NCBI RefSeq assembly: GCF_006345805.1 | Contig: NC_043001.1 | Location: 44,392,001 to 44,456,000, forward strand | Direction of reading: 5' to 3' | Length of the DNA stretch: 64,000 nt | Source: Octopus sinensis | Taxonomy: Eukaryota | Shown here: piece by piece, positions 1 through 64,000 of the stretch | Position numbering within the stretch: position 1 is the first letter of the stretch | How the letters are laid out: the number at the start of each line of letters is the position of its first letter | Position numbers and translations under genes: made by a program | Notes under the pieces: model-generated | The model's database searches: none | What the model was told of the DNA's origin: nothing | Seen by the model: the letters and a program-made list of their open reading frames with translations, nothing else

Positions 1-390
1 CTGTGTGGTAAGTAGCTTGCTAACCAACCACATGGTTCCGGGTTCAGTCCCACTGCGTGGCATCTTGGGCAAGTGTCTTCTGCTATAGCCCCGGGCCGAC
101 CAATGCCTTGTGAGTGGATTTGGTAGACGGAAACTGGAAGAAGCCTGTCTTATATATGTATATATATATGTATTTGTGTGTATATGTTTGTGTGTCTGTG
201 TTTGTCCCTTCTAGCATTGCTTGACAACCGATGCTGGTGTGTTTACGTCCCCGTCACTTAGCGGTTCGGCAAAAGAGACTGATAGAATAAGTACTGGGCT
301 TACAAAGAATAAGTCCCGGGGTCGATTTGCTCGACTAAAGGCGGTGCTCCAGCATGGCCGCAGTCAAATGACTGAAACAAGTAAAGGAGA
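1..390 (+). mobile_element. tRNA-derived SINE family A (CORE-like, octopus OR-type), 5' end cut by window edge
   Basis: A-box-like tgtgtggtaag, B-box-like ggttcagtccc, CORE-like (c)ttgggcaagt, internal (TA)/(TG) tract, tail ggcggtgctccagcatggccgcagtcaaatgactgaaacaagtaaa. More than 10 copies in the window. Confidence 0.85.
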
Positions 391-731
391 GAATAAAAGA
401 GAGAAATATTTTTCTCCAATCCATATGTATGTATACACACACACTCACACACATACACACACACACACACATTCTTTAATTCTTTTGCTTATTTCAGTCA
501 TTTGACTGTGCCCATGGTGGAGCACTGCTTTGATGGGTTTTAGTCAAACAAATTGATCCCAGGACTTATTTCTTTTTTAAAGCCGGGTACTTATTCTATT
601 GGTCACTCTTTGCCAAATCGCTAGGTTACAGGGACGTAAACACACACAGGCACACACACACATACACACACACACACACACACATAAAAGATACGAGGAA
701 TTTTCGTCAGGGTGCCTCTTTTTTCTTTTCT

Positions 732-848
<117 letters not shown>

Positions 849-1928
849 GAGTGAGTGGACAAACGAAAGAAAGCTGTTGGATAAGCGTCACGCTTTGAAA
901 ATTTAAGTTCCACGGAATTTGAATGAAACTGTTTTGATCTGCACGCACACACTAAAAGGCGGTGTTCCAGCATGGCCGCAGTCAAATGACTGAAACAAGT
1001 ATAATCATAAAAGAATATAATATATAATATATATGAATATATATCCGACTGCGTATCCATCAGTCATCTTATTTTGCTATTTATCTAACTAAATCTCCAC
1101 CTTTTTGTTCGTGTATAGCTATCTGTCTGTCTCTATTTGTGCTTGATTTTCTTGTCTGTGGCCAACATTCCATCCTTCCATTCCTGTATGTTTCCTACCC
1201 CCATCACCCATCACCCATCACGTTATCTTACAATAAACAAATAAATAAATTTTAAAAATCCAAAAATCAACAAATCAGAAATGAAATCTAGAACAAAAAG
1301 CAACAACTAACACACAAGCTAATATCAACAAACAAGCAAACAAATAACCCGTTTTTTTTTCTTTCTCTCTTTTAAGGCTATGGGACGATAGAGTTAGACC
1401 CCACAACAAACTAGACCTTTAACCGCCATCACCATAGCCACCACAATCGACAAGATCCAGCAACACCGCTAACCACGTGCTCCTCCTAATAACAGATCTG
1501 GTTGAGACTCCCAAACGCTGTCCTATTCTCAACATACCTCACGCTCATGCTCTGTTCCCGCTTTCAATCGGAAGCTATTCTCAATTTCTCGCTTCTCTTC
1601 ACATTTCTTTTATTCATTTATTTACTTATTTATTGTTTGAAAATGCTGCGAGGTGAATTGTTTTTTTTTTTTGTTTCGTTTTGATTTTAAAGAAGAAAAA
1701 AAATAAGACAAATTTATTCATTTCTTTATTCATGTTTAGGTATTTAGTTCTTGAGTTATTTTGTTGCTGGGTTTTTTCCCCCCCTAAATGATATAAGGTT
1801 GTAAGTTGGCTTAGTTTGGATATGGCGTTCAGTTTGGGGTTGTATATATGTGAAGTGGGAACACTTTAATTCGTATTTCTTTCCCTTTTACTTTTCTGAG
1901 ACACAGAGGAGAATTCTTCGTTGTTTTG

Positions 1929-1990
<62 letters not shown>

Positions 1991-3179
1991 CATCATTATC
2001 ATCATCACCATTATTTAAAACTTCACTGAATTTAACACATTTTAAAAATTTTAGGACTCGAGGGTTAAAACGTGTATAAAGGCAATAGGAAGTGGATGGA
2101 GGTACACATTTTTGTTTTGTTTCTTTGTTTTTCAAATAATTATTCCTATACGATGTTTTTATTGGGGTTTTTTTTTCTACTGTTATTGTTGCTGTTTTTG
2201 TTATTGCTCGATGTCATTATCGTTATCACTTCTGTTATTCTTTTTCCTCTTCTTCGTCATCTTCCTTTCCTTTCTTCTTCTTCTTTTTCTTCTTCCTCGT
2301 CTCCTCTTTTCTTCTTCTTCTTCTTCCTCGTCCCTCTCTTTCTTCTTCTTCTTCTTCTTCGCTTCTTCTTCTGGTTCTTCTTCCTTCTTCTCCTCCTTCT
2401 CCCATTCTCCTTCTTCTTACGCTTTCTCTTCTCCTCCTCCTTCCCCTCCTTCCTCTTCTTCTTGTTCTTCCCCTCCTTTTTTCTTGTTCTTTGCCTTCTC
2501 CCCCTCTTTTCTTCTTCCTCGTCCCCTCTTTTCTTTCTCGTCTATTTTCTTCTTCCTCCTCCTCCTCCTACCCTCCCCTCTACCTTCTAATTCTCTTTCC
2601 TCTTTTTCAGTCTCCCCAGTTCTGATAATGTTAAATGAAATGTTTAGTCTGTAGGTTATGATTGCAGGCAAGGTTTAATAGTTCAAGCAGGATGGGTAGG
2701 ATGTACCCAGAAATGTTGATTTTGTTAAAGCACGCTACCTACCGTCCCATAAAACGGTTTGATTTTCGCTGTTGTTGTTGTTTTTGTTATTTTCTTATTT
2801 GATTTCTTGACGTGGTCGTTGTTGTTTGTGGTTTTGCCTGACATTGTTGTTGCTTTCGTTTTCCATTTTATATTCTAATTTGCCCTTTTGTATGTTTTTC
2901 ATTGCTGCTGCTGCGGTTGTTGTTGTTGTTGTTGTTGTGGTGGTGGTGGTGGTAAGGTGAGGTTGCATGTGTGGAATTGAAAAAGTTTAAGACACTAAAA
3001 CAAAAGACTAAAATATGTGACCGAGAATTCGTTTACACACAGAGACTCACACACTTGCATACACATACATTACAACTTGCATATAATGCGCACACATATA
3101 CACACCTTTGTTTGCATAGTCGTGCACACGCGTACATACACACACAGGCAGTCAAACACACATATTTTTCTCTTTTATT

Positions 3180-3325
3180 TCTCTTTTACTTGTTTCAGTC
3201 ATTTGACTGCGGCCATCCTGGAGCACCGCCTTTAGTCGAGCAAATCGACCCCAGGGCTTATTCTTTGGAAACCTAGTACTTATTCTATCAGTCTCTTTTG
3301 CCGAACCGCTAAGTTACGGAGGACG
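3180..3325 (-). mobile_element. SINE family A, 3' fragment
   Basis: Reverse complement of the family A tail (cttgtttcagtcatttgactgcggcc...). Confidence 0.75.
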
Positions 3326-3764
3326 TATCAGTTTACTTCCTCCACCCAAATTTACTGGCTCTTATGCAAATCTAGTGGCACACAGACAAGTGCACCTATG
3401 ACTACACATGTAGGAATCTATAACGAAGATACAAGAACTATAAGGACCGCATGAATTCACAATGGGTGTTCTCTTTTGCCGCAAATTTAGACGAGATATT
3501 CCCAACTGCTGAACAACTGATTTCTACAGCAGTGAATTTTATTTATTCTCCGTTCTGGAAACATTATCACACCAATTATATTTACACTACATTATTGTTT
3601 TTATCGCAATGTTCCATGTTTCACCGTTAAGCGCAGGTGTGGCTGTATGGTAAGAAGCTTGCTTCCAAATCACATGGTTCCAGGTTCAGTCCTACTGCAT
3701 GGCACATATGGTAGACGGAAACTTAAAGAAGCCCATCCTATATATATATATATATATATATATA

Positions 3765-4348
3765 ACAGAATTCAATAAATTCAATCATATTTTTCATAAA
3801 TGGAAGAGATTAGATGTTAATATTGATTGAAATTATTTTTATTCATGTAGCCATACAATCATTTCATACAGAAAGACAATAAATTCATTTTAAGAATTTG
3901 GATTGTCAAAAGGTATTCGTCAATATCAAAACTATCTCTTAATAACGGAAACAAAAGTGGAAAATGCGGGCGGCCTAATTGTGGCACATGCCCCCACCTT
4001 TTGGAAGGTAAGAATTCTACTTCAAACAAGGTGAAATATTTAAGATAAAGTAAATTTCACTTGTGCCTCTGAAAACCTAATCTATGTTATTACCTGCTTA
4101 GGTTGCGAAAACCACTATATTGGAGAAACACGAATGTCCCTCAGACGAACAACGCTTCACAAAGAACAAATCCGCTTCCCACAATATAGACAGATACAGG
4201 TCAGTGAGCACGTAGATGTGCTAGGAAGCTTAAACCAAACTTTCTAATTTTCCCTTTTTATCAATGTTCCCAGAACACCTCAGTGCAGCAAGGACTAAAT
4301 AAAGCTGCAACTTTTATTAATAAATATCAACCACAACTTAATACATGA
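3765..4348 (+). pseudogene. Penelope-like element C-terminal relic: Cys-rich linker plus GIY-YIG endonuclease
   Basis: Hand translation gives GKCGRPNCGTCPHLL (from 3959), NFTCASENLIYVITCLGCENHYIGETRMSLRR (from 4053), then LHKEQIR, VSEH and FINKYQPQLNT*. Frameshifted, starts beside (TA)n. Confidence 0.85.
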
Positions 4349-4526
4349 CACTACTAACCTTACTAATACCAATAATCCCACTAATCCTCATATATATCAA
4401 TCATATTCTATTAATCATATTAACCTAGTTGTATCATTTTCAGAACTGCTTACCTCCCTTGTATGCAATCTTTTCACTCAGGTACTATTAGATCCAACAC
4501 CGTTTGGAAATCGGTGTTGATTCAAC

Positions 4527-4559
4527 GTCAGTGAACAGCGATGACGAAACCGGTGTGAC
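4527..4559 (+). ncRNA. Variant minimal type I hammerhead-like motif (GUGAACA core) downstream of the PLE ORF
   Basis: gtca-GTGAACA-gcgatgac-GAAAC-cg-GTG-tgac: stem I gtca/tgac, palindromic stem III accggt. Cleavage triplet GUG is non-canonical. Confidence 0.5.
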
Positions 4560-5473
4560 TTTCTAGATTGACTCATGATAATGATTTTTATATTTCTTAA
4601 TTCCACCTCAAATCATTTATTTGTCTGTATATATCTTTGTTTTTATTTCTAAAAAAGGTCATTATTTCATACCTTGTGTGCATTTTCTTTGTTTCTTTTT
4701 ACTTTTCCCCTATTTATACAACGTACAGTCTTTTTTCTTTGAAACCTGTTTCTTTTACATATGTGCGTGTGTCTCCACCACTGCTTCACAACTGATGTTG
4801 GTTTGTTTACGTCCCCTGTAATCTAGCGGTTCGGCAAGAGACTGATAGAATAAGTACCAGGCTTTGAAAAAAATGCACTGGAGTTGATTCTTTCGACTAA
4901 CAATTCAAGGCAATGCTCCGGCATGGCTACAGTCAAAGACTGAAAAATAATTAAAATATAAGAGATTAAAAGACTATTCCTTATTCTGAGAAGTAAGGAT
5001 ACATTATTGCTTCTGGTGTTTCGTTGGTACGATCATTCAGAACTATCAGTACGATCCTTCTTACGAACAGCATTGTAAACATATTCGGCAATAACATCAT
5101 CTCTCATGCAAAGAAGTAATACCATGTGAACATTATCTCGGACAGTTGATGATGATGATGATGATGAGAGGAATATCTTCCATACTGATATGACACAGCA
5201 TTTTGTAACACAACCAGGGGGTTTCTTTTATTTAACGAATATTTTCGCTATCAACTCCTGTTCCCGACGAGTGAAGGCAGGTCCTTTATTTGTCAGATAT
5301 GATGTAATGTATCTGTCATACGTCAGGGAAGGATACTGTACTTGTCAATGTTGGTATTTTATAGTTTTCCCGATGTGTATCCAAGCGTAACTTTCAACAA
5401 ATATGATGAGCGCTTCTTTTCTAAGTTACTGTTTAAGTAGCGCCATCCACGGAACTGCTATATTTCTCGCTAT

Positions 5474-5509
<36 letters not shown>

Positions 5510-5562
5510 CACACACACACATATATATGCATATATACATACACACACACATATATATATAC

Positions 5563-5611
<49 letters not shown>

Positions 5612-6619
5612 CCCACGCGCGCACACATATACACATATGTACACTAGTGTATCTGAAGAATATTTATCCATAAGAACGAAACAATATTTATGTAAACTCC
5701 ACGCATGACCTCCTTTGTCCCTTGTCTCTGTGTTGTTTGTGCGTGTGTTTATGTGTGTGTGTGTGTGTTGTGTGTGTGTGTGTGTGTGTGTGTTTGGTGT
5801 GCGCGTAGATGTGTGTGTGTCTCCATACATGCATGCATACATAGAAAGAATTTCAACTCACACAAACTCAAATGCACATATGCATTCATTCAGTCACACA
5901 AGCACATTCATATAAACTGAGTCAGTTAAAAGAGAAGTGAAAAGAAAGCTAGTGAGGGAGGGAAGAGGGAGAGAGAAAGAAGGGAGGAGAGAATGATGGT
6001 GCAAGAGAGACTTTAATTGACAGCTAGAGATATATACTCATGTATATATATATACATAGAAACGTGCATACAAAGTCGAAGCCACATATGTAAAGATTTA
6101 CATACAAACGTACGTACAGTATACTTACAAACCTAAAGCCACAAATATAGCAACAAATAGTTACACACAAACGCACATAGACGCATAATTACACATAAAT
6201 ATATACATAATACATGCATACAAAGCCAAAGCCGCTGTATCTAAACACAAATGCGATGAAAATATATCAAACATGGCTGCCGTTAATAATAAAATGTCTT
6301 CTGCAATGGCGGGAAAACTTAAAGAAGCTATGGTTTATAGCCTATGACTCAGGGGAGTAATAAATACCAAATATCTCTGTCCGAAACGCCTTGTTAGGGT
6401 CACACATAATTGAACCTAGTCGAAAATTTCGGTAGGGTTGGGCTATTTGATTAGGGAGGAGTTTGATGGCTTAGGATAGCGGTGGGTAATAGAGAGGAGA
6501 TGAAGAGAGAAAGAGAATGACAGAGAGAAAGGGAGAGGATAGAAAATACTGGCGAAAAGCAGATAATATTAAAACGGTGTTGACGTGGTGAAAATTATTG
6601 TTGTGGTGGTGGTGGTGGT

Positions 6620-6660
<41 letters not shown>

Positions 6661-7925
6661 GTGTGAGTGTGTGTATGTGTGTGTTGCAATCGTATGTGTG
6701 CGTGTGTGTGTTAGTTTGTTACTTTGTATATTTTTGTAGTGGTGGGACGATGGTGATCGTGGCGGTGGTCGTGGTTGGGGGTGGTGTGTAGTGTGTCGTG
6801 TATGCATGTATTGTTTCATATGTTGTGATGGCGATGCGTATGTTGTGATATGCGCCCTTGCGTTGTGGTATATTTTCCGATGTGTGCTTAGTAGTATGTG
6901 TATGTGGTAGTGTTTGTGTGTGTCTGTATCAGTTATTGCGTGTGTGTTTTCGAAGGAGAGATAAAGAATTATTTATTGTGCGTACGTGCGTGTACATGCA
7001 CTTGTCTTTATAAGAGCATACATATACACATGTATACATACATAATATAAATAATACATACACACACACACACAGATGCATATATGGACGTCACCATCAG
7101 TATACAACATGTATTACGAAAGCAAATGTGTTCAATACGCAAACAATGAGAGAAAGAAATGGAAAACAGGACAAGAAACATAAAGAACGACCCTTCATCA
7201 GTTGTCGACTGTCTATCTACTCCCCATTTCGAGCTTTGTACCCATATATGGATATATATATATATATATATATATTATTTATATTATTATTTGATTGAAC
7301 GCCACGCATCCATTTCCGAGTAAGTTTATCCCTACATACATACATACATACATACATACATACATACATACATACATACATACATACATACATACATACG
7401 CATACCTTATTAATATAGCGTGGGTTATGACTAAATGTGTCTGCTGGAATAAGAATGTTTAATAAACGTATATTTAGTCTCATTGTAAAATTAAATCCCA
7501 CCGTTAAACCACACGAGTGTTGAAAACTTAGAATGAGGATCATCCTAAGAAGTCTCTAGTTTCGTCTTACTTAATATATATACGTATTAAATTAGTATTT
7601 AAAGCAGCTCTTGTAATGTAAACAATATCGATCGCACGTACATAAAATATGTTTTGCTTATACACCGAATTTGCTACGTCTGGGAAAACTCTCTACTCTG
7701 CTGACTGCCTGGTATTGATAAGCCACAATAATGACGAAATATTGGCATATACGATTCTCGCATTCATTCCAAGGGTAGTTGTCTCGCCTGGTCTGTTATA
7801 TTCAAGTGTTCTTTAGCATTCAGTGCTGTGTAGGGAGCTTCCCCAGACGCTTTCCCACAGCGAATTCGACGTATAAACAAAAAAGTATACACTGTGTATG
7901 TGCGATCGATAATGCTTTTATACTT

Positions 7926-7975
<50 letters not shown>

Positions 7976-7977
<2 letters not shown>

Positions 7978-8488
7978 TAGCAGTATCGCCCGGCGTTGCT
8001 CGGGTTTGTAAGGGAAATAACTATATAAGCATTTTAGAGAGTTATAGCAAGAAAATGCATTAAAAATGGAATTAAAAAATGATGATAATTTTTTTTTAAA
8101 TCGTTGACTCAGTGTCTTCAAGCCATGAAGTCGTTGTTCTAAAAGAACGCTGGTCTCCTTGACAACGCTTTACGACGTTGATTTCCTTACACTCCCTTCC
8201 CCACAGCTTCACGAGAGAGGGAAGAAGGGGGAGAAGCAGGTGCAGGTGTGAGCATGGACGCCAACTCCGCCGCCATCCACACACGAAAAATTATGCATTA
8301 AAAATGGAATAAAAAATGATGTTAAATTATTTTTAAAATCGTAGACTCATCGTAGACGCGCGCTAATAGCCAGACGGGCTCGATATGAATCACGACTATA
8401 AGATACCCGGTTTTGGTTAAACTGCACCGCAAAATGTGGGAGTAGTTAGGAATCTAAATCGAAGGGGACAGACACTCACACAACTACA

Positions 8489-8500
<12 letters not shown>
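7976..8500 (-). mobile_element. Non-autonomous Helitron-like element
   Basis: On the minus strand it ends in a GC hairpin (cccgagcaacgccggg) followed by CTAG. The other end is tatataaaactgtag...tctgtc. Same termini as the 41762 element. Confidence 0.7.
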
Positions 8501-8539
<39 letters not shown>

Positions 8540-8541
<2 letters not shown>

Positions 8542-9047
8542 AGACTTACAACTGTTTTTCTTCTGTTTTTTATAAGCGCCGAAATGTGTATAGAGATACA
8601 AATAAGATGATAATTTATTTTCCAACACCGAGATGCCGTTAGAACAGCTGACACATTGGGTGAATTACCCTTACTAAGCGAAAAGATTGGTCAAACAGCC
8701 AGAGTCTTAAGAGATATAGGCTCGAGTCCCATGGCTGTTTGTTGACAAATTATTGTATCTCTATACACATTTCGGCGCCTATATATAAATGAAAAACGTT
8801 AGCTTGTTTATATTTATATGCACGTGGTTGCACATTTAGCTTTTAAAAAAGCGTCTAAAAAACAGATTGATATGTCGGCGGGCAGTTTAGCTTAATGATA
8901 AAGCACTTGGCCGGAGTTTTTAAAAGACATGGGTTCGAGACCCATGGCTTTTGGTTGATAAATTTTTCCGCTTTGTAAGGGCAATTTACCCAATATCTCT
9001 GCTGCTCTAATGGCGTCTTTGCGTTCGAAAATAAATTATCATCTTAC
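8540..9047. repeat. Nested inverted-repeat element with tRNA-like (Pol III box) segment
   Basis: gcgccgaaatgtgtatagagataca (~8576) is inverted at ~8755-8779. ~8602-8690 is inverted at ~8960-9047. tagcttaatg and ggttcgagacc boxes lie at ~8888-8943. Confidence 0.6.
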
Positions 9048-9548
9048 CTGTGTGTGTGTGTGTGTGTGTATGTATATATATATACATATATACATACATA
9101 TATATACATATATATATATGCATATATACATATACATATACATATATATATATAGATATATATATATGTATATATATATATACAGTACAATATATATATA
9201 TACATGTACATATATATATATATACATATATAATATATATAATACATATATATATACATATATATATACACATGCATATATATATATTAATATATATATA
9301 TATATACACATACATAATATATATATACATACATATAATACATACATATATATATACACATACATATATATATATACATACATATATATATATGTATATA
9401 TATATACATATATTTATATGTATATATATATACATATATTTATATATATATATATATATATACATACATATATATACTTATACATACATACATACATACA
9501 TATACATACACATACATACATATATACATACATACATACATACATACA

Positions 9549-9584
<36 letters not shown>

Positions 9585-9590
9585 TAATTA
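9048..9590. repeat. Compound (TG)n/(TA)n/(TACA)n microsatellite
   Basis: Seen directly. One of dozens of such tracts, which produce the YI/HT/CV ORFs. Confidence 0.95.
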
Positions 9591-10438
9591 ACCAGATAAG
9601 TGAAGTGAGAGAATAGATGTTTATTACATTTATTGACAGCTGTTTTGTAATTTATCGTTGGTTATATCAGCGACACTACATTGTCCAGCACACATATAAA
9701 AGTATACATATGGATACATGCAGATGCATATAAAAGTATAAAAGTACTTGCGCAGTGACATTATGAACAGACTAGACATCAGAATAAATTATGTTTGGCA
9801 AGTAAAACTTCAAAGCTCTGCGAGAATTAACCAGTTTTCTGATCATATAGTAGCAGGAAATAAATGTATTTGGCAGACTTTCATCCTTTACAAATATTAA
9901 ACTGATCATATTACATGGAACGTATTAAGAAAAGTGGTCTCGGTGCTGGAGGTGACAGATAAACATGTGGTTTATATGCTTCCACTACTGTATGCATATC
10001 CTTGACTTTATGCGAACTACATCTGCCAGCGTTATGAACTAATTCCGAGCCCCAAGAAACAGTTGTCGGACCTGTAACATCATGCCTTCTCCCTTTAATT
10101 TCTCGTGTCTATGTACTCTGTGTAAGCTCGTTTTGTTAATATATAAATGTTTATATATCTATATATGAATATTCATCGTCTGAATATTTCAGTTTTCGTT
10201 TTCTCTTTATTTACATGTATATATGTATGTATATTCTGTATATCTAGCCCAAGCGGTTGTATTTGCTTATTTGCATTATCAGCTTCACATCTGCTCATCT
10301 GGAATTCCTCTTATAGCCACTCTTTACTGTCCCTCCCTCCCACACTCTCCCCCCTCTCTCTCTGTATATATATATATATATACATATACTAACGTGTATA
10401 CACATTTTTATTCACATATATACACACACATATATACA

Positions 10439-10487
<49 letters not shown>

Positions 10488-10511
10488 GTCTGTCTGTCTG
10501 TCTGTCTATAT

Positions 10512-10569
<58 letters not shown>

Positions 10570-11782
10570 GTATATATATACGTATAAACTCGCACCGCAC
10601 ACACATACACTCACACACGCACACACATACAAAGATATACGCTTGTATTTATGTATGAAGAAGAATATGTATTATGCCACATCCGCATCATAGAAGCACA
10701 CATCAATTACACATGTGGATGTAAGGTCATTACATTACATAGGCAGCCTACATAATGCAATAAGAAAATATAAACTAATGTTGAGTTAACTACAATCAAA
10801 CTGTCGTCTACCAGATGCAGAGTAACAAATAGTTATAAAACTATCATGGCTGAACATAACCGTAAATTTGCCGCCTCAAAATGTTATAATCACGTGATAT
10901 ATATTGCAATTATATTGTTGTAGGGAAGGCTAACTTGGTGATGTTGGTGGAAGTTATGGTGGTGGTAGTGGTGGCGGTGGCGGTGGCGGTGGCGATGGTG
11001 GTGGGGTAACGATACTAGCAGGAATGTATGAAGGATATACTAGCCAAGAGGAGCCTGGCAGGCTGGCTGGTGATTTCATGTTATTTATTTAGGTATTTAT
11101 TTACGTTCCTATTGCTGTTGTTGGTTCTTATTGTCCTTCGGCCTCATCTGCCACTCCTGTGGAAAATAAATGAAACCATTATTAGTGGTGGAGTTACCAA
11201 TCGGGAGATTGGTGGAATCAGTAGAATGTTGGTGAAAATATCTTGCACGACATTTGTTCTGGGGGGGTTTTTTTGTGTGTTCAGGGTTCAAATCCAGCCA
11301 CGGTTAATTCCTATTTTTCTCCTTTCGAGGCAGGTAAAATAGAGTTCCAGTTTAGTACTAAGGTCAATTTGATCGACTGCCCCTCTCCCAAATATAAGAC
11401 GCTACACCTTTGTTAGATGCAATCGTAAAACTATTTTGTTAGGGTTGTGACTTGGAAAAACCGTTGGACCGTCGGAAAAAATGTCTTGTGCTATTTCTTC
11501 CGACTCGGTAAGTTCTAGTTTCAAATCACATGGAGACTTCACCGGTCTTACTCGACTAACTCTAACCTCAAATCTCCGACCTTAAACCTTTAAGATCACG
11601 AACCCGCAGAAGTCAGTTTTGCCTATCAGCTTTTCAGTGTCAACAGAACAAAGTACTGGAATCTAGTGGAATCGATTTAATTGACTAACTCTCCCCTCAA
11701 AAATTTCCGGTCTTGTGCTATGCTAGTAACTATCTAACCCTTTAACTATGAAATTTAAGTTTCATAGTTATTCCAATAATTA

Positions 11783-12210
11783 TCTCTTATATAAAATCCG
11801 TTCTGTCTGTCTGTGTGTGTCTTCTCGGATCTCGGGTATCCTCCAAACGATTGCGCTCAAATTTGATATGTAGATACCGACGCTATCAGGGCGTGTATAA
11901 GTTTTGAAAAAATTACAAAAATCGATTCCAGGTGAGAATGCGATCGATAAAGCTGTTTTTGTCCTGCTTTTCTTCCGTCAACATAACTGCACCTTCCATT
12001 TTTTGCTGTTTTTGTACTGCTTAAAGGCACGTTTTCTTTCCTGCTAAGCTTACTGTTTAAACCATGTTTGTGTTCTCCCAGTCAATAGCCTTATCATAAC
12101 TAGTACTTTAAACTCTTTTGTTGCATATTTGTGTGAATAAAATCGTTTTTCTTTGGAATAGAAAAAAGTCTATCCTTATTTCTTCCTTTGCAGGTGTCTC
12201 AAATTTAGGT
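11783..12210 (+). mobile_element. Helitron-like 5' fragment
   Basis: tctcttatataaaa...ctgtctgtctgtgtgtgtc...aaatttgatatg start resembles the 5' ends of the other Helitron-like copies. No CTAG end found. Confidence 0.45.
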
Positions 12211-13847
12211 TAAATCAGTGTTTCTCAAAGGCGAAGCCTATGGGACGGTCGGACAAGTTGTTTTGAGAAAATTTGCTTAAATGTTTGACAACTCAGCACC
12301 GTCTATTGGACGGGGGGGGGGGGGCGTTTTGCTCGTATTAAATATCTACGAAAAATTACAATCAGTATTTTCTGCAAGTCACGTTGTCTCAATAAACTTG
12401 ACATGTCTCAACAAAAACATGAGATTCTTCAACAAAATTGGTATATAAAACTGCTTTCGGAAGTTAAGGGAAAATATATTTTGAGTGGTTATATCTGATT
12501 TCTGGAGTAAAAGGGTTAAGGCAGTGACTTTGCAGAATCGTTAGAGCGCCGGGTAAAACACCCCACGATACTTCTTCTGATTTCTTTACGTACTAAGTTC
12601 AAATTACGCTGAAGTCAAACTTTGGCTTTCATGCTTCGGGTTACTGGAGTCGATGTAATCCACTCTTCCCCTCCACCAGACTTCGGGTCCTATATGTTTT
12701 CTAGAAATAATATTAGTGTTGTTAAAACGGTAGAATAATCGATTCGTTGAGACGGTGAAAAAATACATTGTGTATATTAGTTTCTTGTTTCAAATCACAC
12801 CGAAGTTACCTTTGCACTTTCCTGTTTTATGGTCTATAAAAGAGAGAACCAGGCAAGCACTGAGTTGGATTTAATCGACTAATCTCATCTCTCTAAAATT
12901 TCAGGCCTTGTACCGATGCTAGAAATCAGTATTAATGGTGATGTTGAACTAACGTATCAGTACAGATCACGCAAATCAAAGCAGTTCCAGTCGTGACATA
13001 TCTAGGACTACTTTACCAGCTAATTTGACTAATATTTCTAGCAGTTTGATCCTCCACATAAAGGTACCCTGGTGGTGGCATTGGTTGTGTTGGCAGTTTG
13101 CGTTGGTGGTGATGACAGTTTTTGCTGTTTTTTCAATGATTAGTTGTTCTTGTTCTTGTTCTTGTTCTTGTTTTTGTTGCTTGTACGGCTGGTGGTTGAT
13201 GTAATTCTCGTATTTTCAGCAACTGTCCAACTCTGATCGACCAGGCCTTTTATTCCAGCTAAGTGACTATCTCATCATCATTTTAAGGATATCCAGAAAC
13301 AACATTATTCAATGCCACCTCTTCCAAATCCTCATACACTTTCTTCTCGGGATAGAAGGATGTTATTTGCAAAAAATTAGGCTGCCATTTCTTGTACGTC
13401 AAGTGACCATCAGAGCCTTACTCATAGTGTTGTGAGTTGCCTTTTCGTCAATGTTGCTTTTTACAGTATATGTGTGTGTTTGTGTGTGTGTGTTGTGTGT
13501 GTGTGTGTGTGCGTGTGCGCGCGCGCCTGTGCGTATGTGTATGCGTGTGAGTGTGTGTGTATGTATCTATATATGTATGCATAAATGTGTGTGTGTGTAT
13601 AATTATATATATATACACGCAAACATATACATACACACGCACAGCTTAGACATACATACATTCATACATGCATACATGTAACCAACTCCATATATTTAAA
13701 TGCTTTCCGAAATGAACATACACTTCGCTATAATGGCTCCGAGTATGCTACAGGTTGTGTTACAAGTGTTATACTCTGAGTTCACTGCTTCTTATAGTAG
13801 AAACAGCGGTAAGCTAATACAGATGATTACTCCTGTCTTCTTGACAT

Positions 13848-13910
<63 letters not shown>

Positions 13911-14974
13911 TAATAAATAAATAAAACATATGCATATATATAAATATATATGTACGTACCTACCTCTACATGTACATATACACGCATATATGAGTACAGG
14001 ACACCAAAAAGGACGTCGAACACAATGAGAAACGAAAACATAGACACAAACCAAAGGAACTGGACATTTATTTAAAAACAGCAAAAAAAAAATAGAATAC
14101 AGGACAATTAACACAAAGAAAAAAACCCCTTCTTCAGTCGCTAAAGCTTTCATCATATATATATATATATATAGCTTCGAAGTTGTGTGAATGTATATAG
14201 AATGATTTATCAGCTGAATAAAGTTAAAATATGGTCTGGTTTTCACGTTTTCTATTATGGTATTTTAACATTAAAGAATATTTTGTAATGCTTATAAAGT
14301 TAATTTAACGCTTTCATACATAGAGTAATCATCAGATTTCAAATGTGTTTAACTGACTGTTGAGTTCTTGCAACTGTAGTGCCTCTTAGAACGCTCCAGC
14401 AAGCTGAAGGTTTAGAATACGAGGTTGACCAATCTGCATGCAACTTAAATATCACGGTTCGCCAGCGAGGTTGGAAGAAAGAGTTTATTAAAATATTCAA
14501 ACCTGTTCTGAACGGAAATAATAACAACAATAATATAACAACCAGCTATGATATGGATTAAAAAATATCTCTAACATATGAATAACAGATTACAGAATAT
14601 ACAGATGTTTAAGTTGCATGCGGATTGGTCATAACTCCTTACAATATCGATGTTATGCGTTGTGTTTAAGCAAGTAAACAAGTGCTGACACAATAGAAAC
14701 GACCGTCGGCTTCGTGTGATGTAATCATCGAATAAAGATTTGATATTCACCATTCTTGTTCTTGTTGTTTTATTCATACATGCATACAGACAGACAGACA
14801 TATATATATATATATACACGCATACACATACATACAGGAATATGTACATAGAGAGAGAGAGAAAAGGGGTGAAAGAAGAGGAGATAAACAGACAGACAGA
14901 CAGACAGACAGACAGATAGATACATATACATACATACATACATGCATGCATACATACATACATACATACGTACA

Positions 14975-15300
14975 TACAGAAGTTTATTATTTAAGTATGT
15001 ATGAGCATGTCTAGATATGCAAGTATATGCATAAGACATACATAAAATATACAAATCTGCACGTATACATACATACATACATACATACATACATACATAC
15101 ATACATACATACATACATACATACATACATACAGCATGCATACATATATGCATACAAAAATACCCTGTTGTTGATGTTGAAATTCCAATGAAAGAGCCTT
15201 GGATCTAGGTTAGAAACCGGCTCTTTCTCTAATAGCATGAGGTCTTGAAATGAAACTGAATAATGAAATACAGACATACATAATGCATGCATACATACAT
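14975..15300 (+). mobile_element. 3' end of R4/Dong-like retrotransposon in (TACA)n
   Basis: Matches the 3' UTR at ~19475-19690 (agaagtttat..tttaa..gagcatgtctagata..gttgttgatg.tgaaattccaatgaa). Confidence 0.75.
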
Positions 15301-15986
15301 GACAAGCGTATTATTTGAGAGGGGAGTTGTAACCAACTTTGTTTTTGGCTTGAGATGTGTTGTTGTTGAATTTTTTGTTACACACACACACACAATATGT
15401 GTGAATATGTGCGTGTTTCTGTGTGTAATTTCAGTACAAGAGTTAGGTCAAATTGTATAACATGGAATAAAATTCCAAGCAGTCAAGTTGTTGGCAATGA
15501 AAATGGAAATGGTACACTTCTTTCCTCATATGCTTCACATCACCTAATCATTAACAACGCACTGTTTCAGCAGAAAAAAAAAACCATACATAACAACCCA
15601 GAAAAATCCATGCAAGAAACACTGTTAGCAACTTGGATTATATAATTGTTCGACAACGTGATAGGAAATTAATCAAACTGACTCGTGCGTTTAGGACTTC
15701 ACTCCTTTAGTCTGATTGTAAATTGCTTTTGGCTAAGTGTTTAATTTTAAATGCAACAAAAGCAACATTCAATTAAGAAGATGAACCCAAGACCCCAGCT
15801 CAATGTACCAAAACGTGATTTTGGCAGGCTGACAAACCGGCTTTGGACTGATTGAGTCATTTCACTACGGAAATTTAAATTTATGAAACAGTGGTACTAA
15901 ATACAGTGATGCAGAATTGTGGGCCCTGTATTTAAATTATTAGGCAATTTTCATCGTCGTTGTCTTTTTTAAAAAATCAGCAAAAT

Positions 15987-16378
15987 AGGAGTGGCTGTGT
16001 GGTAAGTAGCTTGCTTACCAACCATATGGTTCCGGATTCAGTCCCACTGCGTGGCATCTTGGGCAAGTGTCTTCTACTATAGCCTCGGGCCGACCAAAGC
16101 CTTGTGAGTGGATTTGGTAGACGGAAACTGAAAGAAGCCCGTCGTATATATGTATATATATGTGTGTGTGTGTGCATGTTTGTGTGTCTGTGTTTGTCCC
16201 TTGCTTGACAACCGATGCTGGTGTGTTTATGTCCCCGTAACTTAGCGGTTCGGCAAAAAAGACCGATAGAATATGTACTAGGCTTACAAAGACTAAGTCC
16301 CAGGGTCGATTTGCTCGACTAAAGGCGGTGCTCTAGCATGGCCGCAGTCAAATGACTGCAACAAATAAAGAGTAAAAT
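15987..16378 (+). mobile_element. SINE family A, full length
   Basis: aggagtggctgtgtggtaag head through gactgcaacaaataaagagtaaa tail. Confidence 0.85.
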
Positions 16379-16447
16379 CAAGTGGCGGGACATAATACTT
16401 AATACAACAGTCCTATCTCGGTGAAAAATCAATCCTGGGCAAATATT

Positions 16448-16670
16448 TGTTTCTTTATTACCCACAAGGGGCTAAACGCAGAGGGGACAAACAAAGGGAT
16501 TAAGTCGATTATATCGATCCCACTGCGCAACTGGTACTTATTTAATCGACCCCGAAAGATTGAAAGGCAAAGTTGACCTCGGCGGAATTTGAACTCAGAA
16601 CGTAACGGCAGACGAAATACGGCTACGCACTTCTCCCGGCGTGCTAACGGTTCTGCCAGCTCGCCGCCTT
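16448..16670 (-). mobile_element. tRNA-derived SINE family B (Meta-domain-like core), with TSD
   Basis: Head aaggcggcgagctggcagaa, B box gagttcaaattcc, core gcctttca.tctttcggggtcgattaaataagtaccag. Flanked by direct repeat ctgggcaaatatt. Confidence 0.85.
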
Positions 16671-16779
16671 ATTCTGGGCAAATATTATTAAGGTGATGTC
16701 TTCATAATGCATTACCTAAGACATATCAAACTGCAGATTCTCTATGGGTCGCATTACTCATATACATGTTACCAGGTGG

Positions 16780-17128
16780 GGCGCATATTTTTAAACACAC
16801 ATTTACAACAAAGATTACAGTCATTTCTTGAAAGCTGATGTCAGAATAATTTTGGTAACTAATTTTCGTATATCTGCTTCAAATGTCCGTACAGTTCCGA
16901 CTTTCACCAATAATGACAAACGTTTGTCAGTCAGCCTGCTCCCTTTCAGAAGTCTTTGTTGTTTTCACGAAGCTAGATAACTGTTTACGCGCATAGGTTG
17001 AACCAGACATCTTACTTTTATTAATCAAATTATCATTATTAAATGCTTTTTCTGTTTCCCATTTAAAACTTCAAACTACGCCACACGCGGGCCACATGCA
17101 ACCCGCAGGCCGCGTGTTTGACACGACT
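16780..17128. mobile_element. hAT (Charlie-like) relic
   Basis: Minus-strand ...SRLTDKRL...-like dimerization-domain remnant, plus a gcgggccacatgcaacccgcaggccgcgtgtttgacac terminus. Confidence 0.4.
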
Positions 17129-17686
17129 ACATCAACTACCATTAAGAAAGCCTTCGTTTACTCTTAACAACAAAGAACTCGTAGAATGTCCATGCGTGCA
17201 TACTTATTATTAATATGCATAAATAAACTATCAGACATACATATAAGTACTTTCATATATGTATATATATATATCGTCTCGTGCCTACATGTTAGCCTTG
17301 GCTTTCTGCTGAAGATGGCAACGCCAATTGTAAAGTAAAATAATTTTATTTTATTTACAAAAAAGATTGCCGAAACTATGCATAGTCCAGGAAAGTTAGG
17401 GTAAACATTATTATTTCTCTTTCCCTTTCAGAATTACAACTATTAGTGGTTTGGAGTTTAACTGCTCTTTCTAGTGAGTCAGATGTCCTATTATGGTCAT
17501 CTCTTATGTGTTTAAATGTATATTATATAGTCTATTGACTATTTTTTTCCTTCTCGCTAGACCACTGGTGGTGGAGAATTTTTCAAAAATTCTTTTGCTA
17601 CCCTTAGATTTATTAATATATAAATCCTTAAAATCCTTTAAAATGTTTCAACCCGAAGGCTGCGGCCATGCTGGGGCACCATATAT

Positions 17687-17720
<34 letters not shown>

Positions 17721-17850
17721 GGTTATTAAGAGATAATGGTGTCATTGAGACCCAATGCTGAATAAGTGCTATAGACAGCCCATAGTTAAATTCCAGGTTT
17801 GGTGATTTTGCGAATAAGGGGTTCAACGTTGGTCATATGTCAGAATGTGT

Positions 17851-18003
17851 ATATAAGAATTTTTTGCGTAATGAGATAAAAAAAAAACAAGGCTGTGTAG
17901 ATATTAGAACATTTATAGATAGAATATTTTTTATCTATAAATGTTCTAATATCTACACATCCTTGGCTTTTTTTTTATCTCATTACGCAAAAAATTCTTA
18001 TAT
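17851..18003. repeat. Near-perfect ~153-bp palindrome
   Basis: atataagaattttttgcgtaatgagataaa...tagaacatttatagata pairs with tatctataaatgttcta...tttatctcattacgcaaaaaattcttatat. Confidence 0.9.
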
Positions 18004-18649
18004 GTGTGTGTGTGTATGCGCAGGCATACTTCTTTTTGAACTTTACGACCATTTTTTAAAGGAAATTAATGGAAAAAGAAACCTCAACTTCAGTCCATTT
18101 ATCAAACTTTACGTCGATCTCAGTGAACATATTTAAAAACATAAATCTTTTGTAATGAAAAAATCAAATATAATTAAAGAGTGACGTCGGAATATAGTGC
18201 TAATAATGCGATGTGTCACCCCCAAAAGTGCATGCATATAAAGTATTATTATCATAAGAAGGATACAAATACTTTACACTACATCCCTGCGTCTAATTCT
18301 ATATCTTATTTTAAGCCTAATATTTCCCTCCATCAAGAAACATTTCTATAGCTCCCCACTATATCAGTTTTACACTATTCTGTAGAAGCAGCCGCACCTC
18401 TAATGGTTTTTTAAATGTACAGTTCACTAACTTACTAAACAGACATATTGTTCATACACACTCAAGCGCGTGCGCGCCCGTGCACACACATACAATCACA
18501 GACACACAAACACACAAACACACACACTAATATGCATGCACATACGCACACAAACAAGCACTGAGAAAAATACGATATGCGCGCACACAAGAAACACATA
18601 CATACATACATACATACATACATACATACATACATACATAACACTTTGT

Positions 18650-19690
18650 CTGATAACCTAGAATACATGCCCAGAGAAGTCGCACGACTCTACCGCAACA
18701 TATCATCAGATGAAAGGATGAGCTTATATGAGCAGAAGACTACGCATGAATGCTAGTAGAAAGCTCCTTGATGATAGTAACATCAATCATCAAAGCAGTT
18801 TATCATGGACCAATAGCCGAATTATTACCTCCCACTTTGAAGGATATGCGTTTGCAATCCAAGAACAGGAAATTTCAACCAAGTGCCTGATGCACAAAAG
18901 GGATAGATATGCAGAAAAAGCAGTAAAATGTGACAACTGATGCAGACTTTGTGGAGTTCACACTGAAGATATCACCCACATCATAAGCAGTTGTCCGAAA
19001 ATGTCATGACGGTATAATGAAATCTGCTGAAAGGATAATCCTGAGGACAAAGAAATAAGAACCCACAATATGGTAGAAGTCATAGCCACTCAAAATAAAA
19101 AGGAATACTGGTGGAATGTCCCAGTGAAGACCTCAATAAGATGCAAACACAACAGATCTGATATAGTGATTTGGGATAGAGAAGAGAAACTGTGTACAGT
19201 TGAAGAAATTAACTGCACAGCGGCTGTTAACATAGAGCTGAAGATCAGTGAAATGAGAACACCTATGCTGAACTATTGAGAAATCTACAGTTACTCTATC
19301 CAGATTACAAGTTTAAGTTTATACTTGTAATTATTGGGGCCCTAGGACATGTAATACACTACTTAAATACCAATGTTGAGAAATTAAGCTTCTCAAGACC
19401 AGAAAGGAGAAAGCTAATTCGAGGGCTATAGATCCAATCCATCACTGGAACTGTAAAAATCTGTAAAACTTTGCAGAAGTTTATCATTTAAATATATATG
19501 AGCATGTCTAGATAAGTACATACATACATAAAACATACAAATCTGCACATACATACATACATACAAAATACCGTGTTGTTGATGCTGAAATTCCAATGAA
19601 GAGACCTTGGATCTTGGTTAGAAATCAGTTCTCTCTCTATTGGCAAGAAATCTTGAAATAAACTGTATAATGACATACATACATACAAAC
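18650..19690 (+). pseudogene. R4/Dong-like non-LTR retrotransposon 3' part (CCHC knuckle, restriction-like endonuclease, 3' UTR)
   Basis: EGYAFAIQEQEISTK; CRLCGVHTEDITHIISSCPKMS; WWNVPVKTSIRCKHNRSDIVIWDREEKLCTVEE. Stops and frameshifts present. Flanked by (TACA)n. Confidence 0.85.
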
Positions 19691-20224
19691 TTCCGCAGAA
19701 AGAGTGATATGATACTGACAGGCTCTCCCAAAGAATAAGATGAAGGAGATAGAAGCTTGGGATCAGTGCAGACAACCTTCGAATGTGGTACAATCTCTCT
19801 ATGACAGCACTTGCTAAACAACAACAGCAAAAATAAACACAATAACTTAGTGCTGGAAAGTTGCGAGAACAATATCCTAGGCAGCGAGCTCTTCAGAAAG
19901 CATCATCTTCCTGATAATCTCTCATAAAACCTTAAAACATATCTCAAAGAAGACCTGGACATATGCTCAGTATATGTTTCCCAAAGACTTGAAGAAGACA
20001 GTAATATTGGTTTCAAATTTTAGTACAAGACCAGCAATTTCGGTGGAGGGTCTAAGTTTATGTAATCGACCTCAGTGTTCAATTGGTACGTATTTTATCG
20101 ACCCTGAAATCATGAAAGCATGGATCTCAGCGGAATTTGAACTCAGAACGTAAAGACGGACGAAGAGCCACTAAGTATTTTGCCCGGCGTGCCAACGATT
20201 CTACTAGCTCACCGTTCTTGATCT

Positions 20225-20500
20225 CGTGACCGCTATATCACTATATCATACTTCGAAGGCTATGCATTTACAATACGAAGACAGGAGATCGCTATGAAAT
20301 ACCTAATTAACAAAAAGGACATTGATTCCTTTGGAGCTCCAAGATGCAACCGAAAATGTAGATTGTCATTTTCTGAGGAAGATATCATACATGTTATTAG
20401 CAGCTGCTCAAAAATGTCATCAAGGTACTACTTCCCCTGTGCGACACGACGTTATCGGAAAATCAATATACGATGTTATGAAGATGTACTTGCATAGCCA
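20225..20500 (+). pseudogene. R4/Dong-like fragment
   Basis: EGYAFTIRRQEIAMKYL...CRLSFSEEDIIHVISSCSKMSSRYY. Confidence 0.7.
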
Positions 20501-20616
20501 GTGAATTGATCTGAGATCGTGTGCCGGAACGAAAACAATTGCAGCGTGGAAGGTGTTTATAAGCCATTTAAGAAACACACAAAAACCACTAGATTCACTT
20601 CAACATTTAAATTTAA

Positions 20617-20666
20617 TTTGCCAAAATATTTCGTCGCTTTGAGACCGCGACCTGTTCATTGACAAA
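20617..20666 (-). ncRNA. Variant type I hammerhead-like motif (AUGAACA core)
   Basis: Minus strand tttgtca-ATGAACA-g-gtcgc-ggtctcaaa-gcgac-GAAAtatTT-tggcaaa. Three stems can be drawn, and stem III is palindromic. Confidence 0.5.
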
Positions 20667-20803
20667 ATTCAGTGCAACACGGAATTTTGTTGTCTACGCC
20701 ACCTGTCTTCGTCTTTTTTTTGTTTGCTTGTTTTTTTTGTGTGTGTGTGTGTGAATTTCTCCCCTATATCTGTATCTATCTACCTATATATACATACATA
20801 TTA

Positions 20804-20992
20804 AGGCGGCGAGCTGGCAGAAACGTTAGCACGCCGGGCAAAATGCTTAGCGGCATTTCGTCTGTCTTTATGTTCTGAGTTCAAATTCCACCCAGGTCGA
20901 CTTGCCTTTCATCCTTTCGGAGTCGATAAATTAAGTATCAGTTGCGTACTGGGGTCGATTTAATCGACCTTCCTCAAAAATTTCGGGGCCTT
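20804..20992 (+). mobile_element. SINE family B
   Basis: aggcggcgagctggcagaaacgttagc...gagttcaaattcc...cctttcatcctttcggagtcgataaa. Confidence 0.8.
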
Positions 20993-21073
20993 TTATATGT
21001 ATACACACACATATACACATATAAAACTCCAAGCTAGGTATGGAGTATTATCATGATGTTTACAAACTATAAA

Positions 21074-21196
<123 letters not shown>

Positions 21197-22032
21197 AGAG
21201 AGAGAGAGAGAGATAAGTATCTGCACGTGTTTGTAGGTATGTATGAATGGATTGATTTGTATAGGTATGACTATATATTTTTATATATATTTTCCAACGA
21301 CTGTTACACAACTTACTTACATACATACATACATACTAACATACATATACAAACATATACACAAACACACAAGCATACATATACACACGTACATACATAC
21401 ATTCATACACATACATAATACATGCTTGCACGCATAAATACATATATATCTCTTTGTACTTAAATGTACACTAATTTATATGTATAATATATATATATAT
21501 TATATATATATAGAAGAGAGAGAGAGAGAGAGAGAGAGGGACCGACCCATTCACAGACCCATATATACACACACATAGAAATACCACTCCTCACACACAA
21601 CTCATACACACGATTAATAAAAACACACTTAGGGAAGCGTAAACACGCAAATACACACGAGCACAAACTCTTGTATAGAGACGTTGACATACACACGCAT
21701 ATACACTCCTGTTAATACACACATTCACACATATATAGACATATACACCCATACGCACACATTTATATACATATGCACACATAAGTCGCCACTACATATA
21801 GTAAACGCCCACATATACTGATATAAACACATACTACTATAGAACTCATCAATAAGACATTGCCAAACGTACTCAGAGACTTCAAGCTGCACACACATTC
21901 ACACGTGCACGCATATACACACATGCACACGCGTAAACATACACACATACACACCTCTATAATCAAAAGTAAATAGACTAATCTCATTATGTGGGAAGAT
22001 GAAAAGAAAATAAATACAGACACATAGACACT

Positions 22033-22090
<58 letters not shown>

Positions 22091-22154
22091 AGATATATAT
22101 ATGTATGCATATATGTGTGTGTTGTCTGTTTGTGTGCGTGTGTGTGCGTGCATG

Positions 22155-22193
<39 letters not shown>

Positions 22194-22494
22194 TATACAT
22201 GAATATACATATATATATATACATTTAGCAATTAAGGACAACTACTTAATAAGGAAAACTTAACAAGAAATGTCAGGTAGATAGCGTAAAAACCTCAATA
22301 AGAGAAAAAATTTCGAAAATAATTATTTCTTATTGAACATATTAATTTATATATAGAGGGAGGGCATTATACATACATGCCAGGAGGCATTCTACATACA
22401 CGCCATACGCTAAGAGGGACAATCAGTCATTTCTACCAAAATATTACTAATCCCCCGAATGCATTTTTCAAAGAAAGACTTTAAAAATATATAT

Positions 22495-22542
22495 AGACCT
22501 GTATCACAGTGATTTCATACTTACGTAATCATCAGCCGGCCT
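22495..22542 (-). ncRNA. Minimal type I hammerhead ribozyme (array copy 1)
   Basis: Reverse complement of the 23173 motif, with one stem I mismatch. Confidence 0.7.
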
Positions 22543-22974
22543 GAATATACTATAAATAAACAACGACCCCGCTTCGCTTAAGCCGATCAGCTAACTGATC
22601 AACATCAACGAAGCACATGGTTGAATTTATATATACTATATCCGGATGAATGGCAAACTTTTACGAATTGCATTTCGGAGAGGACAAGTTTTTTCGGAAT
22701 AAAAATTTAGCAATTAAGGACAACTAATTAATAAGGAAAACTTAACAAGAAATTGTCAGGTAGATAGCGTAAAAACCTCATAAGAGAAAAAATTTCGAAA
22801 ATAATTAATTTCTTATTGAACATATTAATTTATATATAGAGGGGATTATACATACATGCCAGGAGGCATTCTACATACACGCCATACGCTAAGAGGGACA
22901 ATCAGTCATTTCTACCAAAAATATTACTAATCCACCGAATGCAATTTTTCAAAGAAAGACATTTAAAAATATAT

Positions 22975-23021
22975 AGACCTGTATCACAGTGATTTCATAC
23001 TTACGTAATCATCAGCAGCCT
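22975..23021 (-). ncRNA. Minimal type I hammerhead ribozyme (array copy 2)
   Basis: Same core, with a 1-nt deletion in stem I. Confidence 0.7.
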
Positions 23022-23172
23022 GAATATACTATAAATAAACAACGACCCCGCTTCGCTTAAGCCGATCAGCTAACTGATCAACATCAACGAAGCACATGGT
23101 TGAATTTATATATACTATATCCGGATGAATGGCAAACTTTTACGAATTGCATTGTTTATTTATAGTATATTC

Positions 23173-23220
23173 AGGCCTGCTGATGATTACGTAAGTATGA
23201 AATCACTGTGATACAGGTCT
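23173..23220 (+). ncRNA. Minimal type I hammerhead ribozyme (array copy 3)
   Basis: aggcctg-CTGATGA-t-tac-gtaa-gta-t-GAAA-tcac-t-gtga-TA-caggtct: 7-bp stem I, GNRA-capped stem II, palindromic stem III, AUA cleavage triplet. Confidence 0.82.
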
Positions 23221-23646
23221 ATATATTTTTAAATGTCTTTCTTTGAAAAATTGCATTCGGTGGGATTAGTAATATTTTTGGTAGAAATGACTGATTGTCC
23301 CTCTTAGCGTATGGCGTGTATGTAGAATGCCTCCTGGCATGTATGTATAATGCCTCTATATAAATTAATATGTTCAATAAGAAATAATTATTTTCGAATT
23401 TTTTCTCTTATGAGGTTTTTACCTATCTACCTGACAATTTCTTGTTAAGTTTTCCTTATTAAGTAGTTGTCCTTATTGCTAAATTTTTATTCCGAAAAAA
23501 CTTTTCCTCTCCCGAAATGCAATTCGTAAAGTTTGCCATTCATCCGGATATAGTATATATAAATTCAACCATGTGCTTCGTTGATGTTGATCAGTTAGCT
23601 GATCGGCTTAAGCGAAGCGGGGTCGTTGTTTTTTTTATAGTAATTC

Positions 23647-23693
23647 AGCCTGCTGATGATTACGTAAGTATGAAATCACTGTGATACAGGTCT
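23647..23693 (+). ncRNA. Minimal type I hammerhead ribozyme (array copy 4)
   Basis: gcctg-CTGATGA...GAAA-tcactgtga-TA-caggt. Confidence 0.78.
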
Positions 23694-24139
23694 ATATATT
23701 TTTAAATGTCTTTCTTTGAAAAATTGCATTCGGTGGGATTAGTAATTTTTGGTAGAAATGACTGATTGTCCCTCTTAGCGTATGGCGTGTATGTAGAATG
23801 CCTCCTGGCATGTATGTATAATGCCCTCTATATATAAATTATATATATATACATATATATATGAATATACACACATACACGCACACACACACGCACACAA
23901 ACAGGCACACACATACATACTCACACACACACATACACATACACACACACACAAACACACGCACACACACACACGCACGCACGCACACACACACAATGCA
24001 AAAAGGAATATGAAACAAAATTTTTTATGAAGACGCAAAAGAGAGGGAAAAGAGCAGACAAGGAACTTCCTCAGCTCAACAAAAAAAAAGACCAGAACCA
24101 CAACAACGACGACGGCGACAATGACAGGGATGATGGATG

Positions 24140-24143
24140 ATGC

Positions 24144-24174
<31 letters not shown>

Positions 24175-24377
24175 GTGGTGTGGTGGTGGTGGTGGTGGTG
24201 GTGGCGGTAGTGATGGTGATGATGGTGATGATGATGATGATGATGGTGGTTGGTGGTGGTGACGATGATGATGATGATGACGACGATGATGACGACAATG
24301 GTGGTGATGATGATGATGATGACGATGATGACGACGATGATGGTGATGATGATGATGTCGATGATGATGACGATGAA
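24140..24377. repeat. (GAT/GGT/GAC)n trinucleotide tract
   Basis: Seen directly. Nearby are (TAA)n 24695-24770, (GAA)n 24940-25030 and (GAAA)n 25120-25210. Confidence 0.9.
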
Positions 24378-24694
24378 CTTTTTATTTGGCCACAAGGTTA
24401 ATAAAACTCTTGGAACAATACGAGGACGAAATACAGAATTTTTTTTTTTTTAATACATTGCAAGATGGCGGAATCCATGCAAAATCATAAATAACAACAA
24501 AATGCCAACAAGTAAAGGTCTCCAGTCGCGGTGGAAAAGCTTGTAGAGCAATAAAGGCGGGGGGCAGTTAGGATGTGGCGGGGAGAACCCAATACAAAGT
24601 CCCGAATAAGTCTGACGCATCAAAGGCAAAAAGTACCCGTTACTATAAGTGAAATAGTGATAATGGCTAATTGTTCCTTTATTTTCTTTGTAAG

Positions 24695-24736
<42 letters not shown>

Positions 24737-25117
24737 TAATAATAATAATAATAATATGATAATAATAAATGGGGGTTATATAGTAATGAAAGGTAATTTT
24801 TGAAAGGGATGGGAGGGGAGAGGAGGAGCATGGGGATGGTAGGAATGAGGATGGTAACAGAATAATAGGAAGAGGGAGGAGGGAGGAGATGGACGATGAG
24901 GAGGAGAAAGGGAGAAGAAAAAGAAGAAGTAAAATAAGAAGAAGTAAAAGAAGAAGAAGAAGAAGAAGAAGAAGAAGAAGAAGAAGAGAAGAAGAAGAAG
25001 AAGAAGAAGAAGAAGAAGAAGAAGAAGAATCCGAGATGGAAAGGAAAGGGAAATATGATGAGACGAATGAGAAAGACTTCGACAACGAGGACGAGGATGA
25101 GCGGGAGTAAGAAGAGG

Positions 25118-25192
<75 letters not shown>

Positions 25193-25937
25193 AGGAAGGA
25201 AAGAAAGAAAAAGATAGGTAGACAGAACGAAAATCAGACAGAAAAATTTAAAGAAAAACGCAAAGGTCGGAAAAGGTCAGACTTCCTATCGCCAAAAAAA
25301 GACTTTAGAAAAGAAAAAAGAAGAAAAAACGTAAGATTGTAAATACAAGAATTGAGATGAAGAAAATGGTGAATGTTCCGTTGTACGGGAACATAAGATT
25401 GCGATATTTCAAATAATTTCTTTAGATGCACAAAAATCAACTTCGTATAAGTGCGTATGTATGTGTGTGTGAGTGTATAAATATGTATGTACATATAGGT
25501 ATATGTATATGTGTATGTATATGTATAACTATATGTGTATATATTAGTACATTTACATACATATTTACACACACATATAGATATGTGTGCTTGTGTATAT
25601 ATTGTTATTATTATTATCATTATTGTTTTTACGTATTTTTGTATTCTTATTCGTGCTATCATTATTGTTTTTACGTATCTTTGTATTTTTACTCGTGTAA
25701 CATCGTCCGTTTTTCCGTCCTTGTTTTGTATACATTCGAGGCTTTCTTCCAAGGAATCTAATGCGCTTGGCTTAGATCTTCCTTTGGGGCTGGCCAGATC
25801 GGAGCAATCTCAAGATTAATCAGCCGAAATTGCGAAGATGATCCGGTTCTAGACTGAAGATTGAAGGCTTCGAATGTCCCGTCCGTGTTTTTTGTATCGT
25901 CTTCTAAATGTCCCAGTTTGTATTTTTTTACATTTAC

Positions 25938-25983
<46 letters not shown>

Positions 25984-26002
25984 TATTATATGTATATGGT
26001 GG

Positions 26003-26033
<31 letters not shown>

Positions 26034-26452
26034 TGTGTGTATACATATGTATATAAATATGTATGTACATGTAGATATATGTATATATAAATATGCATAT
26101 GTATACGTATAACTATGTGTATATATTTGTATATTTACACACATATACATGTATGTGTGCGTGTGTTTGTGTGTGCGCGCGTGTGTGTGTACATGTATAT
26201 ATATGTGTGTATGCATATATGTATATACGTTTGTATGTATGTATGTATGTTTGTATGGCAAAAATGAGTAGTACCTGTATTTCAAAGGGCCAGCCTTGTC
26301 ACACTCTGTGTCATGCTGAATCTCCCCGAAAACTACCTTAAGTGTACACGTGTCTGCGGAGTGCTCAGCCACAGGTACCTTAATTTCACGAGCAAGCTGT
26401 TCCGTTTATCTAATCAGCTGGGACCCTCGTCTTTATAACTGACGGAGTGCTC

Positions 26453-26510
<58 letters not shown>

Positions 26511-27020
26511 TGTATGTATGTATGTATGTATGTATGTATATATTTGTGTGTGTACGTTTGTATGTATACATACATACATACATAGTAGAATGATAAAAAG
26601 TCCTTGGTACAGTATTATATATTTGAAAAAATGAGTAGAGATGTCTTTTGGGGGGATAATCTTTATTCTAATCATAATGTTTACAATGAGTTACTCTGGT
26701 ATAAGTTTCAAGCTTCAAATGTGTTTGTGTGTGTGTGTAATGAAAGAGAACAACATGAACATTCTGTTGGCATTCCTTTATTATATCTGTTACAAATGTT
26801 TCTGTAACAGGCAATTAATTAATGATGTCACACAATAAATGCAATCCACAGGGGGCAGACACATAATACATATTCCGCCTCTGTGATATCATCAATTAAT
26901 TACCGAATACAAAAATATGTAACAGATTCAATAAAAGAATACCAAATTTATGACTGTGTTTTTACTTTTCTGGCGTAGCTCAGTGATATCTTCACTGTTT
27001 GAGAGAGATCATAGAAATGA

Positions 27021-28516
27021 TGTCGTAGCAGATAACAGTTAACTTTTGGCCGCTATTTGGACCCTGTTGTGTCCACTGCTCTGATTGGTTGGCATTGGCG
27101 CAGTTTGTCTTTTGACTTATTTCGCGGCAATGTGTGAACCAACCAATCAGAACCTTCCAATAAGATCATGTGACACAGTCTTTTGGATTTTCTTCTGGAG
27201 CCTCTAGAATGTTATAAAAATCCAGCGGTCCAGTGAATCGGGGTCTTTGGTCTCCGACCATTGACCACGCCAGACCAACCAGTTCCCGCGACCCAGCCAT
27301 GTTCCTGCTACAGTCAACGACGACACCAATATACAGCAACTCAGGACTTTTCTCTACCGTCGCCTTTCTCTGCCGTCGCCATCACCATCGTCGACTTCAC
27401 TTTTACGCCGTCATCACAACCGACGCCTTAGCTTATCGTCGCTCTTCAACTTCACGTCGTCTCCAGCAACGCCGAAACGTACACAGCAACTCGCTCTAGT
27501 TAGCTTACACGCTGTTCGTGTATATTCATCAAGGTTAACAGTCCAGCGCTACCTGCGAGATCTGTACCAATGTAACCTGGCAATGGATTGAAGCCCAACT
27601 TCTACACGCGTAGTAACTGCGCTCCTCTTTGCCCCAACTTCATTGACGCAGAACAAACTCGAATTTATCTCCATTCTTGTGTCTGGACACTTTCTACGTT
27701 CTGTGTTATTATCTCACATACATACACATTATCATGTACACACACATTGTATGTTTGACGGCCTGTCTTATTATGTACACACACACACACGAACACACAT
27801 ACACAAACACTTATTGCACGCACCGTTGTTGTACTTACAACAGACACGCAGACACACTTGTCGCACGCACTCAGACACTACACTCTGCTAGCACCCATAC
27901 ACGCTCTTATTGTACACATCTGTAAATAAAGTCATTCTCTCTCAGACAGTAGAACGGTTGTTGTCTTCCTTATTCTTTTACTGGCACTCTTATTCTTTTA
28001 TACCATGTATTGGCAATATTCTTTTGTAGGGCGACGCGACCGTGCGGCGTCTAAAAGGAGACGGATCTTTTCGGTTTGAAAGGCAGTTTTTTAAAATAAT
28101 TTCCACGTAACTAAACACTTTTAAACTTCGTATACTGGTAGAATGTGTTTATAAAACATCTTTTTCTCTTAGCATTATTGAGAAAATTCTATAGTTTGTA
28201 AGATATTTGTTGTTGTTTTTTCTTTCAATTCCTGCAATTTCAGCCAATCAATGACGTCTATTGAGGCGAAAACATTCTGTGCCGTATGAATATGTCTCTC
28301 GTTTAAGAAATAGATTGGGTTTATTTACATTTCTGAAGAAAAAAAGATACCCTTCCCCCCACCCCTAACCCTAACCCTAACTAATCCTAACTAACCCTAA
28401 CCCTAAAACAGATTGAAATGCAGTAGATCGATACTAGGGTCATAATTATGGGTGACAATTTCATATGACACCGCTAGAAAAAACTGCCGGTCAAACCGAA
28501 AAGATCCAAGGCGACA
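27021..28516 (+). mobile_element. Candidate solo-LTR-like or promoter-bearing repeat, interrupted by a MITE
   Basis: TGTCG...CGACA ends, paired CCAAT boxes (~27083, ~27143), TATAAAAA (~27213), AATAAA (~27925). No TSD recognised. Confidence 0.4.
28063..28507. mobile_element. MITE with GG-starting TIRs, 8-bp TSD and internal (CCCTAA)n; Merlin-like
   Basis: TIR ggatcttttcggtttga...tcaaaccgaaaagatcc. Flanks aaggagac/aaggcgac. Confidence 0.8.
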
Positions 28517-29369
28517 TTTCTGTCACCAACTCCTTTACGTACGGTCGTTCACTGCATTTTCATCATTGATGTGCCCCTTTATATTACGTTATAGCCTTTC
28601 ACAGACCGCATACGACCCTATGGGATCACGCGACGGAGGGAGTTTAAAGTGATTACTAAGAGCTGCATTCTAAACAATATATTGCGCACTGAACGGATCA
28701 ATTTCCACTGACATGTGTGTGCGCGCGTGCGCACGTGTTTACATATATACATATATTCAGACAACCGTTATTGAAGCATACTAATTAGGAGCAGGGTGCC
28801 CGTTTCAGCCAACTTACTGACGATAGGACTTAATGCTGTTTACATATAACAATATTAAACATAAGTACACTATATGCTGAACAGTGTATAGTATAATACA
28901 GTACATTGTTGCTATTGATTCCGGATTAAAAAGTTCCATTGAAAGTCGGAGAGATACTATATTATTACTCTACACTGTAGAGTAATAATGTAGTATCTGA
29001 TGCTGTAGAGTCTACAGCATCAGTTGTGTGGGGATGTGCCAAGTTATTGTACGATATGACATTATCAAGAAATTCTCTTATAATCGTGAGTTTGGCTTTC
29101 TCAAGTAATGGTTTGTCCGATTTCATCAGCTTCTCAAAATCTTCTATCAGTGAAGAGAACATCATCTTGTATTTCTTCTATTAGCACTTGGTAACCAGTG
29201 TCCGCCTCTCTATCTTCTAACTAGCGCCTGATGTCCTTTTCTATAACACCAGCCCTATTCTATCTCTACACCGTAGAGAATTTCTTTTTCATTTATTTGC
29301 TAAAGTTGTAGTCTTCAGTGCCTTCCACAAGACTGTAAATTTAAATTTCAATATTACAGACTCGGAAGA

Positions 29370-29975
29370 CAGTAAGCTGGCAAAATCGTTAGTACACCGA
29401 GAAAACGCTTAGCGGTATTTCGTCTGCCGCTACGTTCTGAGTTCAAATTCCGCCGAGGTCGACTTTGCCTTTCATCCTTTCGGGGTCGATAAATTAAGTA
29501 CCAGTTACGCACTGGGGTCGATGTAATCGACTTAATCCGTTTGTCTGTCCTTGTTTGTTCCCTCTGTGTTTAGCCCCTTGTGGGTAGTAAAGAAATAGGT
29601 ATTTCTCCTAGCGGCGAGCTGGCAGAAACGTTAGCGCGCCGAGCGAAATGCTTAGCTGTATTTCGATTGTCTTTATGTTCTGAGTTCAAATCGCGCCGAG
29701 GTCAACTTTGCCTTTCATCCTTTCGGGGTCGATTAAATAAGAACCAGTTATGCACTGGGGTCGATATAATCGACTTAATCCGTTTGTCTGACTTTGTTTG
29801 TCCCTTCTGTGTTTAGCCGCTTGTGGGTAGTAAAGAAATAGGTATTTCTCCTGTTTTTACGTTCTGAGTTCGGGGTCGATAAAATAAGTATCAGTTGGAT
29901 ACTGGCATAGATGTAATCGATTTATCCTTCCCTCGAAACTGCTGGCTTTATGCCAAAATTTGAAAGCAATATTAC
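29370..29975 (+). mobile_element. Nested/tandem cluster of SINE family B
   Basis: Repeated gagttc...ggggtcgat...aagtaccag cores and the tail tgtgggtagtaaagaaataggta. Confidence 0.8.
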
Positions 29976-30500
29976 AGACTTGGGGTAAATAGTTCTTGGT
30001 GCTACTGAGAGTTCAATGTTTTTATGTGTCTTCCCTAATACTTTCCATTTCTATCTCCACGCTAACAACATTCATATATTAGATATTCTATTTTGCCGTC
30101 TACCATTATATTTTAATCTATCTGCCAGGTCGTGGAGGTAACACTGAGTGTCAAGAACCATAGGCTCGGAACAGGGGTTGCAGGGAGTGCAAGCGCACCT
30201 CCTAAACTTGGGGTGGAGCAGTGAAAACACTTTGAATATCCTCCTGAAAAACTGGGTTTGCACCCCCTAAGCAAATTTCATCCCCGTACTCATGTCAAGA
30301 ACATAACCTCATGTTACCATCGTTACTGACAAGCAGACGGCCACCTGAGTAAACATGTACATTGTCCAAAGTTGTAGCGCTTTCTCCTCATTAGTTAAAA
30401 ACCTTCCTGATATTTTATACTCTGTAGGAATAAAATACAAGAGAAGCCAGTCCTTAAAGATTTGCGTGATGAACTATAATTTCTTGGAATAGCAATAATG

Positions 30501-30916
30501 GAATCTTTTCGGTTTGAACGGCAGTTTCTAACATAATTTCTAGGTAACTAAAAAAATTTTTAACTTCGTATACTGGTAGAATGTGTTTATAAAACATGTT
30601 TTTCTCTTGGCTTTATTGAGAAAATTTTATGGTTTGTAAGATATTTGTTGTTTTTTTTTCCTTCAATTTCTGCAATTTCAACCAATCACTGACGTCTATT
30701 GAGGTAAAAAAAACATTCTGTGCCGTATGAATATGTCCCTCGTTTAAGAAACAGATTGGGTTTATTTACATTTCTGAAGAAAAAAAGATACCCTTCCCCC
30801 CACCCCTAACCCTAACCCAGGTTGAAATGCAATAGATCGATTCTTGGGTCATAATTATAGGTGACAATTTCATATGACACCGCTAGAAAAAACTGCCGTT
30901 CAAACCGAAAAAATCC
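30501..30916. mobile_element. Second copy of the Merlin-like MITE
   Basis: Same TIRs and body as 28063. Perfect 8-bp TSD caataatg. Confidence 0.85.
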
Positions 30917-32242
30917 CAATAATGTACTAGTAGCTGGTGCATTATGGCTTTTTAAATTCGTGCGGACATGCTGATATCCCCACCACTAACTTCAGTCTGC
31001 AATCACAAGATTGAAAATCTTTCTATATCTATGACAGTGTGGAGGATTCATTCTTAGAATCTTGTGCATTCCGGACTAGTTAGTTAGCACCATTATAATC
31101 CAGTTTCATCCAACTGTTGAGAAATAAGGAGGGTTTTATTTTTGCACTTAATCAAGTCATATAACTTCTTCCTGGATGGTTCTATTTCTTTAGTTGATAT
31201 ACTGTTTGCTTTTTTATTGAAAGTCTTATTACTCACCCCACGACGATTTCTAAATCGTCATAACCACCCGTCGTTAGCTTCGAAATTCTTGATTTCCACA
31301 TGCCTTGCAAGCTTGCTCACAGCACTGTTTCTTTACTTACGTTACGGACGGACGGACGTTGTTACTACACGATCGTTGATGGATAAACTCTTGCATTTCT
31401 ACCTCGACGATATCTTTTGCAGTCCTCACACGCTTTCTTTGCACCGACAGATGATTTAGAATTTACATCAAAATTATGTCTCAAAGAAAATGCAGTGAGT
31501 TTGTCTTTAGCCTTGTGAATGTCCAAAAGTGTTTGTTTTAACATCACGAAATGTCACCACCAAATCCCAAGATCACATATCATTGAAACATCAGCAAAAA
31601 TTGCAGCTCAGTGCAAGTTCGTTGTGTTGCATATGGTTATTATTATCCCAGTGCAGCATGCTACCATACTGAACCTACTAATTCGGCATTAGCATTACTA
31701 AAAGTAAATAAACTTTGTGCTACTTTGACCTGAATTAATCTTGTGTATTATCATAATCTGTATTATTATAGTTGAAAACAAATTGCAGTCAGATTAATTC
31801 ACGAAACTGCAAAAAGAAAATCATTATTTTTAAAAATCAGCTTCACTTTCATAAAATATTCAACAATTTGTGTTATACATCCGTTATGAAAATGTGGTGG
31901 TGTGTGGAAGGGAATGAGAAGACGAAGTTAATATCCTTATTTTCCAATACCAGTTCCTTTTGGTTCATTATATACAAACGTATTATTACTCCGAATATGA
32001 ATTTCTATTCATACTTATTGCATTTGCTGCTATGAATGTTTATGAATATAGATATTTTCATTATTTTTGCGAGATGATATTTCAAAGCTCTTACAAAGCA
32101 AAGCACATAGCCATCTGTAACGAATAAATTTTTATTCTACATTAATGCAATATATAATATTATTCTCCATGTCTTCCCCCTTCTCATTCATTTAATTGTG
32201 AGTGACTTATTAGCTCATAACTAGCCTTCTATATAGATAGAT

Positions 32243-32330
<88 letters not shown>

Positions 32331-32573
32331 CTGTAAGGAAGTATGTTAGTGTGTATCTGAGTGTCTGTGTATATTTATGCGCATGCGTTTGTGCATGTGT
32401 GTAAGTGAACATCTGAACGTATCTAAATATTTACACAACAACTTCAAAGTTATTTGTAGTTCCTCTAATGAAGACCCACACAAAGACATCGAGAAATGGT
32501 TCACACATACATTTACATACACGTAGTCGTATACACATGCTTGGACATACACACACACAACGCGTACACTTAT

Positions 32574-32699
<126 letters not shown>

Positions 32700-33159
32700 G
32701 TATTAAAATACCTACGAATATGTAATATGCATACACATACTTGGCTAAACATTTACATACACATTCACGTACACATACGCATATAAAAATTTTCAACGCA
32801 TAAATAACTTCACATTTACACGGATATAATTGTATGATGTTTACAACTGGATTTCCAGAATATGAAGGGATAGCAAGTGAGAGGTGTTAATCCTATGACC
32901 GAAGTGATTCCTTATAACAACCTTCATTATATTTAGAGATGTTTTCGCCAGTCTATACTATGTGTTTTGATGTTTTTTCTATCCCCGCGTGTGTACAAAG
33001 GAAGGAAATAGTACGTTTGAAGCAGATGATTTCTTCTGTCGCCGAACGCTCGCATAAATGTGGGAAACTCAGAGTAGGGACGGATTAAATTATCAGCTTT
33101 AAATTTTATTAAATATATCGTGTCGAGTCAAAGTTTTTGCAATATATTGGCAACTTTTT

Positions 33160-33375
33160 TGCTTTATTGGCCATGATACAACGAACACAGCCTAGTATTC
33201 GAGGAAGAGGTAACATCTGAAGCCAACCTTTCTATCTGTTCTTTGATCCCATCCATATACCAGTTCTTGTCTTTCAAAGCGAAGAACTCCTTCTCTGAAA
33301 CTTCCACTTCTATTTGGATGATGAAGCTTTGCGAGCGTAGGAAAGGAGCTATGGATCGGAACAAGTAATAATAGG
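33160..33375 (-). pseudogene. mariner transposase C-terminal relic
   Basis: YYLFRSIAPFL...EVEVSEKEFFALKDKNWYMDGIKEQIER. Confidence 0.55.
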
Positions 33376-33959
33376 AGGCATTTATTATTATTATTGAGTG
33401 ACAAAGCAGCACATGCCATCAAAGTGACGCTGGGGTACAAATATGCGATGGCCAATATACTCATCATGACTACTCGTCACATAAGTGAACACGAGGCACA
33501 TGAATCATAACCATATGTGCGTGACATGGTCATCTCATCTCAAGATAAACAGCCCAGTTAGAAATTTCTTCAGGTCAAGTAGCCCATCCCGCTCAAAAGG
33601 TCTCTAAGTTTTTTTTTTTAAGGATGATGAACGAAACACCCATGTTTCCAGAGGTAAAATATTTAAATCCCAAAGAATTCCTCTCAACAAATGGCTATGG
33701 TGCTCCCCTACTACTTTTTCTCGTAATCAGAGATGCACTTGTTGTCAGCCATGGCGAGCTGGTAGAATCGTAAGCACGGCGGACAATATATTCAGCGATC
33801 CGTCTTTACGTCCTGAATTCAAATTTCGCCGAATGCGACTTTGCCTTTCGTCCTTTCAGGGTCGATAAAAACCAACTGAACGCTGGGGTCGATGCAATCG
33901 ACTTATCCCGGAAATTGCTGGCCTTGTGCCAAAATGTGAAACAATTATTATTTTTTTTT

Positions 33960-34815
33960 TATCACAGGTTTTGTTGAAGCTCCTGGAGTCTTGCATGCGT
34001 AGCAGGTTTGCTGCCCGCAGCCTTCGGTACCATACTACCTGTTCTTTTCAATTATGTAATATTTTCCTGATTATTCTGGCCGTGCCCTTGATGCAAACCC
34101 TTTTTCATAGTTCTGCTGGGCACTCTATTCCAATTTTCTTTATATTCCTTTTGATGCCTTCTGATACTGTCTCCAAGGACCCAACACTGATTGGCACTAT
34201 CTTCCCCTTCATCTTCCATAGCCGGGCTATTTCGTACTTAAGAGGTTTGTATCTATCTATTCTTTTGTCTTCCTTTTTGACTCTTCGTGGGTCAAAGGGG
34301 CATGCAACGTCAACTATATAGTATATTTGGTGCACCTTGTCCACCACCACTATGTCCGGTCTGTTATGCTCTAGAATCTGATCCGTTTGGATTGGGAAAT
34401 CCCAGAGGATTTTGCTAGTCAACCACTCTCTGCGGTTTGTGCTCATACTACGTCTTGCCTCTCTCTAGCCCCCACTTTTCGCACAGTTTCCAATGTAGCA
34501 CTTTCGCTACCTTATCGTGTCGCCACAACTTGTAGTGGTTTTGGGAAAGACTAAGGCATTCATTCGTCATATGGGCAATGGTTTCGTCACTCTATTGCAG
34601 ATGCGGTACAACGGATACACTTTCTCATTCCTAAGGTTGACCCTCCAGTTCGTGGTCAAAGCTTGGTCTTGTGCTGCCAGTACAGTGCTTTCGGTTTCTT
34701 TTTTTTAAGCTTCCTATCACCAGCCAATCCCACCTACTTTTTCCAGCAACTTCTATTGTTGCTACATGGAATTGATTGTGTAGTCCCTTCTTGCGTAATT
34801 CTTCTTCATGTCCTT
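33960..34815 (-). pseudogene. R4/Dong-like retrotransposon fragment (second subfamily)
   Basis: ETESTVLAAQDQALTTN; ILWDFPIQTDQILEHNRPDIVVVDK...IVDVACPFD...KIDRYKPLKYEIARLW. Confidence 0.85.
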
Positions 34816-34834
34816 TTTGTACATTATTATTATT

Positions 34835-34866
<32 letters not shown>

Positions 34867-35029
34867 GTTATTATTATTATTATTATTAAGGCGGCAAGCT
34901 AGTAGAATCGTTAGCACGCTGGAAAAAATGCTTAGCTGTATTTCACCCGTCACTACGTTCTGAGTTCAAATTTCGCCGAGGTCGACTTTGCTTTTTATCC
35001 CTTCGGAATCTATTAAATAAGTACCAGTT

Positions 35030-35129
35030 NNNNNNNNNNNNNNNNNNNNNNNNNNNNNNNNNNNNNNNNNNNNNNNNNNNNNNNNNNNNNNNNNNNNNNN
35101 NNNNNNNNNNNNNNNNNNNNNNNNNNNNN
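35030..35129. other. Assembly gap (100 N)
   Basis: Run of N that truncates a family B SINE. Confidence 1.
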
Positions 35130-35991
35130 ATGCGTGTGTGTGTTAGTTGTTAATCTTGGGCTCAGCAGGACCCCGAATTCAACTTGGAGTCGAAAACACC
35201 AGTAGAAGTGTAGCTTTTCTTTTCTTTTATAGCAGTTCCATATAATCGTTTTAATATTGTATAATACACGGTAGACATCCACTAACTCTCTTTCCACTCT
35301 TTTCTTATTGCCTCCTTTCACTCTCTACACCGTTGCACACTTCCAGTCTCTGCACCGTTGGACCGTACAAGCTTTTTTTCCTTTTTCTCAGCCTCCATTT
35401 TCATTCAATGTCAATTTTGGATGATAGCCGTGAACTTGTCTTCATTAACAGATTCGAGTTCACTGACGAAGTTTTGATATAACTGCGCTACCGTAAATCG
35501 TAAAACATCGAAACGGGTCAGTGGAATTGCATCATATTAATATTCTTTATATAATAACAATAAGGATTTTTTTCTTGGTCACAAGCGTCGAAGACATTGA
35601 GGACAATATCAAGGGACGAAATACAACGCTCAAAAGAGTTGGGTTTATGGCTGGCTGTGTTGTGAGAAGTCTGTTTCTCAACGACATGGTCCCCCGGATT
35701 CTGTCCCACTGCGTGGCACTTTGGGAAAGTGTCTTCTACTATAGCGTCAGGTTGACCAAAGCATTCTGAATGGACTTGGTAGACAGAAACTGATAGAATA
35801 CTGTCATATAGTCAATTCAAATAAACGAATAAAAAGCGAAACCAAAAAAAAAACGAACGTGAGAATGTACACAAGAAAAGTATTAGCTTAACGCTCGGTG
35901 AAAGGACGTTTCGAACATAGCTTCTCATCTATAGGAAAGAAAAGGAAAAGTCCAAAGATGGAAACGAAATCACCAACAGTACATGCGTAAT

Positions 35992-36024
<33 letters not shown>

Positions 36025-36029
<5 letters not shown>

Positions 36030-36230
36030 TAATCCCAACATGAAAACACAACAACGCGAGGACGTGGAATAAATATAGTATTATTGGACGCTCAGGAAGG
36101 AAGGGAAGAAGGAGGGTTTAACGTTTCGAGCGGAGCTCTTCGTCAGAAACATAGGAAAAGGAAAGATCCAGAGAAGGGAAAACGGAGGAAAAAAATCACC
36201 AACGGTACACACGCGGTCACATTTTGAATG
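36025..36230 (-). mobile_element. ~205-bp HHR-bearing element in (TA)n
   Basis: Same sequence and same ends as 49392-49610, in the opposite orientation. Confidence 0.75.
36116..36150 (-). ncRNA. Minimal type I hammerhead ribozyme
   Basis: Minus strand gttt-CTGACGA-a-gagc-tcc-gctc-GAAAC-GTT-aaac. Confidence 0.72.
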
Positions 36231-36232
36231 CA

Positions 36233-36268
<36 letters not shown>

Positions 36269-36712
36269 GTTCAAATTTACAGTGAACAAAAGGCGAAGAC
36301 AGGTGTAGGAACAACAAACAGGTGTATTTAACGCCCCGGGAAGAATGGAAAAGTCTTTTACGTTTCAAGACTACGATCTTCGACAGAAAGGATTAAGAGG
36401 AAAAAGAAAAAAGAATAGAATATCTATATATTTGTCCCACCGTAGTAGTTTGGCAGCCGGTAATGAATCCAACACGGTAACCACTTAGCCAAGCGTTTCC
36501 ACTTAATTTGAAAGGCATAAAAATAACATATGAGTGTAGAAGACATGTTGGAGCTTCAAATATGGCGTCTAATTTTATTTGGGGAGGCATTTGTATATAG
36601 AAAACATGACTATCGAAAAAATATAAAGGTATGTAAAAAATGAAGTATGGAGATTGATGAGTTAAAAACATGTGTGTATACATATATAGATATACATAGA
36701 CATTCATATATA

Positions 36713-36743
<31 letters not shown>

Positions 36744-36744
<1 letters not shown>

Positions 36745-36860
36745 TTAGCAATTAAGGACAACTACTTAATAAGGAGAACTTAACAAGAGATTGTCAGGTA
36801 GATAGCGTGAAAACCTCAAAAGAGAAAAAATTTCGAAAATAATTATTTCTTATTGAACAT
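36744..36860 (-). mobile_element. Truncated dispersed copy of the 482-bp retrozyme-like unit
   Basis: Starts at the same base (tttagcaattaaggac) as 22224 and is embedded in (TA)n. Confidence 0.85.
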
Positions 36861-36885
36861 ATATATATATATATATATATATATG

Positions 36886-37098
36886 CAGGGTTGGCCAAAA
36901 GTCACCCGACAGTAAATAAATATTCTATAAATAATATAAGTAATTCTGTATTGATTCGAATGGAAAAATGTGTCGCCCAAAAAGGACTACAGTTTGAACA
37001 ATTTTCATGATGCTTAAATTCATTCAATTGTTAAGCATAAATAAATCTTGGAATTAAATGGTTTTGATTTATTACCAGGCGGTTTTGGGCCAACCCTA
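36886..37098. mobile_element. Tc1/mariner-type MITE
   Basis: Imperfect TIR cagggttggccaaaa / ttttgggccaaccct in TA context. An internal 70 bp recurs at ~38381-38452. Confidence 0.65.
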
Positions 37099-37163
37099 TA
37101 TACACACACAAATACATACATACATTCAGACATACACACACACATATATATATATATACATAC

Positions 37164-37198
<35 letters not shown>

Positions 37199-37227
37199 AC
37201 AGACAGACGACAGACAGACAGACAGAC

Positions 37228-37258
<31 letters not shown>

Positions 37259-37349
37259 TAGACAGACAGACACTCACACACACTTATGAAACATGTAGCC
37301 CGGATATCTATTCCATTCCTTAGCTCTTGCGTGTGTGTGTATATATTAT

Positions 37350-37397
<48 letters not shown>

Positions 37398-38519
37398 AGT
37401 ATGTATGTATGTATGTATGTATGTATGTATGTATGTATGTATGTATGTATGGTATCCATGTATGCATGTGTCAATCTGCGTCTACTTGTCATCGTTCCTT
37501 ATCATATTTCACTCTGGCATTCATTCATCCATTCGTGTGACATTTAGCCTCGTGTGACATAAATCTGTGAGTGTGTGTGTGTGGAATTTTGGCTACATGC
37601 GTTGTAGGAACGAAGCGGGTATCACTAACGAATGGGGCAGGGATAACTTTCTAGTGTCGCGTGCGTGTGTGCTCAAGTTAGTCGGCGGGAAAGAAAGTTA
37701 GCAGTAACAATTGTAACAATATCCGTTTTGCATAATAAAACTGACAGTAAAAAAAAGGGAAAGAAAAGAAAACATGGACGCCTGCTGCATGAAAACTGAA
37801 TTGTAGTTCCTGTGCTGGTATATTTTATTTTAGTCAATCAAAATAATTTCATTTAATTGAAATTGCACCCTTAATGAGGAAAACAACCATTTACTAAATG
37901 ACTAAGTTTAGGCAAATAAAAAGAAAGGGAGTATAACTCAGAAATTTTAACAAAATAAAATTAAGTAACTATACGTGTGGGCATGGCTCTGTGGTTAAGA
38001 AACTTGTTTTGCAACCAGGTAGTTTCGTGGCACCGTAGGCTGGTATCTTCTACTATAGCCTTGTTGGCGAATTTTGGGAAAAAATTACTTTCCAACGATA
38101 TTTTACTCGAAATATGACTATTCTGGGGGCTAGTAGATTATATTACTCCCAGCTTTATTTTATGAATATCGGTAGCATGACAGACAAAGTAGAATTGGGT
38201 AGGTTTGAGCTCAGAACATTAGAAGAGCATAAATAAATACAACAAAGGTTATGCGGTGATCGTCATATATATATTCCATAAATATATATCGTCATATATA
38301 TATTCCATAAATATATATATATATTCCATATATATATTACGAGGGTGATCGTCATACATATATTCCATAAACAATGTATGTAATTCTGTATTGACTCGAA
38401 TGGAAAAATGTGTCGCTGAAGAAGGACTTCAGTTTGAACAATTTTCATGATGATTCACACACACACACACACAGATCGATATATATTTGTGTGTGTATAT
38501 ATGTATGTACACATATTAT

Positions 38520-38569
<50 letters not shown>

Positions 38570-38981
38570 TTATGTATGTATTTGTGTGTTTATCTTTATG
38601 TTTTTATGTTGTTGTTGTTGTCACCCATCCCCCTTACCATTCGACAACTGTCAAGTTACACCACCGTAACTTAGCTGTCCGGCAAAAGGAAACGATAACG
38701 ATAGAATAAGTACCATAGTTTTGAAAAAAAAAACAGTTCTGGTATCAGTTTATTCGACTAAACCATTTAACGTGAATGCCCTAGCATGACCGCAGGTTAA
38801 TAACTGAGACAAGTAAAAGAAGCTAGACTGCGCTGGAGGAATAATTTTAACCTTTAGCAAAACGGTGACAACTGCGGACATATTTTGGTGTTATTAGACC
38901 TTATAAGAGAAGCTTAGTTTAACGGTCGTAGAAGGCGCGTGGCTTAATGGTTATGTTGTTGACTCACATTCGTAAGGTACA

Positions 38982-39511
38982 TCTATATTAATAAAAGCGA
39001 AATTGTGTCTGTCCGTCTGGAACCCCTGTACTTCAGTCTACATTTGCTCTACATAGACATATTATACCATTTTGGAATCAGGATGATCCCGGGATTGAAA
39101 ATCTGCCCTTCATTTAGTTCTTGAACATCCAGAATTGGGATATGATTTAAAAGCATTTGGGCTACTATTTCTAGCAGGCAAAGCTTGGGTGATTCACGCT
39201 ATCTTAGTTGGCATTTGTCAGATGACGTTAGATATCAAGGAGGGAGATAAATGACATTCGTTTCGTTAATTTTACACCGTGATAAGAACTTTGGGACAAA
39301 TTGGCCAGGGACTGGAACAATAGAATGATTGCATTACAAAATTAATTCCCATCCGTCCTTAACCTCTTATCAAACCCCACCGGGGTATATAGTCATTATA
39401 GAAATATTATAGTCATGTTATTTAGCTCTCTTTAGTTTTGGTCCGCAGGCTTAATTAGACCTCCGCGGGAGCTAGCCTAAAAGTCAGCACGGAATGCAGC
39501 TTTTAAGCTAG
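38982..39511 (+). mobile_element. Non-autonomous Helitron-like element
   Basis: a|TCtatattaataaaa...gtctgtccgtctg start. Imperfect hairpin then CTAG|t end. Confidence 0.6.
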
Positions 39512-41761
39512 TCTAAAATAAAAGACAATCATACAAGATAATGTGGTACCGTAATGTACTTTAGACGTTGGATGAAATGTCATTAATCTTAGGACATTGA
39601 GGAAAGTCGTTGCGATTTCCAGAAACTGTAACCCTACCATTAGTGAAGGCCCGTGCTCTAGTAGTTAGAGTGTTGCTCTCACGATCGGGAGATTGCGGTT
39701 TCGACTCCTGGACCAGGAGGTGCATTGTGTTCTTCAGCAAAACGCTTCATTTTACGTTTTACAATGCGATCACTTCGACATCTGACGTGTGACACACCGT
39801 GCATCTATTCAGACACCGTCGATCTGATGGAGGAAGTGAGCTAATGAACAGGATTACGGGGCAAGTTCACCGCCGTCAATTCACCGCGAGGAAAGTTCAC
39901 TGTGAGGAAAGCTTACAGAGAAAATATATCCATAATATCTCACCGAAAATAGTTAAGAACTATTTTACTGAAAACAAAAAAGAAAAGGTGAATTGATGAC
40001 GGAGAACTTTCCCTGGGGTGAGTTGATGACGATGAACTTACCAGACATGAATGTACAGTACAACTATTTAATCACTATAAACTACTATAAACAAATCATC
40101 TGAGCAGTTTGTTCAGCAAGAAATTGTAGAACGCTTATCTGTCATCAACGACATAAGAGGCCATAAATTCTACATGTAGAAGATTTGTATATAGATATAT
40201 TTTTGGTAGCTCGCATAACCTTTGTTGTATTTATTTATGCTCTTCTAATGTTCTGAGCTCAAATCCTACCCAATTCTACTTTGTCTGTCATTCTACCGAT
40301 ATTCATAAAATAAAGCTGGGAGTAATATAGTCTACTAGCCCCCAGAATACCCATATTTCGAGTAAAATATCGTTGGAAATGTAAGGTATACTAGCCATCT
40401 CAATATGGCTAACCACTAAGGGTGGGTGTTACTGTAGCTTGTAGCTCCAGGAGATCATCGTCTCCAGCTGGCTTTAGGCACACCTTCTGTGCCCTTATGG
40501 TATTTGCAAAGGGAGGTCATCCCTCTCTCGTCAACCTAGGTGACACGCACGAACTGCAGTTTCTAGGTATTTGCCTGTCTTCAGCGTACGGCAGTCACCG
40601 GTCGTCGATGAAGAGGGTTGGAAAGTAATATACCTAATCTCAACCGTGTTTTTTCTCTTTTATTCTTAAATCTTGTAGATGTCTGGTAAGAAGCTTGCTC
40701 CCCAGCCACATGGTTATGGGTTGATTCCCACTGCGTAGCACCTTGGGCAAATGTCTTTTATACTCTCGGGTCACCCAAAGCCTTGTGAGTGGATTTGGTA
40801 GACGGAAAACTGAAAAAAGCCCGTTGTGTGTGTATGTATGTGTATATGTGTGTGTATGTGTGCGTGCGTGTGTGCATGCGTGCGTGTGTGTCTTTGTGTC
40901 TTGGCAACCACCGCTTGGCAACTGGTGTTGGTGTGTTTGTATCCCCGTAATCTAGCGGTTTGGCAAGACAGATCGATAGAATAAGTATCAGGCTTTAAAA
41001 AAAAAGTACTGGGTTCGATTCATTCGACTAAAAAATTGTTCAAGACGGTGCTCCAGCATGGCCGCAGTCTAATGACTGAAACAGATACACTTTCTTTAGC
41101 AAGTGGTACCAGACGAAAATAAAATGCTAGATATTTACTATGAAATAAATATGGCGGACCTATTTTGAACATTAACACCGCCAATACTTACACCACAACC
41201 AGTCTTACTAATAACTAAACAACCATCATCACAACCAGAACAACACCGCAATATAACCGCAAGAACAGCATAAACACCAAACAATACCTCGGAACCCTAG
41301 CACAATCACAACGCTATTACAAGGGGTTAGCAAACAAAATGCGTTCTTAAGCATTTACAGTTCGACCCTGCTAGAAATAACAACCAAATTTCTAACGAAT
41401 CACGTTCTACTTAATTAAAGAACACATTGAAAAATATATAGAGAAATAGCGGTTTGGTAAAAAGAAAAAAAGAAAAAAATAATTAGTACTGGAGTTGATT
41501 TGTACGATTAGCCTCCTAACAGACACATTTTTTTTCACTTTCCATGCAAAAAATTTTTTTTTTAATTATTTATTTTGAATCTGTATATATGGAAGAATAA
41601 GTACACGAATTATCTTGGATCAGTTGTGATTTTTATTATGAAGCTACTGATAGTTAGTGATACAAAATGAGAATAACATCATGAACGAAGTATTTTGGGT
41701 AAGAATTAAGTGGCAGATTCCTCAGTACAGTGAACGTATATTTTCGTTCAAATATATATTT

Positions 41762-43459
41762 ACTAGCAGAGCTACCCGGCGTTGCCCGTTTTACATACAA
41801 TTGAAGAATTAGACTTTTCTGTTATAGTTTCTCTGATGAACTGGAATATCTATGTTTTGAATTTCATCAAAATTGCAGATGAGGGTTATTTCCCTCTTTA
41901 CAGACCCCCAAAAAATTGTAATCGTGCCACATACATCCCCTATTACTGATTTTTATGCGCATATTCCAAAATTCCAGTTTTATTGAACCTGTTAAAAAGA
42001 TTTTGCTCCTGAAAAATGAAGGTCATAGAGCTCTAAAATGTGAGAGTTAAGGCCCCTGTTGGGGGTGGGCATCTTAATATCAACCACAGAAGTTGAATTG
42101 TTGAGAATCTTTTTTACTTGGGTCTTATATCTATTGTTTGAATTTCTTTGAAATAGGAAATATATGTTCACTGGGTTTGTAAAAGAGAGCAAAGCTATAG
42201 GAAACCAAAAGACGAATGATCACAATAAGCAGTCAGCTACAGTACCCTAGACGTTACCACTCCCAATGTAGGATTCCTCATCATCCAGGTGACAAGCACA
42301 GCAGTAAGATGCATTACGAATTGATAGCAATTGGAAGGGCGTGACCCAACTGAAATAAACGTTAACAACTGTCTGACGTGAGGACTAAGGAGAAATGAAA
42401 GTTGGAGTTTGCAAATGACCACTATACTGATATGTAACTGGACAGAATAAATTTACAATCTATAAATGTCTTTGAATAACCAGTCACTCATCTGGGAAGG
42501 CCTTGAAATCAATGTTACCATGTGGGGACTATGTGTGACCGAGTGATAATAAAAAGACTGAAAGTAGATCTGCAATCAATTAACTTTGCTCAACACTTTG
42601 CAACTGAATCAGTGGAGGCAAAGATGCCTCTCATTTACGTGATAATTTATGCAGCACATTGCAGAAGTCAGAATGTAAGTGTATGTCAAAGCAAACTGTT
42701 ACATTGTTGTACCATTGAATTAGAAATAATGCTCAACTTTTATGCTCGGGTAACCCTACAGCTTCCAAGAGCACAACTGTATTCGTTTTTGCTTTGATAA
42801 AATGACAAAATTGTGGGTGTTAAGTCCCCATGGAGGGGTCTTTATAACTTGTAAGAAGATGAAATTTTATAAATATTACTTTATTTGTATCTAATATCTA
42901 TGGTTAAAATTTCATCAACAGCAAAAATATATGCATTGTCATGGGGGTTGTGGCCCTTATGCATAGAATATAATTTCCAAATTTCGTAAAGATCCATTCA
43001 GTACTTTTGACTTAGTTTTGGATCATAAAAGAAATGACTAAAATTTGGGAGTTAAAGCCCCCATTTGGGTGTGTAAGAATCCTCATGTGAAGTGGAAACT
43101 TTGAGAATACTTCTTGATGTGTGTCAATTACCCATGGTTGAAATTTCATCAATATCGAAAATTTATGAATTTCCTTGTGGATTCTGCTCCCTTTAAACCA
43201 TCTGAAATTCAAACCAATCATATTGCATTATACCCGCCCTTATGCATTGAATCTAAGTTTCAAATATCATAAGGATCCATTCAGTAATTTTGGTCCCTGA
43301 CGTATGAAACACACACCATTACCCTTCTCCCTAGCCTTGGATTTTGTGTTCCAAATTTCATTATGATCGGTGCAGCAATTTTCGAATGTATAAGCAATAC
43401 ACGAACACATAAAGACATTGTCTTTGATATAATAAATATGAATGTACACATATACATAC

Positions 43460-43507
<48 letters not shown>

Positions 43508-43787
43508 CACACACACACACACACAAAGATAAATTGATAGATACAACTGAGTGGGCAAACAAAAATATGAGACACAGCGTAGTGGTTTTTTTATGTTGAT
43601 AAGCCTGGTACTTATTCTATTAGTTTCTTCTTTTTGAAACCAGTAAGTATTGGGGATGTAAATAAACGAAGAGCAGTTGTGAAGCAGTGATGAGGGTGAA
43701 ACACAGAAACAAAGTCACACACATACACTTAAATATATACATACATATGTATGCGATTGATTTCTTTAAGTTTCTGTCTACGAAATC

Positions 43788-43830
<43 letters not shown>

Positions 43831-44254
43831 ACACAGACAACGATAAATTATGCGGGCAAGCAAAAATATGAGATACTGCCTAGTGGTTTTTAAAAAAATT
43901 TTGATAAGCCTGGTACTTATTCTATCAGTTTCTTCTTGTGAAACCAGTAAGTTATGGGGATGTAAATAAACGAACACCAGTTGTGAGCAGTGATTTGGGA
44001 GAAACACAAAGACACACACACAGACTTACATATATACATACATATATATACGATTGATTTCTTTCGGTTTCTGTCTACAAAATCCACTGACAAGGCTTTG
44101 GTTGGTCTGAGGCTATAGCAGAAGACACATGCTAAGTCACCACACAGTGGGACTGAACTGAGGACCATGTGTTTTGGAACGAAGTTTGTTACCACACAGC
44201 TGCACCTGTGTGTGTGTGTATGTGTGTATGGGTGTATATATGTATGCATGTATA

Positions 44255-44344
<90 letters not shown>

Positions 44345-45207
44345 CTACTCATATGCATGTATACCTATACATCTTTATGTTTAGAAATAAATGTATACAT
44401 ATACAGCTATACACACATACACAGGTATACACACATACACACACATACATAGGTGTAGGTGTGGCTGTGTGGTAACAAACTTCGTTCCAAAACACATGCT
44501 TCTGGGTTTAAATTTAGATTTAAAATGATAAGGGTGAGAAATTGAATATTAATTTGATTGATATGAATTGAAAACCAGTGGTGTAGCATACAGGACCATA
44601 TCGGATCTTCTAGCAAAATGGATGTCCACTCTTAATGGTTCATCCCTCTTATATAATAGTTTGACTTTAATAGTTTCAGTATTAAAGTGAAAGTATCTGA
44701 CATTACAATAGAGAGGTGTTTTTGTTTCACAAATAGTGGAGAAGATATGATATTGTTGTAGGCTCGTCCTAGGCAAGAAGTTAGAAGTTTTTTTGCCCAT
44801 GGCACTACATGGACCCTAAGTAAGGCATGTGTAAAAATTGAATGAAATTGGTTGTGTAGTTCTCAAGTTTTAGGTATTCATAGTGGAGAAGATATATTGC
44901 TGTGGACTCGCCCTAGGCAAAAAGTTAAAAAAAAAATGCCCATGACACTCTCTGGACCCTAAGTAAGGCATGTGTAAAAATTGAATGAAATTGGTTGTGT
45001 AGTTCTCAAGTTTTAGGATTCATAGTGGAGAAGATATATTGCTGTGGACTCGCCTAGGCAAAAAGTAAAAAGAAAATTTGCCCATGACACTCTCTGGACC
45101 CTAAGTAAGGCATGTGTAAAATTTGAATGAAATCGGTTGTGTAGTTCTCAAGTTTTAGGGATTCACACAGACAGACACACATTCTCAGTTTTATATATAT
45201 AGAAGAT
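41762..45207 (-). mobile_element. Composite Helitron-like region with nested SINEs and ~120-bp subterminal tandem repeats
   Basis: Minus-strand 3' end cgggcaacgccgggtagctctgCTAG at 41762. 5' end tcttctatatatataaaactgagaatgtgtgtctgtctg at ~45205. A second 5'-like end at ~43435 suggests two elements. Confidence 0.6.
44732..45165. repeat. ~3 tandem copies of a ~140-bp unit
   Basis: atagtggagaagatat...cctaggcaa...ggaccctaagtaaggcatgtgtaaaa..tgaatgaaat.ggttgtgtagttctcaagttttagg is repeated. Confidence 0.9.
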
Positions 45208-46595
45208 TAGACATCTCTGAACGAAAATATACGGGATAATATGTTAAGAGGTCAATCCCTTAACTACAGCATGGCCGTCATCCAGTGACCGAAACGTAGG
45301 TCTTGAAAGAAAACATGCAAAAAAAAAAAAAGCTGACATAGCTAGTTAGAGCTGCAGCGTCTTCGATCATGGCTGATTTAGGAAGGCTATACAACGCCAG
45401 CAGCTTACAGTCACTGTTTAACTGTGTGTGAAAGTATGATCCTCAACGATATGGAGCATGGTAAATCTGTAGCCAGGGATCAGTAGGTCATACTCAAATC
45501 TTTCAACTGTGCCATAGCTTTGCTTGATGAAGACTGACGGGATGCAGTGGGTAGGTTACTTAACAAAAACAAGAACTGCAGCAGCAGTAGCAGCAGCAGC
45601 AACAAAAACGTCAACAATCTGAGGCCTTAAAGTTTTCATAAAGTCCCTGCCTTCGCTTTTTTTTTTTTTGCTTGTTACCCCAGCCATATGTATCTCCTTG
45701 TCTTCCCGCGTTCTCTTCTTCACCCCTCCCACCTCCATTTATTTTTCCTTACAACTCCACCTTCCCCTCTTGCTCTCTGCCCTCCTGCTCTCCCCCTCCA
45801 GCTCTCGCCTCTCGATTAGCTTTCCTCTCCCTTCACATTCCTCCTCCCCTCAATACATCATGCAACCTTCCCTCCACTACCGCACTCAAGCTCTAAACAG
45901 CTACACTCACATCTTACATATAGTTGCTTGTTCGCGCTCTACCCAGATCCTTCCTCCCCGCTTCACAACTCACCCCCCACCTCGTCGCCCTTCCCACCTC
46001 TCACCACTCCACACTTGCAGGCATCAATCGTCACCCCCTCCCTCACCATCTGATCCCATCAACTTTTCCTTCTCTTCCCCCACCTCACTCCGTCTTACAT
46101 GCAGTCTTTCGCCTTCCACCATATCTTTGTATCCTTCTGCCTCTCTATGTAGTCTCTCTCTCTTTATTTCTCTCTCAGCTATTTAGTAGACCAGGGGGAG
46201 GGCTGCCTGCCCCGTCCTTCCTCCCTCCCTCCATTCCACTATACCTCCTCCCTTCTTTCCCTTCTACTTGACTGACTGACTGCTTGGCTTGACTGATTGA
46301 CTAAAAGACACACAGACAGACCAAACAAATCACAGATACTCTGTGGATGTATGTCATCTATTAATACCATCACCCCCGTCCCTTTCACACACTCTCTCTC
46401 TACGTATACTTTCTATCTTTCTCTCTTTTACTCATTCTGTCACTCTTTCGTTCTCTCCCTTTTTTCCTCTATTTGCATACTACTTTTTCTATCTCCTCTT
46501 TTTATCCCCCATTCAGTTTATATTTTACTCTCTTATTTCCCCCCGCCTTTTAAGTCTCTGCTTTTCTTTAAATCTTTCTCTCTTTACTTTCAGTT

Positions 46596-46634
<39 letters not shown>

Positions 46635-47597
46635 TCTCTCTTTTATTTATCTTTTACTATTTACATTTCTTTCTGTTTCTTTGTTTCACTGTTTTCTTTT
46701 CTTACCTTCTTTCCCTTTCTTCTCTCTCTCTCCCTCTCTCTGCAGCGTTCTCTCCCTTTCCTGGATGTTTCCCGCTTAATCTCTCCCTCTTTCACTTTCT
46801 CTTTCTCTCCCTCCCACCTTCACCTTTCTCTTTCCTTCCCTTCCCTGCCCTCCCTCCGTTTCTCTCTTCCTCTCCCTCTCTATATATATATATCTATCTA
46901 TCTTTCTGAACACCCTTTAAGCATCCAGTGCTTATCTTATGGGGTCTATAGTATTAGACGGATGAGATTTAACCCCTTCTTACCTGGTTAAGATGTCAAA
47001 TTATCACAGTTAAGCTCACTTTACCTTCTGAATGAATCCAAATTAACTTTGCAGAGTCAAGACACAAGACATTTTACGATTTTAAAGTTTATCTCTACTG
47101 ATTTTCTATAGAATTCAGATCCAGTACTGAAAGTTACGACGTTTGGTATACTAGTACGTCTATGCAAAGACAGAGAAAATAGGTAATATGCGTATATGCA
47201 TATTTCAAACGTTATTGCTCTTTCATCAGTACCACATCCAATCTATCAACTATCCACGAACTCATTGTTTAAATACCCACTAAGTTTAGCGGTGTAACAA
47301 TATTTGATAGACCGATTTACATATTAAACACATTCCTTGCAACTGGTGCGTAAATATTAATTGCTGGCAAGGATATGGTATTCCGTTTGCAGTCATAATA
47401 TACTACAAAGTATATTGGATTCAAAGTTTGGCACAAGATCAGCAATTTCGGAGAAGAGGGTAAGTCGATTACATCGACTCCAGTGCTCAACTGGCACCTA
47501 TTTTATCAAGTGCCCCGAAAAGCTTATAAGCAAAATCAACCCCGGCGGAATTTGAATTTAGGCCGTAAAGAAAGACAGACGAAATGCCGCTTAAACA

Positions 47598-48078
47598 GAG
47601 GCGAAGGAGTGGGTGTGTGGTAAGTAGCTTGCTTACGAAGTACATGGTTCTGGGTTCAGTCCCACTGCGTGGCACCTTGGGAAAATGTCTTCTACTATAG
47701 CCTCGGGCCAACCAAAGCCTTGTGATTGGATTTGGTAGACGGAAACTGAAAGAAGCCCGTCGTATATATATATATATATTGATAAAACGGTAAGATGACA
47801 AAAGAAAGAAAGAGACCTCAATATTATGTAAATAGAGGAAATATATATATATATATATATATATGTTTGTGTCTCTGTGTTTGTCCACCCAACATCGCTT
47901 GACAACCGATGCTGGTGTGTTTACATCCCCGTAACTTAGCGGTTCGGCAAAAGAGATCGATAGAATAAGTACTAGGCTTACAAAGAATAAGCCCTGGGGT
48001 CGATTTCTTCGACTAAAGGCGGTGCTCCAGCATGACCACAGCCAAATGACTGAAACAAGTAAAAGAAAAAGAGAGTAA
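47598..48078 (+). mobile_element. SINE family A inserted into a minus-strand family B SINE
   Basis: Full family A copy. Family B sequence lies on both sides (47420-47597 and 48080-48123). Confidence 0.8.
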
Positions 48079-48430
48079 ACATTTCAGACGGCGCGCTTAC
48101 AATTATGCCAGCTCATCGCCTTACATACTACCAAGTACATTAAAAGTTTACAAGTCAATATTGTACCTTATTTTTGTGTTAGCAGTGTGATATTCACATT
48201 TTTAAGTTTATCTCTACGGACTTTCTATAGAATTCATATCCAGCACAGAAAGTTACGAATATGTCTTTGTAAACAATGCGATCGAAGAAAGAAAGAAAAA
48301 GGTAATAAGTGCCAATGCATATTTCAAGAGTATATTGTGCTTGTGCCCACATAATTCTTCTTTCTTCGCTATGGTTTTCGAACACACAAACTCTTACTCA
48401 TATACACACTCTCACACCCACACACGCATA

Positions 48431-48920
48431 CCGTAAATCCTCGAGTATAGTCCGCCCTTGAGTATAATACGCAGGGGAAAAACCTAAACCTTGTGTATAA
48501 TACGCACTCCTTCTCTAACTTGAGTCAAGGAGGTCTATATACATTGTAAAAATATATACGGTAACGTCCTTTATTATTATTGTATATTTATAACATAATG
48601 CAACGTGTAACTTTTTTGTGCATTTTGTTTGCAGAAAATAAAGAAATAACAGTAATAACAGTAATAACGTTTAATAAATGTTGCTTACTGCAAATTATGG
48701 ACGATTTTTTTATGACTTCATTGCTTTATGGCTTAGCTTACGGTATTTTCGCGCCCGACATCACAAAATGCGTCTGAATAAACATTGCCGGACAGCAAAT
48801 AGAGACTCGGAAATTGCTTAGAAAATAATTTTCATTTTTAATCTTGTATATAGTACGCACTAGGGATTTTGACCTTTAAATTTTGGGGAAAAAGTGCGGG
48901 TTATACTCGAGGATTTACGG
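48431..48920. mobile_element. Tc1/mariner-superfamily MITE
   Basis: TA|ccgtaaatcctcgagtata ... tatactcgaggatttacgg|TA. Confidence 0.85.
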
Positions 48921-49391
48921 TATATACATACACACATACATACGGATACGAACGAACTATATATACACTTTTAAAATGATGTAAGTAAAGTAAGTTGATA
49001 TCGATCAGAAAAGGCTAGCTCCCAGAATTTAGAGCTTACATCATCCACTTCCTATTCTGTAGTGCGCAGCCTGGTTTACATGCTAACTTTCTAGAATTCT
49101 GATCACATCGTCACCAATTCTAATCTCACTATAAAATTTCACGTCTCAACTAAAAGTATTTAATTCAGCTTACTTTACTCCACTTGATTGACAAACAGGG
49201 TCTATTCCTGCATAATAACAGAGATGACAAATCAAGTACAACCACTCAGTGTTATACAACTCTTTTACCCGCCTCAGCCATTAGACTGCTACCTTGAATT
49301 TTTAGCCTGGTACTATATTCTATCGGTCTCTAAGTTATGTATATATATCTACAAACGTATATATATATATATGTATATATACATATATATA

Positions 49392-49610
49392 CATTCAAAA
49401 TGTGACCGCGTGTGTACCGTTGGCGATTTTTTTCCCTCTGTCTTCCCTTCTCTGGATCTTTCCTTCTCCTATGTTTCCGACGAAGAGCTCCGCTCGAAAC
49501 GTTAACCCCCCCTCTTCCCTTCCTTCCTGAGCGTCCAATAATACTATATTTGTTCCACGTCCTCGCGTTGTTGTGTTTTCTCTTTGTGTTTTCATGTTTG
49601 GGTTAACTCT
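49392..49610 (+). mobile_element. ~215-bp HHR-bearing element (HHR 49473-49507, core decayed to CCGACGA)
   Basis: Paralog of 36025-36230. Confidence 0.7.
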
Positions 49611-49611
49611 A

Positions 49612-49840
49612 TCTTTTATCTTTTATCTTTTACTTGTTTCAGTCATTTGACTGCGACCATGCTGGAGCACCACCCTTAGTCGAGCAACTCGACCCCGGGA
49701 CTTATTCTTCTGTAAGCCCAGTACTTATTCTATCGGTCTCTTTTGCCGAACCGCTAAGCAACGGGGACATAAACACACCAGCATCGGTTGTCCAAGCAAT
49801 GCTAGAGGGACAAACACAGACACACAAACCACACACATAC

Positions 49841-49883
<43 letters not shown>

Positions 49884-50215
49884 CGACGGGCTTCTTTCAG
49901 TTTCCGTCTACCAAATCCACTCACAAGGCTTTGGTCGGCCCGGGGCTATAGCCGAAGACACTTGCCCAAGATGCCACGCAGTGGAACTGAACCCGGAACC
50001 ATGTGGTTGGTTAGCAAGCTACTTACCACACAGCCACTCCTGCGCCTATGTATATATACATATATATACGACAGGTTTCTTTCAGTTTCCGTCTACAAAA
50101 TCCACTCACAAGGCGATAGTAGAAGACATTTGCCCAAGGTGCAACGCAGTGGGAGTGAACCCGGAACCATGTGGCTGGGAAGCGAGCTTCTTACCACATA
50201 GTTACTCCTGCACCT
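49612..50215 (-). mobile_element. SINE family A, full copy plus an extra 5' half
   Basis: Reverse complement of the family A consensus with (tcttt ta)n tail. Confidence 0.85.
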
Positions 50216-50512
50216 AAAATGTTTAAGTTTATAAAATTTCATTTTGTTTGTTAGCAGTTAAAAGAAAAGAGAAAAAAACAAACAAATGGGCACAAAATAG
50301 TAAAAACGATTTTAAAAGCTATGTATTCGCCGGATATTATAGAAACATATAAGGTACAATATAGATACATAAGTATGCTCATAGGGATTGAGTTCAGGTG
50401 TCATGATGATGATGATGACGATGATGACAAGCACATTTTTAGACGCAACAACCTCAACACAAATATGAAGCATTTAAATATCTAGTACTTTCAATATACG
50501 TGTGCATGTTTG

Positions 50513-50609
<97 letters not shown>

Positions 50610-50646
50610 TTGTGTTTGCGTGTGAGTGTGCTTGTGCATATATATA

Positions 50647-50679
<33 letters not shown>

Positions 50680-51252
50680 CGCGTGTGTGTGTATATATAT
50701 ACATACATGCATATATAGAAACATGCATACATGCATATTCTTTATTTGTGGATTAACATTGGTACCAACGGTTTAATGTAGGAAATTCCGCAATTTTCAA
50801 ATATTCCATTTAAGAAAGTTGGTACTCATCGCCATGTTGGATGAGACTACTACTAACTTTTTAGTAAGGCATATTTTTAAATGAAATTTTCATAGGTACA
50901 TTTTCCAAGGTGTAAATTAATAGGTAAATTCCAAGGTGACATCAATAGCAATAGCACAATAATCTGACGATTTGCTTCCCTAGGGTATCAAGGGCCGGTC
51001 TTATTTGTGAAATAGTTTTGAGACAACGGCCTCCAACAATCAACAATATCATTTTCAGATAAAAAAAAGAGAAATGTATACAAGCATACCTGTGTGTTGA
51101 AGAAGCTTGCTTCGTGGCACTCGGGGCAGGTGTCTTCTGGTATAGCCCCGAGCCGAACAAACCCTTGTGAGTGGATTTGGTAGACGTGAAATATGTGTAA
51201 ACTTGTCGTGCACACACACGCGCACGCACGCGTACACAAACACAAACTCACA

Positions 51253-51294
<42 letters not shown>

Positions 51295-51296
<2 letters not shown>

Positions 51297-51785
51297 AAGA
51301 AGTAAATATATGGCACAACGAAGTACCGATATTTACTGGAAATAGCGAGCGTAATAATACGACGCTAATGTATAGCTTCACCGCGTATGTACTAGCAAAA
51401 ATGCGTGAGTGCAACAAACTTGAAAAAATTGTCTTACCTCCAGGGAGAACATCTGAAAGATGAAATGCCTAGAAAAGGTTAATGTGGGACCGGCGCCGGT
51501 TTCAGATTTTTCAAGATATGCCTGCCCACATATACTTGATCTATCTTCATCAGCCAAACATATACCACGACAACATTTCAGATGTTACCACATTAATGCC
51601 AATACACTCGACTGAAACGCCGAAACGCTAACAGAACGAAGTTTCAATAAATTAGTAATGCAATACTAGAGTATTGCTTTCCAGTAAAGAATAGCCCGTG
51701 AGGGGAAAATATACAAAGAAGTAAATATATGGCACAACGAAGTACCGATATTTACTGGAAATAGCGAACGTAATAATACGACGCT
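51295..51785 (-). mobile_element. 419-bp retrozyme-like monomer with 72-bp terminal direct redundancy
   Basis: 51295-51366 equals 51714-51785 (1 mismatch). Abuts (TA)n and contains an HHR. Confidence 0.8.
51482..51561 (-). ncRNA. Type I hammerhead ribozyme with extended stem II
   Basis: Minus strand atgtttgg-CTGATGA-agat.aga.tcaag.t.atatg[tgggcagg]catat.cttga.aaa.atct-GAAAccggcgccgGTC-ccacat. Canonical core, GUC site, perfect palindromic stem III. Confidence 0.82.
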
Positions 51786-52048
51786 CATGGGCCCGGTTTC
51801 CGGTTTCTATGGCGTATGTGTTGCCCCCAGCTGGACGGGACGCCAGTCCATCGCAGCGTTACTCAAGAAACAGGAAGAAAGAATGAGAGAAAGTTGGGGC
51901 GAAAGAGTACAACAGGGGTCGCCACTATCCCTTGCCGGAGCCTCGTGGAGCTTTAGAGGGCTTCGCTCAATAAACACACACAACGCCTGGTCTGGGAATC
52001 GAAACCGCGAGTCCGCCGCCCTAACCACTGGGCCATTGCGCCTCCGCG
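51786..52048 (-). mobile_element. tRNA-derived SINE family C (V-domain-like)
   Basis: Head ggaggcgcaatggcccagtggttaggg..gtttcgattccc. Contains ctgcgatggactggcgtcccgtccag..agaaaccgg. Confidence 0.65.
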
Positions 52049-52119
52049 GTGAATATTGTCTAACTTACGCAAATTACGCAAAAGTGAAAATAGTACTGAC
52101 ATCTCATTTTAATAGATAT

Positions 52120-52337
52120 ACTCTTTTACTCTTTTACTCTTTTACTTGTTTCAGTCATTTGACTGCGGCCATGCTGGAGCACCGCCTTTTAGTCGAGCAA
52201 ATCGACCCCGGGACTTATTCTTTGTAAGCCCAGTACTTATTCTATCGGTCTCTTTTGCCGAACCGCTAAGTGACGGGGACGTAAACACACCAGCATCGGT
52301 TGTCAAGCAATGCTAGAGAAACAAACAAAGACACACA

Positions 52338-52390
<53 letters not shown>

Positions 52391-52533
52391 TACGACAGGC
52401 TTCTTTCAGTTTCCGTCTACCAAATCCACTCACAAGGCATTGGTTGGCCCGGGGCTATAGCAGAAGACACTTGCCCAAGATGCCACGCAGTGGGACTGAA
52501 CCCGGAACCATGTGGTTGGTTAGCAAGCTACTT
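52120..52533 (-). mobile_element. SINE family A
   Basis: High-identity reverse-complement copy. Confidence 0.85.
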
Positions 52534-52539
52534 ATAAAA

Positions 52540-53280
52540 ATATCTTGAAATACTAAAAAGTAAATGTATTCAATAAAATCGCCATTGGCTTCAACCATGG
52601 CCTCCAGACGATTTCAGAATCTCGTGCAACTCTTCTGGATGGTGAATGCTTCCATAATCCTTGCCTTCAGTTCTTCTTCGGTGTTACAAATTTTGTTGGT
52701 ATCTCGCTCAACTGCGCCCCACATATGATAATCAAGAGGCAAGTCTAGATAGTTAGGTGGCCAGATGTTAGGGGTGCTGTGGTTAAAGAAATTGTCTGAC
52801 AGCCATGACTGGGTTCTTCTGCTTGTGTGGAATGGTGCAGAGTCCTGTTGCTAGACATAGGGTCTTCCAGCAGCCACCCTCCTGACCCAGAGCAGCGCTA
52901 GCTCCTCCAGGCACTTGATGTAGGCCTCCATGTTGAGTCTGAGGCGGCGTGAGAAGATGAATGGGGGCATAATGTCGCTATCACCAGTGATCAGTCCAAG
53001 CACCATGTTGCTGACTCGATGTTTGACTTTCATCACTCTCGTTACATGTCCTCAGATTGACACCCAAACACTCTGAAATGTTCGTATTGGAGCTTCTGGA
53101 GCTAATTCCAAGCAGTACAACATGTCGCTTACAAATTTCTAGCTGAATGAATTGCGTCATGGTGTTGTTTTTCTCACAGACGGTGCCCAACTGACCCTTC
53201 TATACTGTGTAGCCGACAAAATCCAAAACAAGCAACACATATGCACGAAATTAAAAACATAAAATGGCGACAATTTTACA
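52540..53280 (-). pseudogene. Tc1/mariner transposase relic (maT/DD37D-like), internally deleted
   Basis: MVLGLITGDSDIMPPFIF...YIKCLEELAL.WV...GRPYV*QQDSAPFHTSRRTQSWL...IWPPN...PLDY..WGAVERDTNK. Confidence 0.75.
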
Positions 53281-53399
53281 AAGAATACAAACAACGACTC
53301 TTCATCAGTTGTCGGTTGTCTCTCTACTCCCTATTTCGAGCAATCAACGATAATATGAGTCTTCGAAGACAGTTGCTCCAATAAATACCAAAACAAAAT

Positions 53400-54190
53400 T
53401 TTGGTATTTATGGGAATAAACAACTTTGCTATGGCCTACCATCGCTTTGGCCTCACAATAAACATTAAAAAAAAACAAGGTCCTTGCACATCTAACCCCA
53501 AACACCATCTTATCAGATTTTGATATTGCAATCTCTGATATACATTTCCAAAAATAAGAGCATATTTCATATCTAGGCAGCCTTTTACCAAACAAGTGCA
53601 CCCCAGAAAAGAATGTGGAACACAGAATTGGAGCTGCACACAGGGCATTTAGAAAGTTAACCAAACGCGTCTTCAACCACAAAAATCTTAACTTAGCAAC
53701 GAAATTTATGATTTATAATGATGTTATCATTTCGACCTTGCTATATGGCTACGAAACCTGAACTCTATATCGTTGTGACATCCAAAAATCAGAGCAATTT
53801 CACCAACAAAAGCTTCGTTCAATCTTGAGCGTCAAATGGGAACACTATGTGACCAATAACAAATCCCCGGAAAGAGCCAACAAAGTATCGAATCGCTGAT
53901 CATGAAACAGGGCATGTAGCAAGAATGCAACAGTCAAGGTTCCCACGTCAAGTCTTATCCAGTGAGCTCACTTCAGGAAAAAGACCATGGGGTTTTCCTC
54001 TTCGAAGACACAAGGACTAACTCAAAACAAGACTGAAAGCCATTGGAATTGAGCCTAAATTGTTTGAAACACAAGCCTGATACCGTACCAAATGGCGGTG
54101 TTCTATCACAATCGGAACCAAAAACTTCGAAGCCATCAGAAGAAAAAAGGAAAAAATCAAACGACAGGAGAGAAAGGCTAGATAAAATTA
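53400..54190 (+). pseudogene. RTE-clade LINE, RT C-terminal relic
   Basis: SYLGSLL...VEHRIGAAHRAFRKLTKRVFNHKNLNLATKFMIYNDVIISTLLYGYET*TLY...EQFHQQKLRSIL.VKWEHYVTN; GHVARMQQSRFPRQVL. Confidence 0.85.
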
Positions 54191-54330
54191 GCCTCATCCT
54201 CCACCAACATTGCAATGCAGTGAATGCTATCGACTCTTCTACATAAAAATTGGTCTACAAAGTCATTAGCGGCATCACCATAAAGGAAGCGTTCAGCAAA
54301 GAAGAATAAATACTCGGATACGAGATAAAA

Positions 54331-54361
<31 letters not shown>

Positions 54362-54469
54362 TTGACGACGATATTGGAAATATATACACTTTATCAAGAA
54401 TTCCTTTAGAATTCTCCAAATGAATTCTTATAATTAAGTGAAGCAAGCTTTACGTGATCTTTTTATAGC

Positions 54470-55180
54470 AAATGTAATTCACAGAAGTCAATTCTCTTTG
54501 CACGTTCGCTCTCAATACTTAGGACGGCTGGGTTGTTCAGTTTTTCCTATGTCATCATGCCCCTTTAGAAGGTCTTGATGATCTCTACTTTGCTGAAAGC
54601 TTCCGCAACAGATGCTGCTGTAAGCTAGCAATGTGCAGGATATTTGCAATGCAATACATACATTTGGGAAAATGTCATTAAGCTTGAACGTTTTTATTAT
54701 ATTTAATAGTTTATGTGGCCCCATATTTTTACCAAAATTTTATGCATGTAATTTCTTAAGGCGCCTTATTTTCTCTAGCATCTTTTCTTAGAGATCGATT
54801 GGGTATTTGTCCAATAATGTTGCATGTGCAAGGTTGAGTTCACCTTCTGTCATGATTCGATATTACCTCAAAACGTGAATCAGTCTATTAAATGCATTTA
54901 CAATATCAAACCGCTTTGACGCTCTGACAATTATAAAGGAAATGTTATTTGAGCCTTCAAAGCTTTTGAAGTGAATTTGTATCTGCACAATAGAACCCAA
55001 ATTGTTTAAAGAAGGCAATACAAACTCTACTTTCATTTAGCTCTACATATTTATGTGGAAAAAGGCTTTACTGCTTCAGCAAATTTGAAGACGAAATACA
55101 AAAGTCGTTTACGAGTGGAATGTGATATGCGACTTGTCTTGACACACTCTCGACTCTGAATCGATGAGCTTGTCAATAAA
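54470..55180. pseudogene. Two hAT transposase C-terminal relics (minus 54470-54900; plus 54930-55180)
   Basis: DIFPNVCIALQI..TL...SFSK...LAVLSIESE on minus. KTKYKSRLRVECDMRL on plus. Confidence 0.6.
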
Positions 55181-55461
55181 CCAATAAATGTAACCAGTAT
55201 AATTAGGTTTTTGCTTGTGTTTTATTTTCAGTTAAAAATATATACTGGATTCTACCAAAAGAGAGAATTTTTTTCTTCTCGGTGACTGCAATGAAGTTAA
55301 AATATGTGACTAATCACTGCTCGGCGCTGATATTGCTATTTTTATCCTAATCACGCGGTCCATTAGCGAAATTCAGTCACTAATGTTGACTGTTTTTTAG
55401 TTGAAGCTACAGCTTTGAACCGGCCCATGTTTATCTCTCGCTCTCTCTCTCTCTTCGGTAT

Positions 55462-55506
55462 TTCCCACTGAAGAAGGCTAAAGAGTCAGAAACGCTCGTC
55501 AGAGAA
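55462..55506 (+). ncRNA. Degenerate type I hammerhead
   Basis: ttccca-CTGAAGA-a-ggct-aaag-agtc-a-GAAAcg-ct-cGTC-agagaa. Stem I is weakened. Confidence 0.55.
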
Positions 55507-55905
55507 TCTGCTAGAAGAGGTACTTGGCAGATATTATTCTTACACATTTTACCATAACAGATTTTTTTCTCCATAGTAACTGCAGTGAATTTGCCTTTAG
55601 AATTAAAAATATATCACAAACATATTTTAACTAGCGTAAAGTTAATATATATATAATATATATATATATATAATATATATATATATATAAGTAGTTCAAA
55701 TTTACAGAAAACAAAAGCCGAAGACAGATGCGAGAACAACAACCAGCTGTATTAGTTTAACGCCCGATAAAAAATGGAAAAGTCTTTGGTGATTCGAGCC
55801 TGCGCTCTTCGACAGAAGGATTGAGAGGAAAAAAATGGAGAGATGCCAAAAAAAAACCAACCAAAAAAAGTAAGAGAAACAAAAATGTGTAGGGATTAAC
55901 GGTTC

Positions 55906-55943
<38 letters not shown>

Positions 55944-55948
55944 TACAT

Positions 55949-55990
<42 letters not shown>

Positions 55991-56203
55991 TTTTATTCTT
56001 TTACTTGTTTCAGTCATTTGAATGCAGCCATGCTGGAGCACCACCTTAAACAGTTTTAATCAAGCAAATTGGCCCCAAGACTTATTCTTTGTAAGCTTAG
56101 TACTTATTCTATCAAGCCCTTTTGCCGAACCGCTAAGTTACGTGGACGTAAACACATCAGCATCGGTTGTCAAGCGATGGTGCGGCAAACACAGGCACAT
56201 ACA

Positions 56204-56401
<198 letters not shown>

Positions 56402-56968
56402 TGCAGCAAGTAAATAGACACCTTGAATTTTCAAAATCTTTTATTTGCTATTAATTTGCTGAAGGAGAGGTTTTCTTCTAGCTTCTAACTGCTCGTCCAT
56501 AATACCCAAGCTTATGCAGATATGTAACACATGTTCTTGGACTAACTTCTAGCTGTTGTGCAATGTCAGAAGCCTTCGAACGGGATTCGTTTTCCACAAT
56601 TCTCTTCAAACAGCGAAGCTTCCTTTTCGAGGGCCCAGGTCGGCCGGGACGAGAATCTGTTGATTCTTTTCCTTCGCTTTTGAATTGCACTACAATTCTA
56701 TTAACAGTAGCAAGAGGAATTTGAAGATTTTCAGCAATTTTTCACTGGCTAAGACCGGCTTCAGATTGCCCAACAATACGACGTCTTTGAAAATCTGACA
56801 GTTCTGCTGAATTTTTTGTGCATGTTATGGTTGCTCTTCGCAAATGTTTAATATAATGGCACCTGGAATGAAAAAAGATAATTACATTGTAAATTCTACA
56901 CCGCTGAAAACATATTAAGACGCTTAGATCAGCAATTTTGAAAATCAAAGGTGTCTATTTACTTCCTG

Positions 56969-56970
<2 letters not shown>
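56402..56970 (-). mobile_element. Tc1-like deletion derivative with TIRs, keeping only the N-terminal DNA-binding region
   Basis: ~36-bp TIR tgcag(c/g)aagtaaatagacacctt..attttcaaaat. Protein ELSDFQRRRIVG...Q*KIAENLQIPLATVNRIV...RPGRP...VSPRTC..YLHKLGYYGR. Confidence 0.8.
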
Positions 56971-57019
<49 letters not shown>

Positions 57020-57039
57020 ATTTGCTTTGTAATAAGCGA

Positions 57040-57870
57040 GAATTTGTCAGAAAGCCTCCAGGAAAGCGAAACGACCCACGTTAAACGACGAAAACAGTGA
57101 AATTTATGGGTAACAGTCTGATGTTTTGAAGATACATAAGTGATTGTTCAAGAAAATTGGTCGTAATTGGCAGTAACTTGAATAGTGCCAAATACATCCA
57201 GTTGCTGAAGGACAATTTGATACCAGACTTGGATGAAGGTGAGATTTTTCAGTATGACGGAGCTCCATGTCAGATCGCGGGCAACACAACAGAGTCTGGC
57301 TGATGGTGCTACCGTATTGAAAGACTGGCCAGCTCAGAGCCCTGACTTAAATATTATCGAGCAAATGTGGACAGAACTAAGGAGAAGAGTTCATCAGAAG
57401 AATTCACGCGATCTTGAAGAGTTGTGAGAGCTCAGCCACAGAGAATGGCTTGTCAAACCCGTGAAGATGGTAAAGGATTTGTACGCATCTCTTCCTAGGC
57501 GCATTGAAGCAATTATTCAAGCTAGGGAAGGTACACGAAATATTAACAATGTACAGTAACTTCTTGAAATGAACATTATGTGATAAATTTTCATTATAAA
57601 CATTTTGCTGTTTTAAAACACTGTATCTTGATTCGTTTATGTGAGTTGGCCGAAAACTTTTGTACGGCCATTTTTGGTGGTCGTCTCGCATCTTCCCTTC
57701 TCATTCGGAACCCCTTCTACAAAATATAATGATTAGGCATGGAAATGACTCCAACGGGGCCAATGTTTCATCTGTTAAAAATGCAATGCGAAACATCAAC
57801 TTATAAGTTGGCAATTAGCAGAAATTCGCAATAGTTAAAAGTGGCCGAAGACTTTTTGGCGAGTGCTATA
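57040..57870 (+). pseudogene. Tc1 transposase catalytic C-terminal relic and right end
   Basis: FQYDGAPC; LKDWPAQSPDLNIIEQMWTELRRRV; LYASLPRRIEAIIQA. TIR-like tggccgaa.acttt at ~57647 and ~57842. Confidence 0.8.
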
Positions 57871-58706
57871 TATATATATATACATGCACACACATACACA
57901 CACGCACAGACACACACACACACACATACACACACACACGCATACACACACACACACACACACACCACACACATACACACACACACGCATACACACACAC
58001 ACACACACACACCCACACATACATACATACATACATACATACATACATACATACATACATACATACATACATACATACATACATACATACATACATACAT
58101 ACATACATACATAATTATATGGTGTCTCTATTTTATCAATCTGTTCATTTGACCTGAACAGACCAATGAAGGTTCCTCATACAATATTACTTAGAAAAGC
58201 CATATTTAAATCCTTCTTAGACTGATTTCGAACACCTAAAACTAGAGATTATATAACTATATCTCCGCCGACGAAACTTTACTGATATGGAAAGGAAGCG
58301 TATTATTATTAAATATTTACATCACCAACTACAGGTGTTGAATGCTACACTCTTTCATTTGTTTATCTACTTGCAAACTGTATGTGAATGTATACACACA
58401 CACAACACACACACACACACATGCATACATACGTACATGCATGTGTGTGTGTGTATTGTGAAATACCATAGTCTTCCTTCGTCTGATAAGATCCAGACGT
58501 CCCTCTTTTTACTTCTATATTCTTTTACTTTTCTTTTTATTTCAATGCAGCATCATAAAAATCTATTAATAAAAGTGTTAGCATAAAATGTATGCAACAT
58601 TTAACATGCCATCTTTCTTCACTCTCAAATATTCTTCTTTTCTCAAGCCACAAATCAATTAAGTCCTACATACATACATACATACATACATACATACATA
58701 CATACA

Positions 58707-58739
<33 letters not shown>

Positions 58740-59559
58740 CCACGTAACTCTGCCAAAGCTCATAAATTACAATTAATTGAAATATACCCAAATTCTTACA
58801 GGAGCCTAACTCCACTTCCTTTTGTCTCGCTTCCTTTCTGTCTTTCTTTCTTTCTGTCTCTTTTCTTTCCTTTTTTTGTGAATATACGTACACAGTGGAA
58901 GCTGTTCATTATAATCCCAAATAACGTTATCAACTGGTTATTGCTATAAAAACTAGTGTGTCACACAAACTTTTATTTGTGTAATGTTATGATCCGATCA
59001 TTGTTATCGAAGAGGTTTTGGCCAAGGTTATCACATTAAACGACTTCCACCATGTTCATATGTGCATGCATGCATGCATGCATGCATGCATGCATGTATG
59101 TATGTATGTATGTATGTATGTATGTATGTATGTATGTATGTATGTGTGTGTGTGTGTATGTATGTATGTGTGTATGTGTATGTATGTATGTATGGATGGA
59201 TGGATGGATGGATGGATGGATGGATGGATGGATGTATGTATGGATGTATGTATGTATGTATGTATGTATGTATGTATGTACGTATGCACGTATGTACGTG
59301 TGCGTCTATTACGAAATCAGGTCCTTGGTCTCTTTGGGGCATAGATCAACGACGAATTCCGGTCCACTAATTCCGGGTCTGGGCCTTCCTCTCCATTTGT
59401 CCCAGCTCCATCCAGATTTCACTTCATTCCCTAAGTTCCTCCACCAAACGCTACATAGCTTTGCCTAGATATCGTGATCATTTGTAGCGTACGAATTAAG
59501 GATTTACATTCTCTCCCCTAGATTCCAAGTTCAGTCATGGGTTGGTATGTATCCTGTTG

Positions 59560-60200
59560 TTCCAATGATAATGGGTATGAAACTGAAAGTGTATCTTGAG
59601 TACTGAATTGGCATTTTTTGCATGTATGTATGTATGTATGCATGTATGTATGTATGTATGTATGTATGTATGTATGTATGTATGTATGTATGTATGTATG
59701 TGTCTCTTCTATTTTTTAATTATTATAAGTCTTCCACTGACGTGGGAGCCGGTTTCCGATAAAGATACAAGGATCCATCTTTGGGATGTAGTTAACACAA
59801 ATTCACATTTGGAACTTGAGAAAAGTCTTGCATATTTTTACTCTTCCACTCACAGATTGTACTTGTAATGTACGAATTAGCCGGTCGATTTCTCTTTCTG
59901 AAAATCCCAGTTTATCTAGATTTTCCTTTAAGCATTTACTAACAAAACCTAGTGCTGCAATTATTATTGGTATGAATATGAATTCATAGTCTGGATATAG
60001 AAGCTGGAGGTTTCGAAGAGGTTGTCCTTTCTTTGATTTTTAAAGAGATATTTATATCTGCAGGGCAGCTGACATCTATGACAATACATACCTTTGCCCC
60101 TCTGTCCCAAACAACAATATCCGGCCTTTTATGTTTACATTTGGCAGCATTTATGATGGGAATATTCCACCAGTATTCCTTGAGTTGGTGTTGATGAATG
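59560..60200 (-). pseudogene. R4/Dong-like 3' fragment
   Basis: KEYWWNIPIINAAKCKHKRPDIVVWDRGAKVCIVIDVSCPADIN. The UTR contains and is flanked by (TACA)n. Confidence 0.8.
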
Positions 60201-61347
60201 TGTTCTATAACAGAGAGATATTCTATGTATGTAGGTATGTATATATGAATGAATGTATGTGGATGCATGTGGATGTATTCATATATGTACGAGTGTATGT
60301 GTATGTACATATTCCAAATATGTATAAACGCACACATATTCATAAGAATAAAAACTAGTTGGTTGTACATACCACGGTTGTAAATAAATATATGTAAACA
60401 AACATGTAAGTAAGCATAAATGCTATCGTGTATGCATGATAGTGGCATTTATATTGTTTATACTGATGTATTAACATGCGCTCATGCACGAGCATGCATG
60501 CGCGTGCGCGCGCAAACATAGACGTTTAATGTATTAATGATTGTCATTCGATACATTCATATGAAATACACTATATCACCTGGAATTAGTTTAGTCACAA
60601 AAGGTAAACATGCACGACGCCCTGTGCCGCGATTGCTGTTGCGATACACACAATGCAATGCGTAGACCTCTTTGCAGTCGCGTTATCTACTAAAAATAGC
60701 AGCAAAAAAAATCTTCTCAAAAATTACATCTTGCCTTCAGGGAAAACGAAGGACACATTGGATAATATAGCCCCGCGTTCGTTTTATTTGTTTCTTTGGT
60801 CTGTCGTAAGAGGCTGTGCCCATGCTCTTCGCATGCCCTCGAAAGCCTGTGAGGTCGTTGGGGTTCAAGTTCCTCTTAAACAGTTTCAAGTCAACGACTG
60901 TAAGAAAAGCATGTGCTGATGGAAGGCGAAGGAATTCTCTAGGGCCTATGCACGCGGTCGAGGTGGATAAAACTAGGCGCAGTGGCTTATGTAGAGTTTG
61001 GGACGGGAAAATGGGTACAATATAGATGATGAGAGAAAGAGAGGTAAATGAAGGTGGTACGAGATTAACTGGGTCCGAAGCGCAGAAGCCACAGTAGCAG
61101 TAGTAAAAATTGTAGACGAAAAGACAGCACGTCTGTTGACCAGATGTTGGATTATGTTGTTTAAAAGAAAAACAAGTTCGTCCCGACTAAGACACCTTGG
61201 ATTTTAAATCCGCTCAATCAGGCTGTCTCTGGGTTAAACAACAACAAAACACGACCATGTAAACACGAATGCTAACATTTCTGACATTGTAAAGGCACTG
61301 AGCATCTGCTTAAATCATCCCAAAATTATTGCACTAAAATTAATGCA

Positions 61348-61766
61348 TACCTATTTCTTTACTACCCACAAGGGGCTAAACACAGAGAGGAAACAAGGAC
61401 AGACAAACGGATTAAGACGATTATATCGACCCCAGTGCGTAACTGGTACTTATCTAATCGACCCCGAAAAGATGAAAGGCAAAGTCGACCTCGGCGGAGT
61501 TTGAACTCAGAACGTAACGGCAGACGAAATACTTATTTCTTTACTACACACAAGGGGCTAAACACAGAGATGACAAACAAGGACAGAAAAATGGATTAAG
61601 TCGAATATATCGACCCCAGTGCGTAACTGGTACTTATTTAATCGACCCCGAAAGGATGAAAGGCAAAGTCGACCTCGGCGGAGTTTGAACTCAGAACGTA
61701 ACGGCAGACGAAATACTGCTATGTATTTCGCCTGGCGTGCTAACGATTCTGCCAGCTCGCCGCCTT
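61348..61766 (-). mobile_element. SINE family B partial tandem dimer with 15-bp TSD
   Basis: TSD actaaaattaatgca at 61333-61347 and 61767-61781. Confidence 0.85.
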
Positions 61767-61836
61767 ACTAAAATTAATGCACAACGACGCTTCACTCACA
61801 GCATATTGCTTTAATATCGTCAGACATTGTATAATA

Positions 61837-62203
61837 CAGTCTAACCTGTAAATAACGAACTCTGGTCAATAACGAATTTTCTCTCTGTATAACGAACTCT
61901 AAAGAAAAGTTCGCTATTGGCAGATTTTCATTAAATAAATATATTTTTGTTTTTGTTATTTTTGTATCGTCTACAACGAAAACACTAACACTTTAAGGAT
62001 CAAGGAAGCACTTTGGATTAATAATCGATCCGAGAGAAGTGAGACGAGATTTTACGCCTTTTCTGCGTTCTTTTTACGCCTTCTACGTCATTTTCCACGT
62101 TTCTACGCTTCTTCTTATCTCCCCCCCCTCTCTCTCAATACCACTGTATTTTGTTACTTGGAGGTTTACCCATCTGCATTGTTGAGGCTTCCAAAACGAC
62201 TAT

Positions 62204-62251
<48 letters not shown>

Positions 62252-64000
62252 CAATACCACTGTATTTTGTTACTTGGAAATTTACCCATCTGCATTGTTG
62301 AGGCTTCCAAAACGACTATTCTTCATATTTTTGTTCTTATTTTTACAGCATTATTAGTATTCCAAAATCTTTAAAGTTTACTTGGAAATGCTTAACAAAT
62401 TATATTTTTCATTTTAAAATTACAAACAAAATAATATACAATCACATGGCGGAACAACATAAGCGGAACGCATATTCTAATAAAACTAAAAAGGAAATGT
62501 TTGATGATTTGAAGAAATACAAAGCTTTATTTGTAATGAAAAAGAGAAACGTACCGAAATCAACAATATCCGAACTTTAAAAAATGAGGAAAAAACATAT
62601 GTACTTATAATGATATGCTTCAATCGAGAAATACTACAGTCAATTAAGACCAAGGTAGATGAATCACTTATTGAAGAACTTCAAAATATTAGATCACTAG
62701 AATTCCTAATAAATAGACATATCATCAAACAAAATGCTCTGGAAATTCCGAAAGAGAACGATGAAAAGGAGTTTAAGGCCAATAATGGGTGGTTTTTTTT
62801 TTTTTTTTTTTTGAAGAAATAATGTTAAATTTAAAACTCAAACGGGTACTAAAGTTGACGTGTCTGAAAATGAAATAGATGAATTTTGTGATAAATTTAA
62901 AGAGAAACTTCTTGAATATAATGCAGAAAATATCTTTAACGCAGATGAAACTGCATTGTTCTACAAAAAATTGCCGACTAAGAGTTATGCTTTTCCTAAT
63001 GATGATAATACAAAATTAAAGGAATCAAAAGAGTGAATTACAGTATTATTGACATGTAGTGCAACTGATGAGAAGTTTAAACAATTTTTCATTGGAAAAA
63101 ATCTTAAACCTCGTTGTTTCAAGAATATTGACATTTCGGAACAGGAACAATACAGCATGGATGACGGAAAACAGATTTTCATTTTACCTAAAAGAAATCA
63201 ATTACGAATTTTTTAAACAACAGAGAAAAATATTGCTCATTGATAACGCAGTACATCACAAACACAAAGCTTTTGAAATATAGAACTTTTTCTTCTACCC
63301 CGGAAACACAACTGCAAATTTACGACCTTTAGATCAAGGGATAATTTGGTCATTCAAGTGCAACTACAATACGATTTTTATTAAAAATTTGGTTAATAAA
63401 GAAAGACGTGAAAGAATCAATTCAAAAGGAACATCATTTTTAGATGGTATTTTTTGGTCAGTCCAGGCATGGGATTCGGTTGTAAAAGAGACAATTGTAA
63501 ATTGCTGGAAAAATTCAGGTCTACAAATACAGAATTCAATGAGTGAAGATTCGCTTGAAAAAACATAAGTTGGATTGACTTTAGAAAATGAGGAATACGA
63601 GCTGCAATACGCACTTAAGGAACTCAAGGAATTAAAATATGATACTGTTACTTTTACTGAACTACAAAATTATGAAACTAGAGAAACAGAATGTTTACAA
63701 GTCAAATGATAAATTCCAAATCTCTAAATAATGATATGGAAGGTGAGACAACTGATGAAGAACAAGTTAATAAAGCTGATTTTAAAAAGTACTTTGAATT
63801 AATCAATGAACTTAAGATTCTCAGTTCAAAGGTTTGACCTACAGGTTTAAAGCACATATTTTCAGCAGAAAAAGATATTAACAGCCTACTTAACAGTAGA
63901 ATAGACAAAAATAGATTTTTGAATTCATGATACCTGCAAAAAGAATCAAGCATCGTAGTTAAGAACACAATTAAGTCTTAAGTTTAAATTTTTACGTCTT
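61837..64000 (+). mobile_element. pogo/Tigger-like DNA transposon; transposase pseudogene ~62446-63975
   Basis: TA|cagtctaacctgtaaataacgaac left end. MAEQHKRNAYS..., FKANNGW, ENIFNADETALFYKKLP, ITVLLTC, LLIDNA, TTANLRPLDQGIIWSFK. Several stops and frameshifts. Confidence 0.88.

What the first reader, a model, noticed from the sequence alone, without database searches (positions are those of the whole stretch)
4527..4559. Hammerhead with reciprocal C3G/G8C core swap beside a Penelope ORF
Seen: the core reads GUGAACA instead of CUGANGA, sitting in correct stem I / GAAAC / palindromic stem III context about 180 nt after the PLE stop codon. Known: positions 3 and 8 form a Watson-Crick tertiary pair, so G3-C8 is compensatory. 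Inference: this is a natural variant lineage that CUGANGA-based searches would miss. This copy has GUG at the cleavage site and may be dead.
Basis: partly seen in the sequence, partly recalled or inferred. Interest (0 to 1): 0.75.

Follow-up and report, generated by a model that had tools for sequence, protein, structure and literature searches.

The report
Swapped-core hammerheads in Neptune retrotransposons
A family of animal jumping genes carries a small 'hammerhead' RNA motif in which two paired letters of the catalytic core have swapped places, and related families use each of the other three possible pairs there; the motif likely still cuts itself slowly as a two-copy unit, which is untested.

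Summary
Confirmed, and larger than reported. Window 4524-4562 is a minimal type I hammerhead in the 3' repeat of a decayed Neptune-type Penelope-like element. G3 and C8 are the family state (30/30 and 28/30 copies); the cleavage triplet is GUA in 26/30, GUG here. Descendant subfamilies switched to A3-U8 (85 A-U, 11 G-C, 1 A-C, 0 G-U among 100 hits with one stem I), a sister family has U3-A8, and 8/8 outgroup loci have C3-G8: all four Watson-Crick pairs in one clade. The core is identical across families whose flanks are at shuffled-level identity, and the stem III palindrome is always kept. Published mutagenesis shows C3G/G8C rescues activity. I found natural U3-A8 in print but not G3-C8 or A3-U8; two key papers were unavailable. 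Against robust catalysis: amplified subfamilies carry A14U or U in place of G12, G3-C8 copies show no 5' ends at the cut (1/30), and cleavage is untested. Two of 13 full-length 5' ends, both A3-U8-like, lie at the predicted cut. The scan noted a swapped core once before elsewhere in this genome. New variant of a known kind.

The parts
3927..4770 (+). 5'-truncated, decayed copy of a Neptune-type Penelope-like retrotransposon (end of ORF plus 3' pseudo-LTR)
   Evidence: Extent of similarity to other copies, L001 1098-1941; 3' end of copies at about 4762-4770; flanks about 94% identical to the family majority (255 of 272 positions)
3962..4348 (+). Broken remnant of the Zn-finger linker and GIY-YIG endonuclease (frameshifts and stops)
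   Evidence: Three-frame translation; Pfam GIY-YIG E 0.0015; tblastn with P0002
4495..4519 (+). Conserved 8-bp hairpin or DNA dyad with a 9-nt spacer just 5' of stem I; kept through the G3-C8 and A3-U8 subfamilies, absent from the U3-A8 family; role not known
   Evidence: Alignment of 95 loci
4524..4530 (+). Hammerhead stem I, 5' strand (C4526 is a private mismatch; A in 29 of 30 copies)
4531..4537 (+). Catalytic core strand, positions 3-9, with G3 (4531) and C8 (4536) swapped relative to C3-G8
   Evidence: G 30/30 and C 28/30
4538..4545 (+). Minimal stem II (G10.1-C11.1) and 6-nt loop; its 3' side can pair with the stem I 5' strand as a competing fold
4546..4554 (+). G12-A13-A14 and palindromic stem III (A15.1 to U16.1), predicted to pair with a second copy
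   Evidence: duplex -8.3 kcal/mol
4555..4555 (+). N17, predicted cut between 4555 and 4556; G here, A in 26 of 30 copies
4556..4562 (+). Hammerhead stem I, 3' strand
4563..4770 (+). Rest of the 3' pseudo-LTR; in full-length relatives this end is joined directly to the 5' leader of the next unit

Best explanation
This is a minimal type I hammerhead motif in the pseudo-LTR of a Neptune-type Penelope-like retrotransposon, whose lineage carries G3-C8 in place of the C3-G8 core pair and likely cleaved its own RNA slowly as a dimer. Shown: the motif, its position, the G3-C8 family state, and covariation of the pair to A3-U8, U3-A8 and C3-G8 in relatives. Inferred: two copies in a tandem transcript (or two RNAs) pair through the palindrome to form stem III; the GUGANCA/GAAA strand of one copy cuts after N17 of the other; the 3-8 pair holds the ribose of nucleotide 8 in place, so base identity can swap if pairing is kept; the cut would trim or circularise the element RNA but is not required for every insertion. 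The copy in the window is a dead, truncated relic.
For: (1) Family state; in contigs of three organism labels no other letter reaches 4% at 4531 and C>T at 4536 stays under 10% of depth. (2) Covariation: with stem I held fixed, 85 A-U, 11 G-C, 1 A-C, 0 G-U, 3 other among the first 100 of 274 hits (hand count); one change of position 3 on a tree of 88 rows built without the motif, on a branch of 0.0064 changes per site. (3) U3-A8 in the sister family and C3-G8 in 8 of 8 outgroup loci with downstream DNA, at the same place after the ORF. (4) Nine core letters, G10.1-C11.1 and the palindrome are identical between the window family and the U3-A8 family while flanks are 60.6% vs 60.8% for shuffles. 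(5) Stem III stays palindromic through four lengths/sequences, stem I is repaired after mismatches, and A14 is regained at least once. (6) Dimer co-folding gives the double hammerhead as the minimum for L105 (G3-C8) and L071 (A3-U8). (7) Literature: C3G/G8C is the only core double change with strong rescue in an all-pairs scan (PMC9901934) and partly restores a PLE hammerhead (PMC11167929). (8) 2 of 13 full-length 5' ends lie within 3 nt of the predicted cut (p 0.003-0.02).
Against: No cleavage was measured. 75 G3-lineage hits have GAUAC (A14U), about as many as the 79 with GAAAC. In the youngest A3-U8 sublineage 76 of the first 100 of 182 hits have U where G12 aligns (hand count), yet it amplified. 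Among 30 copies found with the downstream sequence only, 1 starts within 3 nt of the cut and 16 start at 4506-4559, mostly keeping the motif uncut. The two cut-coincident ends are nearest to A3-U8 subfamilies; the two G3-C8 full-length ends that reach the motif keep it whole (L312, L317). In the window family a competing hairpin beats the hammerhead monomer fold (-5.3 vs +2.0 kcal/mol; 3 of 3 copies misfold in the dimer minimum). Stem I passed through mismatched stages. In the all-pairs scan other core changes, which would include A3-U8 and U3-A8, were low. Covariation rests on about three independent events, not on hundreds of copies.
Confidence: 0.66

Rival explanations
1. The motif keeps the hammerhead fold, including the 3-8 pair and the dimer helix, as a structural or protein-binding element (RNA dimerisation, packaging with the RT, template jumping), and catalysis became dispensable in this lineage.
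For: Amplified subfamilies with A14U and with U at or next to G12; uncut motifs in most inserted copies; in the Anolis PLE, catalytic mutants insert normally in vitro and no RNA ends map to the cut (PMC11167929); Naiads thrive without a canonical hammerhead (PMC8557442).
Against: U4, G5, A6, A9, G12 and A13 were kept across saturated flanks; A14 was regained; two full-length ends sit at the cut; the 3-8 pair forms in the catalytically active conformation (established knowledge, cited in PMC9901934).
Confidence: 0.26
2. The motif is a dead relic: an ancestor picked up two neutral core mutations that look compensatory by luck, and copy number only reflects one founder.
For: Within one subfamily, agreement among copies says nothing about selection; within the ladder, keeping 9 core letters has a neutral chance of 6-12%.
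Against: A second clean double change (G-C to A-U) on a very short branch with no amplified mismatch stage; palindrome preserved through repeated changes; stem I repaired; four of four pair types are Watson-Crick (rows picked by me).
Confidence: 0.07
3. Chance resemblance to a hammerhead.
For: No Rfam hit.
Against: 0 hits in 60 resampled windows; canonical hammerheads at the homologous place in 8 of 8 outgroup loci.
Confidence: 0.01

Closest known systems
Minimal type I hammerheads of metazoan Penelope-like elements, including the U3-A8 Cercyon variant of Schistosoma (Cervera and de la Pena 2014, PMC4209133; read parts 1-2 of 4, searched 2 supplements)
   Same: Type I, in the pseudo-LTR, palindromic unstable helix III, G10.1-C11.1, predicted dimer; covariation at 3-8 already seen once (U3-A8, about 1,300 hits there).
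   Different: Purine at 3 and pyrimidine at 8 (G3-C8, A3-U8); helix II only 1-4 bp with no extra base after A9; all four pairs within one clade; further core changes in amplified subfamilies.
Laboratory C3G/G8C double mutant (PMC9901934, PMC11167929, PMC8495972, PMC3884650; passages seen)
   Same: Same swap; rescues activity partly where single mutants are dead.
   Different: Engineered; here it is the inherited state of several successive natural subfamilies.
Natural core variants of Perreault et al. 2011 (PMC3088659; passages seen)
   Same: Compensatory change at the 3-8 pair in nature.
   Different: Only U3-A8 is named there; the passages seen list A6C, A6a, U13a, U15.1-A16.1 and 2a/2b insertions, not G3-C8 or A3-U8.
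Neptune clade of endonuclease-positive PLEs (features from Craig et al. 2021, PMC8557442; passages seen)
   Same: RT followed by CX2-5CxxC linker and C-terminal GIY-YIG with CCHH; (TA)n targets; inverted and tandem pseudo-LTRs.
   Different: Non-canonical hammerhead core; an extra upstream frame of 325 or more codons in full-length copies, where canonical elements are described with a single ORF.

Membership tests
Hammerhead ribozyme (type I, minimal) | Three helices round the core in type I order | tested here: met
   Stem I 7 bp in the family, 1-bp stem II, palindromic stem III; kept or repaired across subfamilies
Hammerhead ribozyme (type I, minimal) | U4, G5, A6, A9, G12, A13, A14, A15.1-U16.1 | tested here: met
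   28-30 of 30 copies at each position; not met in the A14U and G12U subfamilies
Hammerhead ribozyme (type I, minimal) | Literal C3 and G8 (CUGANGA) | tested here: not met
   C3 in 0 of 30, 0 of 27, 0 of 79; hence filed as a variant
Hammerhead ribozyme (type I, minimal) | Watson-Crick pair between 3 and 8 | tested here: met
   G-C in 67 of 79; 96 of 100 paired; four pair types
Hammerhead ribozyme (type I, minimal) | NUH cleavage triplet | tested here: met
   Family GUA 26 of 30; not met in this copy (GUG)
Hammerhead ribozyme (type I, minimal) | Match to an Rfam hammerhead model | tested here: not met
   No hammerhead at E <= 10 in 4440-4640
Hammerhead ribozyme (type I, minimal) | Site-specific self-cleavage | not testable with these tools
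   Indirect footprint inconclusive: 1 of 30, 2 of 13
Neptune-type Penelope-like element | RT with C-terminal GIY-YIG in one ORF | tested here: met
   RVT_1 in L093, GIY-YIG in L081, aligned; window remnant matches by tblastn
Neptune-type Penelope-like element | CX2-5CxxC linker and CCHH in the endonuclease | tested here: met
   C-x4-C-x2-C before the endonuclease, C-x2-C between GIY and YIG motifs, two later His
Neptune-type Penelope-like element | Pseudo-LTR in tandem or inverted arrangement, (TA)n targets | tested here: met
Neptune-type Penelope-like element | RT phylogeny with named Neptune vs Nematis references | not tested
   No reference sequences were on hand; Nematis shares the linker, so the clade name is by features only
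Non-circularly permuted hammerheads (SGC, CSG, GCS) | Scrambled block order | tested here: not met
   Order is core, GAAA, site = type I (definitions in PMC10085705)

The most novel reading that the evidence does not exclude
One clade of Neptune retrotransposons has walked an active dimeric hammerhead through all four Watson-Crick pairs at the catalytic 3-8 position, giving the first natural, working G3-C8 and A3-U8 hammerheads; protein or dimer context also lets it tolerate A14U and a change at G12, so genomes hold many functional hammerheads that CUGANGA searches cannot see.
Probability: 0.4. Interest if true: 0.78.

Novelty: new variant of a known kind. Interest (0 to 1): 0.62.

Why it matters
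The C3-G8 pair was first inferred from a crystal structure and engineered swaps; here evolution supplies the swaps, in dated order, in one genome. It shows that CUGANGA descriptors and Rfam miss whole retrotransposon lineages, which bears on claims that some PLE clades lack hammerheads. The ladder of subfamilies (G3-C8, A14U and back, A3-U8, G12 changed) is a ready natural series for the open question of whether PLE hammerheads must cut at all.

Tried and rejected
Rfam scans: no hammerhead among the 150 of 195 rows shown for the whole window nor at the site. Reading the loop II letters as the core: rejected, no room for stem II and relatives align otherwise. G17 copies as a subfamily: L001, L002, L005 held together not rejected (p-AU 0.54) but not shown; L007 and L025 were not anchored and L065 was mis-anchored in that tree. 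Sequencing runs: no RNA holder listed; all runs were contigs, so RNA ends could not be seen. Genome-contig scan: no relative. One search used a wrong column and was repeated. In one search, 5'-truncated rows gave long branches and one U3-A8 row (L098) was mis-anchored; the ladder is best read. Of 110 loci, 15 had no usable ORF end, and one search used 85 rows. Papers not held: Lunse et al. 2017 (PMC5785218), Przybilski and Hammann 2007 (PMC1986816), PMC4008931, PMC4447102, PMC2151028; one supplement of PMC4209133 could not be searched; the eLife supplements were listed, not read.

Full report
Observation. The window lies in a 2.72-Gb animal genome; earlier scan notes call it octopus-like, which I did not test. 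At 4524-4562 the + strand holds stem I, the core GUGAACA, a one-pair stem II, GAAA, the palindrome ACCGGU, G17 and the closing strand of stem I. It follows a broken GIY-YIG frame by 179 nt. A descriptor that accepts any Watson-Crick 3-8 pair finds this one site in the window and none in 60 resampled windows. Rfam finds no hammerhead there.

Family state. A DNA search gave 509 candidates, 40 scored, 30 fetched. In these 30, position 3 is G in 30, position 8 is C in 28, position 7 varies, and N17 is A in 26 and G in 4. Patterns that leave 3 and 8 free agree: G3 26 of 27 and C8 24 of 27; G3 75 of 79, G3+C8 67 of 79, C3 0 of 79 (hand counts). Contigs of three organism labels hold the family, with no other letter at 4% or more at 4531, a minor C>T at 4536 and A as the majority at 4555; laying on a reference favours similar copies.

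The element. [quoted passage not shown] Copies end in (TA)n and carry inverted or tandem pseudo-LTRs. Named homologues at 43-47% identity come from bivalves or bivalve-symbiont assemblies. The window copy is truncated and broken.

The 3-8 pair covaries. Relatives found with an RT-thumb protein query (120 of 150 places examined) carry the motif at the same place with other pairs. With stem I fixed as AAAGCA, the first 100 of 274 hits (0 control) are 85 A3-U8, 11 G3-C8, 1 A.C, 0 G.U and 3 other. A family at 60-64% identity to the query has U3-A8. Of 10 metagenome loci, the 8 with downstream DNA (5 distinct families, presumably animal host DNA) all have C3-G8 about 145-215 nt after the ORF. Trees built without the motif form a ladder: G3-C8 (window family, tips 0.04-0.12 apart from four near-identical rows), G3-C8 with a shorter stem I, then A3-U8, with one switch on a branch of 0.0064 (protein tree; one change at position 3 among 88 rows). 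The independent events number about three; copy counts are not independent evidence.

Selection on the fold. Between the window family and the U3-A8 family the flanks are 60.6% identical, equal to shuffles (60.8%), yet nine core letters, G10.1-C11.1 and the palindrome are the same. Along the ladder stem III stays palindromic as it changes (6, 8, 8 and 10 nt forms), and stem I goes from 7 perfect pairs through mismatched stages to 6 perfect pairs and then a paired A-U to G-C change. Co-folding two copies gives the double hammerhead as the minimum for L105 and L071, but not for three window-family copies or L115, where loop II pairs with the stem I 5' strand.

Evidence against robust cutting. 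75 G3-lineage hits read GAUAC (A14U), forming a grade between two GAAAC groups, so A14 was lost and regained at least once. In the youngest A3-U8 sublineage 76 of the first 100 of 182 hits have U where G12 aligns; a register with G12 kept and U inserted or A13 changed is also possible. Among 30 copies found by downstream sequence alone, 16 begin at 4506-4559 and only 1 within 3 nt of the cut. Among 13 independent full-length 5' ends (17 loci examined; four duplicated loci counted once, one truncated locus left out), 2 lie within 3 nt of the cut (p 0.003-0.02 by a uniform model); both are nearest to A3-U8 subfamilies, and five keep the whole motif, two of them G3-C8.

Mechanism. Shown: anatomy, position, inheritance and covariation. 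From published work: single C3G or G8C kills and the double change partly rescues, also in a PLE hammerhead that needed its protein (PMC11167929); in an all-pairs scan this swap was the only strong rescue in the core strand (PMC9901934); minimal PLE hammerheads cut weakly and only as dimers or with an extended helix III (PMC4209133). Inferred: two copies pair through the palindrome, one supplies the core and the other the site, and cutting is slow and optional for insertion. With G3 the G17-C3 trap cannot form, and C17 might mispair with G3; C17 is 0 of 30, 0 of 27 and 3 of 75 in the G3 lineage and common in the U3-A8 family, in line with an unshown observation in PMC3884650. I give slow catalysis 0.66, a non-catalytic structural role 0.26 and a neutral relic 0.07.

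Comparison and novelty. Natural U3-A8 is in print (PMC3088659; PMC4209133). Searches for G3-C8, A3-U8, C3G/G8C with Penelope, core covariation and octopus hammerheads and two supplements of PMC4209133 showed no natural G3-C8 or A3-U8. The library is partial, and Lunse et al. 2017 on PLE hammerhead variants and Przybilski and Hammann 2007 could not be read, so priority is not established. The scan noted a swapped core once before in another piece of this genome (e1-9597707); a sequence look-up found no look-alike of this stretch, so that may be another family; I did not check it. Papers seen: PMC4209133 parts 1-2 of 4; passages only for PMC11167929, PMC8495972, PMC3884650, PMC3088659, PMC6765202, PMC8557442, PMC9901934, PMC10085705 and bioRxiv 2026.07.22.740005. 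Hammerhead numbering is the standard one, partly recalled.

Verdict. It is a new variant of a known kind: a PLE hammerhead with a purine-3/pyrimidine-8 core, in a clade that shows all four pairs. Activity is untested and has real counter-evidence. Interest 0.62.

Noticed in passing
window 22217-23846: About 475-bp repeat in inverted and tandem copies with four canonical C3-G8 type I hammerheads (cores at 22535 and 23015 on -, 23180 and 23653 on +) that have a stable stem III; looks like a retrozyme.
   Followed up: partly
window 36146 (-): Canonical minimal hammerhead core with a short palindrome and GUU site in a short repeat between (TA)n runs.
   Followed up: no
G000, e.g. L032-L044, L049-L060: Abundant roughly 350-bp tandem family with a canonical core and the same ACCGGU palindrome (most of 130 hits vs 25 control); sharing the palindrome could allow mixed dimers with the PLE motifs.
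   Followed up: no
L294, L344:531-1655: Full-length elements have an extra upstream frame (325 codons before the first stop in L294, 375 stop-to-stop in L344) ahead of the RT-endonuclease ORF, starting about 25 nt after the pseudo-LTR; no Pfam match above cut-off.
   Followed up: partly
window 4506-4559 in family coordinates: 5' ends of short copies pile up just upstream of and inside the motif, often as head-to-head inverted pairs (16 of 30); may mark a transcription start or a reverse-transcriptase stall at the hairpin.
   Followed up: partly
L081, L082, L085, L133 and one search hits: Youngest sublineage with U where G12 aligns, then a GAAAA form with a 10-nt palindrome nested inside it; possible loss and partial recovery of the core.
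   Followed up: partly
G000:C27:5447354, C27:6798199, C27:6799202, C13:51174950, C3:27915924: GUGANCA...GAAACCGGU hits with loop II unlike this family; could be chance (46 control hits) or another G3-C8 family.
   Followed up: no
window 8881-8953 (+): Weak tRNA match (29.8 bits, gathering 29), probably the head of a tRNA-derived SINE.
   Followed up: no

What the first reader, a model, noticed from the sequence alone, without database searches (positions are those of the whole stretch)
22224..23840. Four-hammerhead tandem and inverted array: candidate cephalopod retrozyme
Seen: a non-coding ~482-bp unit repeated head-to-tail, then a strand switch at ~23153 with ~110 nt left unpaired, then head-to-tail again. 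Every unit carries CUGAUGA/GAAA/UH with stem I, a short stem II and a palindromic stem III. Known: minimal type I HHRs with palindromic stem III occur in Penelope pLTRs and metazoan non-LTR retrozymes, cleave as dimers, and release monomers that can circularise. Inference: transcription through either arm would yield a ~480-nt monomer or circRNA mobilised in trans by a PLE reverse transcriptase. A read-through transcript would also form ~680 bp of dsRNA.
Basis: partly seen in the sequence, partly recalled or inferred. Interest (0 to 1): 0.92.

Follow-up and report, generated by a model that had tools for sequence, protein, structure and literature searches.

The report
Hammerhead repeat inserted Penelope-style, head-to-head
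This is one copy of a young jumping repeat that carries a self-cutting RNA motif, encodes no protein and lands in TA microsatellites as two back-to-back arms, one ending at each of two fixed sites, which points to how Penelope-type retrotransposon enzymes copy it; a second retrotransposon specifically inserts into it.

Summary
The array is real, not a fold-back artefact. It is one insertion of a dispersed family of 480-bp non-coding units with a type I hammerhead (1,333 exact cores in the genome). Three subfamilies (66-91% identical) show compensatory changes in 5 of 6 stem I pairs.

Insertions sit in (TA)n as head-to-head arms with variable inner junctions and two fixed outer ends, A and B, about 120 nt apart. 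41 of 42 inverted insertions pair one A with one B; a positional check on one chromosome gave 29 of 29. This is the Penelope 'tail' made strict, and it fits double priming at two internal sites.

Locus-specific variants fixed across both arms favour repeated copying of one monomer. One locus suggests an uncleaved read-through template instead. Two probable RNA runs show A>G/T>C hyper-editing. A LINE inserts at one site in the unit (15 of 23 copies).

Cleavage, circles and the partner enzyme are not shown. Verdict: a non-LTR retrozyme/non-autonomous Penelope-like element, new variant. The scan had no note on this family; a ribozyme-free analogue was noted in another genome.

The parts
22210..22224 (.). 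left copy of a 15-bp target-site duplication in an interrupted (TA)n tract
   Evidence: same 15-mer begins the right flank; one interrupting C is in register; low-complexity, so modest evidence
22223..23153 (-). left arm, 1.94 units, RNA sense leftwards; starts at unit phase 308 (phase 1 = first base after the predicted cut) and ends at End B (phase about 277)
22223..22343 (-). about 120-nt tail between End A and End B, present on this arm only
   Evidence: same two ends in the family and two sister subfamilies
22495..22542 (-). type I hammerhead, core intact, one substitution in stem I; predicted cut after 22502
22975..23022 (-). type I hammerhead, core intact, one-base deletion in stem I; predicted cut after 22982
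23043..23153 (.). unpaired centre and head-to-head junction (phase 308 joined to phase 419, 2-nt microhomology at 23152-23153)
23152..23839 (+). right arm, 1.45 units, RNA sense rightwards; ends at End A (phase about 143-156)
23173..23220 (+). intact type I hammerhead: 7-bp stem I, 3-bp stem II behind a U.U at 10.1/11.1, near-palindromic stem III; predicted cut after 23213
23214..23686 (+). one complete cut-to-cut monomer (473 nt here, 480 in the family)
23585..23601 (+). site (phase 378-394) that a site-specific LINE duplicates when it inserts in other copies; unoccupied here
23646..23693 (+). type I hammerhead, core intact, 5-bp stem I (one-base deletion); predicted cut after 23686
23840..23854 (.). 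right copy of the target-site duplication
36737..36873 (-). separate older insertion (91%) consisting of the A-to-B tail alone, in (TA)n

Best explanation
A non-autonomous Penelope-like element of the non-LTR retrozyme kind.

(1) The unit is transcribed as a structured RNA (inferred from covariation and editing-like changes).
(2) A Penelope-type RT/GIY-YIG protein supplied in trans binds it and cuts both strands of a (TA)n tract (inferred).
(3) The two target 3' ends prime reverse transcription at two internal sites of the RNA, one at A and the other at B, about 120 nt apart. The strict pairing is shown; an asymmetric RT dimer is the inferred cause.
(4) Each cDNA runs through a variable number of units, and the two cDNA ends are joined by microhomology, giving head-to-head arms (junction pattern shown, step inferred).
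(5) The template is effectively multimeric. Most likely it is often a hammerhead-cut, circularised monomer copied round and round, which would fix a new variant in every unit of both arms; sometimes it is an uncut read-through transcript. I put this mixed-template step at about 0.55, the A+B double priming at about 0.8, and the young 781-aa family as the partner at about 0.35.
For: Family: 232 matches at about 95-98% from 31 scored of 1,192 candidates; 1,333 exact 34-nt cores against 0 for the control pattern.

Ends: fixed outer ends in (TA)n and scattered inner ends. A+B in 23 of 24 inverted insertions picked by similarity and in 18 of 18 picked by position; 29 of 29 opposite-strand end pairs on C1, lists partly overlapping those loci. 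Sister subfamilies: 15 of 17 and 15 of 19 clear A+B (those queries required one B arm).

Hammerhead and fold: stem I compensatory in 5 of 6 pairs; 15 of 69 predicted pairs change on both sides, against 0-3 when partners are slid.

Variants: fixed in all units of both arms, e.g. 14/14 in L045 and 18/18 in L050.

Enzymes: young intact RT+GIY-YIG frames exist in the genome. The 781-aa family also ends at two sites in (TA)n after AAAT.

Literature: an inverted 5'-truncated copy and a 30-40-bp tail often at one end only (PMC8557442, passages); two internal RT start sites define the tail, both strands are cut and extended, and unprocessed RNA is used (PMC11167929, main text); retrozymes as non-autonomous PLE derivatives (10.64898/2026.07.22.740005).
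Against: No autonomous element sharing sequence with the unit was found: none of 16 GIY-YIG loci had the unit as its pLTR, local alignments scored at shuffle level, and two pattern searches gave 0.

Cleavage and circles are untested. The minimum-energy fold of the single hammerhead is not the active fold (-10.3 against -8.3 kcal/mol; z -0.63), and this subfamily lacks the 10.1-11.1 pair. In the preprint only 1 of 9 predicted retrozyme dimers cleaved.

My prediction that A and B prime in the same repeat unit failed at the one locus that could test it (3 against 5 full units past the LINE).

The covariation rests on three related lineages, and the structure was derived from the same alignment. 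Homogeneity within a locus could be inflated by assembly polishing, and some arrays are mosaic (L031, 7 of 13 units).
Confidence: 0.85

Rival explanations
1. Same Penelope-type mobilisation, but the hammerhead is nearly silent in vivo and no circle is used. Only linear read-through transcripts are copied, and long uniform arrays arise by DNA-level expansion of short insertions.
For: L036/L073 carries a full LINE and five units in one arm, and a 5'-truncated piece of the LINE with the same 3' junction in the other. Only 1 of 81 arm 5' ends is at the cut. PMC11167929 found hammerhead mutants did not affect insertion in vitro.
Against: Stem I is kept by compensatory change across 66% divergence. 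Linear copying alone can only shorten arrays and would not fix private variants in 9-18 units. The L036 case could instead be two separate LINE insertions (I estimate 25%).
Confidence: 0.25
2. A cut and circularised 480-nt monomer is the only template.
For: Uniform haplotypes across both arms; conserved ribozyme; circles are documented for other animal retrozymes (PMC7229834, passages).
Against: The L036/L073 composite, mosaic arrays (L031) and a variant recurring at a 4-unit spacing in L040.
Confidence: 0.2
3. The unit is moved by a LINE-type enzyme, for example the LINE that targets it, with L1-like twin priming.
For: Head-to-head arms with microhomology resemble twin priming (recalled, no call). 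A LINE is physically associated with the unit.
Against: There is no A-rich tail and there are two fixed internal ends. (TA)n is the target, whereas the LINE's own ends fall in the unit or in non-TA sequence.
Confidence: 0.05
4. A DNA-level satellite or fold-back element with no RNA stage.
For: Tandem arrays up to about 17 units.
Against: Fixed 3' and variable 5' ends, a solo tail insertion, RNA-type covariation with G.U pairs, and editing-like changes.
Confidence: 0.03
5. The inversion is a chimeric-read or assembly artefact.
For: Differences between copies in the window are mostly single-base indels.
Against: The arms have different outer ends and unrelated flanks with a duplication; the layout recurs at 42 insertions with different junctions; a contig of run X4 crosses such a junction.
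Confidence: 0.01

Closest known systems
Metazoan non-LTR retrozymes (PMC7229834; bioRxiv 10.64898/2026.07.22.740005)
   Same: Non-coding tandem units, each with a type I hammerhead; low GC; dispersed arrays; co-occur with PLEs.
   Different: The 458-494-bp unit is above the 150-450 bp quoted in PMC7229834, though within the 51-972 bp of the preprint. Head-to-head arrays and two fixed ends were not described in what I read ('inverted' occurs 0 times in PMC7229834). Circles are not shown here, and no pLTR relative was found.
EN+ Penelope-like elements and their insertion structure (PMC8557442, PMC3846280, PMC11167929)
   Same: Partial tandems, an inverted 5'-truncated copy, head-to-head geometry, a tail at one end, AT-rich or (TA)n targets, a hammerhead upstream of the ends.
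   Different: No reading frame. The tail is about 120 nt (about 100 in subfamily 3) against 30-40 bp. Pairing of tailed and untailed ends is near-obligate here, where the papers say 'optional' or 'often at one end'. Both arms can be long multimers.
Non-autonomous Chlamys PLEs such as MRC1 (PMC8557442, passage)
   Same: Non-coding, multicopy head-to-tail insertions moved in trans by a PLE.
   Different: Green algal; those share 3' sequence with autonomous families, which was not found here.
Target-specific APE-type LINEs, Tx1 clade (PMC4640811, PMC8869645, passages)
   Same: For the passenger LINE: zinc-knuckle ORF1, APE and RT, and insertion at one site of a multicopy repeat; 'other TEs' are listed among known targets.
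   Different: The target here is a hammerhead retrozyme. I found no such report. Clade membership was not tested by a tree.

Membership tests
non-LTR retrozyme | type I hammerhead motif in each tandem unit | tested here: met
   covariation; Rfam models give no hit
non-LTR retrozyme | short tandem units, dispersed, low GC, no protein coding | tested here: met
   no ORF of 150 aa or more in the array; the one ATG context is not kept as an open frame in subfamily 3
non-LTR retrozyme | target-site duplication longer than 4 bp when present | tested here: inconclusive
   15 bp here; 8 of 29 loci gave a repeat with a non-TA letter, the rest pure TA and uninformative
non-LTR retrozyme | self-cleavage in vitro | not testable with these tools
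   folding only: active monomer fold -8.3 against MFE -10.3 kcal/mol; stem III self-duplex -10.1
non-LTR retrozyme | monomeric linear and circular RNA in vivo | tested here: inconclusive
   contigs only; 'goes back' joints of 474-478 nt cannot tell circle from tandem
non-autonomous Penelope-like element | tandem plus inverted 5'-truncated copy, head-to-head | tested here: met
   42 of 52 insertions examined (24 of 27 and 18 of 25)
non-autonomous Penelope-like element | two fixed 3' ends giving a tail at one end | tested here: met
   tail longer than the published 30-40 bp
non-autonomous Penelope-like element | AT-rich or (TA)n target preference | tested here: met
non-autonomous Penelope-like element | sequence shared with the pLTR of an autonomous family | tested here: inconclusive
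   none in 16 of 147 listed GIY-YIG loci (5,029 candidates)
autonomous Penelope-like element | RT and GIY-YIG reading frame | tested here: not met
Tx1-clade target-specific LINE (passenger) | APE and RT, insertion at one site of a repeat | tested here: met
Tx1-clade target-specific LINE (passenger) | RT phylogeny within Tx1 | not tested
   homologs are unnamed as to clade; no tree built; the label is recalled

The most novel reading that the evidence does not exclude
A three-tier system. An asymmetric Penelope RT dimer obligately primes one target strand at A and the other at B on a ribozyme-made RNA circle, writing two concatemer arms in one event. The head-to-head product makes dsRNA that ADAR hyper-edits across the hammerhead, which would damp the element. 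A LINE has evolved specificity for one hairpin of the unit and can be carried along by the Penelope machinery.
Probability: 0.35. Interest if true: 0.85.

Novelty: new variant of a known kind. Interest (0 to 1): 0.64.

Why it matters
How Penelope-like elements make tandem and inverted copies with a one-sided tail is described as unresolved in PMC8557442 and PMC11167929. The link between animal retrozymes and these elements rests so far on co-occurrence and pLTR similarity.

This family gives insertion-level evidence. Hundreds of young insertions carry two ends 120 nt apart, far enough to be scored without doubt, and they pair strictly. That constrains the mechanism to one A and one B priming per event. 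It also offers a short RNA and a simple (TA)n target for an in vitro test, and unit variants that can tell circle from linear template.

A LINE that targets a retrozyme would be a new target type for site-specific retrotransposons. The class itself, a hammerhead tandem repeat moved by a PLE, is known.

Tried and rejected
Rfam: no hammerhead or other credible match over the window at E <= 1, over the array at E <= 10, or over five loci at gathering score. A resemblance of phase 395-420 to 5S rRNA that I recalled from memory had no Rfam support and is dropped.

Partner search: GIY-YIG scan, 16 of 147 loci fetched, with no shared sequence other than chance neighbouring insertions of the unit. Two patterns based on a loose end in run X7 gave 0 hits. 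tblastn of three PLE proteins found only scattered fragments near unit loci.

A remnant ORF start at phase about 308 was rejected: subfamily 3 stops after four codons, and the stretch is explained by base pairing. A spliced intron over the hammerhead showed no matching joint; contigs cannot exclude it.

'A and B prime in the same unit' failed. 'L032 is a daughter of L036' was withdrawn, because the LINE junctions and duplications differ. 'Arm 5' ends pile up at the cut' failed, 1 of 81 (ends read).

No RNA holder is on record as RNA. Runs X2 and X7 did not show the editing-like spectrum. Single-hammerhead folding z-scores were not significant.

Literature searches that found no description of this family: octopus+Penelope+hammerhead, cephalopod+retrozyme, Penelope+twin priming, Tx1 or retrozyme with target terms. 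Repbase and Dfam could not be searched, and the preprint's supplements were not seen, so the family may already be catalogued.

Full report
OBSERVATION. The window holds two arms of a 480-bp unit, head to head: minus arm 22223-23153 and plus arm 23152-23839, with 2 shared bases at the switch. About 690 bp can pair at 95.7%, about 109 nt in the centre cannot, and 121 nt at the left end have no partner. There are four identical hammerhead cores, and only 23173-23220 has the full 7-bp stem I. A 15-bp duplication flanks the insertion inside an interrupted TA tract. Rfam finds no hammerhead. Below, phase 1 is the first base after the predicted cut.

FAMILY. A DNA search gave 232 matches from 31 scored of 1,192 candidates, about 95-98% identical. 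The exact 34-nt core occurs 1,333 times (686 + 647) against 0 for the control. End-plus-TA patterns gave 366 and 403 forward-strand hits, with reverse counts inflated by overlapping matches, so there are several hundred insertions. Two sister subfamilies turned up beside other loci: 458 bp at 91% and 494 bp at 66-68%. In an alignment of 20 units, stem I keeps pairing through changes on both sides in 5 of 6 pairs, and a long stem encloses the region of the two ends. 15 of 69 pairs change on both sides, against 0-3 when partners are slid. These are three related lineages and the structure came from the same alignment, so this is support, not proof.

TWO FIXED ENDS. In 25 loci picked by similarity plus the window there were 27 insertions: 24 inverted and 3 single-armed. 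Outer ends fell at phase about 143-156 (A) or 271-277 (B), joined to (TA)n. 23 of the 24 paired A with B; the exception had one end at phase 87. In 25 further loci taken in order along C1, 18 were inverted and all 18 were A+B. One of these has a 23-nt arm seen by eye and confirmed. Six were single-armed and one abutted a gap. Pairing the listed A and B pattern hits on C1 gave 29 opposite-strand pairs within 10 kb, all mixed, and two same-strand neighbours (partly the same loci). In the sister subfamilies, 15 of 17 and 15 of 19 inverted insertions were clear A+B; the rest included one B+B and one near-B+B. Inner ends are scattered, mostly with 1-2 nt of microhomology, and 1 of 81 is within 3 nt of the cut. 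The window also holds an insertion of the A-to-B stretch alone at 36737-36873.

WHAT THE TEMPLATE WAS. Substitutions private to a locus in my sample are fixed in every unit of both arms: 14 of 14 in L045 and 18 of 18 in L050, the latter letter also seen in one unit of L051 (286 segments). That needs a one-unit bottleneck followed by re-amplification, most simply repeated copying of a circle. Polishing of the assembly could add to it, and L031 is a mosaic of two haplotypes. Against a monomer as the only template, L036/L073 has in one arm End B, five units, a full 5.26-kb LINE and more unit sequence. Its other arm begins at the inversion centre with the last 630 bp of that LINE, with the same 3' junction and no upstream duplication. 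I read this as copying through uncut hammerheads (about 75%); two separate LINE insertions are the alternative. My prediction that both primers act in the same unit failed there.

RNA. No holder is on record as RNA. Of four runs laid, two (organism A, two studies) differ from the window almost only by A>G and T>C: 29 of 29 places in X1 and 26 of 31 in X4, up to 21 in 132 nt. One X4 contig crosses a head-to-head junction. Among genomic copies these two classes are 37 of 173 distinct variants, and the run letters at 27 listed places occur in 1 of 6,545 genomic letters. This is the pattern of A-to-I hyper-editing of dsRNA (established knowledge). These are contigs, RNA status is a guess, the organism may differ from G000 and no matched DNA was seen. 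X2 and X7 did not show it.

PARTNER. The genome holds young intact RT+GIY-YIG frames of 781 and 775 aa. The 781-aa family ends at two sites about 35 bp apart in (TA)n, each after AAAT like A and B, which makes it my best guess (0.35). No sequence is shared with the unit, and I looked at 16 of 147 listed loci.

A LINE THAT TARGETS THE UNIT. A LINE with zinc knuckle, APE and RT has 23 exact copies of a 3' motif. Three were already seen in the unit, and 12 of the other 20 are joined to phase 378, on at least four unit haplotypes; 8 lie elsewhere. Duplications are 17 or about 34 bp. Some of the 15 may descend from one insertion carried with the unit.

COMPARISON. Papers seen: the preprint 10.64898/2026.07.22.740005 (parts 1-3 of 5, no supplements), PMC11167929 (parts 1-2 of 4), PMC4209133 (parts 1-2 of 4), and passages of PMC7229834, PMC8557442, PMC3846280, PMC6962438, PMC4640811 and PMC8869645. 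The element meets the sequence-level definition of a non-LTR retrozyme and the insertion hallmarks of Penelope-like elements. Cleavage and circles are untested, and the pLTR link is not found. New relative to what I read: a 100-120-nt tail, near-obligate A+B pairing, multimers on both arms, and a retrozyme-specific LINE. Searches for a prior description found none, but Repbase and Dfam were out of reach. The scan's notes held nothing on this sequence or genome and one analogue elsewhere.

VERDICT. Observation confirmed; interpretation partly supported; new variant of a known kind; interest 0.64.

Noticed in passing
L032:3451-8713; L073/L036; L162-L181: Young LINE (zinc knuckle, APE, RT) inserted at phase 378 of the unit in 15 of 23 copies with an exact 3' motif, including tandem LINE-duplication-LINE arrangements.
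   Followed up: partly
window 36737-36873, minus strand: Insertion of only the A-to-B tail (91% identity) in (TA)n.
   Followed up: partly
window about 40545-40592, minus strand; L063:8021: Another type I hammerhead-like motif with a palindromic stem III; a similar motif lies in L063.
   Followed up: no
window about 36146, minus strand; L095:1224: Minimal hammerhead-like motif with a 2-nt stem III region, seen in two loci with similar downstream sequence.
   Followed up: no
window 3962-4345: Broken GIY-YIG fragment related to the 781-aa Penelope-like family.
   Followed up: no
L057-L060: Young Penelope-like family with an extra upstream 479-aa frame of no Pfam family, 92-bp repeats in the 3' region, two TA-joined ends, and no hammerhead found by my descriptor.
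   Followed up: partly
L063:about 4200 and L066:5732: The 775-aa family's hammerhead also has U.U at 10.1/11.1, like subfamily 1 of the unit.
   Followed up: no
L038:1087; L081:1194 and 1270: A further hammerhead-bearing repeat, in L081 as a head-to-head pair next to the unit.
   Followed up: no
L040: A variant unit recurs at positions 3 and 7 of one arm, a 4-unit spacing.
   Followed up: no
L050 junction: One arm begins exactly at the predicted cut site; the single such case among 81 ends.
   Followed up: partly
window 8881-8953: tRNA-like match just over the Rfam gathering score.
   Followed up: no
window 29375-29852, 44733-45165, 61347-61717: Other short tandem duplications with periods 243, 142 and 184 bp.
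   Followed up: no

Follow-up and report, generated by a model that had tools for sequence, protein, structure and literature searches.

In the genome of Octopus sinensis, positions 51295 to 51785 of the analyzed window (64,000 nucleotides of contig NC_043001.1) hold one truncated copy of a young, protein-free hammerhead repeat that is present in several hundred copies. With a probability of roughly 55%, we read this copy as a truncated member of a non-autonomous retrozyme family moved by the RT/GIY-YIG endonuclease of a Penelope-like element (PLE), with a circular RNA as the likely template. Judging from sequence comparison, mobilization of a retrozyme by a PLE is very probable. The single copy in the window is in itself ordinary; its structure is given below in window positions.

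51256..51294, strand not applicable: (TA)n microsatellite used as target, flanking the insertion at its primed end
51295..51785, minus (RNA sense): whole insertion, a single arm of 1.17 units begun at the first fixed start site, 51295
51295..51713, minus: full unit of this copy, 419 nt; 12 nt of the 431- to 432-nt family unit are absent after 51637
51477..51566, minus: type I hammerhead motif, from sequence, folds and covariation
51566-51554 with 51487-51477, minus: helix I
51553-51547, 51503-51500 and 51490-51488, minus: CUGAUGA box, GAAA and GUC
between 51488 and 51487, minus: predicted cut
51546-51504, minus: helix II, 43 nt (4 bp, 3x3 internal loop, 5 bp, bulge, 5-6 bp; fold z -3.4)
51489..51500: helix III, a 12-nt palindrome (monomer, 4 bp plus tetraloop; dimer, 12-bp duplex)
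51647..51713, minus: 67-nt "tail" bounded by the fixed start sites 51647 and 51714/51295; it lies inside this copy and at the end of one arm in other copies
51660..51785, minus: multibranch RNA fold predicted to surround the first start site, with an 11-bp closing stem (z -5.8 for 51660-51789)
51714..51785, minus: partial second unit, 72 nt with 1 mismatch to 51295-51366, ending by 5' truncation or deletion
51783..51789, strand not applicable: microhomology where the element joins a high-copy SINE-like repeat, from repeat comparison

The 419-bp period and the 72-nt repeat reported in the initial annotation were both recovered, with the sole mismatch at 51349. The next base past the repeat is unequal (A at 51367, C at 51786), and the neighboring repeat begins there. 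This neighbor, which we take to be a SINE on account of its tRNA-like head, spans ∼51783-52050 without its first ∼30 nt and meets the element in 7 nt of microhomology; either a template switch or a later deletion produced the join. Since the window copy breaks off at a microhomology with a high-copy repeat, its 72-nt length carries no meaning, and the description of these 72 nt as a defined terminal redundancy has to be abandoned: second units vary widely in length. Elsewhere in the window, a weak tRNA match at the Rfam gathering score (8881-8953, 29.8 bits) is possibly another SINE head. The unit (419-432 nt, GC 0.37-0.39) lacks an ORF, as had been claimed, the longest stop-to-stop frame in the tripled unit being 73 aa. 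With its single arm and one hammerhead, the window copy is predicted not to give a unit circle itself. The modeled structure at 51660-51785 may be a docking module for the enzyme.

A DNA search of the 2.7-Gb genome returned 1342 candidates; among the 40 candidates scored, the best 42 places were 91-100% identical over most of the query. The 22-mer at the fixed end has 306 exact matches in the genome and the hammerhead pattern has 261, while the reversed control gave 0 in each case. Closest copies have units of 431-432 nt, and those of other subfamilies measure 423-428 nt. Some copies form head-to-tail arrays of 2-3.2 units, 3.2 being the longest among those scored. The family thus combines a short, non-coding unit with GC under 50%, a conserved-core type I hammerhead in each unit, multiple genomic copies as monomers and as tandems with at least two hammerheads, and a predicted self-paired circular fold, all of which are properties by which retrozymes are recognized. 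No fixed terminal repeat was found among the mapped copies, and an RT plus GIY-YIG ORF is absent from the element. Assembled contigs of sequencing runs that we guessed to be RNA (6 of 14 runs marked "RNA?" and one unlabelled) cover the element at a level far below that of neighboring high-copy repeats, a coverage that speaks neither for nor against expression.

The ends of the insertions were mapped first in 109 loci, comprising 69 from the first 100 listed 22-mer matches and 40 from 82 matches to the tail start, and then in an extended set of 161 loci to which those listed by the hammerhead-pattern search had been added. Before counting, we removed loci fetched twice, six of seven near-identical copies of one duplicated block, and L014; the duplicated insertion L065 was left out of the arm statistics. 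Arms start at unit position 1 or 67 nt earlier, and the opposite end is variable. In the 109 loci there were 93 tail-start arms, 89 first-site arms and 15 other segments, and (TA)n-like DNA adjoined 176 of the 182 primed arm ends. Among the 161 loci, 91 were two-armed, and 89 of these had one arm per site; the other two had two first-site arms, and none had two tail-start arms. Choosing 40 loci by the tail-start pattern inflates the number of tail arms, yet it does not explain the complete lack of tail-tail loci. The remaining loci were scored as single-armed (65) or had no standard start (4). These are the ends of a Penelope-like "tail" signature, which has been reproduced in vitro (PMC11167929). 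Circular permutation of the ends, a check proposed in the initial annotation, was found not to be random: one end is fixed at one of two sites, and random permutation is thereby ruled out.

In 35 of 71 two-armed loci, each arm includes sequence that its partner lacks, so these pairs are not fold-back copies of one cDNA, and fold-back self-priming as the general cause of the inverted arms is excluded for them. Arm tips lie no more than 20 nt apart in 16 of the 71 loci, compared with 8.2 expected (p 0.002), and self-priming may account for a minority of loci. The ends of opposite arms are uncorrelated (rho 0.04), and the arms overlap by 1-6 nt at 36 of 64 junctions.

The hammerhead lies on the minus strand, which the initial annotation had left unspecified. 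Its account of a canonical core stands with respect to the conserved boxes and the GUC site and needs correction at the base of helix II: in place of the G10.1-C11.1 pair and ∼4-bp helix II of the canonical type, there is an A-U pair (in 15 of 16 sequences) and a helix of 43 nt. The internal loop that follows the first 4 bp of this helix seems to sit where loop 2 would be expected. The 12-nt palindrome was likewise found as described. Neither it nor the long stem is as distinctive as the initial annotation suggested: a palindrome in helix III is common among metazoan type I hammerheads, and a long helix II also occurs in other elements of these loci. Across subfamilies, helix III consists of 6-, 10- or 12-nt palindromes, and 12 loci carry a non-palindromic 12-nt hairpin. 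Subfamilies with the 6-nt form, modeled as 1 bp plus a palindromic loop, would be predicted to need a dimer. An obligate dimer for the family as a whole was considered and rejected; the sequence does not require it, as the non-palindromic loop is present in 12 loci and the most frequent 12-nt haplotypes can form 4 bp. For the window copy, the helix III duplex between two molecules has a predicted energy of -26.5 kcal/mol.

Of 97 segments, 88 retain an intact catalytic core. In an alignment of 16 subfamily representatives, pairing holds in 97.2% of cells, and the covariation score is higher than in 500/500 shuffles; these representatives were picked by hand, their kinship inflates the shuffle control, and the structure was drawn from the same sequences. 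Compensatory changes alter both sides of 4 of 28 pairs, 3 of them in the long helix II and 1 in helix III. The intact cores and the covariation of the helices indicate that the motif is under selection, and we regard self-cleavage as a putative activity of the family's hammerhead. Predicted circular folds were more stable than shuffles in 7/7 monomers (z -3.3 to -7.2, 25 shuffles each), the sense strand being more stable than the antisense strand.

These observations also bear on the reading of the window copy as a local 72-bp duplication that happens to contain a hammerhead-like motif. An Rfam search gave no hammerhead match at the gathering score nor at E values up to 10, and the isolated 104-nt motif folds like its shuffles (z -0.01), as chance resemblance would have it. 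That reading is nevertheless refuted by the hundreds of dispersed copies, the independent more-than-unit arms and the compensatory changes, and we give it a negligible probability. The initial annotation had itself named uniqueness of the repeat to this locus and stems without covariation as grounds for giving up its interpretation; the copy number and the covarying pairs show the opposite.

The ribozyme cut site, at unit position 194, is passed by 70 of the 71 arms that reach position 190, which indicates a circular or concatemeric template and excludes a cleaved linear monomer as the usual one. At the scissile bond itself, 134 of 139 segments show no gap and 5 show a gap, with no insertion in any. 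The second cut site is passed by 3 of 178 arms (109 loci); in the extended loci, none of the 7 arms reaching it stops there. That a more-than-unit insertion would come from circular or concatemeric RNA, as was initially proposed, is therefore borne out by this read-through and by the 26 of 178 arms exceeding one unit. The 72-nt length does not characterize the element, nor are its ends permuted at random.

Sequence polymorphism narrows the source of each insertion. Between opposite arms (22 loci), 18 of 262 polymorphic sites were discordant; between tandem units (7 loci), none of 100 was, compared with 47% between loci. This near-identity of haplotype in both arms and in tandem units points to one RNA or one source locus per insertion. 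Arms with unlike haplotypes do occur at some loci (4 of 12 sites in L046, 3 of 15 in L006). At L029:1506-2366, a pair of tandem units has 11 rare changes in common, among them a 3-nt deletion in the catalytic core; the third unit and the opposite arm lack these changes. At least some multimers are thus local duplications that arose after insertion, which weakens the result for tandem units. One haplotype per insertion, combined with read-through of the cut site, fits a circle and also an uncleaved multimer.

On these sequence patterns, we lean toward a circle as the template. There is a smaller yet substantial chance that the twin-primed PLE insertions were instead copied from uncleaved linear transcripts of 2- to 3-unit arrays, local duplication restoring array length and the hammerhead being weak or serving processing only. 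Such transcripts would agree with in vitro work in which unprocessed RNA was the dominant substrate and hammerhead cleavage was not needed (PMC11167929), with arrays of up to 3.2 units and the duplication in L029, and with the finding that just 7 of the 112 arms passing position 275 get to 620; moreover, the hammerhead fold of the window copy lies 3.1 kcal/mol above the predicted minimum. The selection apparent on the motif argues against them, as do the well-paired circle predicted for the whole unit and the accumulation of other animal retrozymes as circles described in the available text of PMC7229834. A mild excess of arm stops at positions 170-199 (10 of 80, p 0.11) could mean that the cut site is where some templates end. 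We also considered a stall after one turn and did not retain it: in the first 109 loci the rate of arm stops tripled beyond one unit (from 35 in 10283 nt to 34 in 3233 nt), but the rise was not seen again in 48 new loci (p 0.46), and the union of loci shows a weak effect (p 0.04).

Candidate partner enzymes are abundant in the genome. Of 5029 candidates, 150 were scored and 147 matched GIY-YIG, among them intact-looking RT plus GIY-YIG ORFs of 775-781 aa. One RT/GIY-YIG family has (TA)n at its primary end or after an optional ∼38-nt tail, the same design as in the retrozyme family. BLASTN and nhmmer comparisons with 50 GIY-YIG loci detected no significant sequence in common with the element. 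A young PLE-like family (L148:474-4175 and relatives L149-L151 and L153-L159) encodes RT plus GIY-YIG in a 781-aa ORF. Upstream of this ORF, and overlapping it, lies a 479-aa ORF without a clear family assignment, and a degenerate hammerhead-like motif is located near the 3' end of the PLE-like family. The window contains a decayed GIY-YIG remnant of a Penelope-like element at 3962-4345 (tblastn E 1e-18).

The unit might alternatively be the detached pseudo-LTR of an unsampled autonomous PLE, with most copies merely its 5'-truncated ends. The insertion anatomy does resemble that of PLE ends, and 24 of 57 Xenopus retrozyme families match known repeats, nearly all of them PLEs, at their termini, according to the accessible part of a recent preprint (bioRxiv 10.64898/2026.07.22.740005). 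We consider this origin improbable: long arms run on into another unit rather than into an ORF, PLE protein matches in the element's loci fall outside the insertions, and there is no DNA match to the 50 GIY-YIG loci (with 150 of 5029 candidates scored).

The window and the retrieved loci contain further hammerhead repeats. An unrelated 479- to 482-bp family at window positions 22223-23840 has a similar layout, with a (TA)n start, 1.9 tandem units and an inverted arm; its lack of similarity to the 419-nt element, already noted by eye, was corroborated by a best BLAST E value of 1.3. A second young family with a CCGAUGA-core hammerhead (L207-L225; 2485 candidates, 97-99% identical) also has a (TA)n target and an optional ∼55-nt tail, and in L212 it is joined to the 3' portion of an RT/GIY-YIG element. 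Unrelated hammerhead-like motifs with a long helix II occur at L148:5819, L150:6229 and 6729, L152:7516, and L164:1715 and 4967. At L183:1834-2100 and L063:1433-1900, the two arms start on different hammerhead repeat families. In L107:2705-3725, part of the 419-nt family alternates twice with 146-173 nt of another hammerhead repeat; the junction is identical both times, 6 nt past the other repeat's predicted cut site and at a near-identical hexamer. A chimeric circle, a repeated template jump or a local duplication are possible origins of this array. The chimeras in L063, L107 and L183 connect the 419-nt family with other hammerhead repeats, one of which is attached to a PLE 3' part in L212; these few loci suggest a common machinery and template switching. 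Arms from different subfamilies meet in a single insertion found in a block duplicated over several contigs (L006, L008-L010, L012, L013 and L021).

Under the preferred reading of a PLE-mobilized circular retrozyme, source loci with at least two hammerheads would be transcribed in the minus-strand sense, and the transcripts would self-cleave, as monomers or via a helix III dimer, and then be ligated into a circle of ∼430 nt. The PLE enzyme would cut both strands of a (TA)n tract, as PMC11167929 suggests and as the footprint seen here would reflect. cDNA would be primed from both DNA ends, one at each fixed RNA site, 67 nt apart. Each arm would extend variably, crossing the ribozyme cut site and in many cases exceeding one unit, before the two were joined head to head, mostly with a 1- to 6-nt overlap; the last two steps have left an observed footprint. 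More tentatively, a single dimeric Penelope-type enzyme may copy one retrozyme circle from two sites at once, with one active site per strand. If so, the 89/91 pairing and the common arm haplotype would give the first proof from a genome that an animal circular RNA retrotransposes by rolling-circle, twin-primed copying. The 6-, 10- and 12-nt helix III subfamilies would then constitute a natural series from dimer-only to monomer-active ribozymes.

The closest known systems are the metazoan non-LTR retrozymes, which were defined in PMC7229834, where circles are described in coral, mussel and axolotl, mussel units measure 350-390 bp and PLE partners are proposed, all as given in the available text. 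As far as that text and the accessible part of bioRxiv 10.64898/2026.07.22.740005 describe them, they share with our family a non-coding unit of a few hundred nucleotides, one type I hammerhead per unit, low GC, dispersed monomers with short tandems, a well-paired predicted circle and a proposed PLE partner. The element carries those features of the class for which its DNA gave a clear answer and, on this sequence evidence, adds a new family to the metazoan non-LTR retrozymes, for which the use of Penelope enzymes had been proposed before. It differs in that its ends are mapped (two fixed starts, (TA)n, paired inverted arms), which the available text of these reports does not include, in its 43-nt helix II with a basal A-U, and in having no pLTR homologue in 50 GIY-YIG loci. 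Within a mostly open-access literature, we found neither a cephalopod retrozyme nor mapped retrozyme insertion ends, although supplements to papers may list cephalopod families. The spread of animal retrozymes by circles and PLEs is itself a proposal (PMC7229834, PMC4209133), backed in vertebrates by co-occurrence and pLTR homology with PLEs (Li, Clavereau and Pollet, bioRxiv 10.64898/2026.07.22.740005); in the accessible part of that preprint, 8 of 9 predicted Xenopus retrozymes did not cleave in vitro.

Regarding the ribozyme, the consulted sections of Cervera and de la Pena (2014; PMC4209133) describe palindromic helix III as usual in metazoan type I hammerheads and propose circular templates. 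The dimer-type hammerheads of PLEs and amphibians reported there share the palindromic helix III. Unlike them, as far as those sections go, our family combines 6-, 10- and 12-nt forms of helix III, with 12 non-palindromic loci, and its helix II is far longer than the 7-8 bp reported.

In its insertions, the element resembles endonuclease-bearing PLEs, for which partial tandems, inverted copies and a one-sided tail are on record in the parts available of Craig et al. (2021) and Arkhipova et al. (2013; PMC3846280). Common to both are partial tandems, an inverted 5'-truncated copy, an optional tail on one end and microsatellite targets; the absence of an ORF and the tail of 67 nt, as against the 30-40 nt given there, set our element apart. 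Fold-back self-priming, as outlined in the available text of PMC3846280, cannot yield many of the two-armed copies seen here. The element thus inserts like a PLE without being one, with a partial tandem, an inverted arm, a one-sided tail and an AT-rich target.

The nearest biochemical parallel is PAc (Poseidon of Anolis; Frangieh et al. 2024, PMC11167929), whose protein in vitro cleaves AT-rich DNA on both strands and extends each of them. It initiates at two internal RNA sites, the spacer between them being equal to the tail, and has unprocessed RNA as its main substrate. Priming on both strands of AT-rich DNA, two internal starts, a tail equal to the spacer and read-through of the hammerhead site are shared with our family. 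In contrast, PAc is autonomous and shows no strand difference in start site, whereas 89/91 of our two-armed loci use different sites; PAc also starts without homology, whereas both sites here contain a short run of AU that matches the (TA)n target. This strict pairing of one arm per site is a constraint on the PLE mechanism that is absent from the in vitro work, and a young family with hundreds of mappable insertions offers the exact start sites, target and template length for in vitro PLE reconstitution.
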